Shown here piece after piece: positions 1-64,000 of a DNA stretch of 64,000 nucleotides. The stretch is from the IMG/VR virus record IMGVR_UViG_3300025039_000014, positions 32,001 through 96,000 of that record. The stretch is one strand, 5' to 3'. This stretch comes from a virus. The notes under the pieces are model-generated. The model was not told the DNA's origin. It searched no databases and saw only the letters and a list, made by a program, of their open reading frames with translations. The position numbers were made by a program, and so were the translations under genes. Within the stretch, counting starts at the first letter, position 1. Every line of letters starts with the position of its first letter.

Positions 1-300
1 GGGTTCAATTCGATCTGGCGGGACGGCTATCGCTACAAGAAGGCTGGCGTGATGATGCTCGATCTGCGCGATACCAACCGGGCACAGCTATCGCTGCTGG
101 ACGAGTCGGAACACGCCACACGCGACGAGAAATCCCAGCGGCTGATGTCGACGCTGGACGAGCTCAACCAGAAGATGGGGCGCGGAACAGTCAATTTCGG
201 TCTCCCCTCGAAGAACGCGCCATGGAAACTCAAGGCTGACAGTCGATCGCCGAGATGGACGACGCGCTGGGACGAGATACCCCGCGTGCGGGCAGGATGA
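1..300 (+). CDS. umuC: Y-family DNA polymerase V subunit UmuC, C-terminal fragment (DUF4113)
   Basis: Frame open from base 1: GYRYKKAGVMM...LMSTLDELNQKMGRG...SPRWTTRWDEIP, typical UmuC C-terminus. Confidence 0.9.
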   Translation, partial: GFNSIWRDGYRYKKAGVMMLDLRDTNRAQLSLLDESEHATRDEKSQRLMSTLDELNQKMGRGTVNFGLPSKNAPWKLKADSRSPRWTTRWDEIPRVRAG

Positions 301-324
301 CACCACGATCCAGTGCGCTATACT

Positions 325-342
325 TAGCTAAGCACTTAGCTA
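325..342. promoter_or_regulatory. Palindrome TAGCTAAG-CA-CTTAGCTA upstream of the TA operon (TA operator or degenerate copy of the 20-bp operator)
   Basis: Perfect 8-bp inverted repeat immediately before the antitoxin RBS. Confidence 0.5.
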
Positions 343-354
343 GGAGGCCATTCC

Positions 355-615
355 ATGAACTATAACGTCCACGACGCCAAGTCGCAGCTATCCAAGTTGA
401 TCGAGCAGGCACTGGCTGGCGAGGAAGTGATCATTGCCCGTCGCGGCAAGCCGGCAGTGAAGCTCGTGGCCTGCGAGCCGAAGGGTATCGATTCGATCTG
501 GGGCGCGCTAAAGGGGGCAGCGCTGGAACCCGGATGGGACGCCCCGATGACCGAGGAAGAGCTGGCCGATTGGTATGAGGGTCAGGATGAGACGCTGCCG
601 GAGAACGCACGATGA
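355..615 (+). CDS. Phd/YefM family antitoxin
   Basis: NVHDAKSQLSKLIEQALAGEEVIIARRGKPAVKLV signature; overlaps the toxin start. Confidence 0.9.
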   Translation: MNYNVHDAKSQLSKLIEQALAGEEVIIARRGKPAVKLVACEPKGIDSIWGALKGAALEPGWDAPMTEEELADWYEGQDETLPENAR

Positions 616-1019
616 ACCTGCTGCTCGATACCAACATCATCATCGGCATCTTGGAAGGCGATTCACGATTGATCCCACCGGCGGCCAGGGAGATTCTGTC
701 AAATGCAACTCTCCACTACAGCGTAGCGGTGATCTGGGAGGTCTCGATCAAGCATTCGACCGGCAAGTTGGCCATCTCGCCGATGCAGATGTTCGACATG
801 GTCAAGCGGGTCGGCATGATCGAAAAGCCAATCGCCACCTCTCACACTCTGATCGTCTCCACACTGAATCCGATCCACCGTGACCCGTTCGATCGCATTC
901 AGATCGCTCAGGCGATCGGCGAACGACTGACCCTGGTCACAGCCGATAATCTGCTGCCCCGCTACGACAGCACCGGAAACGTCGTCAGGCACATTTCTTC
1001 TGTAGCCAGTAAGTCATAG
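612..1019 (+). CDS. vapC: VapC/PIN domain toxin
   Basis: LLLDTNII...WEVSIK...HRDPFDRIQIAQA...LVTAD PIN motifs. Confidence 0.9.
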   Translation: MNLLLDTNIIIGILEGDSRLIPPAAREILSNATLHYSVAVIWEVSIKHSTGKLAISPMQMFDMVKRVGMIEKPIATSHTLIVSTLNPIHRDPFDRIQIAQAIGERLTLVTADNLLPRYDSTGNVVRHISSVASKS

Positions 1020-1028
1020 CTTACTTAT
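1009..1028. promoter_or_regulatory. 20-bp palindromic operator-like site, copy 1
   Basis: GTAAGTCATAGCTTACTTAT, overlapping a TATACT -10 box. Confidence 0.7.
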
Positions 1029-1114
1029 ACTAACGATGAGCGCAGGGGCCATGAGCCCCTGTTTATTTGCGCTGACAATGAAAACTCCAAGTCGCAACGC
1101 ACATCGAGAACACC

Positions 1115-1876
1115 ATGCACAACATTCCCGTCCGTCTCGTCTATGAAGGGCTCGCGACATCGTTCGTCGAATCCCCGGACCTGATCGCCGTGCCCGTCAG
1201 TCCGATGGTTCGCCATCGTGAGCTGCGCTATGCCATCCTCGACCTGAACACCTGGCCCAGTGCAATCGACACTCGCGATCGAGCGACGGCCGTCGACAAC
1301 GCGATTCGCAACCTGGGTGACCACCCGTTCCTCGAACTGGCCCCGGAAGATCCGCCCGAGCAGTGGAACATCCGACAGCATCCGAGCATCTCCGGAATGT
1401 GGCTCGTCATCGACGACGAAATCGACATCGTCTCAAGCTGGCCTTACCGCGAACAGGCAGTCTACGCCGCATGGTCCAAGGCTTATAGCAAGTGGAGTGA
1501 GACCGAGCACCACGCTCTGTTCCGCATCACCCTCGACGCGCCGCCGGGTTACCTCGTGTCTTTGAGTGCCATGACACGGGAGCCATGGATCGTTCATGTT
1601 GCTTCTGAAATGTTGCGACAAACGCACCCTAACGAGCTCGCCGCCAAGGCCGCCGCTTGGCAGGACTACCTGGCCAACGCCAAGTCCCGCGACACCGGCT
1701 TCGAGGCTGGCAACATCGAGGATGCCAACGAGTGTGGCAACTGGTGCGCTGGCATCCGTCAGGTCTACGAGACTTGGGTCTGGGAGAACCAGATCGAGGT
1801 TTACGGCAAGTCCGAGGCTGAAGCCACCGAGCTGCGCGACCGGATTCTGGCGTTCCTGCAAGGAGCGTCACGATGA
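1115..1876 (+). CDS. hypothetical phage protein
   Basis: 253-aa ORF with typical codon usage; coupled to the next gene. Confidence 0.7.
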   Translation: MHNIPVRLVYEGLATSFVESPDLIAVPVSPMVRHRELRYAILDLNTWPSAIDTRDRATAVDNAIRNLGDHPFLELAPEDPPEQWNIRQHPSISGMWLVIDDEIDIVSSWPYREQAVYAAWSKAYSKWSETEHHALFRITLDAPPGYLVSLSAMTREPWIVHVASEMLRQTHPNELAAKAAAWQDYLANAKSRDTGFEAGNIEDANECGNWCAGIRQVYETWVWENQIEVYGKSEAEATELRDRILAFLQGASR

Positions 1877-2268
1877 CCGCACACGTTCACGCCGAATCGA
1901 TGGCGCAATATGCCGAGGACGCCCGCGAGACGGAAAAACCGTGGGAGCGGTGGGAGATAGAGATTGGCAAGGAGTGGTGGCCGCTAAGCAAAATGGCGGA
2001 ATGGCACCCGCAGTTCAAATACCGCCGCAAGCCGCGCACGATCAATATCAACGGACATGAGGTGCCCGAGCCACTACGCGAGGAACCGGCGAACGGCCAG
2101 TCGCTATATAGCCCCGCCTTTTTCAATAGCGAATCCTTCCAGGTTACATACTGGCACGCAACGCGAGTCCAGCAAGATTGGCTGAGTCAAGGGCTGTTTC
2201 ACCTCACCCGCGAAGCCGCCGAGCTGCACGCCAAAGCGCTGTTGTCGTTCACCAAATCGGGCGACTGA
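1873..2268 (+). CDS. hypothetical phage protein
   Basis: ATGA overlap; YRRKPRTININGHEVPEPLR motif seen in phage early genes. Confidence 0.75.
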   Translation: MTAHVHAESMAQYAEDARETEKPWERWEIEIGKEWWPLSKMAEWHPQFKYRRKPRTININGHEVPEPLREEPANGQSLYSPAFFNSESFQVTYWHATRVQQDWLSQGLFHLTREAAELHAKALLSFTKSGD

Positions 2269-2271
2269 CCA

Positions 2272-2529
2272 ATGACTAACTTCGTATGGCCCAGCGATGC
2301 CGATCGTGCAGAGAGCGACGAGCTCAATCGTGTCTGTGAACAGCTCGAACGCGTAATGGATAACAGCCAAGCGATCATCGACGCCGGTAAACGCCTGCGC
2401 GAACTGGCCGACGACCTGATGCCCGGCCTCAAATACATCGTCTTGCAGGACTACGCGCTGCTAACCGCCTTCGACGAGTGGGACCGGGCGATGCGGCCGA
2501 TGAAACAGGAAGGGGAGAACAACCAATGA
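2272..2529 (+). CDS. hypothetical protein
   Basis: ORF in a tightly packed operon. Confidence 0.65.
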   Translation: MTNFVWPSDADRAESDELNRVCEQLERVMDNSQAIIDAGKRLRELADDLMPGLKYIVLQDYALLTAFDEWDRAMRPMKQEGENNQ

Positions 2530-2834
2530 CCGTCCAAGAACGCATGAGCATGCAACTGACCATCGTCCGCGCTGCGGTTGAAGGGTTGATCGCCGCTGGC
2601 TACCGCGTCGGCTACCACGACGGCGACACACACTGCCACGAAGGTGAGATCGTGGCGCAGCATGAGAACGGCACGTTTTTCCTGACGCACAGCAACTGGG
2701 TGGGCAAAGGCGGTGCTAGCAAGCCAGGCAGTGATGACGAGAGGCCTGCCTACCAGTCGCTGCTGGATGCGGGCTATACACATTGGTTTCCACTCTCAGC
2801 CGTCAACGATGCAGAAGGTCGCGGCGATGCTTAA
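2526..2834 (+). CDS. hypothetical protein
   Basis: ATGA overlap with upstream stop; GGAG RBS. Confidence 0.6.
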   Translation: MTVQERMSMQLTIVRAAVEGLIAAGYRVGYHDGDTHCHEGEIVAQHENGTFFLTHSNWVGKGGASKPGSDDERPAYQSLLDAGYTHWFPLSAVNDAEGRGDA

Positions 2835-3240
2835 CACCAACAGCCTCGCGGGCATGATGTGTCCGCACTGCAAGCAGACCAAGCGCTTCGAGATCGAGGT
2901 CAAAGCCTACGCCAGCGTCACCGATGAGGGCGTCGAGGACGTCAACAGCGGGGAGAACGAGTGGTTCAATCACACCCCGATCCGCTGCCCTGCCTGCCAC
3001 ACTCAGGGCGAGGTTGGGAGTTTCACCTACCCACGCGGATATCCCCTCAAGAGCCGCCGTCTCGAGGTCGACCACGACGAGAGAGATTGGCGTCGCGAGA
3101 CACCGGCCGGCAGCACGTTCGAGGTTGATCAGATGGTGTCGCTGACCCGCCGGGTGATCGGGTGCCCTGCCACCGGTGCCACGCTGATCTTCGAAATCAA
3201 CGACATCGACGACGGCTTCGAGGATATGACCGATGAGTGA
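2827..3240 (+). CDS. hypothetical Zn-ribbon protein
   Basis: CPHC...CPAC pairs; start overlaps upstream gene. Confidence 0.65.
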   Translation: MLNTNSLAGMMCPHCKQTKRFEIEVKAYASVTDEGVEDVNSGENEWFNHTPIRCPACHTQGEVGSFTYPRGYPLKSRRLEVDHDERDWRRETPAGSTFEVDQMVSLTRRVIGCPATGATLIFEINDIDDGFEDMTDE

Positions 3241-3451
3241 TCCAGGCTGGTATATCCACCCGTTCGCCCCGGCCAACAGCAAGTTCCACTACTACCGCAA
3301 GGATGGTGGGTCGCTGTGCCGGAAATACACCAAGCTCGGTGGTCAGGTCGACGACGATCCGAAGTATGACCAGGACGAGGCGAACTGCGCAGTCTGTAAG
3401 CGCCGCATTGCAGACCACCGCGCCAATCGCAAGAAGGAGGCGGTCAAATGA
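3233..3451 (+). CDS. small Cys/His hypothetical protein
   Basis: HYY...SLC...CAVC; overlaps both neighbours. Confidence 0.6.
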   Translation: MSDPGWYIHPFAPANSKFHYYRKDGGSLCRKYTKLGGQVDDDPKYDQDEANCAVCKRRIADHRANRKKEAVK

Positions 3452-4068
3452 ATCCGCACCTGTTCGGTAGAGCTAGGGCGTTCGCGATCGCCGCCCATGA
3501 AGCGGTCGGCCAGAAGCGCAAATACACCGGCGAGCCCTACTACTTCCATCCGCTGCAAGTCGCCACGATCGTGCAGTCATTCGGGGGCACCGACGAAATG
3601 GTCGTCGCGGCGCTGCTGCATGACACGGTCGAGGACACCGACATCACGCTCGACATCATCGAGCAAGAGTTCGGCGCGACGGTGGCCAAGCTGGTCGATG
3701 AGCTGACCGACAAGTTCGTCGACCCGGCGATCGGCAACCGAGCGCACCGAAAGACCCTGGAGCGCGAGCGACTGGCGACGATCTCCAAGGAGGCGCAGAC
3801 GATCAAGCTGGCCGACCTGCTGCACAACACCAGCTCGATCGTGCGCTACGACCCCGGCTTCGCGAGAGTCTATCTGACCGAGAAGCGTGCCATCTTGGGA
3901 GGTATGAGACAGGGCAACAAAGCACTCGGCCAGGCGGTGCTGAACCAGCTCGTTCGCTGTGAAGCCAAGCTCAACATGACTCCGATGGCGTCTTGCGGCT
4001 GCGTCTACAGCCTGGCCAAGAACAGCCCGAGTTGCCGAGTGATCTGGCGTTGGCCGGGCATGTCGTGA
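3448..4068 (+). CDS. HD-domain hydrolase, Mesh1/SpoT-type (small alarmone hydrolase-like)
   Basis: AH..GQKRKYTGEPYYFHP, ALLHDTVEDT, IKLADLLHN motifs. Confidence 0.85.
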   Translation: MNPHLFGRARAFAIAAHEAVGQKRKYTGEPYYFHPLQVATIVQSFGGTDEMVVAALLHDTVEDTDITLDIIEQEFGATVAKLVDELTDKFVDPAIGNRAHRKTLERERLATISKEAQTIKLADLLHNTSSIVRYDPGFARVYLTEKRAILGGMRQGNKALGQAVLNQLVRCEAKLNMTPMASCGCVYSLAKNSPSCRVIWRWPGMS

Positions 4069-4253
4069 CACCCTGCCGAGATCATGACTTCGGCCATAAG
4101 CGATACCAGATCGTCTCGGCACCGGAAGGCGCCGACGAGGATGAGGTGCTGGAGTCGTTCGATAGCCAGGAGGAAGCTGAACTGCGTCTCGCAGCGATGA
4201 TCAGTGACGGCGACGACTGTGAACTCTACCTCGTCGACATCGAGGACGAATGA
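4065..4253 (+). CDS. small acidic hypothetical protein
   Basis: GTGA overlap with the HD gene stop; acidic ORF. Confidence 0.5.
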   Translation: MTPCRDHDFGHKRYQIVSAPEGADEDEVLESFDSQEEAELRLAAMISDGDDCELYLVDIEDE

Positions 4254-4438
4254 TGGCCGACTACCTGCTTAACTACGAGATGGACGACGACCCGCGTCAG
4301 GAGCATGAAGTCGAGTTTGAGGCTACTGACGACGACGAGGCTGTCGAGATCGGCATGAGTAAGCTGGGCGATCCCTCCATGGTGGCTTGGTTTACCATCA
4401 CCGACCGACACGGCGAAATCATTAGAGATCAATGGTGA
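4250..4438 (+). CDS. small acidic hypothetical protein
   Basis: ATGA overlap; GAGG RBS. Confidence 0.6.
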   Translation: MMADYLLNYEMDDDPRQEHEVEFEATDDDEAVEIGMSKLGDPSMVAWFTITDRHGEIIRDQW

Positions 4439-4442
4439 AACG

Positions 4443-4742
4443 ATGAACGATACCCAGATCATGAATGCTGCCCGCGAGGCGGGAATCACGACGCTACCCG
4501 AAGGGCAAACTGACGAGAAGATCATGACCTTCGCCAAGACCGTCACCGCCGCTGACAGGACGATGATCGAGCAGCTGGCCAACTATCTGGCCAAGGTCAG
4601 CCAATACCTCGATATCAATCCCGAGGAAGCACAGGAACATAGCGGCGATGTAGCCGATGTGCTGATCGAGGCGATCCATCAGAAGAACGAAGAGATAGAG
4701 CGCCTGGAGGCCGAAGTCGAACGCCTCTCCAGCATGCAGTAA
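4443..4742 (+). CDS. hypothetical protein, C-terminal coiled coil
   Basis: ORF ending just before a terminator. Confidence 0.65.
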   Translation: MNDTQIMNAAREAGITTLPEGQTDEKIMTFAKTVTAADRTMIEQLANYLAKVSQYLDINPEEAQEHSGDVADVLIEAIHQKNEEIERLEAEVERLSSMQ

Positions 4743-4746
4743 TTCG

Positions 4747-4769
4747 AGGCCCGTTTCGGGCCTTTTCTT
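4747..4769 (+). terminator. Rho-independent terminator
   Basis: AGGCCCG-TTT-CGGGCCT followed by T tract. Confidence 0.75.
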
Positions 4770-4774
4770 GGCGC

Positions 4775-4803
4775 TTGATAGTAAGTCATTACTTACTTAT
4801 AGT
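4775..4803 (+). promoter_or_regulatory. sigma70 promoter TTGATA-17-TATAGT with operator copy 2 (4781-4800) filling the spacer
   Basis: Near-consensus hexamers with 17-bp spacing; GTAAGTCATTACTTACTTAT between them. Confidence 0.8.
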
Positions 4804-4877
4804 AATAACAGATCGAAGACTGCCAGCGTGATCAGAATGACAATGATTGCAGTTCCAACACACAGAGATCGACTCCA

Positions 4878-5390
4878 ATGACCATCATTGCAATCGCCAC
4901 CGGCACGCAGAAGCCCATCGAGGCTTTCATGAACGAGAACGAGCGCCTTCGCGCTGAGCTCGGCATGGTGCTCAACGACAAGTTCAGTGCCGATCAGTCT
5001 CTCGACGAGATGATGGGCCGTTACCTCGACGACATGCAGCGCCTCAAAGACGCCGAGAAGCGCGTCGCCGAACTCGAGCAGGCTAACGCTGAGCTGTCGG
5101 CACAACTCGCCGCTACCACCGAACTCAAGGCCGAAGTCGAATCCTCCCTGGATTTCGCCGAGACCTTCCTCGACAAGCTGCGAGCCTATGTCGTCAAGGC
5201 AATCATCGAAGAAAGCCAGAGCAGCAACCCCGGTTCCAAGCCACCATCCATTGCGATCACTCCCAACTTCACGACTGATCTGACGGTCGCTCAGTTCATG
5301 GCGGAAAACGCCATGAACAAGGTTCGCGATGTGCATCGGGCTAACGCTCACCCCATCAACATCATCGCCGCCAGGATCAGACTGAAATGA
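4878..5390 (+). CDS. hypothetical coiled-coil protein
   Basis: 170-aa ORF downstream of the promoter. Confidence 0.7.
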   Translation: MTIIAIATGTQKPIEAFMNENERLRAELGMVLNDKFSADQSLDEMMGRYLDDMQRLKDAEKRVAELEQANAELSAQLAATTELKAEVESSLDFAETFLDKLRAYVVKAIIEESQSSNPGSKPPSIAITPNFTTDLTVAQFMAENAMNKVRDVHRANAHPINIIAARIRLK

Positions 5391-5565
5391 CCCTTCAAGA
5401 CCTCGGAACGCCACTTCGTCGCCAGGATTTCTATGCCAGCACCGCCACGCCGACCAGCGGGCTCCGACAGTGGCTGGACAGACTCCGCCGCTTCGTCAGC
5501 CGCTTCAAATGACTAGAGGGCGCCCTGAGCGCCCTTCTTTCTGCCTTCTCATCGAGAACAACACC

Positions 5566-6075
5566 ATGAAGATCATCGTCATCGCTGCCGCCGGGATGAA
5601 CAACGAGATCGGCCGGAACAACCAGCTGCTTTGGAAGATCCCCGAAGACATGAAGCACTTTCGCGAGACCACCCTGTGTCACGCGGTGCTGATGGGACGC
5701 AAGACCTACGAGTCGATCGGCCAGGCGCTCCCTAACCGTCACAACTACATCATGAGCCGGTCGATCGAAGAGGAATCCGGAATCTTTGGCGGTGAGAGCT
5801 ACAACCTCGTCGGCTCGCTGCCGGTGGCCGTGGATAACGCCAAGCGCTCCGGTTATCAGAAGCTGTTCGTGATCGGCGGTGGCGAGATTTACGACAGCGT
5901 AATCCGCAACGGTCTGGCCCACGAAATCATCCTGACGCGGATCGCGAAGACCGCCGAGGACGCCGATGCCTTCTTCCCCGAGATCGGTGCGTCGACGCTG
6001 TATCAGGAAACACACCTGCGCCCGCTGAATGACTATGCGGACGTTTACACCTACACCCGCACTGACCTGATCTGA
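5566..6075 (+). CDS. folA: dihydrofolate reductase
   Basis: IAAAGMNNEIGRNNQLLWKIPEDMKHFRETT, MGRKTYESIG, LPNRHN, FVIGGGEIY. Confidence 0.95.
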   Translation: MKIIVIAAAGMNNEIGRNNQLLWKIPEDMKHFRETTLCHAVLMGRKTYESIGQALPNRHNYIMSRSIEEESGIFGGESYNLVGSLPVAVDNAKRSGYQKLFVIGGGEIYDSVIRNGLAHEIILTRIAKTAEDADAFFPEIGASTLYQETHLRPLNDYADVYTYTRTDLI

Positions 6076-6076
6076 G

Positions 6077-6679
6077 GTGACTATGGATCGCATCGGACTG
6101 AGTGGCCCGCACAAGTCGGGCAAGACGACACTGGCGAAAGCCTATGCCCGTCGCTGGAATCTTGACTACGTCGACATGAACATTCGGGGCGTGCTCAAGT
6201 CGTTCGGCGTCTCGCCCAACGAAGAGCTGAACTTCCCTCGGCGTCTCGAGATTCAGGAAAACCTGGTCAGTCACTTTCACAACATGCTGAGCTACCGGAA
6301 CCGCTCCTACATCACCGACCGGACCTACATGGACATCGCGGCGATGACGCTGTCGTTCATGCCCCACACGATCACCGCGCTGGAGGGTGAATCGGTCGCC
6401 GCTCATCTCAATCGCTGCTATGACGGCCAGAGTCAGCTGTTCAACAACCTGATCGTGATGGGTAACGCCTTCGAGCCGCCGGTCGACACGTCCAATCCTC
6501 ACAAGGCGACCTACAACTGGGCCTGGAACTTCCAGATCGAGGCGCTGATCAAGGGGCTGGTGCTGAACCAGCATAACCATTGCATCACCAATTTCCTGAC
6601 CGACAAATACGACACCGTCGAGAAGCGCCTGGAGCGATTGGATTCGCTGCTGGAGCGCGACACGTCGGTGACGCACTGA
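6077..6679 (+). CDS. P-loop nucleotide kinase-like protein (AAA_28/dNMP kinase)
   Basis: GLSGPHKSGKTT Walker A; ITDRT motif. Confidence 0.7.
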   Translation: MTMDRIGLSGPHKSGKTTLAKAYARRWNLDYVDMNIRGVLKSFGVSPNEELNFPRRLEIQENLVSHFHNMLSYRNRSYITDRTYMDIAAMTLSFMPHTITALEGESVAAHLNRCYDGQSQLFNNLIVMGNAFEPPVDTSNPHKATYNWAWNFQIEALIKGLVLNQHNHCITNFLTDKYDTVEKRLERLDSLLERDTSVTH

Positions 6680-6689
6680 GGACACAGAG

Positions 6690-7037
6690 ATGATCATCAG
6701 AGGGAAGAACCCTACCCGCGTCATCGTGGATGGGCGCGACTTCGTGGGGCGCAACGTCACCATCAATGGCGATCGCGTGATCGTCGACGGTGTCACCCAG
6801 CCCGGTTCGCTCGTCAACCTGGTGCAAGTGGTCGTTCACGGCGATTGCGAGATGGCCGAAGTCACACGGGGCCACATCACGATCAACGGTAATGCTGGCC
6901 GGGTGAAGACAGCATCGGGCGATGTCGAGATCACCGGCAATGTCACCGGCAATGTCGAGACGATGTCAGGCGATGTTCAGGCGATGTCCATCCACGGCAG
7001 CACACGAACGATGTCGGGCGACATCATCCGGGGCTGA
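6690..7037 (+). CDS. beta-solenoid repeat hypothetical protein
   Basis: Repeated T(A/M)SGDV motifs. Confidence 0.7.
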   Translation: MIIRGKNPTRVIVDGRDFVGRNVTINGDRVIVDGVTQPGSLVNLVQVVVHGDCEMAEVTRGHITINGNAGRVKTASGDVEITGNVTGNVETMSGDVQAMSIHGSTRTMSGDIIRG

Positions 7038-7092
7038 GCTTGCCATCGTGCGCTGCGAGACACTGAAAGCAGCGCGTTATTGGAGACATCAC

Positions 7093-7545
7093 ATGCACCC
7101 GGCACACGAGATACCCACCAAAGCCGAAGAGCTGGATCGCAAATCGATGACCGAACTGAGCCGCATCGTTCACCTCTACGAAACCCATCAGATCACCCAT
7201 CGCGAGATGAACCTGATGCTCGACACGCTGTGGTCGTGCGTCTCGGGTCTCGTTAGCGAGGAATGGCGCGAGATGATCGAGGCCGCCCGGCGAGTAGCGA
7301 ACACCCAGGCGCCCTGGAACCTGGTGATGATGCGCCCGGCCGCGAAACCCGGTGGTCTTGGGCTGTTCGTGCTGGCCAAGCGCGGCCAGGAAGAGATCGA
7401 CATGAGCATCTATGCCGGCGACGGCAAGCTGATGCAGAAATCACACTTGCCCTTCACGGATCGGGAAGTTCCCTCCGTGGCGACTTCCGAGAACTTCGAA
7501 CGGCTCCAGAAGAGCCTGACTGACAAGGGATATCAGACCACATGA
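7093..7545 (+). CDS. hypothetical protein
   Basis: GGAG RBS before ATG; coupled to the exonuclease gene. Confidence 0.65.
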   Translation: MHPAHEIPTKAEELDRKSMTELSRIVHLYETHQITHREMNLMLDTLWSCVSGLVSEEWREMIEAARRVANTQAPWNLVMMRPAAKPGGLGLFVLAKRGQEEIDMSIYAGDGKLMQKSHLPFTDREVPSVATSENFERLQKSLTDKGYQTT

Positions 7546-8120
7546 CAATCTGCACCGGGATCGACCTGGAGACCACCGGCCTCTCCGCAGAGAAGGGTCA
7601 TCGCATCATCGAGATCGCGGCGACGATGCACGACTTCCACACTGGCAAGATGCTGGGAAAATGGGTCAAGCGGATCAATCCGAAGCGCGCCATCGATCCG
7701 AAGGCTCAGGCCGTTCACAAGATCAGCCTGGAAGACCTCAAGGACGAGCCATTGTGGGAAGACGTGGCGCCTTCGCTAGTCAAGCTGATCCAGCGCTCCG
7801 ACATTCTGGTCGCTCACAACGGTATGGGGTTTGATTATCCCTTCATCCTGCATGAATTGGACCGCGTCGGACTGGCCATGCCCGACGTCGAGCTCTTCGA
7901 CACCATGCTCGGCTGCTACTGGGCAACGCCGGATGGCAAGCCACCCAGTCTGCGCGAGCTGGCGCACTCGCTCGGCTACATCTACGACGAGAGCCAGGCT
8001 CACGGTGCTCTCTACGACACGGCGCTGATGATGCAGTGTTTCTTCCGGGCACGGCGTGAGTATCCGGGTTTCATCACGACGCGGTTCGATGAGAAGTCGG
8101 AGGTGACGCATGTCGTCTGA
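7542..8120 (+). CDS. DEDDh 3'-5' exonuclease (DnaQ/epsilon-like)
   Basis: DLETTG, VAHNGMGFD, HGALYD motifs. Confidence 0.9.
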   Translation: MTICTGIDLETTGLSAEKGHRIIEIAATMHDFHTGKMLGKWVKRINPKRAIDPKAQAVHKISLEDLKDEPLWEDVAPSLVKLIQRSDILVAHNGMGFDYPFILHELDRVGLAMPDVELFDTMLGCYWATPDGKPPSLRELAHSLGYIYDESQAHGALYDTALMMQCFFRARREYPGFITTRFDEKSEVTHVV

Positions 8121-8442
8121 TCATGACTTCCGCATGCTAGCCTTCCGTGTTTGTGCCGACGAGCGCGACTATCTCAAGTCGATTCGCTGGCTGTTCTGGC
8201 TGATCCTGAATCTGCCGTTGATCGCGATCGAGGCGATGGTCTTTTCCTGGAGGGTGTCGACCTCTCGCCGCATGTTCCGAGGTATCGCCCTGCCAGGCGC
8301 CCTGATGTTCTTCGGTCTCGTCACCATGGCCGTCGTGTCATTCATGCTCGCCGACATCGTGTTCAATGCACTGAATGGTCGACTCACCAATATCTGCTTC
8401 AAGACCGGCACACTGGAGGACATCGGCCTGCCACGAGAATGA
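8110..8442 (+). CDS. putative membrane protein
   Basis: Two hydrophobic segments. Confidence 0.55.
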   Translation: MSSDHDFRMLAFRVCADERDYLKSIRWLFWLILNLPLIAIEAMVFSWRVSTSRRMFRGIALPGALMFFGLVTMAVVSFMLADIVFNALNGRLTNICFKTGTLEDIGLPRE

Positions 8443-8549
8443 GAAAGTTCAGTCTAGCCCCGCGATTCAGCGATCCAACGCCAGCGCTCGTGCTCTGACA
8501 ATGGAATTGTAGCGAACACACTGCAAACCCAACGATCGGAGTTACCCTC

Positions 8550-9401
8550 ATGAAGAACCAGAAAGCCCAACAGGACGAACTGGACCAGGTGCTGAGCGGG
8601 ATGGACGCGCTGGATGACCTGGACGCGCTGGATTTCGAAGTCGAGGAAGTCACCGCCTCCGCCAACGATGAGCAGCAGGAAGTGGCTCATGCCGAGGACA
8701 TCGTGCTGGAAGATGACGATGTTGCCGCCGAGCTCGAAGTGGAAGTCGAAGCCGCCGCTCAAGAGTCCGACGACGAGCCGGAAATCGACGACACGATCGA
8801 GGCTGAGATCAAGGCAGCGGAGCGCGAGCGCAAGCTGAAAGAAGCGACCATGAGCGAGGACGAGGTCGAAGCCGCCCAGGCCAAGTCTGCCAAGACCGGC
8901 AAGGCCGGCAAGAAGTCGCGTGCTCCAGTAACCGCTGCCCCCCGCGAGCCGAGCGAAGCCATCGATGTCGCTGCGCTGATCGCGTCCAAAGTGCAGCCGA
9001 CGATGAGTCACTGGAAGATGATACCGGGCATGGACGAGGAAACGGCCGAACTCTTCAAGGCGGAACTCGAGGCACAGTTCGAGGCACTGCCCAAGAAGAC
9101 TCGCGAGAAAGCCGTGAACCTGATGGATTGGTTCGTCCGCGGCCGCTCGCTCTCCGTCTTCGTCGGTATCGCCTTCGACGTGCTATCCAGCCAGGGCGAG
9201 ATCACGCCGGCGGACCTGCGCAATCGCTATCAGTCGAATCCGGGCAAGTCGTATACCCAGGGCACGGCCAATGCGCAGACCGGCCAGGTGATGCAGATTC
9301 TGCGCACCTTCCAGATCATCGACAGCGACGGCAAGATCAACGAAAAGCACGCCATGATCAGCGCGTTCAAGGAGCGCGAGGTGGAAGACAAGGTCGCATG
9401 A
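8550..9401 (+). CDS. hypothetical protein with highly acidic N-terminus and possible C-terminal winged helix
   Basis: D/E-rich first ~90 aa; ITPADLRNRY...GTANAQTGQVMQILRTFQII. Confidence 0.75.
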   Translation: MKNQKAQQDELDQVLSGMDALDDLDALDFEVEEVTASANDEQQEVAHAEDIVLEDDDVAAELEVEVEAAAQESDDEPEIDDTIEAEIKAAERERKLKEATMSEDEVEAAQAKSAKTGKAGKKSRAPVTAAPREPSEAIDVAALIASKVQPTMSHWKMIPGMDEETAELFKAELEAQFEALPKKTREKAVNLMDWFVRGRSLSVFVGIAFDVLSSQGEITPADLRNRYQSNPGKSYTQGTANAQTGQVMQILRTFQIIDSDGKINEKHAMISAFKEREVEDKVA

Positions 9402-9496
9402 CCCAGTCATCAATAGGTCGCGGGGTCGCGTGCCCCGCTTCCTTCTAGGTCTTCGATGAGGGTCTAGCGGGAAGAGAGAGGTAGCTGTGTGTGCGC

Positions 9497-9523
9497 GGGG
9501 CTCCAAGTGAGCCCCATTTTTTT
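9497..9523 (+). terminator. Rho-independent terminator
   Basis: GGGGCTC...GAGCCCC followed by T tract. Confidence 0.75.
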
Positions 9524-9661
9524 GGCCTGCAAAATTAAACCAAGGTGTTGATTCAAAACGGTTCGCTGAGACCAACGTGTTGAGATTAACCATCTGATAA
9601 TTAGGGTCTTTTATTATGCAGGCTATCTCGATATGGTCCCGGTTAACAGGAGATCATTGCC

Positions 9662-9961
9662 ATGCAATACACGCTGACCTATCACTTCGTGGACAAGGAA
9701 GGCCGGGTCTATGACACCTGGTTCGAAAGCAGCACCCGGACACAGCCGTGGGAATGTATCGACCTCTCATGGCGTGGCGAGATACCCGTAGCCGGAGACG
9801 AAATTAGCTTCTGGAAACACAGCGGGGAACAACAGCGCCATCGCGTCACGGCGATCATTCAAGATCGTCAATTCTGCTACGGATACCAGGACACCGAGGA
9901 CGTCCAGCATGCATCCACCTGCGATGTGATGCTACGTGCGCGAGTGATCGACATCGACTAG
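9662..9961 (+). CDS. hypothetical protein
   Basis: AGGAG RBS; 99 aa. Confidence 0.6.
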   Translation: MQYTLTYHFVDKEGRVYDTWFESSTRTQPWECIDLSWRGEIPVAGDEISFWKHSGEQQRHRVTAIIQDRQFCYGYQDTEDVQHASTCDVMLRARVIDID

Positions 9962-10133
9962 CGTCGGGAAGCGCTCAATCTGCGCGTCTGAGAGCGTTAC
10001 CTGCTCGACAGTTATCTCGTTACACGTCAGAGACTCCCAGCGACTCCAGCGCGTCTCTGGAGCAATCCCAGTAATCGCAACACCCCTCCCAAAAAGACGT
10101 TGTCGACCCCGGAAGAAAATGCAACTATAAGCA

Positions 10134-10153
10134 GTAAGTCAATACTTACTTAC
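10134..10153. promoter_or_regulatory. operator copy 3
   Basis: GTAAGTCAATACTTACTTAC, 12 bp before an ATG. Confidence 0.75.
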
Positions 10154-10165
10154 GGCTAATAGAAA

Positions 10166-10552
10166 ATGTTCAACCTGGATCAGCTGTTCGTTCGCCGGCC
10201 ACGAGCCGTCCACATCGAACCCTTCACCGTAAACAAGGCCGACGAGGTCATTCGTGACAGCGCTGGCCACCCGATCATTTTCTACATCAAGACCCGCGAA
10301 GGTCGTCGGCTGATCAACCCCGGAATGATGATTGCGACCAAAACTGACGACTATCGCCATCCGATGGACGCCGACGTGTTCAATCGCGATTACGTCGCGC
10401 TGCTGGGCTACGAGAGCGCACTGGTCGAAGAGTTCAAGCGTCAGATCGCCGCTCAGCTCAGCACGGCTCTCGCTAGCGAGGCACCGATCGCAGCGATTAC
10501 CAACCTGGTGGCCATGATCGAGCCGCCGAAATCACTCGAAGTCACGGAGTAA
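10166..10552 (+). CDS. hypothetical phage protein
   Basis: 128 aa with typical codon usage. Confidence 0.65.
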   Translation: MFNLDQLFVRRPRAVHIEPFTVNKADEVIRDSAGHPIIFYIKTREGRRLINPGMMIATKTDDYRHPMDADVFNRDYVALLGYESALVEEFKRQIAAQLSTALASEAPIAAITNLVAMIEPPKSLEVTE

Positions 10553-10556
10553 CCGC

Positions 10557-11003
10557 ATGTCCGAACAGACGACCAATATCGTGCAGGGCCAGTTCATCGA
10601 GCTTTCACCCGAAGAGCGAGTTCGATTCATGGCTCACCTGACACTCGGCTTTGGTATCCAGCCCCAGATGTCGTTCCAGATGCTCGGCACGGTCATGCTG
10701 CTGCGTAACGCCCGCCGGATGCCGGATCACGATGAGAGCCAGATGATCCAGATGATGGTTGATCAGGCAAACAACGAGCTGAGCGTCCCGGCGGAGAATC
10801 TGCGAGCGGTCATCGAGCGCACACTGGCACATGCCGAGAGCGTTGTCGTTGCCTATGAGTCAGCGGTGATCGACGCACGCCAATCCGACACCCCGGTGGA
10901 TTGGACGCAAGTGGACGATCTGATGAGTGAGCGTGGGGAAGTCATCGGCAGCGACTTCGTGACCCAGTCAGCGAACGATGAGCAAGCCGAGTTCAAGGCT
11001 TGA
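10557..11003 (+). CDS. hypothetical protein
   Basis: 148 aa, coupled to the upstream gene. Confidence 0.65.
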   Translation: MSEQTTNIVQGQFIELSPEERVRFMAHLTLGFGIQPQMSFQMLGTVMLLRNARRMPDHDESQMIQMMVDQANNELSVPAENLRAVIERTLAHAESVVVAYESAVIDARQSDTPVDWTQVDDLMSERGEVIGSDFVTQSANDEQAEFKA

Positions 11004-11101
11004 CCCCCGAGCGCTCGCTTCTAGCCCTGACGCGACGTGATATGATTGTCTTGTTGCAGAGATGCGATCTACCTTTTTGTGAGAGAGAAGGTTAGTTCTT
11101 G

Positions 11102-11129
11102 AAGCCGCCCCACTAGGGCGGTTTTTTTT
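11102..11129 (+). terminator. Rho-independent terminator
   Basis: CCGCCC...GGGCGG followed by T8. Confidence 0.8.
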
Positions 11130-11824
11130 GTCTGCTGTCACAGTCGTCACGCCGATGATCACGCTTGTGACTCGTAGAATCACCTCAAGGTTAAAATTTT
11201 CTTGGCCATTTTGGTCCGTTTCAAAACCTCTGTTGCGAAACATTCTTATCTTGAAAAGACCATATCGCTCTTTCCTACCGCATATCAGTGACTTAACCAA
11301 AACCCGTCACAACATGAGAAACATTCTCAATAGAGGTTTCGTGAAGGAACCTGGCGGGACCAGGTCACTCGCGCCTCCCACCCCGAAACCCATGTGACGT
11401 CTGTGACGTTTGAGGTCAAAACATAAGGATCGAGGTGACAACACGAATCACGACCCGGTCACGCGATAAACCCTACGGATCAAGCGGTTCCGCGCACACC
11501 CCGCCCTAGCGTCACGACTCCTACCCCGGCATCACGACAACGTCACGCGAATCAGATATCGGGATTCGCTCCACAAAGCGCTCTAAAGCGTTCCCGAGCA
11601 TGAAGCGCTACGTCGACTCAAGTTGATCAGGGAACGCGCTCAAAACGAAGCGCTGACGTCTTCCCGAGCATGATGGATCGCTCGAATCGCTCGAATCGCT
11701 CGACAGCACGAAATCGACAGGGATCGACTCCAGAGACACAGATCACGGACCCCGATCCGAGTGAGACGGTCTCTCGAGCACCAGGCTAGCCGCGCCCGAC
11801 ACCATGATCAGCCAGATCCCATGC

Positions 11825-11911
11825 GGCAGACCTATATCTCTGTTGTCTGTGTTTTCAGAGAGTGATGGATTTATAGATGGAGACAGGCACCCGAGCTAAA
11901 AACAAAACCTC
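11825..11911 (+). repeat. dispersed ~85-bp element, copy A (copies at 57950-58034 on + and 28109-28157 on -)
   Basis: Shares GGCAGACCTATA...ATTTATAGATGGA..CAGGCACCCGAGCTAAAAACAAAACCTC with copy B. Confidence 0.85.
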
Positions 11912-13604
11912 ACTCGGGAGAGACGAAATCCCTGGAAACCTGGAATGGGAAACACCTCGGAACCGGGGTTTCTCCCAACTCACAAAGCCTGATCACCAGG
12001 AGTCCGGGGCTGCGCCGCGTCTAGGCTTCCCGGATCACCATGAAAAAGGGTCTCGCTCTGACCAGGCTCAGGCAACGGGTCTTTCCCAACCAGGCTCCCG
12101 AACACCACGGAATCAGGAAACCAAGTGCCAGGACTCAGCCAGCCGGATTCCGGGAACACCAAGAAAATGGGTGAAATGTTTCCAGGGCTCAGGCTCGGGG
12201 GAAAGAGAAACCAGAGTGAGGAAACCGAATCGACCAGGAGAAAGACAATCCGGGAGAGAAAGCGAACCTGAACCTCAAGGGAACAGAGAGAGCCTGATGA
12301 GCATGGGAGAGAATGAATCCAAGGAGATCATGAGTGTGGGAGTGATAGAGCTGTGGAAAAGGCAGAGAGACGGGAGAGGACGGATAGACGGGAAGAGGTA
12401 TGGAAACGGGGAAAGCGGAGAGAATAGAGGTAGAGAAAAACGGGAGAGAGATGGTGACGGGGAAACGGGGACATAAGGGGCCGGGGCATTGCCGCCTCTG
12501 CCAATCACTCGCCTGGCCGCCTAACCTTGGTCACAGCCTCCACAGCCATCCCGAGCGCCCATCTCCCTTTCTCTCCCAGGCATCGCCGATTCGCACCATA
12601 CTCGGGAAAGGGAAGCTATCCACATAGACACCGACACCAAGGGAGAATCGGGAAAGGCGAGCGATGCACCTATAGAGCGACGCCAAGGGATTGAGCCCGT
12701 GGTCGATCGCAAAGTGAAGGCACCGGGAGAGACCTTGCTAATGCCGGTCATGGGGATTTTTCGCCTCCCGAATCGGTGACGCTCGCGAGGGTCATGGTGC
12801 TCGAGGAACGACCTCGGTGGACACGCCGCGACACCACTCGGCGAGGCGAATGTAACCGTCGGTTACCTTGTCTGAATAGCCGCTGAAAACAGGGTTATTT
12901 CACGGCTTAAAATTGGTGAGTGCAAATAGGCCAGAGGGCAGTGCGTTTTTTCGAGACGGATTTACAGACATAACACCGCGCCGGACCAGAGCTCATTTTT
13001 TCGAGCAGCATCGCAAGTATAAGACCGCAGGTGCGACCTGGCCGTCAAGGGCTTCCTCGGAGCCCAGCATCCACGGGGGTTCGTTCCTCTACCTCACCTG
13101 ACGACTCGATTCGCTTCCCCATTAAAAATCGGAGTTATTATAATAAGAAAAAAACTATCGTTCTTCAGCGTAGAAATTAGTTTCACTCGGTTACAGCTTT
13201 AAATTGCAGGGTTTTGCCCCTGCTGTGCTCGCCCTTTAAATTCTTTACTTAAATATTAATCCAAACTTTAAAATAATATCGCGGTTACACATTCTGAGGT
13301 GCTTCTCTGCAAGCTCATCCTTCCCCTCACCCCGCGTGGCTGGGCGCTTGTAGCCACAAATGCACACGCAAGAGGTGGTAGTAGATCGGATGACAACACA
13401 TGGCAATACATGATCAGGAACCCGAGAGTCGGTCATCGCTCAAAAATGAGCGATATGAAAAAAAGTGGCTCCGAAAGCAAATAAGGGCTTGCCTGCATCG
13501 CAAGGGCAATATAAGTTTTAAATCGTCGACGTTACGCGTTGGCAATGAAACCCACACGCAACAACACACGCCCACTACACGGCGTGACGAGAGAGGTATG
13601 CCTG

Positions 13605-14096
13605 ATGGAAACGCAGAGACTGGAAGCGGTAACGAGAATGACAGAGGGAGAGATCGAGATCGTCAAGTGCGGCGATGAAACGATTGTCTGCCACTACGAT
13701 GCGCCGTCCGTGACGCTCTATGGTGATGTGCAGCACCTGGCGGTGTTCAACGTGACGCTGACCGATCCGGATCGCTTCCCTGACCACCTGCTCTACCGTA
13801 GCTATGTGGTGACGCTGTGGCAGGAACCTGGAAATGATCCGTTCTACCAGACGTCTATCAAAGCCGTGGTGTGTCCGGTGAAGAGTCAGCGAAGGATCGA
13901 GGCGCCGAAGATGTGGTGGTCTATGCCCCTCATGTCGAAGATGAATTTGCTGCCCGATAACTCGACGGCCGAGCTGAGCGAAGACATGCTGGAAGCCATT
14001 GCGAATCGAGCGGCGAAGGAAATGGTATTGGGAGCTTGTGCGCCTGTGCATCCGGTAACGACTGCATGGTCTTCGGCGCATTCTTCGCTGGTATGA
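13605..14096 (+). CDS. hypothetical protein
   Basis: GAGAGGT RBS before ATG at 13605. Confidence 0.55.
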   Translation: METQRLEAVTRMTEGEIEIVKCGDETIVCHYDAPSVTLYGDVQHLAVFNVTLTDPDRFPDHLLYRSYVVTLWQEPGNDPFYQTSIKAVVCPVKSQRRIEAPKMWWSMPLMSKMNLLPDNSTAELSEDMLEAIANRAAKEMVLGACAPVHPVTTAWSSAHSSLV

Positions 14097-14224
14097 AACG
14101 AACCCTCTCCAGTGCGACCTAGTTTGCAGACCGGAGAGCACACGGGAAAGGGTTTGAGCAGGACTATACCGCTAAGGGAGGGTCAGGGGGAAACCCTGAC
14201 TCTCTCGTAGTCTAGGAGAACACC

Positions 14225-14455
14225 ATGGCAAAGAAATCACTGAATGGCTGGATGCGGCTGTGGATCGGTATCTCGAGCTTGTGGATCGGCCTATGGGTCG
14301 CCTTGGGCATTACCGTCAGCATGACAGCCACAAACCCAAATTTTGACTACACCGACATGACACCCACGCTTCTGGTAACCCTCGCTCCACCCGCCGTTCT
14401 CTTCGGCCTCGGTCATTTCGTGGCCTGGATTCGCCGCGGCTTCTCTCACGACTGA
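14225..14455 (+). CDS. small two-TM membrane protein
   Basis: AGGAG RBS; GWMRLWI plus two hydrophobic helices. Confidence 0.7.
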   Translation: MAKKSLNGWMRLWIGISSLWIGLWVALGITVSMTATNPNFDYTDMTPTLLVTLAPPAVLFGLGHFVAWIRRGFSHD

Positions 14456-14652
14456 GATTCCGCCCACTCTTTTGCCGACAGCCAGGCGTCTTGCGGACGG
14501 GACTCTTCGGCGATCTGCTGAGCGTTCGGTAACACCACGGCGTAGAGCGTGCGGCCGTATCTCGAGGTCTTGATGCACTTGGTGCCGGCAGGCAACAGCG
14601 CCATGGCTTGGTCTTTGTGCGAGGGGGTCGGTTTCTTGTCGAAGGTAATCAT
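14446..14652 (-). CDS. hypothetical protein
   Basis: AGGA RBS on minus strand; 68 aa. Confidence 0.55.
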   Translation of the reverse strand: MITFDKKPTPSHKDQAMALLPAGTKCIKTSRYGRTLYAVVLPNAQQIAEESRPQDAWLSAKEWAESQS

Positions 14653-14668
14653 GGCTATTTCCTAACGC

Positions 14669-15049
14669 TCATCTACAAGATAGCTCTGGGCGACTTTGAA
14701 CGAACAACATGAAGGCGCTTGGGGCATTGGTAACCGGGCTGATCTGCTCCGATGTCTGGAGATACTCCCAGAACTGATCAAAGATTCCCTCTATATTGGC
14801 GGTAGAACTCATACAGACGGGTAAATCTAGACCTGCGTTGACGTTGTAGAACGAAAAGGCCTTTTGCATATCCAGCATGCCGCGCACATAGGCTTGGTAG
14901 ACAATGGGGGACTGAGCATGGAATTGGATTAACCTCCCCACCGTCTGTCCATTCAAATTTTGAGAATCCGCTGACGCGTCATCTGCCTGAGAAACCGGAG
15001 CCATGCATAAGGCTAAGCTGACCAGAACCAATCTTGCAAAAATTCTCAT
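14669..15049 (-). CDS. secreted protein, Rap1a/Tai immunity-like
   Basis: Signal peptide MRIFARLVLVSLALCMAPVSQA; YVRGMLD...C...YL...C pattern. Confidence 0.55.
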   Translation of the reverse strand: MRIFARLVLVSLALCMAPVSQADDASADSQNLNGQTVGRLIQFHAQSPIVYQAYVRGMLDMQKAFSFYNVNAGLDLPVCMSSTANIEGIFDQFWEYLQTSEQISPVTNAPSAFMLFVQSRPELSCR

Positions 15050-15107
15050 CGAAAATCTCTCCGTGGTTATCATACAAATATCGGCCATCATGACGGTCTC
15101 ATTAAGC

Positions 15108-15148
15108 AAAAAAATGGCCCTGGCGTCGTAGGGGAGACGGCCAGGGCC
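15108..15148 (-). terminator. minus-strand terminator-like hairpin
   Basis: GGCCCTGG...CCAGGGCC stem with an A tract on its left. Confidence 0.6.
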
Positions 15149-15250
15149 ACAACCGAGAGGGTGGGACTCTCGGGTGTTACGCAGGGAACAAGACGAACGA
15201 GTGGTGAACTCAAATCCGCCTTGAGAACCGATACTCGCCGAGAGCTAACC

Positions 15251-15270
15251 ATAAGTCAATGGTTACTTAC
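15251..15270. promoter_or_regulatory. operator copy 4 (degenerate)
   Basis: ATAAGTCAATGGTTACTTAC. Confidence 0.6.
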
Positions 15271-15631
15271 CCATAAGAATAAAAAACCAGAAACGACAAC
15301 GCCCGAGGGGTAGTCACGATCTCGTCGGGAAGACCGTTCTATGCCCACGGGCGCTTTGCAGTATTGGCGTCCTGGCAGAGACGACAAACATGATGGGGAT
15401 CGGCTTATCGACGAGCACCCCGCCAGGACGCTCCCAGTATAAGCACGCTTTCGAGAGCACGCCAAGCGGCGGTGTGACGGGCTTGGACTGATTTTCCTGG
15501 TCATGAATCGTCAATCGCTTACAGACCGTGTTAGAGCGGCTCGATCGAGAATCCAGAGAGAACAGTCGATCGCCGTCGAGGCACGCGAGACACTGTCTCT
15601 CGCAGCGCATGAGTCTCTTCGGCTCAGGCTA

Positions 15632-15651
15632 GTAAGTCATTGGTTACTGAC
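15632..15651. promoter_or_regulatory. operator copy 5 (degenerate)
   Basis: GTAAGTCATTGGTTACTGAC, upstream of a TTGACA. Confidence 0.55.
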
Positions 15652-15782
15652 TAAAGTCATTGACAGACAGGCCGTTCTATAAGAACACTAGGAGTTAGAG
15701 GCAGTCAGTAAACGCTGATACCGGCCTTCCAATAACGAGTGATTTTCTCTCTCCCGCAGTCGCAACAATTCGAAGGTGATGT

Positions 15783-16139
15783 ATGGCACTCTCCGCACTG
15801 TCGTTCGTTCCCGCCCACAATCGCGACCAGATCGACATGGAATACGTCGAGACCATGGCGCAGTTCATGGGTATCGATCTCTCCCAGATACGCCAGGACA
15901 TGAAAGACCGTGCCGAACGTAACCAGGAGCTCCACGAGATCGCCTGGCGGGAACGCGAAAACCCCAATTGGGAAACGTCGAAAGCCTTTCACCGCTACGA
16001 GCAGGTCTTCTCTCATGGCTCGGCACAGGTCTTTTACAACGACTGGTTCGATCGCTATGCGGTCTATGGGCTCAAGAAAGGCACCCAGGAGCCGAAATCT
16101 TTGGAAGAGGCGATACGGCTCGTCTACGAGAACAATTAA
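15783..16139 (+). CDS. hypothetical protein
   Basis: GAAGGTG RBS; 118 aa. Confidence 0.65.
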   Translation: MALSALSFVPAHNRDQIDMEYVETMAQFMGIDLSQIRQDMKDRAERNQELHEIAWRERENPNWETSKAFHRYEQVFSHGSAQVFYNDWFDRYAVYGLKKGTQEPKSLEEAIRLVYENN

Positions 16140-16157
16140 CCCATAGAGGCGAAACTG

Positions 16158-16508
16158 ATGGCGGTTGGCATGCTGACCATAGAAGACAGCTACGTAGACC
16201 ATGAGAACGGTGAGGTCTTCCTGTTACTGGTCAGGAAGGATTATCAAGGCGAAATAATTTCGGTGGACATTGGCGTGGTGGAGAGCGATCGCGATGTTCT
16301 GCCGAGAGACCTGGACTTTCTCAAGCCCGATTTGATCTCTCGCTCCGCAAAGCATGGCAAGAACTGCGTAATGAACCAGTTCTCTGCCATCAAACGGGGC
16401 ATCCCCTCGCATGAAGCCCTCAAACTCCACGCTCCAAAGAAAATCAGACCATCATGGGCTCCCAATCTGTCGGATGCTTTGTGGCTACCGAAAAAGCCGG
16501 ATAGCTGA
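16158..16508 (+). CDS. hypothetical protein
   Basis: GAGG RBS; 116 aa. Confidence 0.55.
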   Translation: MAVGMLTIEDSYVDHENGEVFLLLVRKDYQGEIISVDIGVVESDRDVLPRDLDFLKPDLISRSAKHGKNCVMNQFSAIKRGIPSHEALKLHAPKKIRPSWAPNLSDALWLPKKPDS

Positions 16509-17063
16509 TTTCGTGAAAGGTTAGCTATCAACACGTAGAGCGCATCGCCGAGATAATGACCATAGCCAAGGGTCTCTCCCGCTCAGGCTAAGGGTCTCTC
16601 TTCGCCAGGCTACCGAGGGGTCTTTTTCTCGCAGGCTACCAGCACTCACCAAAACGACTCACCGTGGTGGAAATCTCCCATAAAGCGCCATCTGACGGGT
16701 CGACCAGGATCTCACTGTGGTCCTCTCACCGGGGGTGACGTGTCGAACTCGCCCTGCCGCTCACTGACCTTGAGAGCGTGATTCCCGCCCTACCACTGCC
16801 AGTGTCACCCGCTCGCCTGCACACCACGGTCACAGCCACCCAGAATCGCCCCAGGAGCCATTCTCCACTCGGAACCGGGCTTGGTGCTGTCTTGCCATGG
16901 GGAAAGGGAGACGGGGCTGTCTGGGGCTCGTCTGACCGAGGGTAACGCTGACCAGCACCAGGATTGACTGCCGGGATGACGAATTGACGGTGATCGCCAC
17001 GCAACCGACTCACCATGGGGAAAGGGAAACGGGTCCGGTGAGAATCCGGGTGCCACGGTCACA

Positions 17064-17185
17064 GGGAAAGGCTGGCGATCCACTGCTCTCGGTGAGAACC
17101 AAGGTCACTGGGAACGGGAAAGGCTGGCGATCCAACCGGGAACGGGAAAGGCTGGCTTTGCATTTTTGGGAAAGGCTGGCGATCC
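17064..17185 (+). repeat. four direct repeats GGGAAAGGCTGGC(GATCC)
   Basis: Copies at 17064, 17116, 17144, 17168. Confidence 0.9.
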
Positions 17186-17490
17186 ATAGACCGTGGTGGA
17201 TAGCCGTGGTGCGGGGTGCTGCCAGCCGCGATTTTTGGCGGCGGCGACGTTGCCACGACGGGTTTTTGCCGCTGGTTACTTTGCCACCCAACGATTTTGT
17301 GGCTAACGACTTGGTGATGTTTTCGCCAGCCTGCTAATGATTAGCCACCCAATCGTTTCTTTGCTGGTCAATCCTCCGGTTCGTTCGCGTCATATCCATT
17401 AGCAGCATACGCGTTAATTCTAAGCGTGATTTGCTCGGGGAAATCAATCTTTTTTTGGTCAAATTCCCTCATAGCGGGAATTTATAGGGT

Positions 17491-17545
17491 GTTTACGCGT
17501 CATAGTTTTATTTGTGTTTACGCGTTAACAGTAAATCGATAATCT
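17491..17545 (+). promoter_or_regulatory. putative sigma70 promoter TTTACG-17-TAATCT with two GTTTACGCGT boxes
   Basis: GTTTACGCGT at 17491 and 17516; AT-rich upstream element. Confidence 0.55.
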
Positions 17546-17605
17546 GGATACGTGCTCAAGACGAAGCACACAAAAAAAAGTCTCTCTCTCATTAAGGAAA
17601 TCATC

Positions 17606-18238
17606 ATGAAAATCACAGCTAACGATCGCACTATTGCTACTAACTCCAACGAAAAGAAAGTTTCGTTGTCTGAAAAATTCAATCTTGTCAAGACGCACGT
17701 TTCTTCTCTTGCTATCACGTCTAAGCAAACGAAGATTAAGGAGACGCAAAGCGCAATTATCGACGCATCCAAAAAGCGCGTCGAGAACTACGAAGCGAAA
17801 GCGCAGCGCAACGAAACAGACTATCGCGAATTAACAGTCGAAGTGACTCACGCAAAATATAACGCGTCGTTGCTCGACTTGGACGCAAAAGCGATGAAAT
17901 ACACTATCGACAAGAACATCAATCTCGCATCCGCTGTTAATGAGTCGCGCGAATATAAGAAACGTCTCAAGTCGTTTTTGGAAGCGTGCGCGAACAACGA
18001 CGCATCCAAACTCGACAAAGCGCTAGCGAAGCTACAAGCGCACATGAAAGCGTCCAGCGCATCCGCTATCACTGTCGCGCAAGTCGCGACAATCATGGAA
18101 CACAGCACGACGACGCAAGCGAGCTACTTTAAGAAATTCGCGACAATCCTCGGAGTTGTATCGTCCGAACGCTCTAATCAGTCTCCTATGACAATCAATA
18201 AAGAAAGCGATGTTTATAAAGACTTCGTTTCACTCTAA
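17606..18238 (+). CDS. island protein 1: basic, helical 210-aa protein with possible C-terminal winged helix
   Basis: TAAGGA RBS; one Gly, one Pro, no Trp; followed by a hairpin. Confidence 0.8.
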   Translation: MKITANDRTIATNSNEKKVSLSEKFNLVKTHVSSLAITSKQTKIKETQSAIIDASKKRVENYEAKAQRNETDYRELTVEVTHAKYNASLLDLDAKAMKYTIDKNINLASAVNESREYKKRLKSFLEACANNDASKLDKALAKLQAHMKASSASAITVAQVATIMEHSTTTQASYFKKFATILGVVSSERSNQSPMTINKESDVYKDFVSL

Positions 18239-18251
18239 TTGATCGACACAT

Positions 18252-18278
18252 AAGCGCACTCCTTAGAGTGCGCTTTCT
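18252..18278 (+). terminator. terminator-like hairpin after island gene 1
   Basis: AAGCGCACTC...GAGTGCGCTT followed by a short T tract. Confidence 0.65.
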
Positions 18279-18303
18279 CACTGGATTCCGAGGACAATTC
18301 GAC

Positions 18304-18609
18304 ATGATTAAATTCATTATCCGCAATAACACAAAGCGCTTTTACAATGCGCACGCTGTCGCGCAAGTCGACGCGCAGATGATAAACACTCGCATCGTCT
18401 ACTTCGTTCGCGCTGGATATATCATCGACACGAAAGCGCATCCATCATGCGCAGACTTTGAGCGTCAGCACGTCGCAACATATGCGACACGACAGGATGC
18501 GGAACACGCAGCGTATGACGCAATTGACGGAATCGCTAACGAAGTCGACTTCGACGTGATCGAAGCGTATTTTTATCGCTATCATGTCCAGCAATTCAAA
18601 GCAGCGTAG
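18304..18609 (+). CDS. island protein 2, hypothetical 101 aa
   Basis: GAGGA RBS before ATG; both Gly encoded by GGA. Confidence 0.7.
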   Translation: MIKFIIRNNTKRFYNAHAVAQVDAQMINTRIVYFVRAGYIIDTKAHPSCADFERQHVATYATRQDAEHAAYDAIDGIANEVDFDVIEAYFYRYHVQQFKAA

Positions 18610-18827
18610 CGCGTCCAGCAGCGCGCAGAGAGCGCGTTAACGTCAATCCGCTGTCATGATATGGATTCGATGTTAGCGCGTCTCTGAGGACGAAATAGAG
18701 CGATTGAGGATTAGCTAATGAAAGCGAGGACGATGGAGACATTAGGACGACATGAATTAGCAAAGTCTTAGAAATTCCCGACTTAGTGGCTGGGCATAGC
18801 CGCCTCAATTTCCCATTCCCGGCACTC

Positions 18828-18990
18828 CCCTTATACCACCAGGCCCCAGCCCCAGAGCCCCGCCCTTATACCACCGGCTACGAGTTCCCCGCGTCCCAAG
18901 CGTCCCCGCATCCCGAGTCCGACCGCCTGCCGTGAATCACCGAGCCCCATCGCCACCCCTGACCGACGTGAACCCGTGCCTTATACGACC
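18828..18990 (+). repeat. CCTTATAC(C/G)ACC repeats in a C-rich tract
   Basis: Copies at 18828, 18863, 18979. Confidence 0.75.
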
Positions 18991-19063
18991 GCGACCACCC
19001 GGCGTTGCCGGCAGTCTCAGCCCGCTCACAAGCCCTGGGCGTTGCCAGGGCTCCAAGTCGACC

Positions 19064-19510
19064 CTAGCTCCCTTCTCTAACGATCTTTTGAGGCGTAATT
19101 CCGCACCAGGTGTTCAAGCCCACCAAGTCTGCAAGCTCTTCTGCCGTCGACTCGCAGGCTTTCACAGAGGTCGTGGACTTGATCGAAACGTAGCTACCCA
19201 TGAAGGTGATCGACGTCGGGGTAGCTTTGCTCAAATCTTCGTTCATATCTGGCAGCACGACAGCCTCTGTCTTGACGCAGCGAAACTCTGCGTCCGCGTT
19301 AGGCCCTTTCACATCGCCAACTACCTCGGAAAGCTTGGTCGCAATCTCGACGCAATAATCCTCGTCATCCGCGATTTTATCGCCCTGCAAAACCACGTTG
19401 ATAGGTGGCGTATCGTCAAAAGCGTGGTGCCCTACTATTGTCCATCGAAAATCGGCAAGCGCCGTCGATGAAAAGAGCAAGGTGCTCGCGGCGATTAAAA
19501 ACAACTTCAT
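19064..19510 (-). CDS. secreted protein with internal duplication
   Basis: Signal peptide; CVEIATKLSEVVG and CESTAEELADLVG repeats. Confidence 0.65.
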   Translation of the reverse strand: MKLFLIAASTLLFSSTALADFRWTIVGHHAFDDTPPINVVLQGDKIADDEDYCVEIATKLSEVVGDVKGPNADAEFRCVKTEAVVLPDMNEDLSKATPTSITFMGSYVSIKSTTSVKACESTAEELADLVGLNTWCGITPQKIVREGS

Positions 19511-19610
19511 GATTTCCCCTTTGTCATGACTCGGCTAATCGGCCGGCACTTCTGTGTTATCGGCTGAAACCTAGAATTCTGCTGTTTGCTCGATAGTCCC
19601 CCCACGCTGA

Positions 19611-20933
<1,323 letters not shown>

Positions 20934-20943
20934 TTTGGTCTGT

Positions 20944-20968
20944 GCGCCTGAGTGATCGGGCGCTTTTC
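20944..20968 (+). terminator. terminator after serS
   Basis: GCGCC...GGCGC followed by TTTT. Confidence 0.55.
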
Positions 20969-20999
20969 ACGTTGCGACGTGTAAGGGTTTCGCCCTATA

Positions 21000-21019
21000 G
21001 TAAGTAAATACTTACTTAC
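21000..21019. promoter_or_regulatory. operator copy 6
   Basis: GTAAGTAAATACTTACTTAC overlapping a TATAGT -10 box. Confidence 0.8.
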
Positions 21020-21036
21020 TGCAAGGTAATCTGCGC

Positions 21037-21426
21037 ATGGCCACTCTCTTCTCGAAATCCCCGGTTGCTGATCAGCACGCCAAGACCGCTTTTGATCATG
21101 CCGACAAGGCTATTGCCTCGCTCACCAACGCTCACACAAGCGCCGTGGAGGAAATGGCAACGATCGAAAGTCAGATCGCCGCCCTCGAGGATCGCCGCGC
21201 AGAGTTGACCGTGCGTCGTGACAATATCGGTCGAGTCATCGAGTCGCTGGATAACAGCCTGTTCTTCCAGATGATTCAGGGCGAGGTTTACTCCACGACC
21301 AAGACGCCGTTCGATTTTGTGCCTCCGACGAAACCGGTCAAGCCTATCGACCCGTCCGCAGACCCGATTGGACCGACGCCAGAAGTTCGTCTCTACACCG
21401 ACGCCACGATGACCAAGGAGCTCTGA
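21037..21426 (+). CDS. hypothetical coiled-coil protein
   Basis: 129-aa ORF. Confidence 0.65.
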   Translation: MATLFSKSPVADQHAKTAFDHADKAIASLTNAHTSAVEEMATIESQIAALEDRRAELTVRRDNIGRVIESLDNSLFFQMIQGEVYSTTKTPFDFVPPTKPVKPIDPSADPIGPTPEVRLYTDATMTKEL

Positions 21427-21428
21427 TC

Positions 21429-21626
21429 ATGCGCACCCTGCTCCAAGCCATCGGCCTGTTCTTCCTGTGCCTTAACGCCGTCGTGTTGATTGGAGGCTAC
21501 TTCCTGATCATGCATTTCGGATGGGGCTTGTCTGTCCAGAACTGGAACTGGATCGTGATGGGTCCGATCTCGATCATGATCCTGTCCCTGATCTTCAAGA
21601 CAATCGGGAAAGCCCTGTCGAGATAA
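21429..21626 (+). CDS. small two-TM membrane protein
   Basis: AAGGAG RBS; hydrophobic. Confidence 0.6.
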   Translation: MRTLLQAIGLFFLCLNAVVLIGGYFLIMHFGWGLSVQNWNWIVMGPISIMILSLIFKTIGKALSR

Positions 21627-21670
21627 TATCGAGACAAAGAATCCCCAGCAGAGTTATTAACCTGCTAAAG

Positions 21671-21695
21671 AAAAAGGCGCCTTGTGCGCCTTTTT
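21671..21695. terminator. bidirectional terminator
   Basis: AAAAAGGCGC...GCGCCTTTTT between convergent genes. Confidence 0.8.
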
Positions 21696-22063
21696 CATTC
21701 CTTGGCGTTGTCGCTGCCTGGATCGTTTTCTTTACTCTCTGACTCGCCGTTTTGGGCGCGGGTGATCTCGCTAAGCAGCTGGCGCACGCGGTCAACCGTC
21801 AAGTTTCGCTCGGGCACGACGGTCGACGTATTCATTCGACGAGTCTGGCTCTGCCGGCGCTTCTCTGCCAGCAACCGCTTCTTCTCAAGCATCTTCTCAT
21901 TGAGCATTTTGAGCGCGGTATCGTGACTAATGTGGCGGAGTAGTTCGGACACCACCACCTCGTTGGTCAGCCCGGTGGCCACTGCCAGCTTGCGCAGGTT
22001 CTCATGCGCCTTGGGCTCAAGTTTCAGATTGACGGCAATCTGTTTCGAATCGTTGGTGATCAT
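21695..22063 (-). CDS. putative ribbon-helix-helix DNA-binding protein
   Basis: IAVNLKLEPKAHENLRKLAVATGLTNEVVVSELL. Confidence 0.55.
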   Translation of the reverse strand: MITNDSKQIAVNLKLEPKAHENLRKLAVATGLTNEVVVSELLRHISHDTALKMLNEKMLEKKRLLAEKRRQSQTRRMNTSTVVPERNLTVDRVRQLLSEITRAQNGESESKENDPGSDNAKE

Positions 22064-22077
22064 TCCTACGTCTCTAA

Positions 22078-23676
22078 CTAGCCGGTTGTTATACCCATCG
22101 TCCCGAGATCGAAATCCCGAGGACCATAGACGATATTCTCGTTGAATCCCGGTGTGTTCTGGACGATCGCTAACCGCTCAAGCGAGTGTTGCCGCAAGTG
22201 GTTGTTCGACTGATCAATAAAGTCGATGATCAGCGCCACGTTGGCACCCTGCTTCTTCGCCCGCAGTCCGCGACCGATACGTTGTCTCAGTGCTACTTCT
22301 GCCTTCCCACCACCGGCCAGGATCACGCACCCTACCGCTGGCACGTCCACACCGACATCCATGATCGTCGAGCCAATCAGCACTTGGGTATTGCCGTCAC
22401 GGAGATCGTTGAGCGCATCTTGCCGAGTCTGCTTCGATGATTCGCCGAAGACGAAATTAACCCGAAGGCCGGCTTCGGACATACGTTTTTCGAGCAGTCG
22501 CCCGTGCGCCTTCTGGAGCACCAAGAGCATGACGGGTAAACCGAGCTCGGCAGCACGCAAAGCCTCCTTCACAATTAAGGCATTGCGCGTAGCGTTATAT
22601 ATGATGCCGAGCTTATACGCTCGCTGCCATCCGGTGCCATTCCCCAGCACCGTGCTTTTCACACCAGTCTCATTCATCTGTTTCAGGCCGAGCCTGTCGG
22701 GACTATAACCGACGGTGTGATATCGAAAATAGGGGCGCGCCAAAACACCGCGCTCGATGAGCTCTTTTTCGGTAACGCGAGCCATGACCGGACCCGTGCA
22801 AGCCAGCAGTCGCATGTTGGCTTCCTGGTCGTCCTTCATGAACGGTGTCGCTGTCAGCGCGAGTCTGAAATGCGCGTTGCGACAGGCATCCATGATGGCG
22901 TAATACGAGTTGCCCGAGACCTCGTGCGCTTCTTCCAAGATCACGAATTCGACCATCTCCAGATATTTGAGCGTTGCTGCTCTGACCTTCGCCTGGCGTT
23001 CCTGTTCCGCTTTCGGCTTCGAACGATCCGGCTCCTTGAGCCGCTGCACCAGCGTCTGAACCATTGCCACCGTGACGGCACGACGCGGCGCGAACTCGCC
23101 GTCTCCAATGACGCCGACCTGCTTGCCCTTGAAGAACGTATCGCCGTTGTCCAACTGGAACGTGAACGATTCTTCGAAGGCTCTCTGCATCTGATACATC
23201 AGCACAAATCGGGTGGTGATGAACAGCGTCGGCCGGCGAATCCTCGAGACCGCCATGTTGGCCACCCGACTCTTGCCGCCACCCGTCGCGATCTGCGCGA
23301 TCCCCGCCCCTTCCCGCACTAGCGTGCGCACGACCTTCGGCTGGTAGTCGTATTGAGCGGTGTAGCCGAAACCGTCGATTCGAGGCATGTCCGGGCCGAG
23401 TGCTTCCGGCAGAGGCTTCTGGATCACCTGGGGCACAAAACCGCGTTTCTTGAGCTCTGCGCACAGCGGCTTGGTGAATCCCGCCGGGAACGTCGCATTA
23501 CCCCATTCGAAAAACGTCGAGACGCCATCCCAGTCGTCGTTCCTGGCAGCGTATGAGTATTCCGATCCGGCTGACTTATACGAGGTCAAGGATTGGACAA
23601 TTTCTTTCACCTTGACGCTGTCGTCGACCAGCTTGGCGACCCTGGCATTACGGGCGATTCGAATGATCTGCCCCAT
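22078..23676 (-). CDS. superfamily 2 helicase
   Basis: ATGGGKS, ILEEAH, LTATP, DVGVDVP, QRIGRGLR. Confidence 0.9.
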   Translation of the reverse strand: MGQIIRIARNARVAKLVDDSVKVKEIVQSLTSYKSAGSEYSYAARNDDWDGVSTFFEWGNATFPAGFTKPLCAELKKRGFVPQVIQKPLPEALGPDMPRIDGFGYTAQYDYQPKVVRTLVREGAGIAQIATGGGKSRVANMAVSRIRRPTLFITTRFVLMYQMQRAFEESFTFQLDNGDTFFKGKQVGVIGDGEFAPRRAVTVAMVQTLVQRLKEPDRSKPKAEQERQAKVRAATLKYLEMVEFVILEEAHEVSGNSYYAIMDACRNAHFRLALTATPFMKDDQEANMRLLACTGPVMARVTEKELIERGVLARPYFRYHTVGYSPDRLGLKQMNETGVKSTVLGNGTGWQRAYKLGIIYNATRNALIVKEALRAAELGLPVMLLVLQKAHGRLLEKRMSEAGLRVNFVFGESSKQTRQDALNDLRDGNTQVLIGSTIMDVGVDVPAVGCVILAGGGKAEVALRQRIGRGLRAKKQGANVALIIDFIDQSNNHLRQHSLERLAIVQNTPGFNENIVYGPRDFDLGTMGITTG

Positions 23677-23714
23677 GTGATTGCTCTCCGTGTGGCGATT
23701 GCCTTACACTGCCT

Positions 23715-23734
23715 GTAAGTAAGTGCTTACTTAC
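23715..23734. promoter_or_regulatory. operator copy 7, in the divergent helicase/ParB promoter region
   Basis: GTAAGTAAGTGCTTACTTAC. Confidence 0.8.
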
Positions 23735-23771
23735 CTTTAATGCGGGAAAAAATGTCCACGCGTAAGTATAA

Positions 23772-24452
23772 GTGAAGACTAACACGATGAGCGAAATCCA
23801 GAAAGTAGACCCTCGGGAACTCCGCAAAAATTCTTGGAATACCAACAAGATGACGGCGGAAAACGAGGAAAAGCTGAGAACCAGCGTCCGGCGCAATGGC
23901 TTGCTCGGCGTGGTGCTGGTTCGAGAGCTGAAAGACGGCTCTATGGAGATCGTCGGCGGCGAACACCGCGTCGATATCGCTATCGAGGACGGTCAGTCAA
24001 CGGTCAACGTCCAAAACCTGGGCAAGATCAGCGATGCTCGCGCCAAGGAAATGATGCTGCTGGACAACGGCCGCTACGGACAGGATGACCCATTCGAACT
24101 GGCCGGCATTCTGGACGAGCTCGCCGCCGGCGGCGACGTGGATCTCTCCACCTTCATGCCCTTCGCCAGCGAGGACATGGACAAGCTGCTAAGCACCACC
24201 GACATCGACCTCGACAGTCTCGATTACCTCGACGAGCCGGACTACACCGGCGTCGAAGTCACCACCGAGAAGCGTGAGTCGAAAGTCCAGTCGCATCAGG
24301 TGCTGCGCTTCAAGGTCACGATGGACGACGCCGCGGCCGTGAAGCGCGTGATCGACAAGATCATGGAGTCACGGGGCTTCACCGAAGAGGACTCGCTGAC
24401 CAACGCCGGTGATGCCCTGGTCTACCTGGCGGGGGAATACGCCAATGAGTAA
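23772..24452 (+). CDS. ParB/Srx N-terminal domain protein 1 (start may be 23787)
   Basis: LRKNSWNTN...LRTSVRRNG...IVGGEHR. Confidence 0.85.
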   Translation: MKTNTMSEIQKVDPRELRKNSWNTNKMTAENEEKLRTSVRRNGLLGVVLVRELKDGSMEIVGGEHRVDIAIEDGQSTVNVQNLGKISDARAKEMMLLDNGRYGQDDPFELAGILDELAAGGDVDLSTFMPFASEDMDKLLSTTDIDLDSLDYLDEPDYTGVEVTTEKRESKVQSHQVLRFKVTMDDAAAVKRVIDKIMESRGFTEEDSLTNAGDALVYLAGEYANE

Positions 24453-25119
24453 CGACCGCGGCGGCCAGGAGATCGTCTACCTCGATCCCAAGACCCTTAT
24501 TCCCTACGAGAACAACGTCAAGCGCCACCCGCGCAAGCACATCGAGGCGCTGAAAGCTCTGATGCTGCGTCACGGCTTCTCGAAGGGAAACCCCATCCAG
24601 GTCGACCGCAACATGGTCATCATCGCTGGACACGGCCGCACGGAAGCCGCGTGCGAGCTTGAGATGCCGGTGGTGCCGGTTGTCATCCGTTCGGACCTGT
24701 CCGACGACGAGGTGAAGCGCTGGCGTCTGGAAGAGAACAAGTCGGTCTCCAACGACTACGACGTGGTCGGCATGAAGGCCGAGATTGCCGATCTACTGGA
24801 TCTCGATGGGCCGTTGGTCGGCTTCGACGAGAAAGAGTGGGCGGTGCTGACCGAAGACCTCACGGCTGACTTCGATGCCGACTCGATGATCGCCGATCTC
24901 GAGGCCGAGATGGAATCCGCCGCGAAGCATCACGACGAGACCACCGAGAAGGCTCGCACCGAACAGGTGGCGATCACCGATCTTCTGGGATTCCGGCATG
25001 TGCCGGCGGCGCAGCAGCGCAAGATCGTCAAGTTCGTGGCGCGCCTCGAAGCTGAAACCGGCAAGACCGGCGCTGATGCCTTCCTGGCTCACATCGATCA
25101 GAGCGAGGGCGCGGCATGA
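24445..25119 (+). CDS. ParB/Srx N-terminal domain protein 2
   Basis: LIPYENNVKRH...IIAGHGRTEA...RLEENK. Confidence 0.85.
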   Translation: MSNDRGGQEIVYLDPKTLIPYENNVKRHPRKHIEALKALMLRHGFSKGNPIQVDRNMVIIAGHGRTEAACELEMPVVPVVIRSDLSDDEVKRWRLEENKSVSNDYDVVGMKAEIADLLDLDGPLVGFDEKEWAVLTEDLTADFDADSMIADLEAEMESAAKHHDETTEKARTEQVAITDLLGFRHVPAAQQRKIVKFVARLEAETGKTGADAFLAHIDQSEGAA

Positions 25120-25754
25120 GCGACATCGTCATCGACAAGCGATTCAGCTCCCGCGTGACGCGCACCGATCGTGTGCTCGAAGTGGCCGAAGCCTTCGGGC
25201 TGGGCCTTGAGGATCGCGAGTTCGTGATCTACGACCAGCTGTCCGTCCAGGTCGAGCGTGGTGATGTCGTCTACATCAACGGGCAGTCCGGTTCCGGCAA
25301 GTCGTTGGCGCTGCGCGAGATCGCTCGCCAGTTGGCCGACCAGGGCATGCGCGTCGCCAACATCGACGAGATCGCCCTGGAAGACGTCCCGTTGATCGAT
25401 CAGATCGGCACCGACACCAACGACGCGGTTCGCCTGCTGTCGCTGGCTGGGCTCAACGATGCCTATCTGCTGGTGCGATCCCCTGCCGAGCTTTCCGATG
25501 GTCAGAAATATCGCTTCCGGCTGGCCAAGGTCATCGAGTCCGGCGCCGACGTGTGGGTCGCCGACGAGTTCTGCGCGGTCTTGGATCGCGAAACCGCAAA
25601 GGTCGTCTCGTTCAACGTCCAGCGCACGGCACGCAAGGCTGGCGCCACGGTGATCGTGGCCACCACCCATACCGACTTGGTAGAAGACCTCAAGCCAAGT
25701 CTGGTGATCGAGAAGTATTACAAGGCCAAAGTCAGCATGGAGAGACCCGCATGA
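25116..25754 (+). CDS. stand-alone ABC-type ATPase
   Basis: GQSGSGKS, LSDGQKYR signature, VADEF Walker B, ATTH; no membrane partner nearby. Confidence 0.9.
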   Translation: MSDIVIDKRFSSRVTRTDRVLEVAEAFGLGLEDREFVIYDQLSVQVERGDVVYINGQSGSGKSLALREIARQLADQGMRVANIDEIALEDVPLIDQIGTDTNDAVRLLSLAGLNDAYLLVRSPAELSDGQKYRFRLAKVIESGADVWVADEFCAVLDRETAKVVSFNVQRTARKAGATVIVATTHTDLVEDLKPSLVIEKYYKAKVSMERPA

Positions 25755-26230
25755 GTGATGCTTCGACAACAGACGGACCCGCTACCGATACCTCTACGGT
25801 CGACCATGCGAAGACCATTCAGATCGTCGAGAAGCGCTGCAAGAAGCACGGTGTGGCGATCGTCACGATCCAGCCGTTCAGTGCGCGCCTGTTCGTGTTC
25901 AGAGGTCTCGATACCTACAGCGACAAGCTCAAGGCGATCTTCGGCGTCGAGACGCAGATGGGCTGCATCCTGCAAGACCTGAACGTCGGTGGTTTCTTCG
26001 GCTCCGAGTTGGACGTCAACGGCTGCCCGATTCTGGTGCTGGCGATCGATGGCACGACGAAATACCCGGAAGAAGCCATCTGGCACGAAGCGCTGCACGC
26101 GACCTTCGTCATCCTGGACCTCTACGGGGTCGAGTTCGACGTCGATAACCACGAAATCTACACCTACACCCAGGGCTACATCGTCAGTCAGATTCGCCAG
26201 CAACTCTACGGGCGAGAGTCGTTTCGATGA
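25751..26230 (+). CDS. HEXXH zincin-like hypothetical protein
   Basis: IWHEALH...HEIYTY; ATGA overlaps on both sides. Confidence 0.65.
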   Translation: MSDASTTDGPATDTSTVDHAKTIQIVEKRCKKHGVAIVTIQPFSARLFVFRGLDTYSDKLKAIFGVETQMGCILQDLNVGGFFGSELDVNGCPILVLAIDGTTKYPEEAIWHEALHATFVILDLYGVEFDVDNHEIYTYTQGYIVSQIRQQLYGRESFR

Positions 26231-27132
26231 TCCCGAATGACGTCGCGATCCGCCGGCCGGCCGCCTCTGAGTGGTCGGAGGGCTTCTCGTTGCTGTCGCG
26301 AATGGTCCTCGAGCGCGGCACCCGCGAAGACTGGCTGGCGCTGCACGATCTTCACTACAAGACCGAGACTGACTCCTTCGGCCAGACCTACTACCGCTGC
26401 ACGCTCGACGGCACGCTGATCGGCGTGGTCGTCACGGCCTACCCGAAGCTGTTGCTGGAACCGCGTCATCGCATGTTCCCGAAGATCAAGCCGACCGGCG
26501 GCTCCAAGCTCACCAATACGGCGCGGGCGAAGTTCGTGAATGACCTGTTCGCGATCGTCAACCGCTCGGTCGTTGACACGCTCTACCGCGGTGTCGGCGT
26601 CTCCTATCGGATGCTCAACCTGGCCGCCCGGATGCATCCACGCCAGGTGGTGGAGATCCAATCGGCCATGTCGAAATTCTCGCCCTTCGCCATGAAGGCA
26701 GGGTTCCTCTTCGCCAAGCCGATCCCGAACAAGAACTACGCCAAAGGCGTAGCGATGGTCACTCGTTTCTTCGATAGCCATCCGATGGACACCGTCGGCC
26801 TGCTCGAAGAGATCGACGCCATGCCGGACTCGCTCAAGCTCAAGACCCTGCGTGAGCTCACGGCGTTCTATTACAAGTGCTCGGCGCTTGAGAAGACCGG
26901 TCGCAACCTGGGTCGCGGCCTGGCTGACCTGGATTACGAGCCTGCCGAGCTGATCGCCAAGATTCAGGGACTGATCTTCGCCTCCCCGCTCTATGGCGCC
27001 TATCGCAATCCTGACTTTGGCCGTGCGCTGCCCGACCGGCTACCGCTGGCCGCGTTCGATCTCCAAAGTCCCAACGAACCGCTGAACCTCGCTGCCCTGG
27101 AAACCCTGATTGGAAGCGTCCCCGATGAGTGA
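26227..27132 (+). CDS. GNAT-fold (Mom-like) acyltransferase
   Basis: LHY, RSVVDTLYRGVG (acyl-CoA binding motif A), KAGF (motif B). Confidence 0.75.
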   Translation: MIPNDVAIRRPAASEWSEGFSLLSRMVLERGTREDWLALHDLHYKTETDSFGQTYYRCTLDGTLIGVVVTAYPKLLLEPRHRMFPKIKPTGGSKLTNTARAKFVNDLFAIVNRSVVDTLYRGVGVSYRMLNLAARMHPRQVVEIQSAMSKFSPFAMKAGFLFAKPIPNKNYAKGVAMVTRFFDSHPMDTVGLLEEIDAMPDSLKLKTLRELTAFYYKCSALEKTGRNLGRGLADLDYEPAELIAKIQGLIFASPLYGAYRNPDFGRALPDRLPLAAFDLQSPNEPLNLAALETLIGSVPDE

Positions 27133-27418
27133 ATACCGCATGACCCAGAAGCAGCTCCAGATCATCACCGCGATCCACGAGCACCAGAAGAACCACAAGC
27201 AGGACATCGACCTGGATCAGCTGCTGGGCTCTCTGCCCTACGAGACGACCAAGGAATCGATGCAGTTCAGCCTGCGAGCCCTGATCAAGAAGGGTCTGCT
27301 GGCGAAGGTAGGCGACGCCGTGATTCGTCGTGGACGGGCTCGTCGGACCTATCGGCTGACGCTGATGGCCAAGGAAATGTTCCGGCTGGGGTCAGAAAAA
27401 TCACACACACCAGCTTAA
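27125..27418 (+). CDS. winged-helix DNA-binding protein
   Basis: TQKQLQII...DLDQLL...SMQFSLRALIKKGLL...RRTYRLT. Confidence 0.75.
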   Translation: MSEYRMTQKQLQIITAIHEHQKNHKQDIDLDQLLGSLPYETTKESMQFSLRALIKKGLLAKVGDAVIRRGRARRTYRLTLMAKEMFRLGSEKSHTPA

Positions 27419-28108
27419 AGTATTGATACAATCGGCAGAAGCTGTGCCAAGCAAATATCACTGATACCACCGATAAAACTCATACCACCGAACGCCCACT
27501 CGACACCGATATCACCGACTCCCCGCGACTCACACCTGCCGACATGACCGCTATCACCTGGCTTCACCTCCGCTAAGACCGACTGCACGCGATACCCAGG
27601 TTCAAGACCGAGACCACCGAGACAACCGATCGCTGACAGACCGCGCTGAAAGCGCAACGACGACGCACTGAACGAACCGACAGTCACCCGGCGCCACGAT
27701 CACCGATATCACCGCCCTATTCCGACGGCCAAGAGATCCGACCATCCCCAGAATGGTCCCAGGTGGGAAGCGAGTCCGGTATGTGTCCGCATCATGTTCT
27801 GGAAATTCAGGTCGGTCCCGTCCGACAAGGTCAATATCTATCGGCCTCATTGGCACAAACTCTCCAGACATAGAGCGCAGTTGGCGCGAAAAATCGTCGT
27901 CTGGGAGACGGGGAAGTTGCGCCTTCTCCCTTTGTGCGTTTCTGGCGAAAAATTCTGAGAGCACAGGATAACGCGAAATAATGCTTTCTAATCAATGCTT
28001 TACAGAGAAAACGCAACCCCGCTCATCCGAGGATATTGGGATCAAAAACACCCCTTCATCCGAGGCATCCAAATTCTCTCTAAAGTATTGTTTTGAAACG
28101 AGAAAAGA

Positions 28109-28157
28109 GTTTTTAGCTCCGATGCCTCAGTCCCTCTATAAATACACTCTCAAAACA
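28109..28157 (-). repeat. dispersed element, copy C (inverted, divergent)
   Basis: Reverse complement reads TGTATTTATAGAGGGACTGAGGCATCGGAGCTAAAAAC. Confidence 0.7.
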
Positions 28158-28182
28158 AGAACCCCTAAAAACAGAATATTCA

Positions 28183-28240
28183 GTTTACGCAAAGTTAACG
28201 CGTAAACGTAAACGAAAAACCATCTGATATACGCGTAAAA
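28183..28240. promoter_or_regulatory. GTTTACGC...GCGTAAAC inverted repeat and TTTACGCGT boxes upstream of terS
   Basis: 28194-28207 is the exact reverse complement of 17516-17529. Confidence 0.6.
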
Positions 28241-28459
28241 ATTCGGCCAGCGCGGGCCGCCGACCCTGACGACGGGAAACCTCGGAACGGATCGGAACCT
28301 GGCGGCGACCACCCGCCCAATGACTCTCTGAAAATCTGATCTTCGTGCCCCTGCTCAAATTTGCGTTCTAAGCGACGATATCGCTCCGATCCACCCCGAC
28401 ATACAGGGTAGCTTCGGAAAATCGCTGAGAACGCATCCCTGATCGATTGGGAGCGATTT

Positions 28460-29104
28460 ATGAGCGACACGAAGACTGCACGAAAGCGAATGTCTCCGAG
28501 CCAGTGGGCAGAAGCGCGTGCGATGTGGGCGTCGGGCGAGTTCACGCTGGAACAGATCGCCGAGAAATACGGCGTCGCCCGCGAAACCCTGTCGCGCCGG
28601 TTCGCCAAGGACGGGGTCAAGAAGGGTCAGAGCCAGATCGATCGCAAGGTCGAGCAGGAGCTGATCGAGAAAGCCGTCCAGGCTGCCGACAAGTGGGCGG
28701 AGCGCGGCGAACAAGCCCGCGAATCGTTCTTCAAGATGAACAAGATGGTCGTCGCGCTGACCGGCAAGGTCTTGCAAGACGCGATCGCCGGGGGCAAGGG
28801 GCTCTACACCGCCCAGGCCGACCTCAAGGCACTCCAGATGACATCGATCATTCTGGAGAAGACTCGGGCGAATCAGTGGGCCGTCGTGGGTCTCGACAAG
28901 GAAACCGACAACGACGACGAAATCCCCCAGCTGCTGGTGCGCACGCTGACCCCGGATCAGGTCGTCGAACTCCAGCGCATGCAGCATCAGGTAACGCCGG
29001 AAGACGAGATCGAGGTCGGCGACGCCGAACCCTACCTCGAAGACATCGATGTTCTCGATGACGAAGACGACGATGCGGTTATCGTCGAAGAGGCCGACGA
29101 CTAA
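28460..29104 (+). CDS. terS: terminase small subunit
   Basis: N-terminal HTH (TLEQIAEKYGVARETLSRRF); directly upstream of terL. Confidence 0.8.
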   Translation: MSDTKTARKRMSPSQWAEARAMWASGEFTLEQIAEKYGVARETLSRRFAKDGVKKGQSQIDRKVEQELIEKAVQAADKWAERGEQARESFFKMNKMVVALTGKVLQDAIAGGKGLYTAQADLKALQMTSIILEKTRANQWAVVGLDKETDNDDEIPQLLVRTLTPDQVVELQRMQHQVTPEDEIEVGDAEPYLEDIDVLDDEDDDAVIVEEADD

Positions 29105-30339
29105 TGGCCGCCGTCATCGATCTCAGCCTTCACGACAAGCAGATGGAAGTCTTCTCCGACCCGGCGCGATTCAAGGTCGTCGTGGCCGGCCGGCGCTGGG
29201 GCAAGTCTCGTCTGTCGCTGACCTCGATGCTGCGCGCCGCCCGGATGCCCCGCTCTCGGGTCTGGTATATCGCGCCGACCTTCCGCATGGCCAAGCAGAT
29301 CATGTGGGACGAGCTGCTGGAGATGATCCCCAAGCAGTGGGTCAGGAAGACCAACCACTCGACCCTTACGGTGGTGCTCAAGAACAAGACCGAAATCTCG
29401 CTCAAGGGTGCCGACCGCCCCGATACCCTGCGCGGTGTCGCGCTGAACTACGTGGTCCTCGACGAATTTCAGGACATGAAGGCCGACGTCTGGGTCAAGG
29501 TGCTTCGCCCGACGCTGTCGTCAACCGGCGGACACGCACTGATCATCGGCACCCCGAAGGCGTTCAACTACCTCTACGAGCTGTGGAAGCTCGGTCAGGA
29601 TGGCCGCTCGAAGCAGTGGAAGTCCTGGCAGTTCGAAACCGCCTCATCGCCCTTCATCCCGGCATCCGAAATCGAAGCAGCCCGCGAGGACATGGACCCC
29701 AAGTCGTTCGCACAGGAATACCTGGCGAGCTTCGCCACCATGTCGGGCCGAGTCTACTACCCGTTCGATCGCATGGAGCATGTCGGCACCTATGCGTTCA
29801 ACCCCGCCCTGCCGATCTGGGTGGGCCAGGATTTCAACATCGACCCGATGTCCTCGGTGGTCATGCAGCCGCAGAGCAACGGCGATATCTGGATCGTCGA
29901 CGAGATGATTTTGCCATCCTCGAATACGGCCGAAGTGTGTGACGAGCTGGAGCGCAAGTTCTGGCGCTGGCAGTCCAATTTGACGGTTTACCCCGATCCA
30001 GCCGGAGGCCAGCGCCAACACGCCCGCGGCGAAACCGATATGGACATCTTTCGGGAACGCGGCTTCAAGCGGCTCAAATACAAGCGCCGGCACCCGGCGA
30101 TCGCCGACCGCGTCAACGCGGTCAACTCGATGCTGATGAGTGCATCCGGCCAGGTTCGCCTGCGCGTGGACGCGAGCTGCCGTCAAACGATCTCGGCCTT
30201 CGAACAGACGCTTTACAAGCCAGGCAGTCGGGACATCGACAAGGCCGCCGGTGTGGAGCACCCGGCCGATGCGCTGGGCTACTGCATCGACCTCGAACGT
30301 CCGGTGCGGAAATTCAAGCCGATGGGCGCTTCTTTCTGA
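29104..30339 (+). CDS. terL: terminase large subunit
   Basis: AGRRWGKS, LRG, VVLDE, IGTP, GQDFN, HPADALGY. Confidence 0.95.
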   Translation: MAAVIDLSLHDKQMEVFSDPARFKVVVAGRRWGKSRLSLTSMLRAARMPRSRVWYIAPTFRMAKQIMWDELLEMIPKQWVRKTNHSTLTVVLKNKTEISLKGADRPDTLRGVALNYVVLDEFQDMKADVWVKVLRPTLSSTGGHALIIGTPKAFNYLYELWKLGQDGRSKQWKSWQFETASSPFIPASEIEAAREDMDPKSFAQEYLASFATMSGRVYYPFDRMEHVGTYAFNPALPIWVGQDFNIDPMSSVVMQPQSNGDIWIVDEMILPSSNTAEVCDELERKFWRWQSNLTVYPDPAGGQRQHARGETDMDIFRERGFKRLKYKRRHPAIADRVNAVNSMLMSASGQVRLRVDASCRQTISAFEQTLYKPGSRDIDKAAGVEHPADALGYCIDLERPVRKFKPMGASF

Positions 30340-30347
30340 CCTATGGA

Positions 30348-30367
30348 GTAAGTAAGTATTTACTTAC
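30348..30367. promoter_or_regulatory. operator copy 8
   Basis: GTAAGTAAGTATTTACTTAC between terL and portal. Confidence 0.8.
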
Positions 30368-30405
30368 TCTCTAATTTATGGTTACATTCCACACTAGGCA
30401 AAAGA

Positions 30406-31938
30406 GTGAACCGCATGGATCTCAAGAAACTCGTCAAGCGTCGCCATCCCGAGTTCGCGGGAAAGCTGACTCACTGGCAGTTCCTCCATGCCACTTATCA
30501 GGGTGGACGGGATTGGTTTGACCAACACATCTTCCGCTATCTGAAAGAAGGCGATTGCGAGTTCAAGGATCGCAAGTCACGCGCCTACCGTTTCAACCAC
30601 ACCCGAGAAATCGTCAACCTGGTCAACAAATACGTCTTTCGCGGTGACATCACCCGCAAGAAGGACGCTGACAAGGCGATTCTCGACTTCTGGAAACGAA
30701 CCACTCGCGACGGCATCTGCATCGACGAATTCATGCGTCAGGCAGATATCGAATCCTCGATCTACGGTCGCGTCTGGATCGTCGTCGACTCCACCCACAA
30801 AGGCGAAGCGGTATCCAAGGCCGACGAGCGTTTGAACGGCTCGAAGACCTACGCCTACGTGGTGCCACCGACCCACATGCTCGATATGGGCACTGACGAT
30901 GACGGCCAACTGCTGTGGATGTTGTTCTACGAACCGACCCGAGACGACGATGACCCGTTTACGTCCTCCGGTGCGATCGAGGACCGCTGGCGTCTCTGGA
31001 CCCGAACGAGCTGGTCTCTGTATGCCCTGAGTGAAGAGAAAGGGCCGGACGGCGAGCCCCTGGTCATCGAGATGGATAAGGGCGACAACCACCTGGGCGA
31101 AGTGCCGGTGGTGCCGCTCGACGCGATGGTCTGTCATGAGTCGCGCTACTCGTCACCGGCGCTGATCAATGACATCGCCTACCTGGATCGAGCGGTCGCC
31201 AACTACCTCTCGAACCTCGACGCGATCATCCAGGACCAGACGTTTTCGCAGCTGGCGATTCCGGCGCAGAACATGATGCCGGGCGACAAGGAATACAACC
31301 AGATGGTCGCGATGGGCACCAACCGGGTGTTCGTCTTCGACGGTGGCGAAGGTGGTTCAGGCCCCTTCTTCCTCTCGCCTGACGTCAAGCAGGCGCATCT
31401 GATCCTCGAAGTGGTCAGCAAGATCATCAACGAAATCTACCACTCGGTAGGTGTCGCCGGTGAGCGGACCAAAGAGGACAACTCGAAGGGTATCGACAAC
31501 AGCTCTGGCGTCGCCAAAGCCTACGACTTCGAGCGGGTCAACAGCCTGCTTGCATCGAAGTCGAGCGCCCTGCAACGCGCGGAGAACCGAATTTCCCGAC
31601 TGGCGGCGATGTATGCCGGAGTCGAGATGGACGCGGATGACCGCGTCGTGGATTACCCGAAGTCGTATGACGTTCGGGGTCTGACGGATGAATTCGCTGT
31701 GGCCGAGCAACTGAGCCTCATCGACGCGCCGGAAACCGTCAGACGCGAGCAGATGCGCTCGCTGGTCGACAAGCTCTTCCCGAACCTCACGGACGATGTG
31801 CGTGCGGCGATCGAGAAGGAACTGGAGAAGTTCCCCGCGTCACCCGAAGCCTTGCCTGGCATGCCGCCACTTCCGCAGCAGCCGGCACAGCAAGAGGATG
31901 ACGCCCCTACCCAGCAGGACCAGTGGACCGCCGAGTGA
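30406..31938 (+). CDS. portal protein
   Basis: Position after terL; size; YGRVWIVVD, LGEVPVV, SGVAK motifs. Confidence 0.85.
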   Translation: MNRMDLKKLVKRRHPEFAGKLTHWQFLHATYQGGRDWFDQHIFRYLKEGDCEFKDRKSRAYRFNHTREIVNLVNKYVFRGDITRKKDADKAILDFWKRTTRDGICIDEFMRQADIESSIYGRVWIVVDSTHKGEAVSKADERLNGSKTYAYVVPPTHMLDMGTDDDGQLLWMLFYEPTRDDDDPFTSSGAIEDRWRLWTRTSWSLYALSEEKGPDGEPLVIEMDKGDNHLGEVPVVPLDAMVCHESRYSSPALINDIAYLDRAVANYLSNLDAIIQDQTFSQLAIPAQNMMPGDKEYNQMVAMGTNRVFVFDGGEGGSGPFFLSPDVKQAHLILEVVSKIINEIYHSVGVAGERTKEDNSKGIDNSSGVAKAYDFERVNSLLASKSSALQRAENRISRLAAMYAGVEMDADDRVVDYPKSYDVRGLTDEFAVAEQLSLIDAPETVRREQMRSLVDKLFPNLTDDVRAAIEKELEKFPASPEALPGMPPLPQQPAQQEDDAPTQQDQWTAE

Positions 31939-31989
31939 CCGGCGCCCACACCACCCGATAGGCCAAGAGACCGGCCATAGGAGCTTGAG

Positions 31990-32901
31990 ATGAAGAAGTC
32001 GAAGTCGAAGTCGCGATTCTGGTTTGCGCGCTTCAACCAACTGAGCGTTCCCCTGATGGCCGAAGCCGATGACGGCAGTAACGGCGGTGACGGTGGCGGC
32101 GCAGCCGGTGGTAGCGGTGAAAGCAAGCCGAACGAAAAGCCCGATGGCGAAGGCGCTGGTGATACCGGTGGCGACGACAAAGGCGCTGGAGACGGTGACA
32201 AAGGCGGTGACGACAAGGGTGGCGAAGGTAAGCCCTCCGAGTCCGAGGCGAAGCTGCTCAAAGAGGTCATGACGCGCAAACAGGCGCAGAAAGACTTGGA
32301 GAACAAGCTGAAAGCCTTCGGGGAAGTGACCCCGGAACAGGTCAAGGCGCTGCTGGATGCCGAAGCAACCCGCAAGGCTGCCGAAGCGGATGCGCAGAAG
32401 TCCGACCTGGAGAAGCGTGGCGAGTTCGATCGGCTCAAGCAGGTAATGCTCGATGAGCACGAGAAGACGGTCGGCACGAAAGATACGCGGATTGGCGAGC
32501 TGGAAACGACCAATCAGTCCCTGATCAAGCAGATCGAGGACATGACGGTCGGTGCGAGCTTCGCGAGTTCGAAGTTTATCGGCGAAGAGATGCTGCTGAC
32601 CCCGAGCAAGGCTCGTGTGGTTTACGGCACTCACTTCGACGTGAAGGACGGCAAGGTTGTCGGTTACGACAAACCTGCCGGCGCCCCGGAGCGGACCACG
32701 CTGGTGAATGGTCGCGGCGAGCCGCTGAGCTTCGAGGACGCCATGAAGAAACTGGTCGAGATAGACCCGGAACGCGACAGTCTGCTTCGCAGCAAGTCAA
32801 AGCCCGGCTCTGGATCGAATCAGCCCGCGGGCGGGCCAAAGGATGAGAAGGTGTCGAAAGGCATCGGTCGAATTTCCGCTGGTCTTGCCTCTGAACTGTA
32901 G
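31990..32901 (+). CDS. capsid scaffolding protein
   Basis: G/D-rich N-terminus, coiled coil, GSGS tail; precedes the capsid gene. Confidence 0.8.
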   Translation: MKKSKSKSRFWFARFNQLSVPLMAEADDGSNGGDGGGAAGGSGESKPNEKPDGEGAGDTGGDDKGAGDGDKGGDDKGGEGKPSESEAKLLKEVMTRKQAQKDLENKLKAFGEVTPEQVKALLDAEATRKAAEADAQKSDLEKRGEFDRLKQVMLDEHEKTVGTKDTRIGELETTNQSLIKQIEDMTVGASFASSKFIGEEMLLTPSKARVVYGTHFDVKDGKVVGYDKPAGAPERTTLVNGRGEPLSFEDAMKKLVEIDPERDSLLRSKSKPGSGSNQPAGGPKDEKVSKGIGRISAGLASEL

Positions 32902-32924
32902 GGTTTTTCAGAGAGGTCATTGCC

Positions 32925-33815
32925 ATGCCTTTGCTAGTTGAAGAGGCCGCCAAACTGTCCGAAGCGGACGTCAAACGCGGCATCATCGAAGAGATTATCG
33001 ACAAGGAAGACCTGCTCGCCGTTCTGCCGTTCGTGCAGACCGCCGGCAAGTCTTACGACTACAACCGCGAGAAGACGCTGAGCGAAGCCGAGTTCCTCGA
33101 TCCGTATGACGCAGTGCCGGAAGGCGGCGCCACGTTCGAAGAAGTCACGACCAAGCTGCGCATCCTCGCTGGCGACGTCGACATCGACAACTTCCTCGCC
33201 GAAACCCAGTCCGATCTGAACGACCAGGTGGCCATTCAGGTTCAGGCAAAGGCCAAGGCAATCACCCGCAAGTTCCGTCGTCATCTGGTCCAGGGCGACA
33301 GCGTTACCGAAGCCAAAGGCTTCGACGGCGTGTTCAAGCTGGTGAACGCCGATCAGCGTATCGCCGGTGGCGAGAACGCCATGTCGTTCACGCTGCTCGA
33401 CGAGCTGCTGGACGCTGTGCCGAACGGTGCCGACGTGCTGTTCATGCACTCCAGCCACATTCGTGCCCTGCGTGCGCTTCTGCGTGCGACCGGCGGCCTG
33501 GAGCCGGCCCACGTCATGATGCAGAACTTCGGTCGCCCGATGCTGACGCACAACGGCGTGCCGATCCTGGTCAACGACTTCATGCCGGTGACTGATAACG
33601 CTGGCGTCAAGTCCGCGTCCATCATCGCCACCCGCCTGAACGAGTCTGACGGCCTGCACGGTCTGTTCGGTGGCACGTCTGCCGGTGTCCGCTTCGAGAA
33701 AGTCGGCACCGTCCAGAACAAGGATGCGACTCGCTACCGCGTCAAGTGGTATGCCGGTCTCGCCCTCAAGTCCACTAAGTCGCTCGCGACTGCGGACGCT
33801 GTGAAGCTGAGCTGA
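32925..33815 (+). CDS. major capsid protein
   Basis: Position and size; GDVDIDNF, FDG, RYRVKWY. Confidence 0.9.
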   Translation: MPLLVEEAAKLSEADVKRGIIEEIIDKEDLLAVLPFVQTAGKSYDYNREKTLSEAEFLDPYDAVPEGGATFEEVTTKLRILAGDVDIDNFLAETQSDLNDQVAIQVQAKAKAITRKFRRHLVQGDSVTEAKGFDGVFKLVNADQRIAGGENAMSFTLLDELLDAVPNGADVLFMHSSHIRALRALLRATGGLEPAHVMMQNFGRPMLTHNGVPILVNDFMPVTDNAGVKSASIIATRLNESDGLHGLFGGTSAGVRFEKVGTVQNKDATRYRVKWYAGLALKSTKSLATADAVKLS

Positions 33816-33834
33816 TTTTTTTCGGCGACAGCTG

Positions 33835-33854
33835 GTAAGTCATAACTTACTTAC
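33835..33854. promoter_or_regulatory. operator copy 9
   Basis: GTAAGTCATAACTTACTTAC. Confidence 0.75.
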
Positions 33855-33858
33855 CGAA

Positions 33859-33889
33859 GGGGCGGATGGGGAAACTCACCGCCCCTTTT
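33859..33889 (+). terminator. terminator after the capsid gene
   Basis: GGGGCGG...CCGCCCC followed by TTTTT. Confidence 0.7.
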
Positions 33890-33907
33890 TACCATCAGGA
33901 GACTGCC

Positions 33908-34438
33908 ATGAAAGTTCGTATCGTCGATAAAGTCCTCGCCGGCTACACCGGCATGCTCTATCAGTTCGAATTCCTCGATGGCGTCAACCTCACCGACCTG
34001 ACAGATGCTCAGGCGGCGATGATCGGCGCTGTCATGCGTGTCGAGAACGTGGAATCCGGCCAACAGGTCGGTGCAGGCGTCGACGCGATCAATGCTCGGA
34101 ACGTGACCCTGTCCGACGCCCAGGCCAAGGAGCAGATCACCGCGGATCAGACCGCAGTGGATAACGCCTCAGTCATCAAATCCCCCAGTGAGATCGACGA
34201 CGATGCGACCCATGACAGCGTTGTCGTGATCAACGAAGACACACTCGCGGCAACTACTCCGGTGGTGACGCTGAGCGAACCGACGGCTGCCGAAGTCTGG
34301 ACGGCCGATTCTCTGGCCGCTGTCGCAGATGCCAAAGGGATTGCCGGTCTTCGCGCCATCGCTGAGCCGAAAGGCATCAAGGGTCGCTCGATCAACGAGC
34401 TGATCCGCGAAATCCTCGCGGCCCAAGCGGAGAAGTAA
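33908..34438 (+). CDS. head-associated protein with HeH-like C-terminus
   Basis: AGGAG RBS; GIAGLRAIAEPKGIKGRSINELIREIL. Confidence 0.7.
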   Translation: MKVRIVDKVLAGYTGMLYQFEFLDGVNLTDLTDAQAAMIGAVMRVENVESGQQVGAGVDAINARNVTLSDAQAKEQITADQTAVDNASVIKSPSEIDDDATHDSVVVINEDTLAATTPVVTLSEPTAAEVWTADSLAAVADAKGIAGLRAIAEPKGIKGRSINELIREILAAQAEK

Positions 34439-34441
34439 GCC

Positions 34442-35248
34442 ATGATCATCCGTGACGCCGGCGATGCTATCACCCTGTCCTTGAGCACAGCCGACTTCGG
34501 CACCGTCTCCGAGGTCAACTACCGCATCATCAACGCCTCCGGCGTCACGGTGCAGGAATCCGTGGCTGCAACTCTCGATGCCCTGTCCCAGATGGCCGTC
34601 GTCGAGATTCCGCAGTCTCTGACCGCCCTGCCCGATGACATGGACCGGATGCTGCTGATCGTTCGTTTGGACGTCCTGGGTAGCCAGGGCTCGTTCGTTG
34701 ACGAACACCTGGTCATGGTCCGTCAGCGCAAGACCCTGGTGATTCCGGCCGAGTCCTTTCAGACGGTCAACGACGCCATCCTGCGCTCGATGGACATCAT
34801 CGACATCGACAACTGGCATACAGCCGACGCGGACGCCCGCCGTCTCGCGCTGATCGAAGCCGGTGCCCGCCTCAAGCGGATTCGCTACCTGGTCTTTGGC
34901 GATCGCACCTACGTGCCGATGAACCGGATCACGATCTATCCCGACCTGACCGATGACGATGATGACTTCGGCGCACATCTGTTCGAATACATGAATCGAG
35001 ACCAGTTCCTCGCCCTGCCCCGTTCGTTCCTGCGCGATCTCTACCGCGCCCAGATCATGGAAGCCGACGTGATCCTGGGACCGGAGACCGCCGAGCAGAA
35101 ACGTCTGTCCGGGATCATGTCCGATACCGTCGGCGAGACCTCGCAGATGTTCCGCACTGGTCGCCCGGTCGAGCTGCCGGTTTCCAAGCGGGCATTCCGT
35201 GAGATCTGCCGCTGGATCGACAACGTCTGGAGAATTGGTCGTGGATGA
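34442..35248 (+). CDS. head-tail adaptor, putative
   Basis: Position; RRLALIEA and VGETS motifs. Confidence 0.6.
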   Translation: MIIRDAGDAITLSLSTADFGTVSEVNYRIINASGVTVQESVAATLDALSQMAVVEIPQSLTALPDDMDRMLLIVRLDVLGSQGSFVDEHLVMVRQRKTLVIPAESFQTVNDAILRSMDIIDIDNWHTADADARRLALIEAGARLKRIRYLVFGDRTYVPMNRITIYPDLTDDDDDFGAHLFEYMNRDQFLALPRSFLRDLYRAQIMEADVILGPETAEQKRLSGIMSDTVGETSQMFRTGRPVELPVSKRAFREICRWIDNVWRIGRG

Positions 35249-35948
35249 TCGCCTGGCGCTGCACGACAGCTATGCCGAGCAGGCGCGGCAGTTGGAGCAG
35301 CACTTCGCGTTCACCGTCACCGGCGTCAAGGAGACGGCTGTGCAACGGGCTCGCCTCATGGGTGGGCTCGCTCGCATGATCGACGACGTGCAAAGCGGCC
35401 TGAACCTGGCGGCGGACATGCGTCGCAAGGGCTATCGCCAGCTGGTCGACGAGATCACGTCCAGCTCTCCACGGACAGGCGCCTATTTTGCAGGCAGCTC
35501 CTATTCACACGACTTCGACGGGTATTTCAGCTTCGCGGCTGAACTGGCCACGACCCGGCTTGAGCAGGACGTGAGCAACCGGATCGCGCAAGTCATGCGT
35601 GACATTCGTCAAATCGCGCTGATGTCTCGCTCCATGCGCGACAACAGACGCTGGGATCAATCCGCAGCGCTCCTACGAGCGCGTGAGAGCGTCGAAAATC
35701 GTCTTTCCATATCAGCGGATAGACGCGGACGCGAACAGCGCACAGAGCGCTTTTCTGCGCTGCTGGTGCGAGGTCTGTCCGTGGGAATGATGGTTGACTC
35801 GACAGTGCTGCACGGGGCGACCGATCGCTACAAGCTGTTCAGCTACGACGCCGATGACCTGGGTGAACTGACTGCCGCCGAGTTCCAGGAGCGCCGGGAA
35901 GAGATTTTCCATCCACAGAGCCGTCGATTTCTTGTGCCCATATCGTAA
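35241..35948 (+). CDS. hypothetical virion morphogenesis protein
   Basis: GTG start overlapping upstream gene; C-terminal FHP. Confidence 0.55.
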   Translation: MDDRLALHDSYAEQARQLEQHFAFTVTGVKETAVQRARLMGGLARMIDDVQSGLNLAADMRRKGYRQLVDEITSSSPRTGAYFAGSSYSHDFDGYFSFAAELATTRLEQDVSNRIAQVMRDIRQIALMSRSMRDNRRWDQSAALLRARESVENRLSISADRRGREQRTERFSALLVRGLSVGMMVDSTVLHGATDRYKLFSYDADDLGELTAAEFQERREEIFHPQSRRFLVPIS

Positions 35949-35964
35949 GTAAGTGCTTACTTAC
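35945..35964. promoter_or_regulatory. operator copy 10
   Basis: GTAAGTAAGTGCTTACTTAC. Confidence 0.8.
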
Positions 35965-35982
35965 AAGGTCTCAGAGGGTAGA

Positions 35983-36345
35983 ATGACCATGTTTCGAGCC
36001 AACACGATGTGTCAGTTGCAGGCGAGAGCGGGTTTCGACGAATACGGCGATCCGCAGTTTGGTCCGTCAAAACGAATCAAGTGCTCCGTGGTTCGTCTGG
36101 CTAGATCGAGCGCTCCCTCTTCGGTTCGAGCGGACAGCTCAGGGTCACGCGGCAAGGCGGATCAGATGGAGTCCGACGCCGTTATCCTGATGCCGCCTTC
36201 CTGGGAGCCCTCGATGGGGGCAAAGGTCGCGATCCTCGGGATGACCCTCGAGATCGTCGGTATGCATCCGCGGCTCAACATCATGGGGCGCCTGGATCAC
36301 TACGAGGTGAGTCTGAACGCATGGCCATCAGCGTCAAGGGCATAG
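35983..36345 (+). CDS. head closure protein, putative
   Basis: GFDEYGDPQF...LDHYEV; position. Confidence 0.65.
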   Translation: MTMFRANTMCQLQARAGFDEYGDPQFGPSKRIKCSVVRLARSSAPSSVRADSSGSRGKADQMESDAVILMPPSWEPSMGAKVAILGMTLEIVGMHPRLNIMGRLDHYEVSLNAWPSASRA

Positions 36346-36803
36346 GCACTCTCAATCGGCGTCTGGAGACAATCTCCGAGCGCACCGATCGCGAACTATC
36401 CCTGCTGCTCAAGAAGGCGGCCATGGAGATGAAGCACCGCGTCGAGCAACAGACGCACCGCGACACCGGCGCGCTGGAGTCGGCGATTCGTCTCAAGGAG
36501 ACGCGAACTGGCATCAACGGTCGGCGTGCCTACGAGGTTTTCGTCGATCCCGAAAAGCGCCGTAGGGTAAAGCGCAAGGGTTCCTGGTCTCGCCAGCGTG
36601 TCGCGACCTACGCCCGGCGTCTCGAGAATGGAGACTGGGGCGATAAGCTCGGGCCTCGCTCTCGCGCCAAGAACAATGAGATCGCTGGCAGTGGCATGCG
36701 AGTGGGACCAGGGTTTTTCTCGCGTAGCGCAGCCTACGTCTACGACCGGTATATCGGCCAGATGCGCCGAGCTGTGAAGCGCATAACGCGCAGGAGGCGG
36801 TGA
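36321..36803 (+). CDS. HK97 gp10-like neck protein
   Basis: RDTGALESAI...YARRLE...PGFFSR. Confidence 0.75.
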   Translation: MAISVKGIGTLNRRLETISERTDRELSLLLKKAAMEMKHRVEQQTHRDTGALESAIRLKETRTGINGRRAYEVFVDPEKRRRVKRKGSWSRQRVATYARRLENGDWGDKLGPRSRAKNNEIAGSGMRVGPGFFSRSAAYVYDRYIGQMRRAVKRITRRRR

Positions 36804-37177
36804 TGATCGCGATGGCAATTGCCAACCGGCTGCGCGGCGTGATCGACGACGCCCCGGTCCACTTCAACTTCATTCCGGCGGATGAGCAGATCGCCATCAT
36901 GGTCGATTCGCCAATCCCCGGATTCGAGCTCGATCCCGAACTACCGGGCTACTTCAACGATATGTTCGAGGTCGTGATTCGGCACACCACAGCGCGTCAT
37001 GGGCTGGAACTGTGCCGACAGGCCGTCGACAAGCTGGTCATCACAAACCAGCGGTTCGGCGATTATCACTTCAACTTCATCCGTGCGATCACCGAGCCCG
37101 CGGTATACCCAACGGCCAAAAGTGGACTCCGAGAGTTCGCGGTTCGCTTCGAGTTCAGTTGTTACCAAGCCATCTGA
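36800..37177 (+). CDS. tail terminator, putative
   Basis: Position before the tail tube gene; size. Confidence 0.65.
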   Translation: MMIAMAIANRLRGVIDDAPVHFNFIPADEQIAIMVDSPIPGFELDPELPGYFNDMFEVVIRHTTARHGLELCRQAVDKLVITNQRFGDYHFNFIRAITEPAVYPTAKSGLREFAVRFEFSCYQAI

Positions 37178-37192
37178 CACAGGAGAGACACA

Positions 37193-37672
37193 ATGGCTCG
37201 CGAAAACATCAAACTGGGTGCGTGCAATGTCACGTTCAAAGACACTGCGTTGGGTCTGACCAAGGGTGGCGTCGAGGTCGCAGTCGAAACCACCACTTAC
37301 GAAGTCAACGTCGATCAGCACGGTGATGCGGCCGTTGACGAGTGGATCACCAAGCGTGCATTCACCGTCACAGTGCCGCTGGCCGAAACCACACTGGAAC
37401 TACTCGGCCTGGCCCTGCCCGGCTCAACCGTCATTGCCGGGCAACTGGTCGTCAAGAATGCGGTCGGTCTGTCTCTCATCGACGGCGCCGGCGAGCTTTC
37501 GCTGATGCCGCAGAACGGCACCGCCGATGACAAGGTGGTCTTTCCGAAGGCGAACACCGCCGGCAACTTCTCGTTCGCGTATCGCCACAACGAAGAGCGC
37601 GTCTACTCGGTGGAATTCAAGGTCTACCCGGATGACGAGCAGGTGTTGGCCATGTTCGGCACTGCTGTATGA
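37193..37672 (+). CDS. major tail tube protein
   Basis: LGLTKGGV...DQHG...VPLAE...ERVYSVEF. Confidence 0.8.
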   Translation: MARENIKLGACNVTFKDTALGLTKGGVEVAVETTTYEVNVDQHGDAAVDEWITKRAFTVTVPLAETTLELLGLALPGSTVIAGQLVVKNAVGLSLIDGAGELSLMPQNGTADDKVVFPKANTAGNFSFAYRHNEERVYSVEFKVYPDDEQVLAMFGTAV

Positions 37673-37686
37673 TTTGAGGCTAGACA

Positions 37687-37706
37687 GTAAGTCAGCACTT
37701 ACTTAC
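37687..37706. promoter_or_regulatory. operator copy 11
   Basis: GTAAGTCAGCACTTACTTAC. Confidence 0.75.
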
Positions 37707-37754
37707 TATTAGGGGCCTGAGATGGCCCCTTTTTCGTTCCCCGGAGCAACACCC

Positions 37755-38096
37755 ATGGAAATCCTCAACCTCGACGAAATGAGCAATGTGGTGAAGCAGT
37801 TCACCTACAAAGGCGAGACCTACGACATCTGCGAGATCAGCCTGGACGGCTTCATCGAGATGACGACAGCTCAGAAAGACGCAGAGGCGAAGGAAGCCGC
37901 CGGGGAGATGACCCAGAAAGACCTGATCGTGTCCTACCGCGACATGATCAAACGGATGATTCCGGCGATCACCAACGAGACGCTGGGCTCGATGTCGATG
38001 CGTCAGCTCAAGACCCTGATGGATTTCATCAACACCGGCGAGATCGACCAGGACATCATCGAGCAGGCCAAAGCCGAAGCTGACGCAAAAAAGTAA
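37755..38096 (+). CDS. tail assembly chaperone (gpG-like)
   Basis: Between tube and tape measure genes; ends GCA AAA AAG TAA. Confidence 0.8.
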   Translation: MEILNLDEMSNVVKQFTYKGETYDICEISLDGFIEMTTAQKDAEAKEAAGEMTQKDLIVSYRDMIKRMIPAITNETLGSMSMRQLKTLMDFINTGEIDQDIIEQAKAEADAKK

Positions 38097-38428
38097 GCGG
38101 GTCAGATGAGCCGGAAATCGAGGCGATAGACCTCGGTTTTTACCTGTCCCGCGTGATGCGGTTCTACGCCATGAACTACAGGGAAGTCCTCGCGCTTCCC
38201 TTGCACACGTTCTGGATGCTGAACCGAAATGTTTCCCGAATCCAAGCCGAAGAAGACCTTCGCGCATTCCGCCTCCTGGTAGCTGCACAGCATGGGGAAG
38301 GTGCCGCCGAGACGTTCCGTGATCTCCAGACAGAGATCGGCACGCCGGTCGTCACTGTTGCCCGCATGCAAACCGGTGCGATCCAGCGCCTAAAGCAGTT
38401 GGCGGGAGCAGGGAATGAACGACGATGA
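38087..38428 (+). CDS. tail chaperone gpT-like extension via -1 frameshift
   Basis: Slippery A AAA AAG at 38087-38093; the -1 frame is open to 38428. Confidence 0.75.
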   Translation, partial: KKVSGSDEPEIEAIDLGFYLSRVMRFYAMNYREVLALPLHTFWMLNRNVSRIQAEEDLRAFRLLVAAQHGEGAAETFRDLQTEIGTPVVTVARMQTGAIQRLKQLAGAGNERR

Positions 38429-41400
38429 CATTCAGGTAGTCCTGACCCTCGAGGACCAGGAATTCACTCTCGGCATCAAGAATGCCAAGCGGCTCATCAA
38501 CGAATTTCGAGGCAGCGTCCACTCAGCCGCTTCATCGAACAAGAAGCTCGATACCTCCTTCGAGCACCTGGTCAGTCGAACCCGCGATTTCACCGTCATT
38601 CTAGCCGGCGCCCAAGCCGCCCTTCGCACGATCTGGGATACCACTGTCGGTTGGCAGATGCAGATCATGCGCGCAGCCGGCGACATCGAAAAATTCCAGG
38701 TGATGATGAAGGGTATGTCGCAGGAGACCAGCAACGCCTCCCGCGAGCTGGAAGCTCTCAGCAATACCAAGTTCATTACCACGTTCGCTCAAAACGCTCC
38801 CTTCAAGATGGACGCGCTGATCGACACCTTCGTCAAACTCAAGACGGTCGGCATCGATCCCACCAACGGCAGCATGAAGTCGCTCACCGACTCGGTGGCG
38901 GCCTTCGGCGGCAACTCCGACATCCTTCACCGCGCCTCGATCGCTATCCAGCAGATGGTCGGTAAAGGCGTCATCTCGATGGAAGAACTTCGCCAGCAAT
39001 TGGGTGAAGCCGTCCCGCGTGCCATGGAAATCATGGCTCGATCGATGGACCTGTCGATGGGCGAACTGGTCGGAAAGATCCAGACCGGCACCGTGGAGTC
39101 GCGTTCAGCCATCTCCAAGATGCTGTCAGAGATGACATTGGTCTTTGGCGGTGCCGGCGATCGCATGATGACGACCTGGGACGGCGTGCTCCAGTCACTT
39201 GAGGTGAAGTGGAAGCTGTTCCTCAAGGAAGTCGCTGGTGATGGTGACGATGCCAGCAGCTATTTCAGCACGATCAAGGAAATGGGCCGAGACCTGTCTG
39301 ACTGGCTCTCTTCTCCCGAAGGATTGCAGTTCGCCAAGGACATGAGCGCTGCCCTCGCCGACATGGCTATCAAAGCGCAGGAGCTCTTCACCTGGGTCTA
39401 TCAGAACCGCGACGCCATCATTCAGCTCGGCAAGGCAATGCTGACCTATTTCGTTGCCTCGCGCATCACGATGGGTATCGCCAACATCATCGGTGCGCTG
39501 CGCAACATGAGCGTATCGACTGGCATGGTGGCGACAGGCATGCGGGACTTCTCTTCGCAGATCGGGAAAGTCCGGGCGGCAAATAGCGCTATGCAGGCAT
39601 CGCTTGCCACCTCGAACAGCGCGATGATGAACCTCAGCACCCGCGCCACGACACTGGTCGGCAACGTCGGTCGCATCGGCCTGGCTTTTGCGGGCCTCGC
39701 GGGGCCGATCGGTATTGCTGTGTCGATTATCGGCACCGCAGCGATGGCATTCATCAACATGCGCCGGGAGAGTAACGAGCTCGCGGCCAGCATCATTCGA
39801 ACGCGAGGTGTTGCAGCCACCGACAAGACGCTTGATGAGCTGGCCGAGCAGCGCGAGGAACTGGATCGTCAGTTGGCCAACCAGCAGAAGACTCTCCAGA
39901 ACATCGAGGGCGGAAGCGGTCAAAATCTTCTCGCGAGACTACTCGGCTCTGACAATGAGAGCAGCAGCGAGATCGTTAAGGGTCAGCTTGAGAAGACCCA
40001 GAATGAAATTCAGAAAAACCTCGAGGCCACCCGGCTATCGACAGAGGCCATGACGCAGCGTCAGGTCGATTTGGCGGTGTCTGCGACGCAGCGAATCGTC
40101 AGTGACGGCATGTCACCACTACAGGCAGCTTTCGATAAACGAAGTGTCGAGCTGTCGAAGCAGCTCAATGACGCCAAGGGCGACGCCAAAGTCGTGAAGC
40201 AGATTCACGACGATCGCCTGTCGGCCGCAGAGAATCTGCGCGACGGTCAGGTAGAAATCCTTGATCAGCAGATTGTGGCTGAGCGTGGTCGCCTGGCGAA
40301 ATTGCAGGAGCTCAATGGCGCGATCACGGATGAAGAACAGGCGTCCAGCAACGCTGTCGTCAACTACCTGAACGATCGCAAGACTCAGGTAGCCCAAGCA
40401 TTCGAGAATTTCCGGCAGACCTACAACGCGGCGAACCAGTTCGTCGTCAAGCCGACGAAGCCGACGAAGCTATCCAAGGCAGACGACCCCGCTTATATCG
40501 CCAAGCAGCAATCGGATGCGGCGATCAATTCCGCCGAACGTCTTTTCAAGTCGCTGGATGTTCAGGCAGCGAAGGCGCAGGGTCAGCTGGCAGAGACTAA
40601 CCCCATTCTCGAACAAACCAACGAGAAACTTCGACAGCTCTGGTCACAGGTCAGAGTCGAGGACATGCCAGCGTTCGAAGCGTTCAGCGAAAGCGCCCGC
40701 GAAGCCGCCGAAAACCTCTATCAGTTGCAGCAGCAGAAGAAGGCAACCGATGAGAGCGATCGCGCCTACATGAAGATGTTGGGCGACACTGCCGGCGCTC
40801 TGGACGACACCGAAGAGGGACGACTGCTTCGCGCTAAGGTGCAAACCCTCGAGATCGCCGAGCAGGTCAAAGAATACGACAAGCTGATCGCCCGGATGCG
40901 CGAGTTCAACGTCGCGCCGGAAGAGATTCAGAAACTCGAGGCTGCCAAAGCCGCCTATCAGTCATCGGCCATGGACAAGGTCTCTCGCGATGCCGAATCG
41001 TCCTGGCAGTCGATGCTGCGCAGCATGCGCGAGTTCAAGACCGACTGGGCGGGCATGTGGCAGGACTCGTCCAACATGGCGATCGACGAGATGGTCCGGT
41101 TCGCCAAGTCGGGCAAGCTCTCCATGACCGGACTCATCGACCACGTCCTCGAGCAGCTTCTTCGCATCCAGTTGCAGAAGAGCATGGTTACGCCTCTGAG
41201 CAATCTGCTCGATGCCGGCGTCAACGCGGCGGTGGGTTACTACACCGGCGGCATGGGCGGTGCGCAATCCTATACCGGATCATTCGGCGCCAACCTCGGC
41301 ACCGGCTCTCAGACCCAATCCTACGGCGGCAACTTCGGCTCCTACCTCAAGACCACCGCAAGCGCGATGGGCAACATCATGACCGAGTGGGGGCCGGCCA

Positions 41401-41708
41401 AGCTCAACAAATACGCCAAGGGTGGCATCGCCAAGTCACCACAGATTTCCGTATTCGGCGAGGGCGCCACGCCGGAAGCCTACGTCCCCCTGCCCGACGG
41501 CCGCTCGATCCCGGTGACGATGTCCGGCGGCGGCCAGGGCACACCGAATGTCCAGTTCAACCTGATCAACCAGTCCGGCCAAGAAGTCTCCGCAGAGCAG
41601 CAGGGAGGCGGCCGATTCGATGGCGAAACCTTCGTGCTCGATGTGGTCCTCAAGGCGGTCAATCGACCCGGCGATTTCCGTGATGGCATGAAAGGAGCAA
41701 TGCGCTAA
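38415..41708 (+). CDS. tape measure protein
   Basis: 1097 aa; AIQQMVGKGVISMEELRQQLGE; C-terminal YAKGG...GEGATPEAYVPL. Confidence 0.95.
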   Translation: MNDDDIQVVLTLEDQEFTLGIKNAKRLINEFRGSVHSAASSNKKLDTSFEHLVSRTRDFTVILAGAQAALRTIWDTTVGWQMQIMRAAGDIEKFQVMMKGMSQETSNASRELEALSNTKFITTFAQNAPFKMDALIDTFVKLKTVGIDPTNGSMKSLTDSVAAFGGNSDILHRASIAIQQMVGKGVISMEELRQQLGEAVPRAMEIMARSMDLSMGELVGKIQTGTVESRSAISKMLSEMTLVFGGAGDRMMTTWDGVLQSLEVKWKLFLKEVAGDGDDASSYFSTIKEMGRDLSDWLSSPEGLQFAKDMSAALADMAIKAQELFTWVYQNRDAIIQLGKAMLTYFVASRITMGIANIIGALRNMSVSTGMVATGMRDFSSQIGKVRAANSAMQASLATSNSAMMNLSTRATTLVGNVGRIGLAFAGLAGPIGIAVSIIGTAAMAFINMRRESNELAASIIRTRGVAATDKTLDELAEQREELDRQLANQQKTLQNIEGGSGQNLLARLLGSDNESSSEIVKGQLEKTQNEIQKNLEATRLSTEAMTQRQVDLAVSATQRIVSDGMSPLQAAFDKRSVELSKQLNDAKGDAKVVKQIHDDRLSAAENLRDGQVEILDQQIVAERGRLAKLQELNGAITDEEQASSNAVVNYLNDRKTQVAQAFENFRQTYNAANQFVVKPTKPTKLSKADDPAYIAKQQSDAAINSAERLFKSLDVQAAKAQGQLAETNPILEQTNEKLRQLWSQVRVEDMPAFEAFSESAREAAENLYQLQQQKKATDESDRAYMKMLGDTAGALDDTEEGRLLRAKVQTLEIAEQVKEYDKLIARMREFNVAPEEIQKLEAAKAAYQSSAMDKVSRDAESSWQSMLRSMREFKTDWAGMWQDSSNMAIDEMVRFAKSGKLSMTGLIDHVLEQLLRIQLQKSMVTPLSNLLDAGVNAAVGYYTGGMGGAQSYTGSFGANLGTGSQTQSYGGNFGSYLKTTASAMGNIMTEWGPAKLNKYAKGGIAKSPQISVFGEGATPEAYVPLPDGRSIPVTMSGGGQGTPNVQFNLINQSGQEVSAEQQGGGRFDGETFVLDVVLKAVNRPGDFRDGMKGAMR

Positions 41709-42085
41709 TGGCCTACGAAACGATGCCTAACTTCGGGGCGATGCCGGGCACCACCCAGGAGGACTCGGAGAAGTTCGCAACCTCTCGCGAAGACAACGCC
41801 GTCGGTCAGAACACCGAAGGCGGCTACACCATTTCACGCCCGAAGAATGGTCAGCCGGCGCGCCGCCTGTTCGAGACGGGCTTCGGCCCGCTCAACAACG
41901 TCCAGAAGGAACAGCTTGAAGAGTTCGACAACCGCGTCGGCACCATCAAGCCCTTCTACTACCAGCATCCACGCAACGGCGAGCTGATCCTTTGCCAACT
42001 TCAGGAGCGCTTGAAGTTCTCCTATATCGGCAAAGGCACCACGGCACGGTGGAACGTCACCCTCATCAAGCTGCGAGAAGTCTAA
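41708..42085 (+). CDS. distal tail protein (lambda gpM-like)
   Basis: Position after tape measure; size; ends LREV. Confidence 0.7.
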   Translation: MAYETMPNFGAMPGTTQEDSEKFATSREDNAVGQNTEGGYTISRPKNGQPARRLFETGFGPLNNVQKEQLEEFDNRVGTIKPFYYQHPRNGELILCQLQERLKFSYIGKGTTARWNVTLIKLREV

Positions 42086-42711
42086 TGGCCAACCACCACT
42101 CCATCGCTACCGTGATCGACAAGAACCGCGTCGCCTCCCTGGAGGCGTTTGTGCCGATGATGGTGATCGAGGTCATCAACGACAAGACCGGCGCTCATGT
42201 CGATACCCTGCGAGTCTGCAAAAACGGCAACGCTGACCTGACCTATCGGGGTGACCTCTACGTGTCGACGGACTTCAAGATGTCGTTCACGACCGAAGCC
42301 GACCGCCCTTCCGAATGCAACATCAATTTCTTCGATCGCACCAGTGTCGTCACCCGCTACATGGAGACCTATCGCGGCGGCATCGGCTTCAAGATCGATC
42401 TGTTCTTCGTCAACACCGGTGACATGAGCCAGCCGCCCGAGTTCAAGGAAACCTTCTCGGTGCGCAGCGCATCAGCGGACACCGGCACCTACATGATCAC
42501 CTTCACCCTGGGCATGGAAAACCCTTTGTCACTGCGCGTGCCGCGCCGGACTCAGCGTCGAGACCGGTGTCAGTGGCGCTACAAGGGCGACGAGTGTCGC
42601 TACTCCGGGAGTCTGAAATCGTGCGACTACACTTTGCAGGGCGATAACGGCTGCGCCGCCCACAACAACGTGAAGTATTTCGGTGGATTCCCTGGCATTA
42701 ACCCCGCATAA
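42085..42711 (+). CDS. tail tip protein (lambda gpL-like)
   Basis: CQWRYKGDEC...CDYTL...C...FGGFPG. Confidence 0.85.
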   Translation: MANHHSIATVIDKNRVASLEAFVPMMVIEVINDKTGAHVDTLRVCKNGNADLTYRGDLYVSTDFKMSFTTEADRPSECNINFFDRTSVVTRYMETYRGGIGFKIDLFFVNTGDMSQPPEFKETFSVRSASADTGTYMITFTLGMENPLSLRVPRRTQRRDRCQWRYKGDECRYSGSLKSCDYTLQGDNGCAAHNNVKYFGGFPGINPA

Positions 42712-42714
42712 TGA

Positions 42715-42734
42715 GTAAGTAAATGCTTACTTAC
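42715..42734. promoter_or_regulatory. operator copy 12, overlapping the gpK start codon
   Basis: GTAAGTAAATGCTTACTTAC. Confidence 0.75.
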
Positions 42735-43187
42735 TCTGATCTCCTAACTGCGACTTTCCGCTACAACGCACGCGGCCCCAGCCATTTCGATTGCTATGGC
42801 CTTTGCATGGAGGTGTCCCGCCGACTCGGCAGGACGCTACCCGAAATTCTGACCCCCAACGGACTGCTGAACATGCAGGAGTTGCTGCGCGAAGAGACCG
42901 AAAACGGCATTCGCTGGCGTCCTGTCCCGGCAACCGAAGGCGAATGGGGTGTCATGACGGGCCATCCACGCATCGGTCCACCCATCGAATACGGGATCAA
43001 GTCGGGCGCGATCGCCTACTTCCGAGTCAAGGGCTTGCTGGCGCACGTCGGAATCATCATCGGCCCTGACAGGTTTCTACACGCCTGGGAAAGGGCCGGT
43101 GGGGTTTGTTGCGAAAGGCTGTCCGCCTGGGAACCTCGCTTGGTAGGAATCTATGAGCACAAGTCTGATCCCCGTTGTCCAGATTGA
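42723..43187 (+). CDS. NlpC/P60 tail assembly protein (gpK-like)
   Basis: FDCYGL, HVGI, FLHA. Confidence 0.85.
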   Translation: MLTYSDLLTATFRYNARGPSHFDCYGLCMEVSRRLGRTLPEILTPNGLLNMQELLREETENGIRWRPVPATEGEWGVMTGHPRIGPPIEYGIKSGAIAYFRVKGLLAHVGIIIGPDRFLHAWERAGGVCCERLSAWEPRLVGIYEHKSDPRCPD

Positions 43188-46100
43188 GCCGCAGCACGTC
43201 AACCTGATCGTGGTTTACAACGCGCTGGACCTGCGCGACCGCGAGACCGCCAAGCTCAACTTCGATCCCTCCAAAACCCTCGCCGATTACATGCAGGGTC
43301 TCGAAGACGTCGATCAGTGGTCGGTATCGATCAACGGCGAGTCCTACTCTCCCGATGACTGGGTATTGATCAATCCCGCGCCTGACGACTACATCACGGT
43401 CGTTCCGATCCCCTATGGCGGCGGCGGCGGCAGCAAGAACATCATGCGCATGGTTGCCCTGGTAGCCATCGCCGTCGTGGCGCCCTACGCCGCGGCCTAC
43501 ATGCTCGGCACCACCGTCGCGGCGATGGGTATTGCCGGCGCAGCACTGACCGGCGTGATCACCATGGCCGGCGGCATGCTGGTCAACGCCCTGCTGCCGC
43601 CATCAGTGCCCTCAGCCAACAACTCGGTCAGTCAGAGCGAGTCGCCCACCTACGGCATCGACGGTTCGAAGAACACCCAGACCGAAGACACGATCATTCC
43701 GCTGATCTACGGCTCATACCGTTACGCCGGCAACATCGTCAATCTCTCGACCGATAACGAGGGCAAGACACAGATCGTGAAAGCGATGATGGTCGTCTCG
43801 GAGGGTGAGATCGACGGTATCTCCGACTTCCAGGTCAACGATCAGCCTTTCGACAACTACGAAGACGTCGAAACCGACTGGCGCCCAGGCGCTGCCAACC
43901 AGACCGCTTATGGCTGGTTCCAGGACACCAAGCGGATGGTCAACAAGGCCATCACGCTGTCGACCGAAGAGTGGGCGCAACACACCACCGAAGGTGAGAT
44001 CGATCGTTTCCGTCTCGACTACCTCTGGCCGCAGGGTCTGGTCAGTATCAACGACAAGGGCAAGCGGACGGTCTATCAGGCCGAGATGAAAGCTCAGTAT
44101 CGCAAGGCAGGCACGACAGCCTGGATCGATCTGCCACAGCGAATCTACACCGAAGCCGCGACCAGTCAGCCCTACCGTGTGTCTTTCGAGTCGCCGAAGC
44201 TCGCTGAAGGCATCTACGAGATTCGCACCCGTCGCCTGAACAACAAGGCCACCGAGGTCAACGTCTCTGACACGGTGCAGCTGGCCGATATCGTCGAGAT
44301 CATCGACGACCGGGTGCCCTACAACCACACGGCCTCCTTCGCCATCCGAGTTCGCCTGACCGATCAGCTCGGCAGCCTGCCGAAGATGACCGCGAAAATC
44401 CGCGGTATCAAGGTCGCCAAATACACCTACAACGGCGAACTCATCACTCGCGAGTGGTCAAACAACCCGGCCTGGATCGCAGTCGACCTGCTGACCAACA
44501 AGCGCTATGGCGCCGGCCTGGTGCTGTCTCGCATCGACTGGCGAGCATTCAACGACTGGGCGCAGTTCTGCCTCGACAATGAGCTGACCTTCAACGGCGT
44601 GTTCGACACATTCAGCAACGCCTGGGATGCCGCTCAGGTTGTGCTGCGCGTGGGCCACGCTCGATTCACCACTATCGGCACAACGCTCTCCCTCGCGATC
44701 TACCGCGCCAGCGAACCGGTGATGATGTTCGGCAACGGCAACATCATAGAGGGCTCGCTGAAACTCAACTGGTCGAGCATCGAAGATCGCTCCAACGAAT
44801 TCGAGATCGAGTTCTACGACAAGGAGCTGGACAACAAGCAGAACACCGTCCGCCTGATCAACGAAGACTCAATCGCTCGCGGCGACATGCAACGCATCTC
44901 GACGACCCGCATGGTGGGTATCGACAACGAGAAGCAGGCATACAACGAGGCACTGTTCCAGAAGGCGATGAACGAAGGGCTGGTGATGTCCGGTCAGCTC
45001 GAAGCGCCAATCGAAGCGATGGTGTGTGGTGTGGGCGACGTGGTGCTGGTGCAGCACGACATGCCGCAGTGGGGCGAGTCCGGCCGCATACGTCCGGGTT
45101 CGACAGCGAAGATCATCAAGATAGACCGCACGCTCGAGATCGGCGCATCACCGGTGAATATGTCGATGATGGTTCACCACTCGGTTGTGAAGCGCGCCAG
45201 CCCGACAGTGGCAATTGTCAACCACAACTCGGGCAGCGTGTTCATCCAGGGAGTGCCGGCGTCTGTCGCGGCCACACGCCTGGTCTTCGGCGACCAGGAT
45301 CGCCGGATTCTCTCGATCCGCTCGGCCAACGGCTACACCGAGATCCAATTGGCGGACACCGATGGCTTGGCTGTCGGCACCGGATTCGAGCTCTGGGATA
45401 CCGATGTCATCGAAGCGCGTCAGATCGCGTCCTACGATGCGGAAACCTCGCAGATCACGCTGGTCAGCGCGCTCGGCCAAGTGCCGGCTGATCTGAGCAA
45501 TTACATGATCGGTGTCACCGACAAGGCCGCGAAGCCATTCACGGTCGTTGGCGTATCGGGCGACGGCGATTATTCCCGCGTGCTCAAGCTGATCGAATAC
45601 AACGAGACCATCTTCGATCCGGCCAACTTCCAGCCGACGCCGATCTATTCACGTCCGGTCCAGACAGTTCAGCATGTCCGCGATCTGACGGTGATCGAAG
45701 ACAGTATCATCAAGTCCGCCTCGCTGATCAGCAGCCTTATCGTGAGCTGGAGCCTGCCGGAAGATGGCAACTACGCCGGCGCCAAGGTCTATATCGCTCG
45801 CAACGGCGGAGAGATGGAGATCCACGGTATCGCCGGCGCGGGCGTGACCTCCTACCACCTGCAAGCCAAGTTCGGCGAAGAGCTAGTGATCCGCGTGGTG
45901 GCATACGACGGCGGTGGACGCACGGCGAACTACAACACCGCCCCGCAGGTCACCTACAACGTCACGGGCAGTCTCGATGTGCCAGCCAACGTCACCGGCT
46001 TCACGGCGCGCCTGGATCGTGACGGTGTCGAGCTGAACTGGATCAAGCTCGCTGATCCTGATGTCGTTGGCTACGAGATTCGCGAAGGCGAGGATTGGGA

Positions 46101-49100
46101 GACCGGCACCCTGATCGTCGAGGATCACGCCGGCACCCGTTTCTTCACCACCCTGAAAGAGAACGGCGTCTACTCCTACTGGATCAAGGCCATCGATCTC
46201 CGCGGCGCCATGTCTCGCGTCGCGACAACCGCCTCCGTGCGCGAGCTGATTACCCCGCCCGTGCCGGATGGCGTGTCCATCACGGTGACGGCGTTCACGG
46301 CGACCATCGTCATCGCTGCCGCCCCGTTCGGTATCACCTGGGAAGTCTGGCGTTCCAACGCGCCGCTGCTAAACGGTCAAATTCTGTCGAATGCTGTCCT
46401 GGCCGGCACCGGCGACACCGTGCAGATCGTGGGTCTGGACTACGACACGACCTACTACCTGTATATTCGCGGCCGTTCGGCGTTCGGTGTCAGCGCCTGG
46501 TATCCGACACAGTTCCAGACCAGCGCCGATCCTGCCGAGATTATGGAGTTCATCGCTGGTCAGATCGATGAGTCGGCACTGGCCCAGGAGCTGGCTAAAG
46601 AGATCGAGAAAATCTCTGCGCCCGAGGGAATCGTTGGCTCCGTCAATGAGCGCCTTGCCGGCGTCCGTGATGACCTAGCCGATGAGGCTGTGCGCGTCGA
46701 CGGTTTGATCAACGAGGCGAACGAGTCGACCAACAAGGTGCAGCAGAACCTGTTGGACGAAACCGTCAGACTCGACGGCCGTGTAGACGGTATTTCACTG
46801 TCGATTGATGCCACCCAACTGACTCTCTCTCAACGAGACGATGAGCTGGCACAACGCCTTCTCGAAGCCGAGACTTCCATCGTCGACGAGGCCAGGGCCA
46901 GTAAGGATCGCGATTCTGCGCTGACCGAGACTGTCCAGGGCATCACGGCCACCTTCGAAGATAATAACGCCTACCTGGGCGAGCTCCGTCGGGTCGAGGC
47001 TGAGCGTGACGCGATTCAGGCTATCCAGTTCGAAGCTCTTGCCGTCACCGCAGCCAACCGAACCGCATCGATCCGCACCGAGAAGCAGATTCGTATCGAT
47101 GGCGACACGGCAGAGGCTAGTGAGCGCTCCGCCCTCGAGGTTCGGGTTAACGACAACGAAGGCGCCATCGTCACCGAGTCTTTGACTCGCGCCGACGAGC
47201 TATCTGTCATCTCATCCCGGATCGGTGAGCTGTCTGCGAAGCTGGATGCCGTTCCGCAGTTCGGCTCAGGGTTCGAGCCCGGCACTGATTTGACGCAGTG
47301 GCAAGTGCCGACGACTGACACCCTGACGGTCCAGTCAGTCGACATTTACCAGGGCACGCAATCAGCCCTGCTGACGTCATCCTCGGCTACCCCGACGCCT
47401 GGCACCGACGGTATCGGTGTAACGCGTGCGTTGATCCCCTCCGGGGCGGCGGAAGCGTTCGAGGGCTACGAGATCGTGGTTCAGATCGCGGCCAAGCAGC
47501 CGGCGGACAATCCCACTGCCGAGTTCGCAATTGCCTTCGCTACCAACGGTGTCGGCAGCAGCACCTGGCGCATGTTCACGCCGACGCCGTCCTGGGACGT
47601 CTACCAGTTCACTTGGCAGGTGCCGGAAGGCTCGACGGTTGGTGTCAACAACATCGCGATCTGGGCGGACACCTCCGGCTCAGGAAAGGGGCTTCTGGTG
47701 GATGGCGTCACGGTTCGCCGTGCGAATGCCGAGATCAGCGAGATCACCGCCGCGATCACCACCGAGCAGGAAGCTCGCGTCAGCGCCGATGAAGCGCTGT
47801 CCACGGATATCCAAGCGACCACTGCGCGTCTGGGACTCGCCGAAGCCGCCATTCTCGAAGAGATCACCGCTCGCGCGACCGCCGAGGAAGCGACCACCGG
47901 TCAGATCACCGCCATCACGACGCGGGTGGGTGACAACGAGACTCGGATCGCCGAAGAGACGCAAGCACGAACCACCCAGACCGACGCCCTGGCCACCCGC
48001 ACGACCGCCATGGAGACGCGGATGGGTGAAGCCGAAGGCGCCATCACCTCAGAGACCGAAACACGGGCCACGGCGGATGAAGCACTCGGTCTCCAGATCG
48101 AAGAGATCAAGGCTGAGATGGGTGGCGATACCGCCGCAGTGGTCGAGGAACGTCAGGCGCGTGTCACGGCCGACAGCGCCCTCGCCTACCAAATCTCGAG
48201 CGTATCGGCACGCGTCGACGACGCAGCGGCACAGCTTCTCAACGAGCAGCGAGTTCAGATCGAGCAGGCAAGCCTCGACGCGGTGCAATTCGAGGCGATC
48301 GAAGCCTCACGCGCCGGAAGCACGGCATCCATTCGCACCGAGCAAAACATTCGCCTGGAAGATGACCTGGCCGAAGCCTCCCGACGCGAGTCGATCGAGA
48401 CACAAGTCGGCGATCTGGAGTCGACGATTACCGAGGAAGCGGTAGCCCGAAGCACCGCCGATATGACCCTGGCCGACCAGATCAGCCAGGTTTCAAGCAA
48501 GGTCGATCAGAACCAGGCCAGCGTCTCCGAACAGATCAAGACCTCGATCACCGGTAATTCGTTGATTCGTGATGGTTCGTTTGAGCTGGGTGATCTGGCC
48601 CTCTGGGGCGGCAGCGCCGTCAGTATTTCGAATATCAGAGAACGCCGTGACAGCACCTCGCCACTGAACCAAAACGCGCCGGCACGTTACTTCGTGGAGC
48701 TTGATGACGTAAACCACGACACCACAGCCTACCTGCATAACCAAGGTATGGTTCCTGTCACGCCAGGTGCGCAATACACCTTCGATGCTTCCTATGCAGT
48801 CAGAGGCGAAGGCGACATCAGTATCGAGTTCTCGGTGCGATTTTTCGACCAAGATGGCAATCAGGTTTCTTGGCCGTCGATCAAGCGTGTCAACCATGCA
48901 GAGACCGTTGCGTGGCTGAAACTCGGGCCGGTAACGCTCACCGCTCCGGCAGATGGCGTCCAAGCGATGATTATCATCGGTCGGATCTCGGGTGGCTCCG
49001 GCAGCCTGCTCGTGACCAACATCCGCGGCTATCGGGTGGATGAGGCGCTGGCTTCCAAGATCGATCAGGTCCAGGCATCGATCGGCCCCAACATCGCCAC

Positions 49101-50733
49101 CGCGATGACAGCCTACGAAACCAAAATCGATGCTAATTCGTCACGTTCGTCGCTTTCCACGAACCTGACCAGCCAGTATCAGAGCTTCGTCGCGAGTCAG
49201 CTCACCAAATACGAAACCACGTCCACCGCCAACCTGGCGCGATCCACCCTACAGACCGACGTTCAGGCGTATACCGACAACAAGTTTTCGGCGGTTCAGC
49301 TCACCGCGTCGGCGACCGCCTCGGGCACCAGTCTCGTTACCAACGGACTGTTCGCCAACGGTTCGATCGAGGGCTGGGGCGATTCCACGCTGGTCAGGAT
49401 TCTCAACAAATCAGACAGCGCGTCGGTCATCTACAAGAACTGCCCCACCAATTACTTCGCCGAGTTCGGTGACGATCAGCACGACCTCGACCGCTACTTC
49501 GTCGGCGAGTGGAAAGACTGCGCCGCCCACGAAGAGTTTGCCGGCAAGTTCAGTTGTTGTCGGGGTAGTAGTTCCGGCGGCCGGCTGGATATCGCGATTC
49601 AGTGGCGAGACGTCGATGGCGTGCTTTTCTTAGGCGAAACCATGCAAACGGTGACGTTGACCGATGAGGCTGCCGGCTCCTGGCAAACCTCGGAGGTCAG
49701 CTCGACCATCTCCCCCGGTGGAGCGGTGAGAGCCCGCGTTCTCATTACCCGCAAGGCCGGGAGTTTCGGAAAGCTCTATTTCACCAACGTGGTGATGGTG
49801 CGCAACGACCCGGCACTGAACGCCTTCTACACCGCCAAGGTCAGCTCGAATGGCCTTATCGGAGGCTTTGGCATCTACAACAACGGTCTGACTGTTGACG
49901 CCGGATTCGAGGTCGACAAGTTCTGGATCGGCCGCACGGAGGGCAAGGTCAAACCCTTCGTCGTGATGAACGGCAGCGTCTACATGGACGACGCCATGAT
50001 CAACACCGTGACGATCGGCAAGCTGCGCTCGGCGACAGGCGGCGTCATCATTTCCGGCGGCAAGATCAAGGCGGAATTTATCGACGCTGACAATCTGGTC
50101 GTGAAATCAGCTGCGACGTTCACCGGTCAGGGCTCGCTATCCAAGAAAAACTCGCTGGGCTATTCGGAGGTTACAGGCACCAAGCCGCCGACCGATGCTG
50201 ACCGCACGGCTTCGAACATCTCGTATGACACCAAGCGCGCCGGCGGTCGAAATATCGGCGACGTGCTCGAGGACGTGGCTGTCACTCGAAACCGGACGAA
50301 CTACTGGATTCGTCCAGGCGAGACGACGATCAATGGCAACGCCATCTACACCGGGGACGCATACGTCGACACCCTTCAGATCAAGGGCGGAGCCATCATC
50401 GTGCCGCGTCAGGCGTTCGGTGTGGGTCAGGCTTCGGCTTCGCTCAGCATCGGCTCAGGCGTCTTCCCAGGCCCGATGGTGACGCTGATCTGCATGGCGT
50501 CGTTCACCAAACTCGGCGATGGCGACCAGCGGGTGATCATCGAGTATCGCAATCGCGAGCAGTTGAACGAGTGGATCAAGCTGGTGACGGAATGGCCGGA
50601 CACCTACACGATCTCAACCATCATGGGCTTTCGTCAGATCGGCAACACCGGCGTTCACGATGTCCGTGCGCGCTTCACCGACTCGAACAGTGACGGTCGA
50701 GTGTCACTGGTCTTCTTCCTGGGGCAACGCTAA
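43153..50733 (+). CDS. tail tip/central fibre host-specificity protein (gpI+gpJ-like), 2526 aa
   Basis: GGGGSK gpI-like N-terminus; IPLIYG, SEGEIDG, WSNNPAW; FN3-like region; E..AR..AD coiled coils. Confidence 0.9.
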   Translation: MSTSLIPVVQIEPQHVNLIVVYNALDLRDRETAKLNFDPSKTLADYMQGLEDVDQWSVSINGESYSPDDWVLINPAPDDYITVVPIPYGGGGGSKNIMRMVALVAIAVVAPYAAAYMLGTTVAAMGIAGAALTGVITMAGGMLVNALLPPSVPSANNSVSQSESPTYGIDGSKNTQTEDTIIPLIYGSYRYAGNIVNLSTDNEGKTQIVKAMMVVSEGEIDGISDFQVNDQPFDNYEDVETDWRPGAANQTAYGWFQDTKRMVNKAITLSTEEWAQHTTEGEIDRFRLDYLWPQGLVSINDKGKRTVYQAEMKAQYRKAGTTAWIDLPQRIYTEAATSQPYRVSFESPKLAEGIYEIRTRRLNNKATEVNVSDTVQLADIVEIIDDRVPYNHTASFAIRVRLTDQLGSLPKMTAKIRGIKVAKYTYNGELITREWSNNPAWIAVDLLTNKRYGAGLVLSRIDWRAFNDWAQFCLDNELTFNGVFDTFSNAWDAAQVVLRVGHARFTTIGTTLSLAIYRASEPVMMFGNGNIIEGSLKLNWSSIEDRSNEFEIEFYDKELDNKQNTVRLINEDSIARGDMQRISTTRMVGIDNEKQAYNEALFQKAMNEGLVMSGQLEAPIEAMVCGVGDVVLVQHDMPQWGESGRIRPGSTAKIIKIDRTLEIGASPVNMSMMVHHSVVKRASPTVAIVNHNSGSVFIQGVPASVAATRLVFGDQDRRILSIRSANGYTEIQLADTDGLAVGTGFELWDTDVIEARQIASYDAETSQITLVSALGQVPADLSNYMIGVTDKAAKPFTVVGVSGDGDYSRVLKLIEYNETIFDPANFQPTPIYSRPVQTVQHVRDLTVIEDSIIKSASLISSLIVSWSLPEDGNYAGAKVYIARNGGEMEIHGIAGAGVTSYHLQAKFGEELVIRVVAYDGGGRTANYNTAPQVTYNVTGSLDVPANVTGFTARLDRDGVELNWIKLADPDVVGYEIREGEDWETGTLIVEDHAGTRFFTTLKENGVYSYWIKAIDLRGAMSRVATTASVRELITPPVPDGVSITVTAFTATIVIAAAPFGITWEVWRSNAPLLNGQILSNAVLAGTGDTVQIVGLDYDTTYYLYIRGRSAFGVSAWYPTQFQTSADPAEIMEFIAGQIDESALAQELAKEIEKISAPEGIVGSVNERLAGVRDDLADEAVRVDGLINEANESTNKVQQNLLDETVRLDGRVDGISLSIDATQLTLSQRDDELAQRLLEAETSIVDEARASKDRDSALTETVQGITATFEDNNAYLGELRRVEAERDAIQAIQFEALAVTAANRTASIRTEKQIRIDGDTAEASERSALEVRVNDNEGAIVTESLTRADELSVISSRIGELSAKLDAVPQFGSGFEPGTDLTQWQVPTTDTLTVQSVDIYQGTQSALLTSSSATPTPGTDGIGVTRALIPSGAAEAFEGYEIVVQIAAKQPADNPTAEFAIAFATNGVGSSTWRMFTPTPSWDVYQFTWQVPEGSTVGVNNIAIWADTSGSGKGLLVDGVTVRRANAEISEITAAITTEQEARVSADEALSTDIQATTARLGLAEAAILEEITARATAEEATTGQITAITTRVGDNETRIAEETQARTTQTDALATRTTAMETRMGEAEGAITSETETRATADEALGLQIEEIKAEMGGDTAAVVEERQARVTADSALAYQISSVSARVDDAAAQLLNEQRVQIEQASLDAVQFEAIEASRAGSTASIRTEQNIRLEDDLAEASRRESIETQVGDLESTITEEAVARSTADMTLADQISQVSSKVDQNQASVSEQIKTSITGNSLIRDGSFELGDLALWGGSAVSISNIRERRDSTSPLNQNAPARYFVELDDVNHDTTAYLHNQGMVPVTPGAQYTFDASYAVRGEGDISIEFSVRFFDQDGNQVSWPSIKRVNHAETVAWLKLGPVTLTAPADGVQAMIIIGRISGGSGSLLVTNIRGYRVDEALASKIDQVQASIGPNIATAMTAYETKIDANSSRSSLSTNLTSQYQSFVASQLTKYETTSTANLARSTLQTDVQAYTDNKFSAVQLTASATASGTSLVTNGLFANGSIEGWGDSTLVRILNKSDSASVIYKNCPTNYFAEFGDDQHDLDRYFVGEWKDCAAHEEFAGKFSCCRGSSSGGRLDIAIQWRDVDGVLFLGETMQTVTLTDEAAGSWQTSEVSSTISPGGAVRARVLITRKAGSFGKLYFTNVVMVRNDPALNAFYTAKVSSNGLIGGFGIYNNGLTVDAGFEVDKFWIGRTEGKVKPFVVMNGSVYMDDAMINTVTIGKLRSATGGVIISGGKIKAEFIDADNLVVKSAATFTGQGSLSKKNSLGYSEVTGTKPPTDADRTASNISYDTKRAGGRNIGDVLEDVAVTRNRTNYWIRPGETTINGNAIYTGDAYVDTLQIKGGAIIVPRQAFGVGQASASLSIGSGVFPGPMVTLICMASFTKLGDGDQRVIIEYRNREQLNEWIKLVTEWPDTYTISTIMGFRQIGNTGVHDVRARFTDSNSDGRVSLVFFLGQR

Positions 50734-51269
50734 TGGCAGATGAAACGACGGCAACGACCGAGATCGAAGCCGATGACGAGGAATACGGGGTGGTGTCGTC
50801 AAAGGACGACCTGCCCTTCGTGATGCCGATGGAAGAGTTCCCCGAACTCCCGGAAGGCGGTATTCAGGAGCCAGTGCCGCTGGTGAAGTTCACGGTCTAC
50901 AACAACGAGACCGGTCGAGTCACCCAGTTTGGGGAATGCGCTGCCGATGAGCTGGAATTTCAGGACCAGGACGAACCTCACCTGACCGTCATCGAGGGCG
51001 TTTACCATTTCGACGACTACTACGTCGACCTGGCCACCCATGAACCTCGCGAGAAGCAAAACTACCTCTACCGGCTCGAGACCACGCCGCTGACGCTGAC
51101 GATCATTGGCCTGCCCGCCGGAACGAAACTGGCAGTTGCCGGTATGGCTCTTGTGACCGACGAAGAGGCAACGGAGATCGACTTCGACGTGCCCGGCACG
51201 CACGAAATCAGCCTGTCGGGACTGGTCTCTCATCACAACACCAGCTTCGAGGTGACGATCGATGGCTAA
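50733..51269 (+). CDS. tail-associated hypothetical protein
   Basis: Coupled to gpJ; FTVYNNETGRV motif. Confidence 0.65.
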   Translation: MADETTATTEIEADDEEYGVVSSKDDLPFVMPMEEFPELPEGGIQEPVPLVKFTVYNNETGRVTQFGECAADELEFQDQDEPHLTVIEGVYHFDDYYVDLATHEPREKQNYLYRLETTPLTLTIIGLPAGTKLAVAGMALVTDEEATEIDFDVPGTHEISLSGLVSHHNTSFEVTIDG

Positions 51270-51663
51270 ACTGTCCGTCCGCAAATTCGAGTGCCAGGAT
51301 GCGGCGATCGCCGATCACTGTCTCAAGGTCGATCAGGCTGCCGAAGAGGCACGCTCGCGGTTTCTGACCTCCGGCACCGGCCAAGCCATGGCCTATCAGT
51401 CGAAGTTCGAGGATGCCTCGCGCTTTCTCGCCAATGAGGCTGGCGCCTTCCCATGGCTCGGGGCGGAAGCCGAGATTCGGGACAAGACGATGCGCGAGGT
51501 GGCGACAGTCATCGTAGAGACCCGCAAAAAGTGGGACATGATCGGTTCCACTATAGAGATCCATCGTCTCCAGGCGAAACAGGCAATTCGCGATGCCAAG
51601 ACACCGGCAATCATGCATGCGATCGCCGAAAGCACCGTCAAAGCTCTCTCAGAACTCGCGTGA
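51262..51663 (+). CDS. tail fibre assembly-like protein
   Basis: VDQAAEEARSRFLTSGTGQAMAYQSK...RLQAKQAI. Confidence 0.65.
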   Translation: MAKLSVRKFECQDAAIADHCLKVDQAAEEARSRFLTSGTGQAMAYQSKFEDASRFLANEAGAFPWLGAEAEIRDKTMREVATVIVETRKKWDMIGSTIEIHRLQAKQAIRDAKTPAIMHAIAESTVKALSELA

Positions 51664-51678
51664 GGGCTTGACAAAATA

Positions 51679-51698
51679 GTAAGTAAGCGCTTACTTAC
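51679..51698. promoter_or_regulatory. operator copy 13 (perfect palindrome) next to TTGACA, upstream of lysis genes
   Basis: GTAAGTAAGCGCTTACTTAC. Confidence 0.85.
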
Positions 51699-51745
51699 CA
51701 TGATATGATTGCCCGGTCATTAACCTTTGGCGGGGAGATTGCGAC

Positions 51746-52102
51746 GTGAAGGATACGATCACTGAGGAAGTGGTTTCGACCCTTGCCTCTCAACCTATTG
51801 GCGATGCGATCCCCGAACCGGTGCTGAACTGGGCCGACAAAAGTCTCTGGATCGTCATGGGCTTCATTCTGTTGGGTCATGTCGCACGCAATCTCGTCTC
51901 CGACGAGCCATTCAATATCCGCAAGTTCATCGGGGAAATGATCCTCGCCGCCATCGGGGCTGTCTCGATCTACGTGATGGGACTGCTACAGGGGCTGCCC
52001 GAGCCACAGATCATCTTCATCGGCCTACTGACTAGCCTGGGCGGTCTGCGAGCTCTCGAATGGGCCGCGAAGATCACTCGTGCGGTCAAGAAAATCTCGT
52101 AA
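51746..52102 (+). CDS. holin
   Basis: Three hydrophobic segments and basic C-terminus; upstream of the endolysin. Confidence 0.7.
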   Translation: MKDTITEEVVSTLASQPIGDAIPEPVLNWADKSLWIVMGFILLGHVARNLVSDEPFNIRKFIGEMILAAIGAVSIYVMGLLQGLPEPQIIFIGLLTSLGGLRALEWAAKITRAVKKIS

Positions 52103-52114
52103 GGAGATAGACCC

Positions 52115-52600
52115 ATGCAATTCGCACTCAACTTCCCCCGTCGTGAGTTCGAGCTTTCCCAGACTGCCGTTCGCAAGGGTATCGATAACACGGTCCCCGA
52201 CGAGCTCGTGCCGAATGCCGCTCGCCTTTCCTGGTGGCTGCAAGAGCTTCGCAACAAGATCAACCGGCTTCACCGCCAAGAGTCTCGCTCGCGTGAGCTG
52301 CCGATCGTCATCACCTCCGGTTATCGCTGCCCGGCGCTGAACGAAGCCATCGGCGGCGCCGAGAATTCGCAGCACTCCAAGGCAGAAGCCGTCGACATTC
52401 ACGTCCCTGGCATGACCTCGCGTCAGCTCGTCGACTTCATCGTGGCCAACCAACCCGGCTACGACCAGATGATCGAAGAGTTCGGCCAGTGGGTGCATGT
52501 CAGCGTGACCACTCGCCCGCGTGGGGAAGTGCTCGTTGCCAAGCGCAACTCTCGGGGCAAGGTCAGCTACGCCCCTCTCGTGACGCAAGAAGAAGCCTAA
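52115..52600 (+). CDS. endolysin, peptidase M15A
   Basis: ITSGYRCPALN..IGGA.NSQH...AVD...WVHVS. Confidence 0.9.
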   Translation: MQFALNFPRREFELSQTAVRKGIDNTVPDELVPNAARLSWWLQELRNKINRLHRQESRSRELPIVITSGYRCPALNEAIGGAENSQHSKAEAVDIHVPGMTSRQLVDFIVANQPGYDQMIEEFGQWVHVSVTTRPRGEVLVAKRNSRGKVSYAPLVTQEEA

Positions 52601-52637
52601 TCCTGGGCCGGCTCCGGCCGGCTTTTCGAGGTGAATC

Positions 52638-52847
52638 ATGACCGACACCGATGCAATCGCCACGATCTCTGGCTTGACCACGGAGGCCAATAACGAGACC
52701 ACCGCGATCCAGACCGCTTATTCGAATTTCGACGCGTCCAAAGCGGCATTGACCCAGGCCGAAGCGGAAGTTTCTGCGCGACTAACGCTCATGGACAAGC
52801 GGGTTCGCTACGTCATCAATCGATATGGGGAAGGCAATGGCGCTTGA
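52638..52847 (+). CDS. small coiled-coil protein
   Basis: GAGGTG RBS; coupled to the next gene. Confidence 0.55.
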   Translation: MTDTDAIATISGLTTEANNETTAIQTAYSNFDASKAALTQAEAEVSARLTLMDKRVRYVINRYGEGNGA

Positions 52848-54282
52848 TCCGAATCTACAGGTCTCGATCGACAGTCTCCAGACCGCTCATACCAGCGTGA
52901 TCGAAGCCGTTCGGGGCTACACCGGTGGCAGTATCGCCAAGAGCACCAATGATCTGCTGCTGAAACACGCCAGCGCCAATCGCGGAATCGATGAAGCCGA
53001 GTCCGGGTTAATCAATCAGATTCTGGCTCTCGACAATGCCCCGGTGCCTTCTTTCCTAGCTGGTTTCATCCGTCGCTCGTTCATGAAAGGCGAAGCCTCC
53101 ATCGATCATGGCTATACGGCCAATCAACTCCTTGGATTCAAACGAGCCTCGGTGAAATGGGCGTTTGGTCCCGGCGGCAATATCACTCAGGTGCCGGTCG
53201 ACACCCTGGCCTATGCCTATGACCCCCTGACCGGTTATCCGATTGGCGCGCTTTTGGAAGGCGCAGCGACGAACATTCGCCCCTACTCACATGAGTTCAG
53301 CCGCTGGCCCGTTGCCAATGGCTCGACCTTCTCAACCTCATCTGAATCGACCGTCATCGACGGCATTGGCCCGTGGAAATTCAACGAGGGCACACAGACT
53401 GACGTTCAGCACTACTTCCTCCACGGCGCAAGGCTGACTGCTGGATTCTGGACCGACTCGATCATCGTCAAAGCCGGTGAGCGTTCCAAGATCGAGATCA
53501 GAGTCACCGACTATGGACCCTCAAGCCAAGCCGGGTTTGATCTCGAGAATGGTCAGATTTTCAACCAGCCATCGCCGTCGCAATCCTCAGCCAAGATGAC
53601 CAAGTTGCCCAATGGCTACTGGCTCTGCGAGGTGACTTTCTACGTCGATGCCGAGGCCGACGGCAACGTGCTCTACATGCTGAGCAAGGACGGTGGCGTC
53701 AACGAAGCGTATGCCGGTGAGGGAGACAAGGGCGTCTACATGCTTCATGCCCAGCTTGAGGCCAACTCATGCTCTACATCTCGAATTCTTTGCGCCGGAA
53801 CGCCAACCTCTCGCGCTGCCGATGATCCGACCTGGGAGTTGGATGATTCTCACAACAAGGAAGGGTTCTCGTTCTATCTGGAGGGCGTCCAGGGTTCCCG
53901 TCAGGGAACCGCGTTGTTCTATTCGAATGTCGGAGGTCTCGATAGTCATCTTCGCGTCGGCTTCCCGGACAACAACAGCGCGGCGGTGTGGTTCAACCAG
54001 AACAACGCCGGTGCCCGCAGCATTCCGCTTTCCGATTTCCCCTCCTACGTCCCAGGCACTCCATTCAAATTGGCAGTCAGCGTAGGGCCGACCAAGATCG
54101 CAGTCGCCCTCAACGGTGAGCTGTCGAGGATGGATATCAGCAGCCGCGGCGTCCCCGCCGTCAATCGTGCGCGGCTCGGCGCCATTTCGGATACCAACAA
54201 TGGCATCAATGGGCAAATCGTCGAGTTTCGCGAGTTCCCCATGGTGCTCAGTGAAGAGCAGGTTTTGGAGATGACCACATGA
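52837..54282 (+). CDS. fibre/spike-like protein 1 (LamG/ConA-like C-terminus)
   Basis: YDPLTG..GALLEGAATN; QLE..S.I.....RAAD. Confidence 0.7.
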   Translation: MALDPNLQVSIDSLQTAHTSVIEAVRGYTGGSIAKSTNDLLLKHASANRGIDEAESGLINQILALDNAPVPSFLAGFIRRSFMKGEASIDHGYTANQLLGFKRASVKWAFGPGGNITQVPVDTLAYAYDPLTGYPIGALLEGAATNIRPYSHEFSRWPVANGSTFSTSSESTVIDGIGPWKFNEGTQTDVQHYFLHGARLTAGFWTDSIIVKAGERSKIEIRVTDYGPSSQAGFDLENGQIFNQPSPSQSSAKMTKLPNGYWLCEVTFYVDAEADGNVLYMLSKDGGVNEAYAGEGDKGVYMLHAQLEANSCSTSRILCAGTPTSRAADDPTWELDDSHNKEGFSFYLEGVQGSRQGTALFYSNVGGLDSHLRVGFPDNNSAAVWFNQNNAGARSIPLSDFPSYVPGTPFKLAVSVGPTKIAVALNGELSRMDISSRGVPAVNRARLGAISDTNNGINGQIVEFREFPMVLSEEQVLEMTT

Positions 54283-55709
54283 CGCAGACGCTCGATACCG
54301 CCCATGCCGCGTCAATCACCGAGCTACAGACGCGTCACGCCAAACTGATGACCTCGGTGCGCAACTATACCGACACCAGCGTCACGGCATCGACAGCCGA
54401 GCTCACCGCCGCCCGCTCTGCCCTGATGGATAACATCGACGCCAAGGAGCAATCGCTGCTGGGCCTGGCACAGAGAAAGGCGACGAAGCCACTCCCCTCG
54501 ATGATTCTGGACTTCCGAGAGCAGGTGTTTCTCCAAGGCAATCGTATCATCGAGCGCGGCCGTGACGTTGCCGATCTGCTCCAGGTGCTGCGTGGCTCGT
54601 CGAAGTGGTGCTTTGGCCCTACCGGCAATGTCCGTGAATTCCCGGCGAACACCGTTGCCTACGCCTACGATCCGACGACCGGAGAGGCAAAAGGTATTTC
54701 CCTGGAAGGTGCCGGCACCAACCTGCACCCCTACAGCACGGACATGACCAACGCGAATGTAACTCGCCTGAGATGCGATGTTGCGGTCTCAAGCGAAACC
54801 TCTCCTATTACGGGTCAAAAAGCTTTCAAGCTGACCTGCCTTGAGAACAACACGACAGGCTTAGATCCCGGCACGTTCAGCGTCACCAATGGAACGAAAT
54901 ACACCACCACCGTCATCGCCAAAGCGGGATCGGCAAACGGCATTACGCTGGTCTTCAAGTCATTTCAGTCGGGCTGGCAAGCGGGTGAGATTCGATTCGA
55001 TGGGTCTGTCGATTCCTCGACGGGATCGGGTTGGAAACTCGAAGAGCAATGCGATCTGCGCGATGGATGGGTAATGGCGCGCGTGTCCTGCACGGCAAGT
55101 CAGGATTCGACCGCAGCCTCGGTTGAGTATCGCATCACCCACAATGACGCGAACCCAGCCGTTGGACAGACTATCCATCTCGCCCACTGGCAGATCGAGA
55201 CCGGCAACGGATCGACGATCATTCCGACAGCCGCAACGGCCGTTACCCGTGCAGCCGACAACATGCTGCGCGACCTGTCGTTCGAGCATAACCCCAACGG
55301 CTTCACCTTCTATGTCGAAGGTGTGCAGACCTCCGACACCGGATCGCTGGTGTTCTATTCCCTGAACAACAGCACAAGCAAGAGTATCCGAGTGGGTGTG
55401 CCGTCCAACAATAACGCGATCTTCTGGGTGAATTACGATCGCCTGGCCAATATCTCTACGACCAACTTCCCGGTAGTGAAAGGCGGCAGCAACAAGATTG
55501 CGGTGTCCGTGAATGCCACGCGCTTCGCGGTCGCCTGCAATGGTTCTGTCAGCTATACCAGCACGCCTCCCCAGGGTATCCCGATCTTCAACCGCGCCAA
55601 GCTTGGTGCTATCTCCGACACCAACAACGCCATCAACGGCACCATCGCTGAGTTCCGCGCCTACCCGATGGCGATGGAAGCGGCCGATCTGATCGTTCTT
55701 ACTACCTGA
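54279..55709 (+). CDS. fibre/spike-like protein 2, paralogue of the previous gene
   Basis: YDPTTGEAKGISLEGAGTN; shared LGAISDTNN.ING. Confidence 0.7.
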   Translation: MTQTLDTAHAASITELQTRHAKLMTSVRNYTDTSVTASTAELTAARSALMDNIDAKEQSLLGLAQRKATKPLPSMILDFREQVFLQGNRIIERGRDVADLLQVLRGSSKWCFGPTGNVREFPANTVAYAYDPTTGEAKGISLEGAGTNLHPYSTDMTNANVTRLRCDVAVSSETSPITGQKAFKLTCLENNTTGLDPGTFSVTNGTKYTTTVIAKAGSANGITLVFKSFQSGWQAGEIRFDGSVDSSTGSGWKLEEQCDLRDGWVMARVSCTASQDSTAASVEYRITHNDANPAVGQTIHLAHWQIETGNGSTIIPTAATAVTRAADNMLRDLSFEHNPNGFTFYVEGVQTSDTGSLVFYSLNNSTSKSIRVGVPSNNNAIFWVNYDRLANISTTNFPVVKGGSNKIAVSVNATRFAVACNGSVSYTSTPPQGIPIFNRAKLGAISDTNNAINGTIAEFRAYPMAMEAADLIVLTT

Positions 55710-55724
55710 TACGAGACCCTGCCC

Positions 55725-56309
55725 ATGCGTGATGCTCTGCTCTATGTCGCCACTTTCAAAACTCTGGTTAATCACCTGGCGATCCACTATCCCAACATGC
55801 TCGAGCGTGATGGGAACGGCGCGATCGTTACTCCCCCGGTGGTCACAGGATTCGCTCGCACCCCGGCGATCACCGATGGCACCGCCGTGATGGTCTACGT
55901 CCGTCTCCAGGATGAAGAGGTCGAGGATTGGCGCGGTATGCCGGGCGTCGAGATCATGGCCGAGACCGTATTCACCGGCCCCGGCACGGCTCAGCGCATC
56001 TATGACCAGGTGTTTGCCGACGAAGTGAAGTATGCACGCTACAAAGCGCTCTATCCGCACGACCCATACGCGATCGAGACAGGGCTTCTCGCCTACACCC
56101 TGACTGCCGAATTCAGCGAGCCGACCGAAGTCGTGGTTCAGCTCGACGACGAGCCGCAAACACTGATCATGACCGACGTCTACAAGCTGTCCGTGACGCC
56201 GGACGTCAGTGTAAGCGTGGACCACGAGGGTGTCGTGCTGAGCGAACCCGTCGTGGAGACCCGCACCATCACGCCCTCGGCGTGGATCGGTGTTCTTGCT
56301 GGAGCCTGA
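55725..56309 (+). CDS. hypothetical protein, possible fibre chaperone
   Basis: ORF directly after the fibre-like genes. Confidence 0.6.
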   Translation: MRDALLYVATFKTLVNHLAIHYPNMLERDGNGAIVTPPVVTGFARTPAITDGTAVMVYVRLQDEEVEDWRGMPGVEIMAETVFTGPGTAQRIYDQVFADEVKYARYKALYPHDPYAIETGLLAYTLTAEFSEPTEVVVQLDDEPQTLIMTDVYKLSVTPDVSVSVDHEGVVLSEPVVETRTITPSAWIGVLAGA

Positions 56310-56312
56310 CAC

Positions 56313-56720
56313 ATGGGACTCTTTGCCAGGTTGTTCGGTAGTGACAACGTCATCCAGAAAGCCGCGGATGGCATCTACAATGGCGTCGACAAGGCGATCT
56401 ACACCCAGGAAGAGAAAGCGATTGGCTTCCTCAACCTGCTGAAAGCCTACGAGCCGTTCAAATTGGCCCAGCGACTGCTCGCGCTGACCGTCACGGTGCC
56501 CTATGTGACCGTGTGGCTCTGTTGCGCGCTGATGCTGGTGATCGCGGGCTTCGTTGAGCCGGCTTATGGCAAACAGCTCGATGAGGCGGCGCGCACGCTC
56601 GGGGAGTTGAATAACGACACGCTGGGCATGCCAGTCGCCTTAGTGCTGTCGTTTTACTTCGCCGGCGGTGCGCTCGAGGGAGTCGTCGACAAGATTCGCT
56701 CCAAGCAGGTGAAATCCTAG
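56313..56720 (+). CDS. membrane protein resembling 3TM holins
   Basis: D....T.EEK N-terminus; hydrophobic helices; SFYF.G. Confidence 0.55.
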   Translation: MGLFARLFGSDNVIQKAADGIYNGVDKAIYTQEEKAIGFLNLLKAYEPFKLAQRLLALTVTVPYVTVWLCCALMLVIAGFVEPAYGKQLDEAARTLGELNNDTLGMPVALVLSFYFAGGALEGVVDKIRSKQVKS

Positions 56721-56768
56721 AGAAAAGGCGGACAAAGCATATGGTTTTGCCTTCGTCCGCCTGATAGA

Positions 56769-56788
56769 GTAAGTAATCGCTTACTTAC
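56769..56788. promoter_or_regulatory. operator copy 14
   Basis: GTAAGTAATCGCTTACTTAC. Confidence 0.8.
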
Positions 56789-56936
56789 TGGATTTTAGGC
56801 CGATGCTGTCATGCCAACGACCCTACGATCTGGATCGACCGCCCTGTCTCGCGACAGGTGCGTGGCGTGAACGGGTGTCTCTGACTGTGTGATTGAAGGC
56901 GGGCTTCGGCTCGCCTTTCCTTTTAAGGGTCGACCG

Positions 56937-57746
56937 ATGTCTCGAAGCTATAACGGCAAGCAGCAGAAGCGTCAGGAACGACGGTCCAGCAAGCGTAGGG
57001 ATCGAGCCGATGTCGTGGCCCTGTTCGACAACCATCGCGAACAGGCAGGCGCCGAGATCCAGCGCGATCTGATGCGTTTCATGTCCACGGCCAACGCCAA
57101 ACGCTCCAGCGAGCCCGTCCAGGCACGCAACGAGACTCAGGGTCACTACATCATCTCGATCCAGGGGAACGATGTCACCGTCGGCACTGGCCCTGCGGGG
57201 GCCGGCAAGACCTGGGTAGCTACCGCACTGGCCTGTGAGGCGCTGATGGCCAAGGACGTCGAGAAGATCATCGTCACCCGCCCGGTGGTCGAGGCGGAAG
57301 AATCACTCGGGTTCCTTCCTGGCGAGATCATGGATAAGTTCGCGCCCTACTTCGTCCCGATCCGTGAGGTCATGGACGAGCGCCTGGGTAAGGGCTTCGT
57401 CGACTATCTGATCGGGACCGGCAAGATCGAGATCGCCCCTCTGGCCTACATGCGGGGCCGAACGCACAAGAACGCTTTCGTGATTCTCGACGAAGCGCAG
57501 AACACCACGCCTAAGCAGATGAAGTTGTTCCTCACCCGTCTCGGCGAGAACACGCGTGTCGTCATCAATGGTGACGCCTCGCAGCAGGACATTCGCGCAA
57601 AGCTCAACGGCTTGGATGATGTCGTTCAACGGTTCAGCCGGACCCCTGGCTTTGGGGTGATCGCGTTCGACCGGGCAGACGTTGTCCGCTCGGCGTTGGC
57701 GCAGATCATTGTGTCGAACTACGAAGACAATCCAGTCGCAGCTTAG
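56937..57746 (+). CDS. phoH: PhoH family ATPase
   Basis: GPAGAGKT, LGFLPG, YMRGRT, LDEAQN, LTRLGE, GD..Q.D. Confidence 0.95.
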   Translation: MSRSYNGKQQKRQERRSSKRRDRADVVALFDNHREQAGAEIQRDLMRFMSTANAKRSSEPVQARNETQGHYIISIQGNDVTVGTGPAGAGKTWVATALACEALMAKDVEKIIVTRPVVEAEESLGFLPGEIMDKFAPYFVPIREVMDERLGKGFVDYLIGTGKIEIAPLAYMRGRTHKNAFVILDEAQNTTPKQMKLFLTRLGENTRVVINGDASQQDIRAKLNGLDDVVQRFSRTPGFGVIAFDRADVVRSALAQIIVSNYEDNPVAA

Positions 57747-57949
57747 CGCAGTGTAGCGATGCTATCCCTGATAGCGTCAGAATCGACCCAGAAAGCGTCC
57801 CTGAGCGCGTTCGAGCTTCACGACACAAGATGACGCTTGGAAACTCGGAACGGAGCGCACACGCAAACAGGGAGCGATTCACCCCCAGCCCTCGATCAGA
57901 CGATCGGGGGCTTTTCATTGCGCGGTTCGCCGGGTCCGAGCAGCTGTGA

Positions 57950-58034
57950 GGCAGACCTATAACTCTATTATCTGTGTTTATCTGGAAATGTATTTATAGA
58001 TGGAAGCAGGCACCCGAGCTAAAAACAAAACCTC
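57950..58034 (+). repeat. dispersed element, copy B
   Basis: Matches 11825-11911. Confidence 0.85.
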
Positions 58035-58260
58035 TCCGGTCCCGACAAGGTTTCCGACACCCTGGAGCTGAGGAAAGGCAGGAAAGGGAGTGATCCCGGC
58101 CCTGGGGTTTCCCCGTCAGCAGTTCCAGATGGTCAACGTAGTGAAGCCGGGCGTGTTGCGCATGCCGCCGCCGCGCCAGGAGCCGGCCCTCTCGAACATA
58201 CCCCTCCCCCAACGCGAAGATTTGATTGCTGCCCCGGATCAGAGAGTGCTAACTTATGCA

Positions 58261-58280
58261 GTCACTAAGCACTTACTTAC
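58261..58280. promoter_or_regulatory. operator copy 15
   Basis: GTCACTAAGCACTTACTTAC. Confidence 0.65.
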
Positions 58281-58294
58281 TGTTAGAGAAAACA

Positions 58295-59119
58295 ATGAAC
58301 TCTCCCGCGAAACGCGTCGTGCATACCAGCACGAGCAAGCCGCCTAAAAGCGTGCCAATGGCGAAGCTCCCAGACAATTTGGTCGAGCGCTATCGGGCAC
58401 GTCGTGACGGCAGTTTCGAGTTCTATGATCAATTCTCTTCCGTCGAGCTCGACGCGGTCATGTCCGATGGTATCCCGCGAGACCTGCTGGAGAAGGAAGC
58501 AGACCTGCTGCTCTCCAAATGGTTCGATTATCGCCCGTATCACCTGTGGCGCGCCGCCGCGATCTTCCTCGAAGCCTACCGCTCCGAACACGCCTGGGTG
58601 ATGCGCAAGCGCGAGGACATCTCCAGCCACTGGTTTCACAAGGGTATCAAGGCGAAGACGCTCCACACCCTCGGATCACAACAGCTGATCGCCCTTTGGA
58701 AGTCGCGTCAGGCTGCCGACTCGATCGGCGCCCCCTACGACTTCTACTGCCGCGAGCTCTTGAATTGGGCTGAGCATCGCAACTGGACTCACCTGCCGCG
58801 GATCAATCAGCTCTACACAGAGGATCACGTCGAGGTCGTCAAGGACTTGCTGGCCAAGGATCGCGTCGCTCGGCTGCGCTACGCCACCGAGCCTTGCTTC
58901 GGCAACGAGCAGTTCGCCGGCGAGCTTCACCAGAACGATTACCACCGCTATCTGATCGCACAGATCAAGCAGAGAGCACATCCCGTTTTCTCACTAGGTG
59001 GCGCGGTCTTTCGCCGTTGCCATCTACCCGAAGCCGTTGCCAGAGATCACTTTGGCGATGCGCTAGTGGATGAAGCTCTACGTCTCGCCGACCAGCTCTA
59101 TCCGAACGACACCCTGTGA
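58295..59119 (+). CDS. hypothetical protein of the replication module
   Basis: KWFDYR...RQAAD.IG.PY.FY...P; upstream of dnaB. Confidence 0.7.
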   Translation: MNSPAKRVVHTSTSKPPKSVPMAKLPDNLVERYRARRDGSFEFYDQFSSVELDAVMSDGIPRDLLEKEADLLLSKWFDYRPYHLWRAAAIFLEAYRSEHAWVMRKREDISSHWFHKGIKAKTLHTLGSQQLIALWKSRQAADSIGAPYDFYCRELLNWAEHRNWTHLPRINQLYTEDHVEVVKDLLAKDRVARLRYATEPCFGNEQFAGELHQNDYHRYLIAQIKQRAHPVFSLGGAVFRRCHLPEAVARDHFGDALVDEALRLADQLYPNDTL

Positions 59120-59170
59120 TCGTCAGCACACACTGACATCGCATTCAAAGCACACACGGAGCAATCAACC

Positions 59171-59497
59171 ATGAAACCAGTTACAACCATCACCTCAGTC
59201 GAATCCCGCTCTCGTCGTGTGGACGCTGCCACCGGTCACAAGCCGTCTTTTAGCAGCAAGCCGGGGACCGAGAAGCGTCCGCCGACACGTCGCAACCTGG
59301 AGCAGCACGAAGCCGCCCTGATTCCCTCGATCCGCTCGCGATCGCCGATCAGACTGGTGCTGATTGACGGCACCTGCATGGAAGGCGTGATCGCCATCGG
59401 CTTTGACCGCTATTCCATCGGCATCGAATATCAGGGCAATCGCGAAAGCGTGTTCAAGTCCTCGATCGCCCGCATCATTACGCCGATCGGAGCCTGA
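59171..59497 (+). CDS. Hfq/Sm-like RNA-binding protein
   Basis: PIRLVLIDG.CMEG....FDRYSI...VFKSSIARI aligns by eye to Hfq PVSIYLVNG.KLQG....FDQFVI...VYKHAISTV. Confidence 0.65.
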   Translation: MKPVTTITSVESRSRRVDAATGHKPSFSSKPGTEKRPPTRRNLEQHEAALIPSIRSRSPIRLVLIDGTCMEGVIAIGFDRYSIGIEYQGNRESVFKSSIARIITPIGA

Positions 59498-59500
59498 TGC

Positions 59501-60886
59501 ATGACTGCTGCCGCCGTTATCGCAGGTATCGGTGGCGCAGCCGGCTCAGCCAGTGCAGCGCCGCCCTCTCCGTTCGACCCTGACTATGAGGTCAAGGTGG
59601 TCGCGCATATCCTGCGCGACACCCATTTCATGCGTCAGTGTGATGATCTAGTCGACCGAGAGTATTTCGAATCGGCCTCGACCCGCTTCCTGGTCGGTGT
59701 GGCAAAGAACCACTTCAAGAAATACGGCTCCGCGCCCGATATTCGAACGCTCGCGATCTACATCAAGAAGGCCAGCGCAACCGGCCGACTCAAGTCGGGT
59801 ATGATCGATGACATCAAGGAAACACTCGGTCAGGCGTTTCGGGAGTCACTGGGCGACGTCAATTACGTCGTCGAGCAGGTGTCATCTTTCGCACGTCACA
59901 AAGCGCTGCAATCGTCGATCATGCGGGTCATCGACGACATGGAGAAAGCCGAAAAGCTGGGCCAAGATTTCGATTTCAGCCAGGCAGAGAAGGAATTCTC
60001 CAAGGCGCTGATGATCGGCACCAACGACGCGAACAACGGCTATGACTACTTCGAGTCGATCAGCTCCCGCACCGAAGCCCGAGAAGAACGCAAAGCTGGT
60101 GTGGCGCCGGATCAGGGTATTACCTCCGGCTATCCAGCGATCGACACCCTGCTCTATCACAAGGGCTGGGGTCGCGGCGAAATGGTGCTGTTCATGGGTC
60201 CACCCAAGAGCGGAAAATCGACAGCGCTGGGGCAGTTCGGAATCAATGCGGCACTGGCGGGCTTCGATGTCCTCTACGTGACCCTAGAGGTCGCCGATCT
60301 GATCATGGCCGATCGTATCGATGCCACCCTGGCGGATACTAAGGTGCATGAGTTGACCGATAAGTCGGGCTCGGTGAAAGATGAGATCGAGAAGCTGGCT
60401 TCATCGTCCGGCAAATTCATCATCCATCAGTATCCGACGGGGAGTTTTACCCCCAAGCAGCTGTGTCGTCTCATAGAGCACTACAAAGCTCGCGGAATCG
60501 TCTTCGACCAAGTGGTCGTCGACTACGGAGACATCATGGCGCCAGACTTTCGCTCAACGGACCCGATCGAGAACAGCAAGAGCATCTACGTGGGTTTGCG
60601 CGCCGCTGCCATGACGTATGACGTCGCCCTTTTGTCAGCGACTCAGACCAACCGCGACGGAGCCAGAAATGCGACCGCCGGCATGACCGACGTCGCCGAG
60701 GATTTCAACAAAATTCGAATTGCCGATCTGGTGATCTCGATCAACAAAACAGAAGAAGAAAAGGCCGCCGGGGAAGCCCGCCTGTATTTCGCTGCGTCGC
60801 GAAACCAGCGCAGCGACATCACGGTGCGGATCGGCCAAGACCTGGAAAAGATGAAGTTCCTAACCAAAATTCTGGACATTACCTGA
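59501..60886 (+). CDS. dnaB: DnaB-like replicative helicase
   Basis: GPPKSGKS, YVTLE, VVVDY, SATQTNR. Confidence 0.9.
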   Translation: MTAAAVIAGIGGAAGSASAAPPSPFDPDYEVKVVAHILRDTHFMRQCDDLVDREYFESASTRFLVGVAKNHFKKYGSAPDIRTLAIYIKKASATGRLKSGMIDDIKETLGQAFRESLGDVNYVVEQVSSFARHKALQSSIMRVIDDMEKAEKLGQDFDFSQAEKEFSKALMIGTNDANNGYDYFESISSRTEAREERKAGVAPDQGITSGYPAIDTLLYHKGWGRGEMVLFMGPPKSGKSTALGQFGINAALAGFDVLYVTLEVADLIMADRIDATLADTKVHELTDKSGSVKDEIEKLASSSGKFIIHQYPTGSFTPKQLCRLIEHYKARGIVFDQVVVDYGDIMAPDFRSTDPIENSKSIYVGLRAAAMTYDVALLSATQTNRDGARNATAGMTDVAEDFNKIRIADLVISINKTEEEKAAGEARLYFAASRNQRSDITVRIGQDLEKMKFLTKILDIT

Positions 60887-61128
60887 TGAGCAACGAAAAG
60901 CCCCCGAAGAACCGCACGGACTATCAGCGGGACTACCAGCGCGACATGCGAGCCAAGAAGGTGACGGTGAGCTTTCTGACCGACCCGGATATCAAGGATG
61001 ACATGAAGCAGATGGCCTCCGATCACGGGTTCAGCTCCATCAAGGCGTTCATGGAAGACCTGACCCGGAAATACAACGTGATCAGGGCGGAAGAAGTTGG
61101 TAAGAGCGACGATGAAAGCAAGGAGTGA
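60886..61128 (+). CDS. small RHH-like DNA-binding protein
   Basis: Coupled ORF; VTVSF...KDDMKQMASDHG.SSIKAFM. Confidence 0.55.
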   Translation: MSNEKPPKNRTDYQRDYQRDMRAKKVTVSFLTDPDIKDDMKQMASDHGFSSIKAFMEDLTRKYNVIRAEEVGKSDDESKE

Positions 61129-61131
61129 GCG

Positions 61132-61653
61132 ATGGAAGGCACCAACCCGTTTCGATTGAAGAAACCCTGTGCCAACTGTCCGTTCCGATCCGACGCAGGG
61201 GCTATTGATTTAGCCCCTGGTCGTTTGGAAGAGATCGCACGGGACATCACCGAAGGCGAAGGCAAGACCTTCTTCTGCCACAAGACCCTCTCAGGCAGTC
61301 ATACCGAAGACGATGAAGGCAACGAGCTCAGCTATGAGCGCGGCGATAAAGACTCCCTCTGCATCGGCTCTGTCATCTTCCAGCTCAAATACGGACGGCT
61401 CCCCATCGGCGCCAGACTCGGATTCATGAGTAAGGATTACGACTACGAGAAACTAATGGCTCAGTTCGACAGCGTCGTCGACCCCGAAGATGTCTTTACC
61501 CCTCGTGCGCATGGCAGATATTGGCTCAAGGACAACGGGGAGTGGATCATCGGGTCTTGGGATGGTCACTGCTGGGAGACCGATCAACACTTAGGGCTCA
61601 CCGATAGCGATTACGATGAGATCGGGTCTGCCCTGGTGAACCCGCATGAGTGA
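61132..61653 (+). CDS. Cys-rich hypothetical phage protein
   Basis: KKPCANCPFR...FFCHKT...C.G. Confidence 0.7.
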   Translation: MEGTNPFRLKKPCANCPFRSDAGAIDLAPGRLEEIARDITEGEGKTFFCHKTLSGSHTEDDEGNELSYERGDKDSLCIGSVIFQLKYGRLPIGARLGFMSKDYDYEKLMAQFDSVVDPEDVFTPRAHGRYWLKDNGEWIIGSWDGHCWETDQHLGLTDSDYDEIGSALVNPHE

Positions 61654-62734
61654 TCTCAAGACCATGCTCGATGACCTGGATATTCGGGACTATCTCGACA
61701 CCCAGGGGATCGAATACAAGACCAGCCGCTCGCGCAAAGGAACCCAGCTGATCCTCAAGGATTGTCCGGTCTGTGGCGGCGACGGCTGGAAGGTCTATCT
61801 CAACGAAGAAACGGGGCTGGGAAATTGTTTCCAAGGCGACCATCCTCCCGGCGAGAACTTCAACAAGTGGTCGTTCATCCGCGCCCATCTCGACAATCCC
61901 GCCCCGCGGATGGTGATCGAGCACATCGAGGGATATCTGGACTCGGTCGGCTTCACCATCGAGCGTGAGCGCAAGGTGGCCACCTACGAGGCGCTGAGCG
62001 AGCTTCCCGAAGATGCCGTTGCATTGCCCACCCCGAGTGGACAGATCGTCTCCTACCTCCACGATAGAGGCGTCACGGCCAAGCAGTGCGAATACTTTCG
62101 CCTGCATTTCTGCGAAAGGGGTGTTTTTCGCTTCAAGACCGACAGCCGCGAACATAGCCAGGATTTTACCGGTCGCGTGATCATTCCGGTGTTCGACCTG
62201 GCTGGCGATTTCAAGACGTTCCAGGGTCGAGACATCACCGGCACTGCCGACGACAAATACCGATTCGCCACCGGGCTGCCGGCAGCCGGCGCCTTCCTTT
62301 ACAACGGCAATAACGCCGTCGGCAAAAGGCATGTCGTCGTAGGCGAAGGCGCCTTCGATGTCTGGGCGATTCAGAAGACGCTATGGAGCCGCGAACTCGA
62401 TGAGATTGAAGCGGTGGGCACCTTCGGCAAGCACCTATCTCACCTGAGCGCCGGTGACGACGACCAACTGGGGGCGTTTCTGAACCTCAAGGCTGCCGGT
62501 CTCGAGACCATCACCATGCTGTGGGATTCCGAGACCGCCGCGATTCGAGATGCGCTCGGGGCCTGCGATCTGCTCCAGCAGCACGGCTTCAAGACCCGTC
62601 TGGCCACCCTGCCGCCGGGACAAGACCCAGGTGAGTCCACGGAAATTCAGATAAATCAGGCGATTATCAAAGCGCAGCCCTATTCACGCTCGCTTGCAAC
62701 AAAAATGCGTTTGCAAATGCTTCACTCCCGATAA
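61646..62734 (+). CDS. DNA primase (Zn finger plus TOPRIM)
   Basis: CPVCGG...CF; RVIIPV, FQGR, GEGAFD, WD.E, DP. Confidence 0.85.
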   Translation: MSDLKTMLDDLDIRDYLDTQGIEYKTSRSRKGTQLILKDCPVCGGDGWKVYLNEETGLGNCFQGDHPPGENFNKWSFIRAHLDNPAPRMVIEHIEGYLDSVGFTIERERKVATYEALSELPEDAVALPTPSGQIVSYLHDRGVTAKQCEYFRLHFCERGVFRFKTDSREHSQDFTGRVIIPVFDLAGDFKTFQGRDITGTADDKYRFATGLPAAGAFLYNGNNAVGKRHVVVGEGAFDVWAIQKTLWSRELDEIEAVGTFGKHLSHLSAGDDDQLGAFLNLKAAGLETITMLWDSETAAIRDALGACDLLQQHGFKTRLATLPPGQDPGESTEIQINQAIIKAQPYSRSLATKMRLQMLHSR

Positions 62735-62752
62735 TCTTATAGCTACACTATA

Positions 62753-62772
62753 GTAAGTAAGTGCTTAGTTAC
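62753..62772. promoter_or_regulatory. operator copy 16
   Basis: GTAAGTAAGTGCTTAGTTAC. Confidence 0.75.
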
Positions 62773-62786
62773 CCTAAGAGGAAATC

Positions 62787-63536
62787 ATGAACGCTTCCCA
62801 AATCGACGCCGAGATGGACAATGAAGAATCCCACGTCGTGCCCTACGTCTCCGGCAGCATCAAGCTTGCCAACATCGACAGTATCGGCAAACTGGGGTTT
62901 TTCTCGCTGAACAACAACATCGGCACCAACCGCTCGGTTGCCATTCCGTTCATCGACATCCCCAGCGAGAGCACCCTGCGCTGCATCGCCGAGATCGACA
63001 GACTTCCACGAGACTTCGCCGAAGCCTTTGGTGTGGGTCTGACCATCGGGGGGGTTCGTGACGTCAATTCGGCTTTCTCCAAAGCCTTCCCGGATAGCGA
63101 CGATATCAGCTGTTCGGTCAGCGACTACCAGGTCAATATTCTGGTCCCTAAGAAGAGCGAAGTGGGCTCCCAGATCGACAACCGCATCAGAACCTACCAC
63201 TACGAAATCCTGACGGGTGCAGCGAAGACCGATATCGCGACCTTCCGAAGCTGCATCAAAGCCGGCGGGTTTCTCCAGAACGGACACATCGTCGAAGCCA
63301 TTCTCTCCAACACGGTCTTTTCTGTCTGGAACACCAAGGAATTCGACATGCCCAACGGCATCGTCAATCAGGTGAAGTGGCTGGGTGCGAGCTATCTGAC
63401 GAAGAACACCCGCGGAAACTTGTTCCCGCAGCTATCCCCTCTCGTTGCCGAGCTCCAACGTAGCCACGCCAACAAGGGCATGCGTGACTCCAACCCCAAT
63501 TGGGGTGCGCTGGCTGGCCTGGGCAGCCTGTCATGA
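62787..63536 (+). CDS. hypothetical protein
   Basis: GAGG RBS; 249 aa. Confidence 0.6.
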   Translation: MNASQIDAEMDNEESHVVPYVSGSIKLANIDSIGKLGFFSLNNNIGTNRSVAIPFIDIPSESTLRCIAEIDRLPRDFAEAFGVGLTIGGVRDVNSAFSKAFPDSDDISCSVSDYQVNILVPKKSEVGSQIDNRIRTYHYEILTGAAKTDIATFRSCIKAGGFLQNGHIVEAILSNTVFSVWNTKEFDMPNGIVNQVKWLGASYLTKNTRGNLFPQLSPLVAELQRSHANKGMRDSNPNWGALAGLGSLS

Positions 63537-64000
63537 AATCCCCCTCCATGAGCGGCGACAACATGCACGCCGTGGAGTGTGCTCAGACGAGCCGCTGCGC
63601 CTCCTACGCCGTGTGTCAGCACACGGTGTGGGCCTACAAGCAGAGTCGCCTCAAGGGCTTCGATGACTGCCGTGCGGCGATCAATTCGCGAACCTGCCCC
63701 GCCATCAAAATGATGCTGGAGGAAAAGAAGGCAGGGGGACCGATCTACTTCGAATCCTACGCCGAGAGTGTGGTGGCAAGGCAGGCCCGAGAAGAGGCAG
63801 CGGCGGCAGAACGTGTCGCGCTGACCCGCCGGCCACGCAAGGCAATGGTGACGTCGAGAACGGTCGATCCTGGCCGTGACGCGCAGATTGCCGCCGGCTG
63901 GAATGAGGCTGACGACACAGTCGCCAAGCGGCTGGCTAAGCAGCGAAAGTCCAAGCCTGAACTGCCGCCGGTCAGTGACAACCTGTTTGAAGCGGTGGTC
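63533..64000 (+). CDS. Cys-rich hypothetical protein, truncated by window end
   Basis: ATGA overlap; MKSPSMSGDNMHAVEC...SYAVC...C..AI....CPA; open to the end. Confidence 0.65.
   Translation, partial: MKSPSMSGDNMHAVECAQTSRCASYAVCQHTVWAYKQSRLKGFDDCRAAINSRTCPAIKMMLEEKKAGGPIYFESYAESVVARQAREEAAAAERVALTRRPRKAMVTSRTVDPGRDAQIAAGWNEADDTVAKRLAKQRKSKPELPPVSDNLFEAVV

Follow-up and report, generated by a model that had tools for sequence, protein, structure and literature searches.

The DNA analysed here (the window) is a 64,000-nt stretch of the virus record IMGVR_UViG_3300025039_000014, and it belongs to a 105-kb prophage of Halomonas-type bacteria. The element had been taken for a phage-plasmid when only its sequence was read, but no evidence for this status was seen; it is regarded as an integrated prophage because a relative lies inside a 4.2-Mb chromosome. 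The window carries a cassette of two genes, g1 and g2, with non-coding parts before, between and after them (Table 1). Three 105-kb relatives carry the cassette natively and in synteny. Among 342 Halomonadaceae genomes, g1 was found in the H. sulfidaeris prophage only, and blastn searches of the island against phage and plasmid collections gave no matches.

Table 1. Features of the cassette, its borders and its flanks (positions in the window).
Feature	Position	Strand	Basis or remarks
G-rich flank with GGGAAAGGCTGGCGATCCA (four copies), CCATGGGGAAAGGGA (two copies) and CGTGGTGG-type words	16887..17211		G-rich on the + strand
Left border hairpin, AAATTCCC-N6-GGGAATTT	17462..17483		Last motifs (GGG, GGGT) here
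Motif-free island	17489..18776		Word counts, null models
Two operator-like half-palindromes, TTTACGCGTCAT and TTTACGCGTTAA	17492..17528	+	Sequence comparison with relatives
Gene 1 (g1), 210 aa	17606..18238	+	ORF; structure prediction
Intergenic hairpin, GCGCACTC-CTTA-GAGTGCGC, then TTTCTC	18254..18279	+	Between g1 and g2
Gene 2 (g2), 101 aa	18304..18609	+	ORF
Conserved non-coding 3' tail	18610..18776	+	Stem with some compensatory changes; run of GGA words
Right border landmark, CTGGGCATAGCCGCC	18790..18804		Conserved in relatives; motifs restart
C-rich flank, three CCCTTATAC(C/G)ACC repeats	18820..18991		CCCTTATAC invariant in relatives

Structure of the cassette and its borders

The half-palindromes TTTACGCGTCAT and TTTACGCGTTAA match the GTGACGCGTCAC palindrome of the relatives, which lies there directly 5' of a TAnnnT −10-like hexamer. 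As judged from this match, the stretch probably serves as promoter and operator region; no consensus match to a sigma-70 promoter was found upstream of g1. The product of g1 contains one glycine, one proline and no tryptophan. It is predicted to fold into an N-terminal three-helix bundle and a C-terminal winged-helix-like domain; the winged-helix assignment comes from the structure model, and the MarR-like matches are weak. Fold searches (Foldseek, VIA wide) returned generic helical bundles and weak MarR-like winged-helix rows, but nothing more specific. No known family was found for g1, and neither BLASTP nor hhalign detected similarity to the product of 8550-9401.

The intergenic hairpin is kept with sequence changes in the relatives, and in lineage L002 it has a terminator-like score. 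The gene downstream of it, g2, is fast-evolving: its product shares 18-24% identity with the positional homologues of distant lineages, and only seven cluster representatives exist among 1.8 billion proteins. In an alignment of six sequences, eight positions are invariant and few of these are polar. The g2 model (pLDDT 68) gave no Foldseek match. Searches of Pfam, PHROG, NCBIfam and PADLOC gave no match for the island proteins, and the Atlas fold search returned unnamed clusters only. The 3' tail contains an invariant AAATAGAGCGAT at 18693-18704, and it is without motif on either strand in every lineage examined.

At the left border, the relatives carry an A/T-armed palindrome with a GC core in the same place. 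The right C-rich flank has 53 [ACG]CC per 300 bp, and the G-rich strand is directed towards the island on both flanks. In addition, no tRNA genes or Rfam families were found within the window, and there is no sign of a replication origin, the cumulative GC skew passing the island without a switch.

Absence of GG[CGT] from both strands

Hereafter, GGB stands for GG[CGT] and VCC for its complement, [ACG]CC. By direct count, both words occur zero times in the island, and thus neither strand has GG[CGT]. The counts given in the sequence-only reading are exact: from 17491 to 18776, all 19 GG are GGA and all 16 CC are TCC. The edges are as sharp as described there, with a GGGT ending at 17489 and TCCC, then GGCTGGGC, from 18776. 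Motifs are absent between 17488 and 18777, a gap of 1289 bp, and the borders of the ban are the same on both strands of the window to within about 20 bp. The runner-up gap is 112 bp long, in the window and in the full 104,759-bp virus record alike. Outside the island one motif occurs per 9.3 bp, so that about 139 sites would be expected within it. The island makes up 1.2% of the genome, and about 11,000 motifs lie in the remainder of the phage. GGA/TCC, in turn, has its usual frequency in the island (0.98 times that of the rest of the window). The GC content is 46% in the island versus 58%; CG and GC are nevertheless abundant, as had been noticed, at 1.92 and 1.54 times what the base composition of the island predicts.

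The absence was compared with several null models. With the amino acids of the two coding sequences fixed and the codon usage of the phage, 75.9±6.4 motifs are expected, and the minimum in 20,000 draws is 50. When the genes' own codons are permuted among synonymous sites, 21.8±3.2 motifs are expected, and none of the 20,000 permutations reaches the observed zero; therefore, the codon junctions have been tuned too. For the three non-coding parts, which contain no motif, about 25 are expected from their own base composition. The depletion, at first a matter of simple counts, thus beats every null model, codon-shuffled ones included.

The effects on the proteins that had been read from the sequence were also confirmed. 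Glycine amounts to 1.0% versus 7.0%, proline to 0.6% versus 3.9%, and tryptophan to 0 versus 1.1%. The codons GCC, ACC, GGC, GGT and GGG are never used in the island, and the serine codon TCC is in normal use. A cause at the level of codons or tRNAs was rejected, because the ban is also obeyed by out-of-frame junctions and by non-coding DNA. A deamination footprint was rejected as well: the trinucleotide ratios show no excess of C-to-T products, with GCT, GTC, ACT and ATC near 1x and CGC and ACG up.

Conservation of the ban and its strand gradient

In the relatives, the cassette sits between the same two landmark sequences, and the ban is co-extensive with it. Protein identity is about 50% and synonymous sites are saturated. 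Among five further lineages and the window, g1 identity is 49-64%, and the same codon is used at only 34-48% of the conserved g1 residues. The ban has been maintained independently across these lineages. The closest relatives, P0002-P0004 (79-86% identity), lie outside this DNA-level comparison.

Sense-strand GG[CGT] is nearly absent in five of six lineages, where GGA stands at 1.0 times expectation. For g1, observed versus expected sense-strand GGB is 3 vs 14 in L002, 1 vs 16 in L004, 1 vs 16 in L005 and 0 vs 5 in L007. The sense-strand ban is present in every lineage with any ban. On the antisense strand, the window and L005 show a complete ban and L004/L007 a strong one; in two lineages it is weak or partial (weak in L002). 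The island of G001, a 106-kb genome, has a ban on the sense strand only (GGB 3 vs 14 expected on the sense strand, 29 vs 39 on the antisense strand); the three longest GGB-free runs of this genome are contiguous and all lie inside the cassette. The island of G002 has a partial ban. Such a strand gradient is more easily explained if RNA or the non-template DNA strand is read than if duplex DNA is. The 55-95 bp upstream of the −10, as its position is predicted from sequence, are also motif-free in L002, L003 and L005.

One lineage (L006/L008), known from short contigs only, is without the ban, its 17 GGB and 49 VCC being at chance level. It has an unrelated gene in the position of g2 and lacks the conserved tail. 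The ban is thus linked to the cassette and the g2 family, the DNA-level basis of this link being the single contrast with L006/L008. At the protein level, the sequences of 22 g1 homologues force no word in 11 cases, a single word in two and both words in nine, and in eight of these nine by Met-Gly plus Lys/Glu-Pro dipeptides. Where tryptophan occurs in g2 (L002 and L004), the next codon starts with A, giving TGGA.

A ban conserved at one locus, saturated synonymous sites, neutral GGA, and a sense strand stricter than the antisense strand all indicate that selection still acts against a word which is read chiefly on one of the strands; the ban is due neither to foreign composition nor to mutation bias. 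The general proposal of the sequence-only reading, that GG[C/G/T] is the target of some activity which the unit has to evade, is therefore supported by the null models and by the recurrence of the ban at the same locus at saturated synonymous sites.

Candidate readers of the word

The explanation that we tentatively prefer is that the cassette is kept GG[C/G/T]-free to escape a reader of the word in single strands, most likely a GG[C/G/U]-specific endoribonuclease, with g2 as counter-factor. The island would then be one autonomous, self-regulated transcription unit, consisting of operator palindromes, the winged-helix-like g1, an attenuating hairpin, g2 and a structured tail. The RNase might serve in defence or as a toxin, and its gene might belong to the host or to a co-resident element. 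This RNase would cut motif-bearing RNAs, while the message of the cassette would survive and be translated, and g2 might then counter the RNase. For this reading speaks that the sense word is absent over the whole predicted transcript, with no GGB in 1.29 kb. Against a pure RNA reader, however, the antisense ban of the window and L005 is as strict as the sense ban, motifs are also missing from the predicted promoter DNA, and both strands of the window share their borders. The antisense and promoter-DNA bans, seen in several lineages, might be caused by the same agent, or a second one, touching DNA strands opened by transcription. Since the motifs elsewhere in the phage must still be expressed, the reader would have to be transient or neutralised. 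No nuclease with GG[C/G/U] specificity was found here, nor is one known to us. The role of g2 as counter-factor is a guess, made for a protein whose few invariant polar residues and model without fold match have been described above.

In a second explanation, which we consider unlikely, the reader acts on single-stranded DNA: a nickase or an enzyme that modifies bases, such as a glycosylase or an ADP-ribosyltransferase specific for ssDNA, would recognise GG[C/G/T] or its complement in strands opened by transcription. In a strongly transcribed cassette, the non-template strand, being the more exposed one, would lose the word before the other strand does, and a purge of GGB from the non-template strand is at the same time a purge of [ACG]CC from the template strand. 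This would account for a sense strand stricter than the antisense strand, for the like borders on both strands of the window and for the inclusion of the predicted promoter DNA; in addition, nicks could be sealed by the DNA ligase that the phage encodes. However, the remaining phage genome would be damaged too, and no ssDNA-reading enzyme with a GG[C/G/T] word is known to us. DarT is present in 48 of the 342 Halomonadaceae genomes, and the three best loci are macrodomain-linked, i.e. of the thymine-specific DarTG2 type. Motif-specific modifiers of ssDNA do exist: DarT2 has the word TNTC, and DarT1 targets guanine, but without a clear consensus (PMC11543638). DarT as the specific reader was dropped, because the best loci are of the thymine-specific type and E. 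coli DarT1 shows no well-defined motif around guanine (PMC11543638).

The reader might also be encoded by the phage itself, so that the message of the cassette survives the phage's own shut-off; it would be either g2, paired with g1 in the manner of a toxin-antitoxin system, or a PIN-domain RNase. This seems quite unlikely to us. The predicted layout does resemble a type II toxin-antitoxin module: palindromic operators are followed by a gene whose product appears to be DNA-binding, by a hairpin that would attenuate transcription, and by a small gene (about 100 aa). The ban is found together with the g2 family and is gone where g2 is replaced, and a gene for a PIN-domain protein lies 17 kb upstream of the cassette (window 612-1016). 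Some VapC RNases read GG-containing words, favouring UA*GG (PMC6118392). On the other hand, the eight invariant, mostly non-polar positions of g2 and its lack of an RNase-like fold match argue against g2 as the reader, G001 maintains its sense-strand ban without a homologue of the PIN gene, and every other phage message would be cut as well.

A purely biophysical cause is improbable. It would require that a unit under very strong transcription keeps clear of G-runs and GG steps, which favour R-loops, G-quadruplexes or polymerase pausing, the inward G-rich arrays of the flanks acting as insulators against read-through. The flanks are indeed G-rich, and on the strand that would be RNA-like if transcription entered the island. 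However, GGA is neutral and its runs even cluster in the tail, whereas GGC, GGG and GGT are absent, and we know of no structural property that separates GGA so sharply from the other three; moreover, one lineage of the same gene is without the ban.

The mechanism proposed in the sequence-only reading was more specific: a modifier of the phage itself, the ParB-ParB-ATPase operon about 5 kb away, would place a bulky mark on GG[C/G/T] of virion DNA and hamper host RNA polymerase, so that the unmarked cassette is read first. The operon lies beside the terminase genes (ParB_N 23772, P-loop ATPase 25116, TerL 29104) and is carried by all three related phages with some ban, and a mark on the [ACG]CC strand would make avoidance on the template strand essential, matching the gradient. 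Nevertheless, no modifying domain is detectable. The 301-aa ORF which had been labelled GNAT matches nothing in Pfam, NCBIfam or PADLOC, no family was found for the 159-aa ORF either, the phage ThyA is a canonical thymidylate synthase, and neither TGT/DpdA nor a C5- or N4/N6-methylase was found in the phage genome, although an enzyme of unrecognised type may be present. The operon occurs in all three complete relatives, and their bans are unequal; it is 56-82% identical in G001 and G002, where the antisense ban is weak, and its presence is therefore no predictor of a ban on both strands. The sense-only ban of G001 is also hard to square with a reader of duplex DNA. This mechanism is not supported, and we regard it as highly improbable.

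Avoidance of duplex-DNA sites has very little chance of being the cause. GG and CC are part of many restriction sites, depletion of motifs and PAMs in phages is established, and the window bans the word on both strands; but a duplex reader sees both strands alike while G001 bans one only, TCC/GGA would still present a CC/GG PAM, such as the CC of type I-F, and is nonetheless neutral (0.98-1.0x), a classical restriction site cannot be a three-letter word, and cutting in the other 103 kb would be lethal to the phage regardless. That the island has no function, being recent foreign DNA of odd composition or the footprint of a deaminase-type mutator, is scarcely credible: the loss of about 139 G/C would give roughly the observed drop in GC content, but the unit is syntenic and native in the three relatives with both reading frames intact, and its codon junctions are tuned beyond the genes' own codon usage.

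Comparison with known systems

The restriction-site avoidance and PAM depletion known from phages are genome-wide and statistical, and symmetrical for duplex readers. Here too, selection purges a short word of DNA that would be recognised by a nuclease of the host, but the ban is local, absolute and strand-graded and concerns a degenerate three-letter word. In architecture only, the cassette is reminiscent of acr-aca operons with an HTH autoregulator, i.e. a strong, small, self-repressed operon whose promoter bears palindromes and which encodes a DNA-binding regulator along with a rapidly evolving small effector; the order is reversed, however, the regulator standing first, and the regulator is large (210 aa). 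Motif bans are, to our knowledge, no described feature of acr-aca operons.

Phage CAjan carries a motif-specific DNA hypermodification, dPreQ0 at GA and GGC. A short G-containing word is likewise the key here, but neither DpdA/TGT nor another modifying enzyme was detected in this phage, and we know of no motif-free cassette in a hypermodified phage. The chlorovirus pair Nt.CviPII/M.CviPII consists of a frequent-cutting nickase and a methylase acting at CCD, a degenerate three-letter CC word that viral enzymes can read on one strand. In contrast to that pair, CCD sites such as TCCA are tolerated in the island, and neither type of enzyme was found in the phage.

Messages which evade an RNase offer a further parallel. 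Influenza mRNAs are poor in GCUG, the word of PA-X (bioRxiv 10.1101/2022.07.08.499385), and the word of MqsR is GCU/GC (PMC9636575). As in these cases, a word of three to four letters is under-represented on the message strand, which would let chosen transcripts outlive a global RNase. The differences are that the absence in the cassette is absolute over 1.3 kb, including non-coding and probably non-transcribed DNA, that it reaches the antisense strand in several lineages, and that it has reshaped the amino acid composition of the proteins.

Biological significance

In the course of a long evolution, the ban has stripped two proteins of glycine, proline and tryptophan, and it can be seen as the direct footprint of a molecular reader. 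From this footprint the specificity of the reader follows, namely GG plus anything but A, mainly on the sense strand. Meanwhile, the ban offers a ready genetic assay, in which the word is re-added synonymously, strand by strand.

It is possible, although we hold it doubtful, that many bacterial groups or mobile elements carry an undescribed single-strand nuclease or base modifier that reads a GG word, and that phages answer with motif-free cassettes whose effector, here g2, is a new anti-defence protein. If the reader is a defence nuclease, g2 would be a candidate for such a protein, and screening phage genomes by computer for motif-free cassettes might point to first-line counter-defence genes.

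The motif-free island

Within the interval counted, all 19 GG are GGA and all 16 CC are TCC, reproducing the counts of the earlier sequence-only reading. The span without GG[CGT] or its complement [ACG]CC covers 1289 bp; the next longest is 112 bp, both in the window (bases 32001-96000 of G000) and in the full 104,759-bp phage record G000, and outside the island one of the two words is met every 9.3 bp on average. GGA/TCC is found in the island at 0.98 times its frequency in the remainder of the window, and CCC, ACC, GCC and their complements are all at zero. The GC content of the island is 46% vs 58%, and the dinucleotides CG and GC are 1.9 and 1.5 times as frequent as its own base composition predicts.

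With the proteins fixed and codons drawn from phage usage, 75.9±6.4 words were expected in the coding parts (minimum 50 in 20,000 draws), and none was observed. Synonymous permutation of the genes' own codons, which preserves their odd codon usage and probes only codon junctions, gave 21.8±3.2 words, with at least one word in each of 20,000 trials. In the null-model check proposed in the sequence-only reading, the observed count is thus far below both codon expectations. In addition, about 25 words were expected in the three non-coding parts from their own base composition, and none is present. Together, the three nulls indicate that the ban acts on the nucleotide string; a codon- or tRNA-level cause is excluded, since junctions and non-coding DNA obey the ban. 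The island proteins contain 1.0% Gly (vs 7.0%), 0.6% Pro (vs 3.9%) and no Trp (vs 1.1%), and the codons GCC, ACC and GGC are absent from their genes yet preferred elsewhere, with normal use of the Ser codon TCC; the earlier remarks on missing Trp and on Ala and Thr avoiding GCC and ACC are thus borne out. The Leu codon CTG is also missing from the gene region (0/15, vs 50% of phage Leu codons), an absence not forced by the GG[CGT] ban by itself.

Anatomy of the island

From left to right, the island comprises a border hairpin, two operator-like half-palindromes, gene 1 (g1), a conserved GC-stem hairpin with a T-run, gene 2 (g2), and a conserved non-coding tail with a stem and an invariant AAATAGAGCGAT. 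In place of the half-palindromes, relatives have a clean GTGACGCGTCAC palindrome immediately ahead of a TAnnnT hexamer. Pairing of the tail stem is preserved through some double changes. The right end is marked by the conserved landmark CTGGGCATAGCCGCC, followed by CCCTTATAC repeats; these are invariant among relatives, about 35 bp apart, include the pentamer CCCTT and could be protein-binding iterons. Six GGA words lie within about 70 nt of the tail (GAGGAC, GAGGAT, GAGGAC, TGGAGAC, AGGAC), with a comparable cluster in L004; they resemble the GGA repeats of CsrA/RsmA-binding RNAs, and may simply be the sole tolerated form of GG.

The predicted structure of g1 (pLDDT 88.6) is a three-helix bundle with a winged-helix-like C-terminal domain; family and structural-neighbour searches gave no family and no informative neighbour. 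For g2, family and fold searches gave no match; among 1.8 billion proteins it is limited to seven cluster representatives. Its identities are 18-24% between distant lineages and 49% to one closer relative.

Locations of the island and other features
Feature	Location	Description
Word-free span	window 17488 to 18777
Interval of GG and CC counts	window 17491-18776
g1	window 17606..18238 (+)	210 aa
g2	window 18304..18609 (+)	about 100 aa
Gene region without CTG	window 17606-18609
Tail GGA cluster	window 18680-18750
CCCTTATAC-initial repeats	window 18820-18991; L002 11215-11270
Seryl-tRNA synthetase	window 19650-20933	complete; Seryl_tRNA_N + class II core
PIN-domain (VapC-like) gene	window 612-1016	region with overlapping ORF, 355-1019
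ORF-poor region	window 11000-17500	about 6.5 kb, almost no convincing ORFs
Purine-rich stretch	window 12300-12450	GC skew 0.69, zero [ACG]CC
GGGAAAGGC(A/T)(A/G)GCGATCCA copies	window 12602-12690 and 17064-17186	dispersed
PolIII alpha	L011 5454-8780 (G000:C1)	uracil-DNA-glycosylase superfamily domain at C-terminus, residues 958-1055
Thymidylate synthase	L012 8394-9545 (G000:C1 26394-27548)	384 aa
g1 homologue, H. sulfidaeris prophage	L031 (G002:C1 1915272-1915807)	five stop codons, frame change

The phage and its relatives

G000 is a large temperate phage encoding a PolIII-alpha/UDG fusion, a gp32-like SSB, RecA-like and SbcCD-like proteins, ribonucleotide reductase, canonical thymidylate synthase, DHFR, a Y-family polymerase, an S24 LexA-like repressor, ligase, terminase and a long tail module. 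The thymidylate synthase adjoins a 287-aa MazG-like (PRA-PH) protein and carries large insertions, as its family match comes in two to four pieces. Two relatives are syntenic, with protein identities mostly of 30 to 82%: the IMG/VR record G001 (105,962 bp) and G002, a prophage within the 4.2-Mb chromosome of Halomonas sulfidaeris. The chromosomal location of G002 indicates that the family is one of integrated prophages, and nothing was found in support of the "phage-plasmid" proposed earlier. The G002 homologue of g1 carries five stop codons and a frame change, and many other G002 genes match in pieces only; either the prophage is decaying or its assembly is rich in errors.

Directly right of the island, the seryl-tRNA synthetase gene is a lineage-specific insertion, because it is without counterpart in G001 and G002. 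The PIN-domain gene and the overlapping 86-aa ORF ahead of it suggest a phage-carried toxin-antitoxin pair; the region was found in G002, with no match in G001. DarT is encoded by 48 of 342 Halomonadaceae species genomes. At each of the three best loci (L033-L035) a macrodomain protein follows DarT, and at two of these loci DarT is preceded by a type I restriction S subunit.

Comparison across lineages

Beyond the window, DNA of five lineages was compared: L002 (G001), L003 (G002), L004/L007, L005 and L006/L008. The g1 proteins are 49-64% identical among lineages and use the same codon at only 34-48% of conserved residues. Synonymous sites have thus reached saturation, and the shared ban must be kept up separately in each lineage.

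Words in g1, observed vs expected with amino acids fixed (antisense, [ACG]CC on the plus strand)
Lineage	Sense GG[CGT]	Antisense
Window	0 vs 16.3	0 vs 33.6
L002	3 vs 14.0	29 vs 38.7
L004	1 vs 16.3	9 vs 36.0
L005	1 vs 15.9	1 vs 28.7
L007	0 vs 5.1	4 vs 13.8
L006	17 vs 18.3	49 vs 34.7

With the counts of five islands pooled, GGT, GGC and GGG stand at 0.06-0.08 of expectation and GGA at 1.00. The three longest runs of G001 free of GG[CGT] (332, 345 and 630 bp) adjoin one another within the island unit, where the longest runs of G002 on both strands also lie. In every lineage the 3' tail is word-free on both strands, and the ban limits coincide with the same conserved landmarks.

The one lineage without the ban, L006/L008, lacks the conserved tail and has in the g2 position an ORF unrelated to g2 (hhalign probability 0.2%). 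Among 22 g1 homologues known as proteins only, dipeptides whose every possible coding contains one of the words are absent from 11, force both words in nine (Met-Gly plus Lys/Glu-Pro in eight of these) and give a single forced case in two. The sole Trp of g2 in L002 and L004 precedes Thr, giving the tolerated TGGA. The single DNA-level contrast with L006/L008 and the protein-level counts suggest that the ban is associated with g2.

What may read the word

A word read chiefly on one of the strands is very probably being selected against. All lineages with any ban share a sense strand free of GG[CGT], near-completely by the g1 counts, and thus the simplest agent would be a reader of the transcript; our tentative choice is an endoribonuclease with GG[C/G/U] specificity. 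A reader of single-stranded DNA opened by transcription, instead of or added to an RNA reader, is a less likely possibility; compared with RNA alone, it would better suit three observations: the ban is complete on the antisense strand in the window and in L005, both strands share their borders, and a stretch of 55-95 bp ahead of the predicted -10 appears motif-free in three relatives.

Self-immunity, with a phage-encoded toxin as the reader, is unlikely, and a biophysical cause slightly more so. The sequence-only reading held that the island escapes something acting on GG[C/G/T], which the nulls and the lineage conservation uphold, and named as writer a GNAT/ABC/ParB operon of the phage that would mark these words. 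Such an operon does lie 5 kb off, beside terS/terL, with a ParB_N protein, a second weak ParB-like protein and a P-loop (ABC-type) ATPase, but its "GNAT", a 301-aa ORF, and the 159-aa ORF ahead of it had no match in Pfam (E up to 1), NCBIfam or PADLOC. A search of the phage for TGT/DpdA and C5- or N4/N6-methylases found none, the thymidylate synthase scores above equivalog cut-offs, and no recognisable modifying enzyme was found. The sequence-only reading asked whether the ban accompanies the operon: its ATPase is present in G001 and G002 (80-82% identical), and the bans there are unequal. Were the mark on the [ACG]CC strand, halting polymerase on the template, it would suit the strand gradient; own modification is nevertheless improbable.

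Reading of duplex DNA, as by a restriction enzyme or at a PAM, is very improbable, as G001 bans one strand only and TCC/GGA, still a CC/GG PAM, is neutral in frequency; an artefact is hardly credible. Synteny excludes a foreign origin of the island, and a deaminase-type footprint is excluded by intact frames and by expected products that are not enriched.

Outside the island, the phage must still work with about 11,000 copies of the word, so the reader can matter only in a limited time or condition, which would be one where the cassette has to stay functional. For the endoribonuclease, precedents for messages without a short RNase word are influenza PA-X, whose word GCUG is poorly represented in influenza mRNAs (bioRxiv 10.1101/2022.07.08.499385), MqsR (GCU/GC; PMC9636575) and some mycobacterial VapCs (UA*GG; PMC6118392). 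RNase damage would be fully reversible once an inhibitor is made from the resistant message, which would suit a role of the cassette as a first-line counter-defence unit; an autoregulated cassette with a fast-evolving g2 would also fit this role.

Follow-up and report, generated by a model that had tools for sequence, protein, structure and literature searches.

A DNA base is the predicted target of acylation by a GNAT domain coupled with an ABC ATPase (Iyer et al. 2021, PMC7824862, section 3.4.7), a prediction that this section credits to Iyer et al. 2013 NAR. In the literature searched, no experiment on any member of the ABC-GNAT family was found. Some DNA modifiers have ParB homologues as cofactors, proven or reported. 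This holds for phage thymine dioxygenases in 5mYOX-ParB pairs (PMC13229309), and the ParB-family protein DpdB is, as summarised in PMC12839542, a partner needed by the DNA modifier DpdA. The locus studied here brings homologues of both kinds together in a virus, IMG/VR record IMGVR_UViG_3300025039_000014 (104.8 kb). The window is a stretch of 64,000 nucleotides, positions 32,001 to 96,000 of that record.

Layout and conservation of the locus

The initial annotation had described a helicase gene and an operon of six genes, and all seven ORFs are found where it had placed them (Table 1). ParB1, ParB2, a soluble ABC ATPase, an HExxH protein, a GNAT-fold protein and a small wHTH-like protein follow one another in a translationally coupled operon, divergent from the gene of an XPB/UvsW-like SF2 helicase, and terS, terL and portal genes lie downstream. 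The likely true starts of ParB2, the HExxH protein and the wHTH protein are the ATG codons at 24445, 25751 and 27125; with these corrections, every operon junction shows an overlap of 4 or 8 nt, and the HExxH protein is likely 159 aa long instead of 225 aa. No permease gene adjoins the ABC ATPase gene, and no N6/N4, C5 or D12 methyltransferase and no TGT was found in the record, which speaks for the base-modification reading given below. The phage encodes a seryl-tRNA synthetase, and tRNA genes are carried by related phages that have the module.

Table 1. Features of the locus in window coordinates
Feature	Position	Strand	Basis or remark
Two-gene island free of GG[C/G/T] and [A/C/G]CC	17488..18777	+	1289-bp gap
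SF2 helicase/translocase (XPB/Rad25/UvsW-like)	22078..23676	-	Pfam, PHROG and PDB matches
ParB/Srx N-domain protein 1 (ParB1)	23772..24452	+	Pfam ParB_N, phrog_723
ParB/Srx-like protein 2 (ParB2)	24445..25119	+	phrog_930; ORF opens at GTG 24409
Soluble ABC ATPase	25116..25754	+	PF00005, phmmer to ABC-GNAT fusions
HExxH protein, 159 aa	25751..26230	+	WHEALH and E135 invariant
GNAT-fold acyltransferase (predicted)	26227..27132	+	phrog_886, AF2 model
Small wHTH-like protein	27125..27418	+	phrog_900; ORF opens at TTG 27110
(C)ACCGA repeat array, strand-polarised, between operon and terS	27455..27715	+	direct-repeat families D1-D3
Two operator-like TTAACGCGTAAA palindromes upstream of terS	28195..28239	.	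motif also at island start
terS-like DNA-binding protein	28460-29104	+	phrog_867, HTH_7
terL	29104-30339	+	Terminase_6N/6C, phrog_2
Portal	30406-31938	+	phrog_145

Both RecA-like domains are present in the helicase (Pfam ResIII, 2e-14, and Helicase_C, 5e-12; phrog_16, 8e-84), and its best solved relatives in the PDB are XPBII (1e-16), Rad25 (2e-12) and UvsW (2e-8). ParB1 matches Pfam ParB_N over the cut-off (2.3e-7) and phrog_723 (1.8e-53), with a weak match to the Spo0J/Noc N-domain. ParB2 has no Pfam match and is assigned through phrog_930 (2e-56) and through the ParB domain present in ParB-MTase fusions (phrog_498; PADLOC MTase_II, 3e-12). The GxxR motif of the ParB/Srx N-terminal domain is readable in both, as GGEHR in ParB1 and as AGHGR in ParB2. 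The absence of parA, claimed previously, extends to the entire 104.8-kb record: PF13614 gave no match, and PF01656 matched nothing but the P-loop of the ABC ATPase. As no cognate ParA is encoded in the record, a classical partition role does not fit, in agreement with the earlier judgement that it is unlikely.

Gene order is kept in about 80 of 85 related loci, which belong to SSU5-like, nickie-like, RHEph10-like and Stenotrophomonas phages, with the slot of the HExxH gene as the exception. The helicase is present in 81 of the 85 loci, ParB1 in 82, ParB2 in 84 and the wHTH protein in 83, and the ABC ATPase is 54-82% identical in all of them, a conservation comparable to that of terL. Virulent phages retain the module, and SSU5-like relatives are phage-plasmids. 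Within the SSU5/nickie/RHEph10 group, the closeness to terminase genes is inherited synteny of a single virus lineage.

The HExxH protein carries an invariant WHEALH motif and an invariant E135 (8 homologues), situated on consecutive helices of an AF2 model (pLDDT 79), that is, the zincin-like arrangement of HExxH and a third ligand on the next helix. Comparison of the model with solved folds gave a best VIA Z of 4.6 and a best Foldseek E of 0.05, and no peptidase stands out. In most relatives its slot is empty or occupied by an 84-aa ORF or by other ORFs. The gene, annotated initially as a component of the operon, is an optional accessory and not part of the core. The wHTH protein matches phrog_900 (9e-21), and its winged-helix matches are all below threshold (Dimerisation, 9e-4; DnaD_N, Sar and Lrs14).

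The segment between the operon and terS is strand-polarised, with 13 ACCG against 1 CGGT in 27419-27800, and its repeat array is possibly a pac or protein-loading site and a candidate parS, the kind of site at which ParB clamps in a CTP-dependent manner. Exact copies of TTTACGCGT occur in the window only at 17492, 17517, 28198(-) and 28231(-).

An ABC-GNAT protein split into two genes

In the ABC ATPase (PF00005, 4e-11), Walker A, LSDGQ, Walker B and the H-loop are all readable and intact. The domain resembles ATPases of transporter and ABC-F types, not those of SMC, Rad50 or UvrA types. Its phmmer matches to fused archaeal proteins reach 1e-63 to 1e-65, and the consensus of the fusions (A2) matches it as well. 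The GNAT profile (A1) matches residues ~200-480 of proteins of 450-500 aa (1e-15 to 1e-27), whose N-terminal parts correspond to PF00005, and phmmer links the GNAT to ABC-GNAT fusions at 1e-18 to 1e-20. The ABC and GNAT genes are the N- and C-terminal halves of a COG2401-type ABC-GNAT protein, and the module is a split version of that family: the two domains, joined in one polypeptide in COG2401-type proteins, are encoded here by separate genes with the 159-aa ORF between them. A search for longer homologues found no close fused form. Because the domains are fused in hundreds of proteins, the two products can be expected to act together. Two representatives of the fusions (P0201 and P0197), both metagenomic predictions, carry a family-B DNA polymerase fused ahead of ABC-GNAT.

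The GNAT fold, for which a structural comparison had been proposed, was borne out. The protein matches phrog_886 (4.5e-115), and its AF2 model (pLDDT 87) reaches a VIA Z of 11.7 to GNATs (rmsd 2.9 over 123 residues), with 170 chains at Z>=8 and 44 Foldseek matches at E<=1e-3. TmcA is the top Foldseek match (4.5e-5), followed among the top ones by Naa60 and NAT10, the latter within the first five. Curated GNAT models of Pfam and NCBIfam gave no match, and the fused relatives match Acetyltransf_1/7 only weakly. The motifs LHDLHY, YRGVGVS and KAGF are present, and a helical insert spans approximately residues 165-250. Motif A, which binds the acyl-CoA pyrophosphate (R/Q-x-x-G-x-G/A), is recognizable, with R121 and G124 invariant and G122 conserved in at least 90% of 45 homologues; its equivalent in the fused family is YRGIGLG. 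Protein acetyltransferases of NatA, Ard1, RimI and Naa60 types score Z 10.8-11.4, no lower than other GNATs. That the nucleic-acid acetyltransferases TmcA and NAT10, together with Mom, are among the best Foldseek matches speaks for DNA modification; the equal scores of many N-terminal acetyltransferases and the transporter/ABC-F type of the ABC domain speak against it.

The analogy with Mom of phage Mu, drawn in the initial annotation, stands with regard to the shared GNAT fold and no further. Mom has a Z of 10.6 (rmsd 3.5 over 143 residues), at rank 16 and within 1.1 of the top generic GNATs, which is no better than ordinary GNATs, and it ranks 13 in Foldseek. The GNAT sequence has no match to Mom in the PDB, where Mom is represented by 8bv8, and none to any Pfam family. 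In the structural comparison, likeness to Mom appears to be at the level of fold only.

Proviruses of archaea and Firmicutes often carry the ABC-GNAT fusion. Its neighbour is terL in 48 of 80 such loci; elsewhere it adjoins capsid, portal or tail-tube genes. Gordonia phage Axumite has ABC-GNAT and ParB side by side (gp1-gp2), one gene away from terminase, and ParB also adjoins ABC-GNAT in Rhodococcus phage Jace (gp85-gp86). With the SSU5/nickie/RHEph10 group, this makes three separate groups of phages in which ParB and ABC-GNAT are neighbours, and a neighbourhood of ParB, ABC-GNAT and terminase does recur in unrelated virus groups.

The GG[C/G/T]-free island

The island on the helicase side of the locus was reported as free of GG[C/G/T] and its complement, and this is true: GGC, GGG, GGT, GCC, CCC and ACC are all absent, while 19 GGA and 17 TCC correspond to expected levels. 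The next longest gap in the genome is 112 bp. Out of 276 degenerate trinucleotide patterns, GG[C/G/T] describes the island best (log10P about -56). Syntenic islands, free of all GG/CC, exist in relatives: nickie and RHEph10 have one, as do 16 of the 80 metagenomic relatives. The phages that carry islands differ widely in host and in G+C (41-66%); the islands always lie past the helicase gene, 1.5-9 kb from its 3' end, and they fit a conserved phage-encoded agent.

Conserved position associates the island with the module, and a functional link between them may exist. GG[C/G/T] is plausible as the module target; it is unproven, because SSU5 and BUCTxx99 carry the full module without an island anywhere in their whole genomes. 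Rather doubtful, in our estimate, is the more specific proposal that the module acylates guanine or cytosine at GG/CC (GG[C/G/T] here) on DNA on its way into capsids, with the island as a cassette kept unmarked. Roughly a tenth of the base pairs in the incoming genome would then be marked, and the island would stay free of marks, to be read or left untouched on entry; if true, the genome records the sequence rule of a hypermodification as its negative image.

As far as the target alone is concerned, the island was probably caused by something other than the operon product, for example sites recognised by a primase or nuclease that the phage itself encodes, a nuclease or PAM of the host, or constraints on early mRNA. 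In addition to the two phages without an island, an island is present in just 10 of the 38 related loci whose right side extends for at least 8 kb, and in the closest relative (L003) depletion concerns mainly the sense strand (47 GGB expected and 8 observed; 86 VCC expected and 49 observed), suggesting a strand-specific process. A plain CC/GG PAM, however, does not fit the expected levels of GGA and TCC in this genome's island, and occurrence at the same position across very different hosts favours a phage-encoded agent. Other genes that might account for it did not emerge, either as a methyltransferase or TGT or in a phyletic-profile search, which found no other candidate.

Possible function and comparison with known systems

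The analysis shows the genes and how their products fold, the split of the fusion and the recurrence of the neighbourhoods; the DNA substrate, the chemistry, the timing and any sequence rule outlined here are inferred. We regard the chances as even that the module is a late-acting base-modification system for phage DNA. The GNAT and its split-off ABC partner would transfer an acyl group, probably from acyl-CoA, to an exocyclic amine on one of the bases of double-stranded phage DNA, which the ABC ATPase would clamp or present through ATP-driven dimerisation. Loading of the enzyme onto duplex DNA, or its activation there, would fall to the two ParB/Srx proteins, a role modelled on the ParB homologues of phage thymine dioxygenases and DpdA. 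The XPB-like translocase may open or feed DNA, and the wHTH protein may either have a regulatory role or be a subunit that targets DNA. The position just upstream of terS/terL suggests marking of DNA before packaging, so the packaging-coupled action proposed initially is suggested by gene position; the mark would be placed on DNA about to enter capsids and protect it in the next host. As for the modification operon in the initial annotation, a DNA-directed role is the best reading and agrees with PMC7824862, while the HExxH gene is an optional insert and Mom offers a likeness in fold only.

An acetyltransferase acting late in infection on virion, terminase or host proteins is an unlikely alternative, according to which location in the morphogenesis module reflects protein substrates. 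Structural scores as high as any for protein acetyltransferases, the ABC-F/transporter likeness of the ABC domain and an archaeal provirus gene adjoining capsid, portal and terminase genes agree with it. GNAT fold scores, however, cannot separate substrate classes, and the repeated ParB partner, the PolB fusions and the XPB-like helicase would be left unexplained. Those ParB and PolB associations, along with the terminase linkage, point to DNA also when the module is regarded as an ATPase-driven cytidine acetyltransferase of tRNA or rRNA, tuning translation for the phage. We consider this improbable, despite the top rank of TmcA, the high one of NAT10, the ATPase and GNAT logic shared with both, and the tRNA genes and seryl-tRNA synthetase in these phages: the module has an ABC ATPase, a class distinct from the RecD-like helicase of those enzymes, and no tRNA-binding domain was detected in it. 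Equally improbable is an accessory for packaging or genome maintenance that leaves no covalent mark, with ParB loading near terS and an ABC clamp. Its appeal lies in the location beside terS/terL in every lineage, the oriented ACCG array and the phage-plasmid nature of SSU5-like relatives. The invariant acyl-CoA-binding motif nevertheless implies catalysis by the predicted GNAT, virulent phages keep the module, and ParA is absent from the record or, in SSU5, encoded elsewhere.

ABC-GNAT proteins, routinely mislabelled as "ABC transporter", occur widely among the tailed viruses that infect bacteria and archaea. Across very distant viruses, the module is a fixed partner of packaging genes; it repeatedly recruits ParB, and in one large phage group many members have motif-free islands close to it. 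Since the cultured phages nickie, RHEph10 and SSU5 carry it, chemistry and sequence rule are directly testable. A new GG/CC base modification, if true, would matter for restriction evasion, sequencing artefacts and phage engineering.

With ParABS partition systems, the locus shares the ParB N-terminal domain; it differs in the absence of ParA from the record and in the occurrence of module genes in virulent relatives, and in SSU5 the ParA locus is separate from the module. Mom, an adenine N6 modifier which acts late, is likewise phage-encoded and of GNAT fold, but has neither an ABC ATPase nor a ParB partner, and the helical insert of the GNAT described here sets the two apart. In the RNA cytidine N4-acetyltransferases TmcA and NAT10, the best Foldseek matches, a GNAT works together with an NTPase and acetylates a nucleobase; theirs is a helicase-type ATPase in a single polypeptide with tRNA-binding domains and an RNA substrate, in contrast to the ABC ATPase and separate genes of the module. 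The gene pairing resembles 5mYOX-ParB (PMC13229309) and, as far as summarised in PMC12839542, DpdA-DpdB, where the gene of a ParB/Srx protein adjoins that of an enzyme modifying duplex DNA, which requires the protein, although here the catalytic partner is a predicted acyltransferase and the ParB paralogues are two. Closest is the GNAT coupled with ABC ATPase of Iyer et al. (COG2401/MK0520-type), virus-encoded and with homologous ABC and GNAT domains, from which the module differs in that the fusion is split and a variable gene separates the two resulting genes, and in its placement within a fixed block with two ParBs, a wHTH protein and a divergent XPB-like helicase.

Gene organization of the module and its flanks

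The source record is a single viral genome of 104,759 bp, with a CheckV completeness of 95%. In the segment 22078-27418, the ORF list, translation and domain searches confirmed the ORFs, gene order and terminase adjacency described in the initial annotation, with corrections to the gene starts. Six genes lie on the plus strand; when internal start codons (ATG at 24445, 25751 and 27125) are used, each neighbouring pair overlaps by 4 or 8 nt. The divergent helicase has XPBII, Rad25 and UvsW as its nearest solved relatives. The ABC ATPase is soluble and has no permease, as had been claimed. The stated lack of parA extends to the whole record, in which no ParA was found, and a partition role was rejected on this ground. 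ParA-like proteins are encoded elsewhere in some relatives (SSU5, L166, 30497-31162; RHEph10 gp090, L084), apart from both ParB genes of the module. PADLOC recognized no known defence system, only generic helicase, ABC and ParB-methyltransferase domain matches.

Features of the module and its surroundings (window positions)
Feature	Position	Strand	Length	Description
Near-palindrome pair TTTACGCGT(T)AA	17492-17528			island start
GG[C/G/T]-free island	17488-18777			two genes
Seryl-tRNA synthetase	19650-20933			full-length; Seryl_tRNA_N and class II core; phrog_16140 (1e-196)
SF2 helicase	within 22078-27418	minus	532 aa	ResIII and Helicase_C
Near-palindrome, one-mismatch copy	23758			just upstream of ParB1
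ParB1		plus		ParB_N protein (domain search)
ParB2		plus		ParB-like: PHROGs match, and match to the ParB domain in ParB-methyltransferase fusions
ABC ATPase		plus	212 aa	all catalytic motifs present
HExxH protein		plus	159 aa	carries WHEALH
GNAT-fold protein		plus	301 aa	phrog_886 (4.5e-115); no Pfam family
wHTH-like protein		plus	~97 aa	winged-helix matches, all sub-threshold
(C)ACCGA repeat array	27455-27715			between the wHTH gene and terS
Near-palindrome pair TTTACGCGT(T)AA	28195-28239			upstream of terS
terS, terL, portal	28460-31938			downstream of module

Conservation was assessed in 85 related phage loci, including SSU5-like phage-plasmids, Pseudomonas nickie-like, Rhizobium RHEph10-like and Stenotrophomonas phages. 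The order helicase (minus strand) / ParB1, ParB2, ABC, slot, GNAT, wHTH, terS, terL, portal is maintained in 80-85 of them, and conservation of the ABC ATPase equals that of terL. Between ABC and GNAT, the slot is empty in 21 loci, holds an 84-aa ORF in ~39 and an HExxH protein in ~18, and is occupied by other ORFs elsewhere. The HExxH gene is present as annotated, but because the slot content varies its product counts as an accessory. The protein has an invariant HExxH...E signature, but no solved fold fitted its model and its profile found no match among PDB sequences.

Two kinds of short elements accompany these genes. The near-palindrome, paired at the island start and upstream of terS and with a single further copy before ParB1, is a possible common operator or protein-loading site. 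The (C)ACCGA array is strand-polarised (13 ACCG against 1 CGGT); it could serve as a pac site or bind ParB or TerS. The full-length seryl-tRNA synthetase gene has the island on one side and the helicase on the other, and L003, the closest relative, showed no nucleotide match here.

The ABC ATPase and GNAT genes as a split fusion

A profile search through 1.8 billion representatives yielded 951 relatives. Distant ones are 450-500 aa long, with a C-terminal half that fits the GNAT profile and an N-terminal half that fits PF00005. The phage ABC ATPase matches the fused proteins at ~1e-64, and the fused-protein consensus has the same motifs as the phage proteins. Judged from these sequence comparisons, the half-by-half match, the ABC match and the common motifs indicate that the two phage genes are a split form of the COG2401 family, "ABC-type ATPase fused to acetyltransferase", and that ABC and GNAT probably constitute one machine. 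Some relatives already carry the COG2401-type name, and NCBIfam gave only generic ABC matches on the fused proteins. A search for longer homologues returned one tail-fibre chimera and nothing else. In addition, two metagenomic proteins, P0201 (1260 aa) and P0197 (791 aa), have a family-B DNA polymerase fused N-terminal to ABC-GNAT; if real, this fusion links the enzyme to DNA synthesis.

Neighbourhoods of the fused gene were inspected in 80 genome loci of archaea (Bathyarchaeia, Nitrososphaeria and others) and Firmicutes. There it sits in tailed-provirus morphogenesis modules, directly adjoined by terL in 48 of the 80 loci and by capsid, portal, tail-tube or terminase genes in the others, while ParB is almost absent nearby. 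The left end of Gordonia phage Axumite encodes ParB-like gp1, gp2, gp3 and terminase gp4, and the alignment of gp2 with the profile of the fused ABC-GNAT proteins extends through motif A (99.7% probability). Rhodococcus phage Jace (L178) has ParB gp85 followed by ATP-binding gp86, an ABC-GNAT homologue, and an aspartate decarboxylase (gp85-gp87), and a Firmicutes prophage (Fredinandcohnia, L133:9534-10424) encodes an Amidoligase_2 enzyme between ABC-GNAT and the terminase. These two enzymes could be makers or extenders of an amino-acid-like adduct. Since the neighbourhoods are unrelated, the associations of ParB with ABC-GNAT and of ABC-GNAT with packaging genes are recurrent and go beyond inherited synteny.

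The GG[C/G/T]-free island and its distribution

The island described initially is real: GGC, GGG, GGT, GCC, CCC and ACC are all at zero, and among 276 degenerate patterns GG[C/G/T] with its complement [A/C/G]CC (GGB/VCC) ranks first (log10P about -56). Elsewhere in the genome, the longest GGB/VCC gap measures 112 bp. GGA (19) and TCC (16-17) occur at expected levels, and a plain CC/GG PAM reading was therefore rejected for this genome. Gly and Pro residues that the L003 homologue retains are missing from island protein 1, so the constraint prevails over the protein sequence. For the island protein, no family and no informative Atlas neighbour was found, and a promoter scan at the island start found no consensus sigma-70 site.

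Comparable stretches were found in relatives. Phage nickie has 1137 bp with no GG or CC (103937-105074, L083+L180+L181; log10P -60.7), encoding the island-protein homologue gp019. RHEph10 (L183) has ~1 kb with only five GG/CC at about 99000-100000, and three IMG/VR contigs (L170-L172) have GG/CC-free segments of 0.9-1.3 kb. Among 80 further helicase-anchored loci, 16 bear an island, 14 of them GG/CC-free and 2 GGB/VCC-only. In all 16, it lies 1.5-9 kb past the helicase gene's 3' end, and the genomes concerned range from 41 to 66% G+C. Across the phage supergroup (also L189, L194, L201, L211, L213, L216, L219-L221, L224, L227, L243, L251 and L218), islands are 0.4-1.5 kb long and always keep this position relative to the helicase gene, with a conserved but patchy distribution; low-GC lineages have the island with no detectable homologue of island protein 1.

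Because the hosts are so diverse, a phage-encoded agent is favoured as the cause, with the module as its sole evident candidate. Three observations weaken this link. SSU5 and BUCTxx99 have the module and no island anywhere in their genomes, and an island occurs in only 10 of the 38 loci with enough flank. Furthermore, depletion in the homologous island of L003 (IMGVR_UViG_2711768162_000009, 2900-4300) is mainly on the sense strand, where GGB is seen 8 times against 47 expected and VCC, far more mildly depleted, 49 times against 86, with GGA normal. Such a pattern may reflect a process that acts on one strand, or else an intermediate state. A phyletic-profile search, with sensitivity limited to tblastn, for genes common to island-bearing phages and missing in SSU5 and BUCTxx99 returned only low-information matches. 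A GG[C/G/T] target of the module, as read initially from the island, is an attractive proposal that we consider rather unlikely; the link is directly testable in cultured phages.

Predicted function and relation to known systems

The reading we favour, at about even odds, is that the module acylates DNA bases and acts late; ABC-GNAT would be the writer, the ParB proteins would be loaders or activators and the helicase a possible helper. The initial annotation had the operon modifying DNA at packaging. Its DNA-modification part is reasonable and matches a prediction for ABC-GNAT already published in a passage of Iyer et al. (PMC7824862), whereas for the putative coupling to packaging the basis is gene position only. 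The same genes might instead acetylate protein or RNA, or might form a non-catalytic packaging accessory; each of these explains less of the gene context than DNA base acylation does. Invariance of R121 and G124 in motif A (YRGVGVS) argues for the GNAT protein being a working enzyme.

Other DNA writers were rejected, as N6/N4, C5 and D12 methyltransferases and TGT are all absent from the record. ASCH-family proteins are readers or amidohydrolases of N4-acylcytosine, and one is encoded in RHEph10 (gp056, L186:49672-50181). A conserved ASCH reader/eraser partner was rejected, since it occurs in RHEph10 only; nickie, SSU5, BUCTxx99 and the present genome all lack it. The literature search found no experiment on the module and no experimental work on DNA modification in SSU5-like or nickie-like phages.

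The proposed resemblance to Mom was examined with an AlphaFold model of the GNAT protein (alignment of 45 homologues, pLDDT 87). The GNAT fold was borne out: structure comparison with GNAT acyltransferases gave a VIA Z of 11.7 (rmsd 2.9 over 123 residues), with 170 chains at Z>=8, and the top Foldseek matches were TmcA (4.5e-5), Naa60 and NAT10; Mom scored 2e-4. Mom itself (Z 10.6) does not score above ordinary GNATs and has no sequence match to the phage protein, so the analogy holds at the level of fold only. For the ParB proteins of the predicted acylation system, known counterparts are ParB homologues through which phage thymine dioxygenases become active on duplex DNA (PMC13229309) and DpdB, a ParB-like ATPase serving DpdA (PMC12839542).
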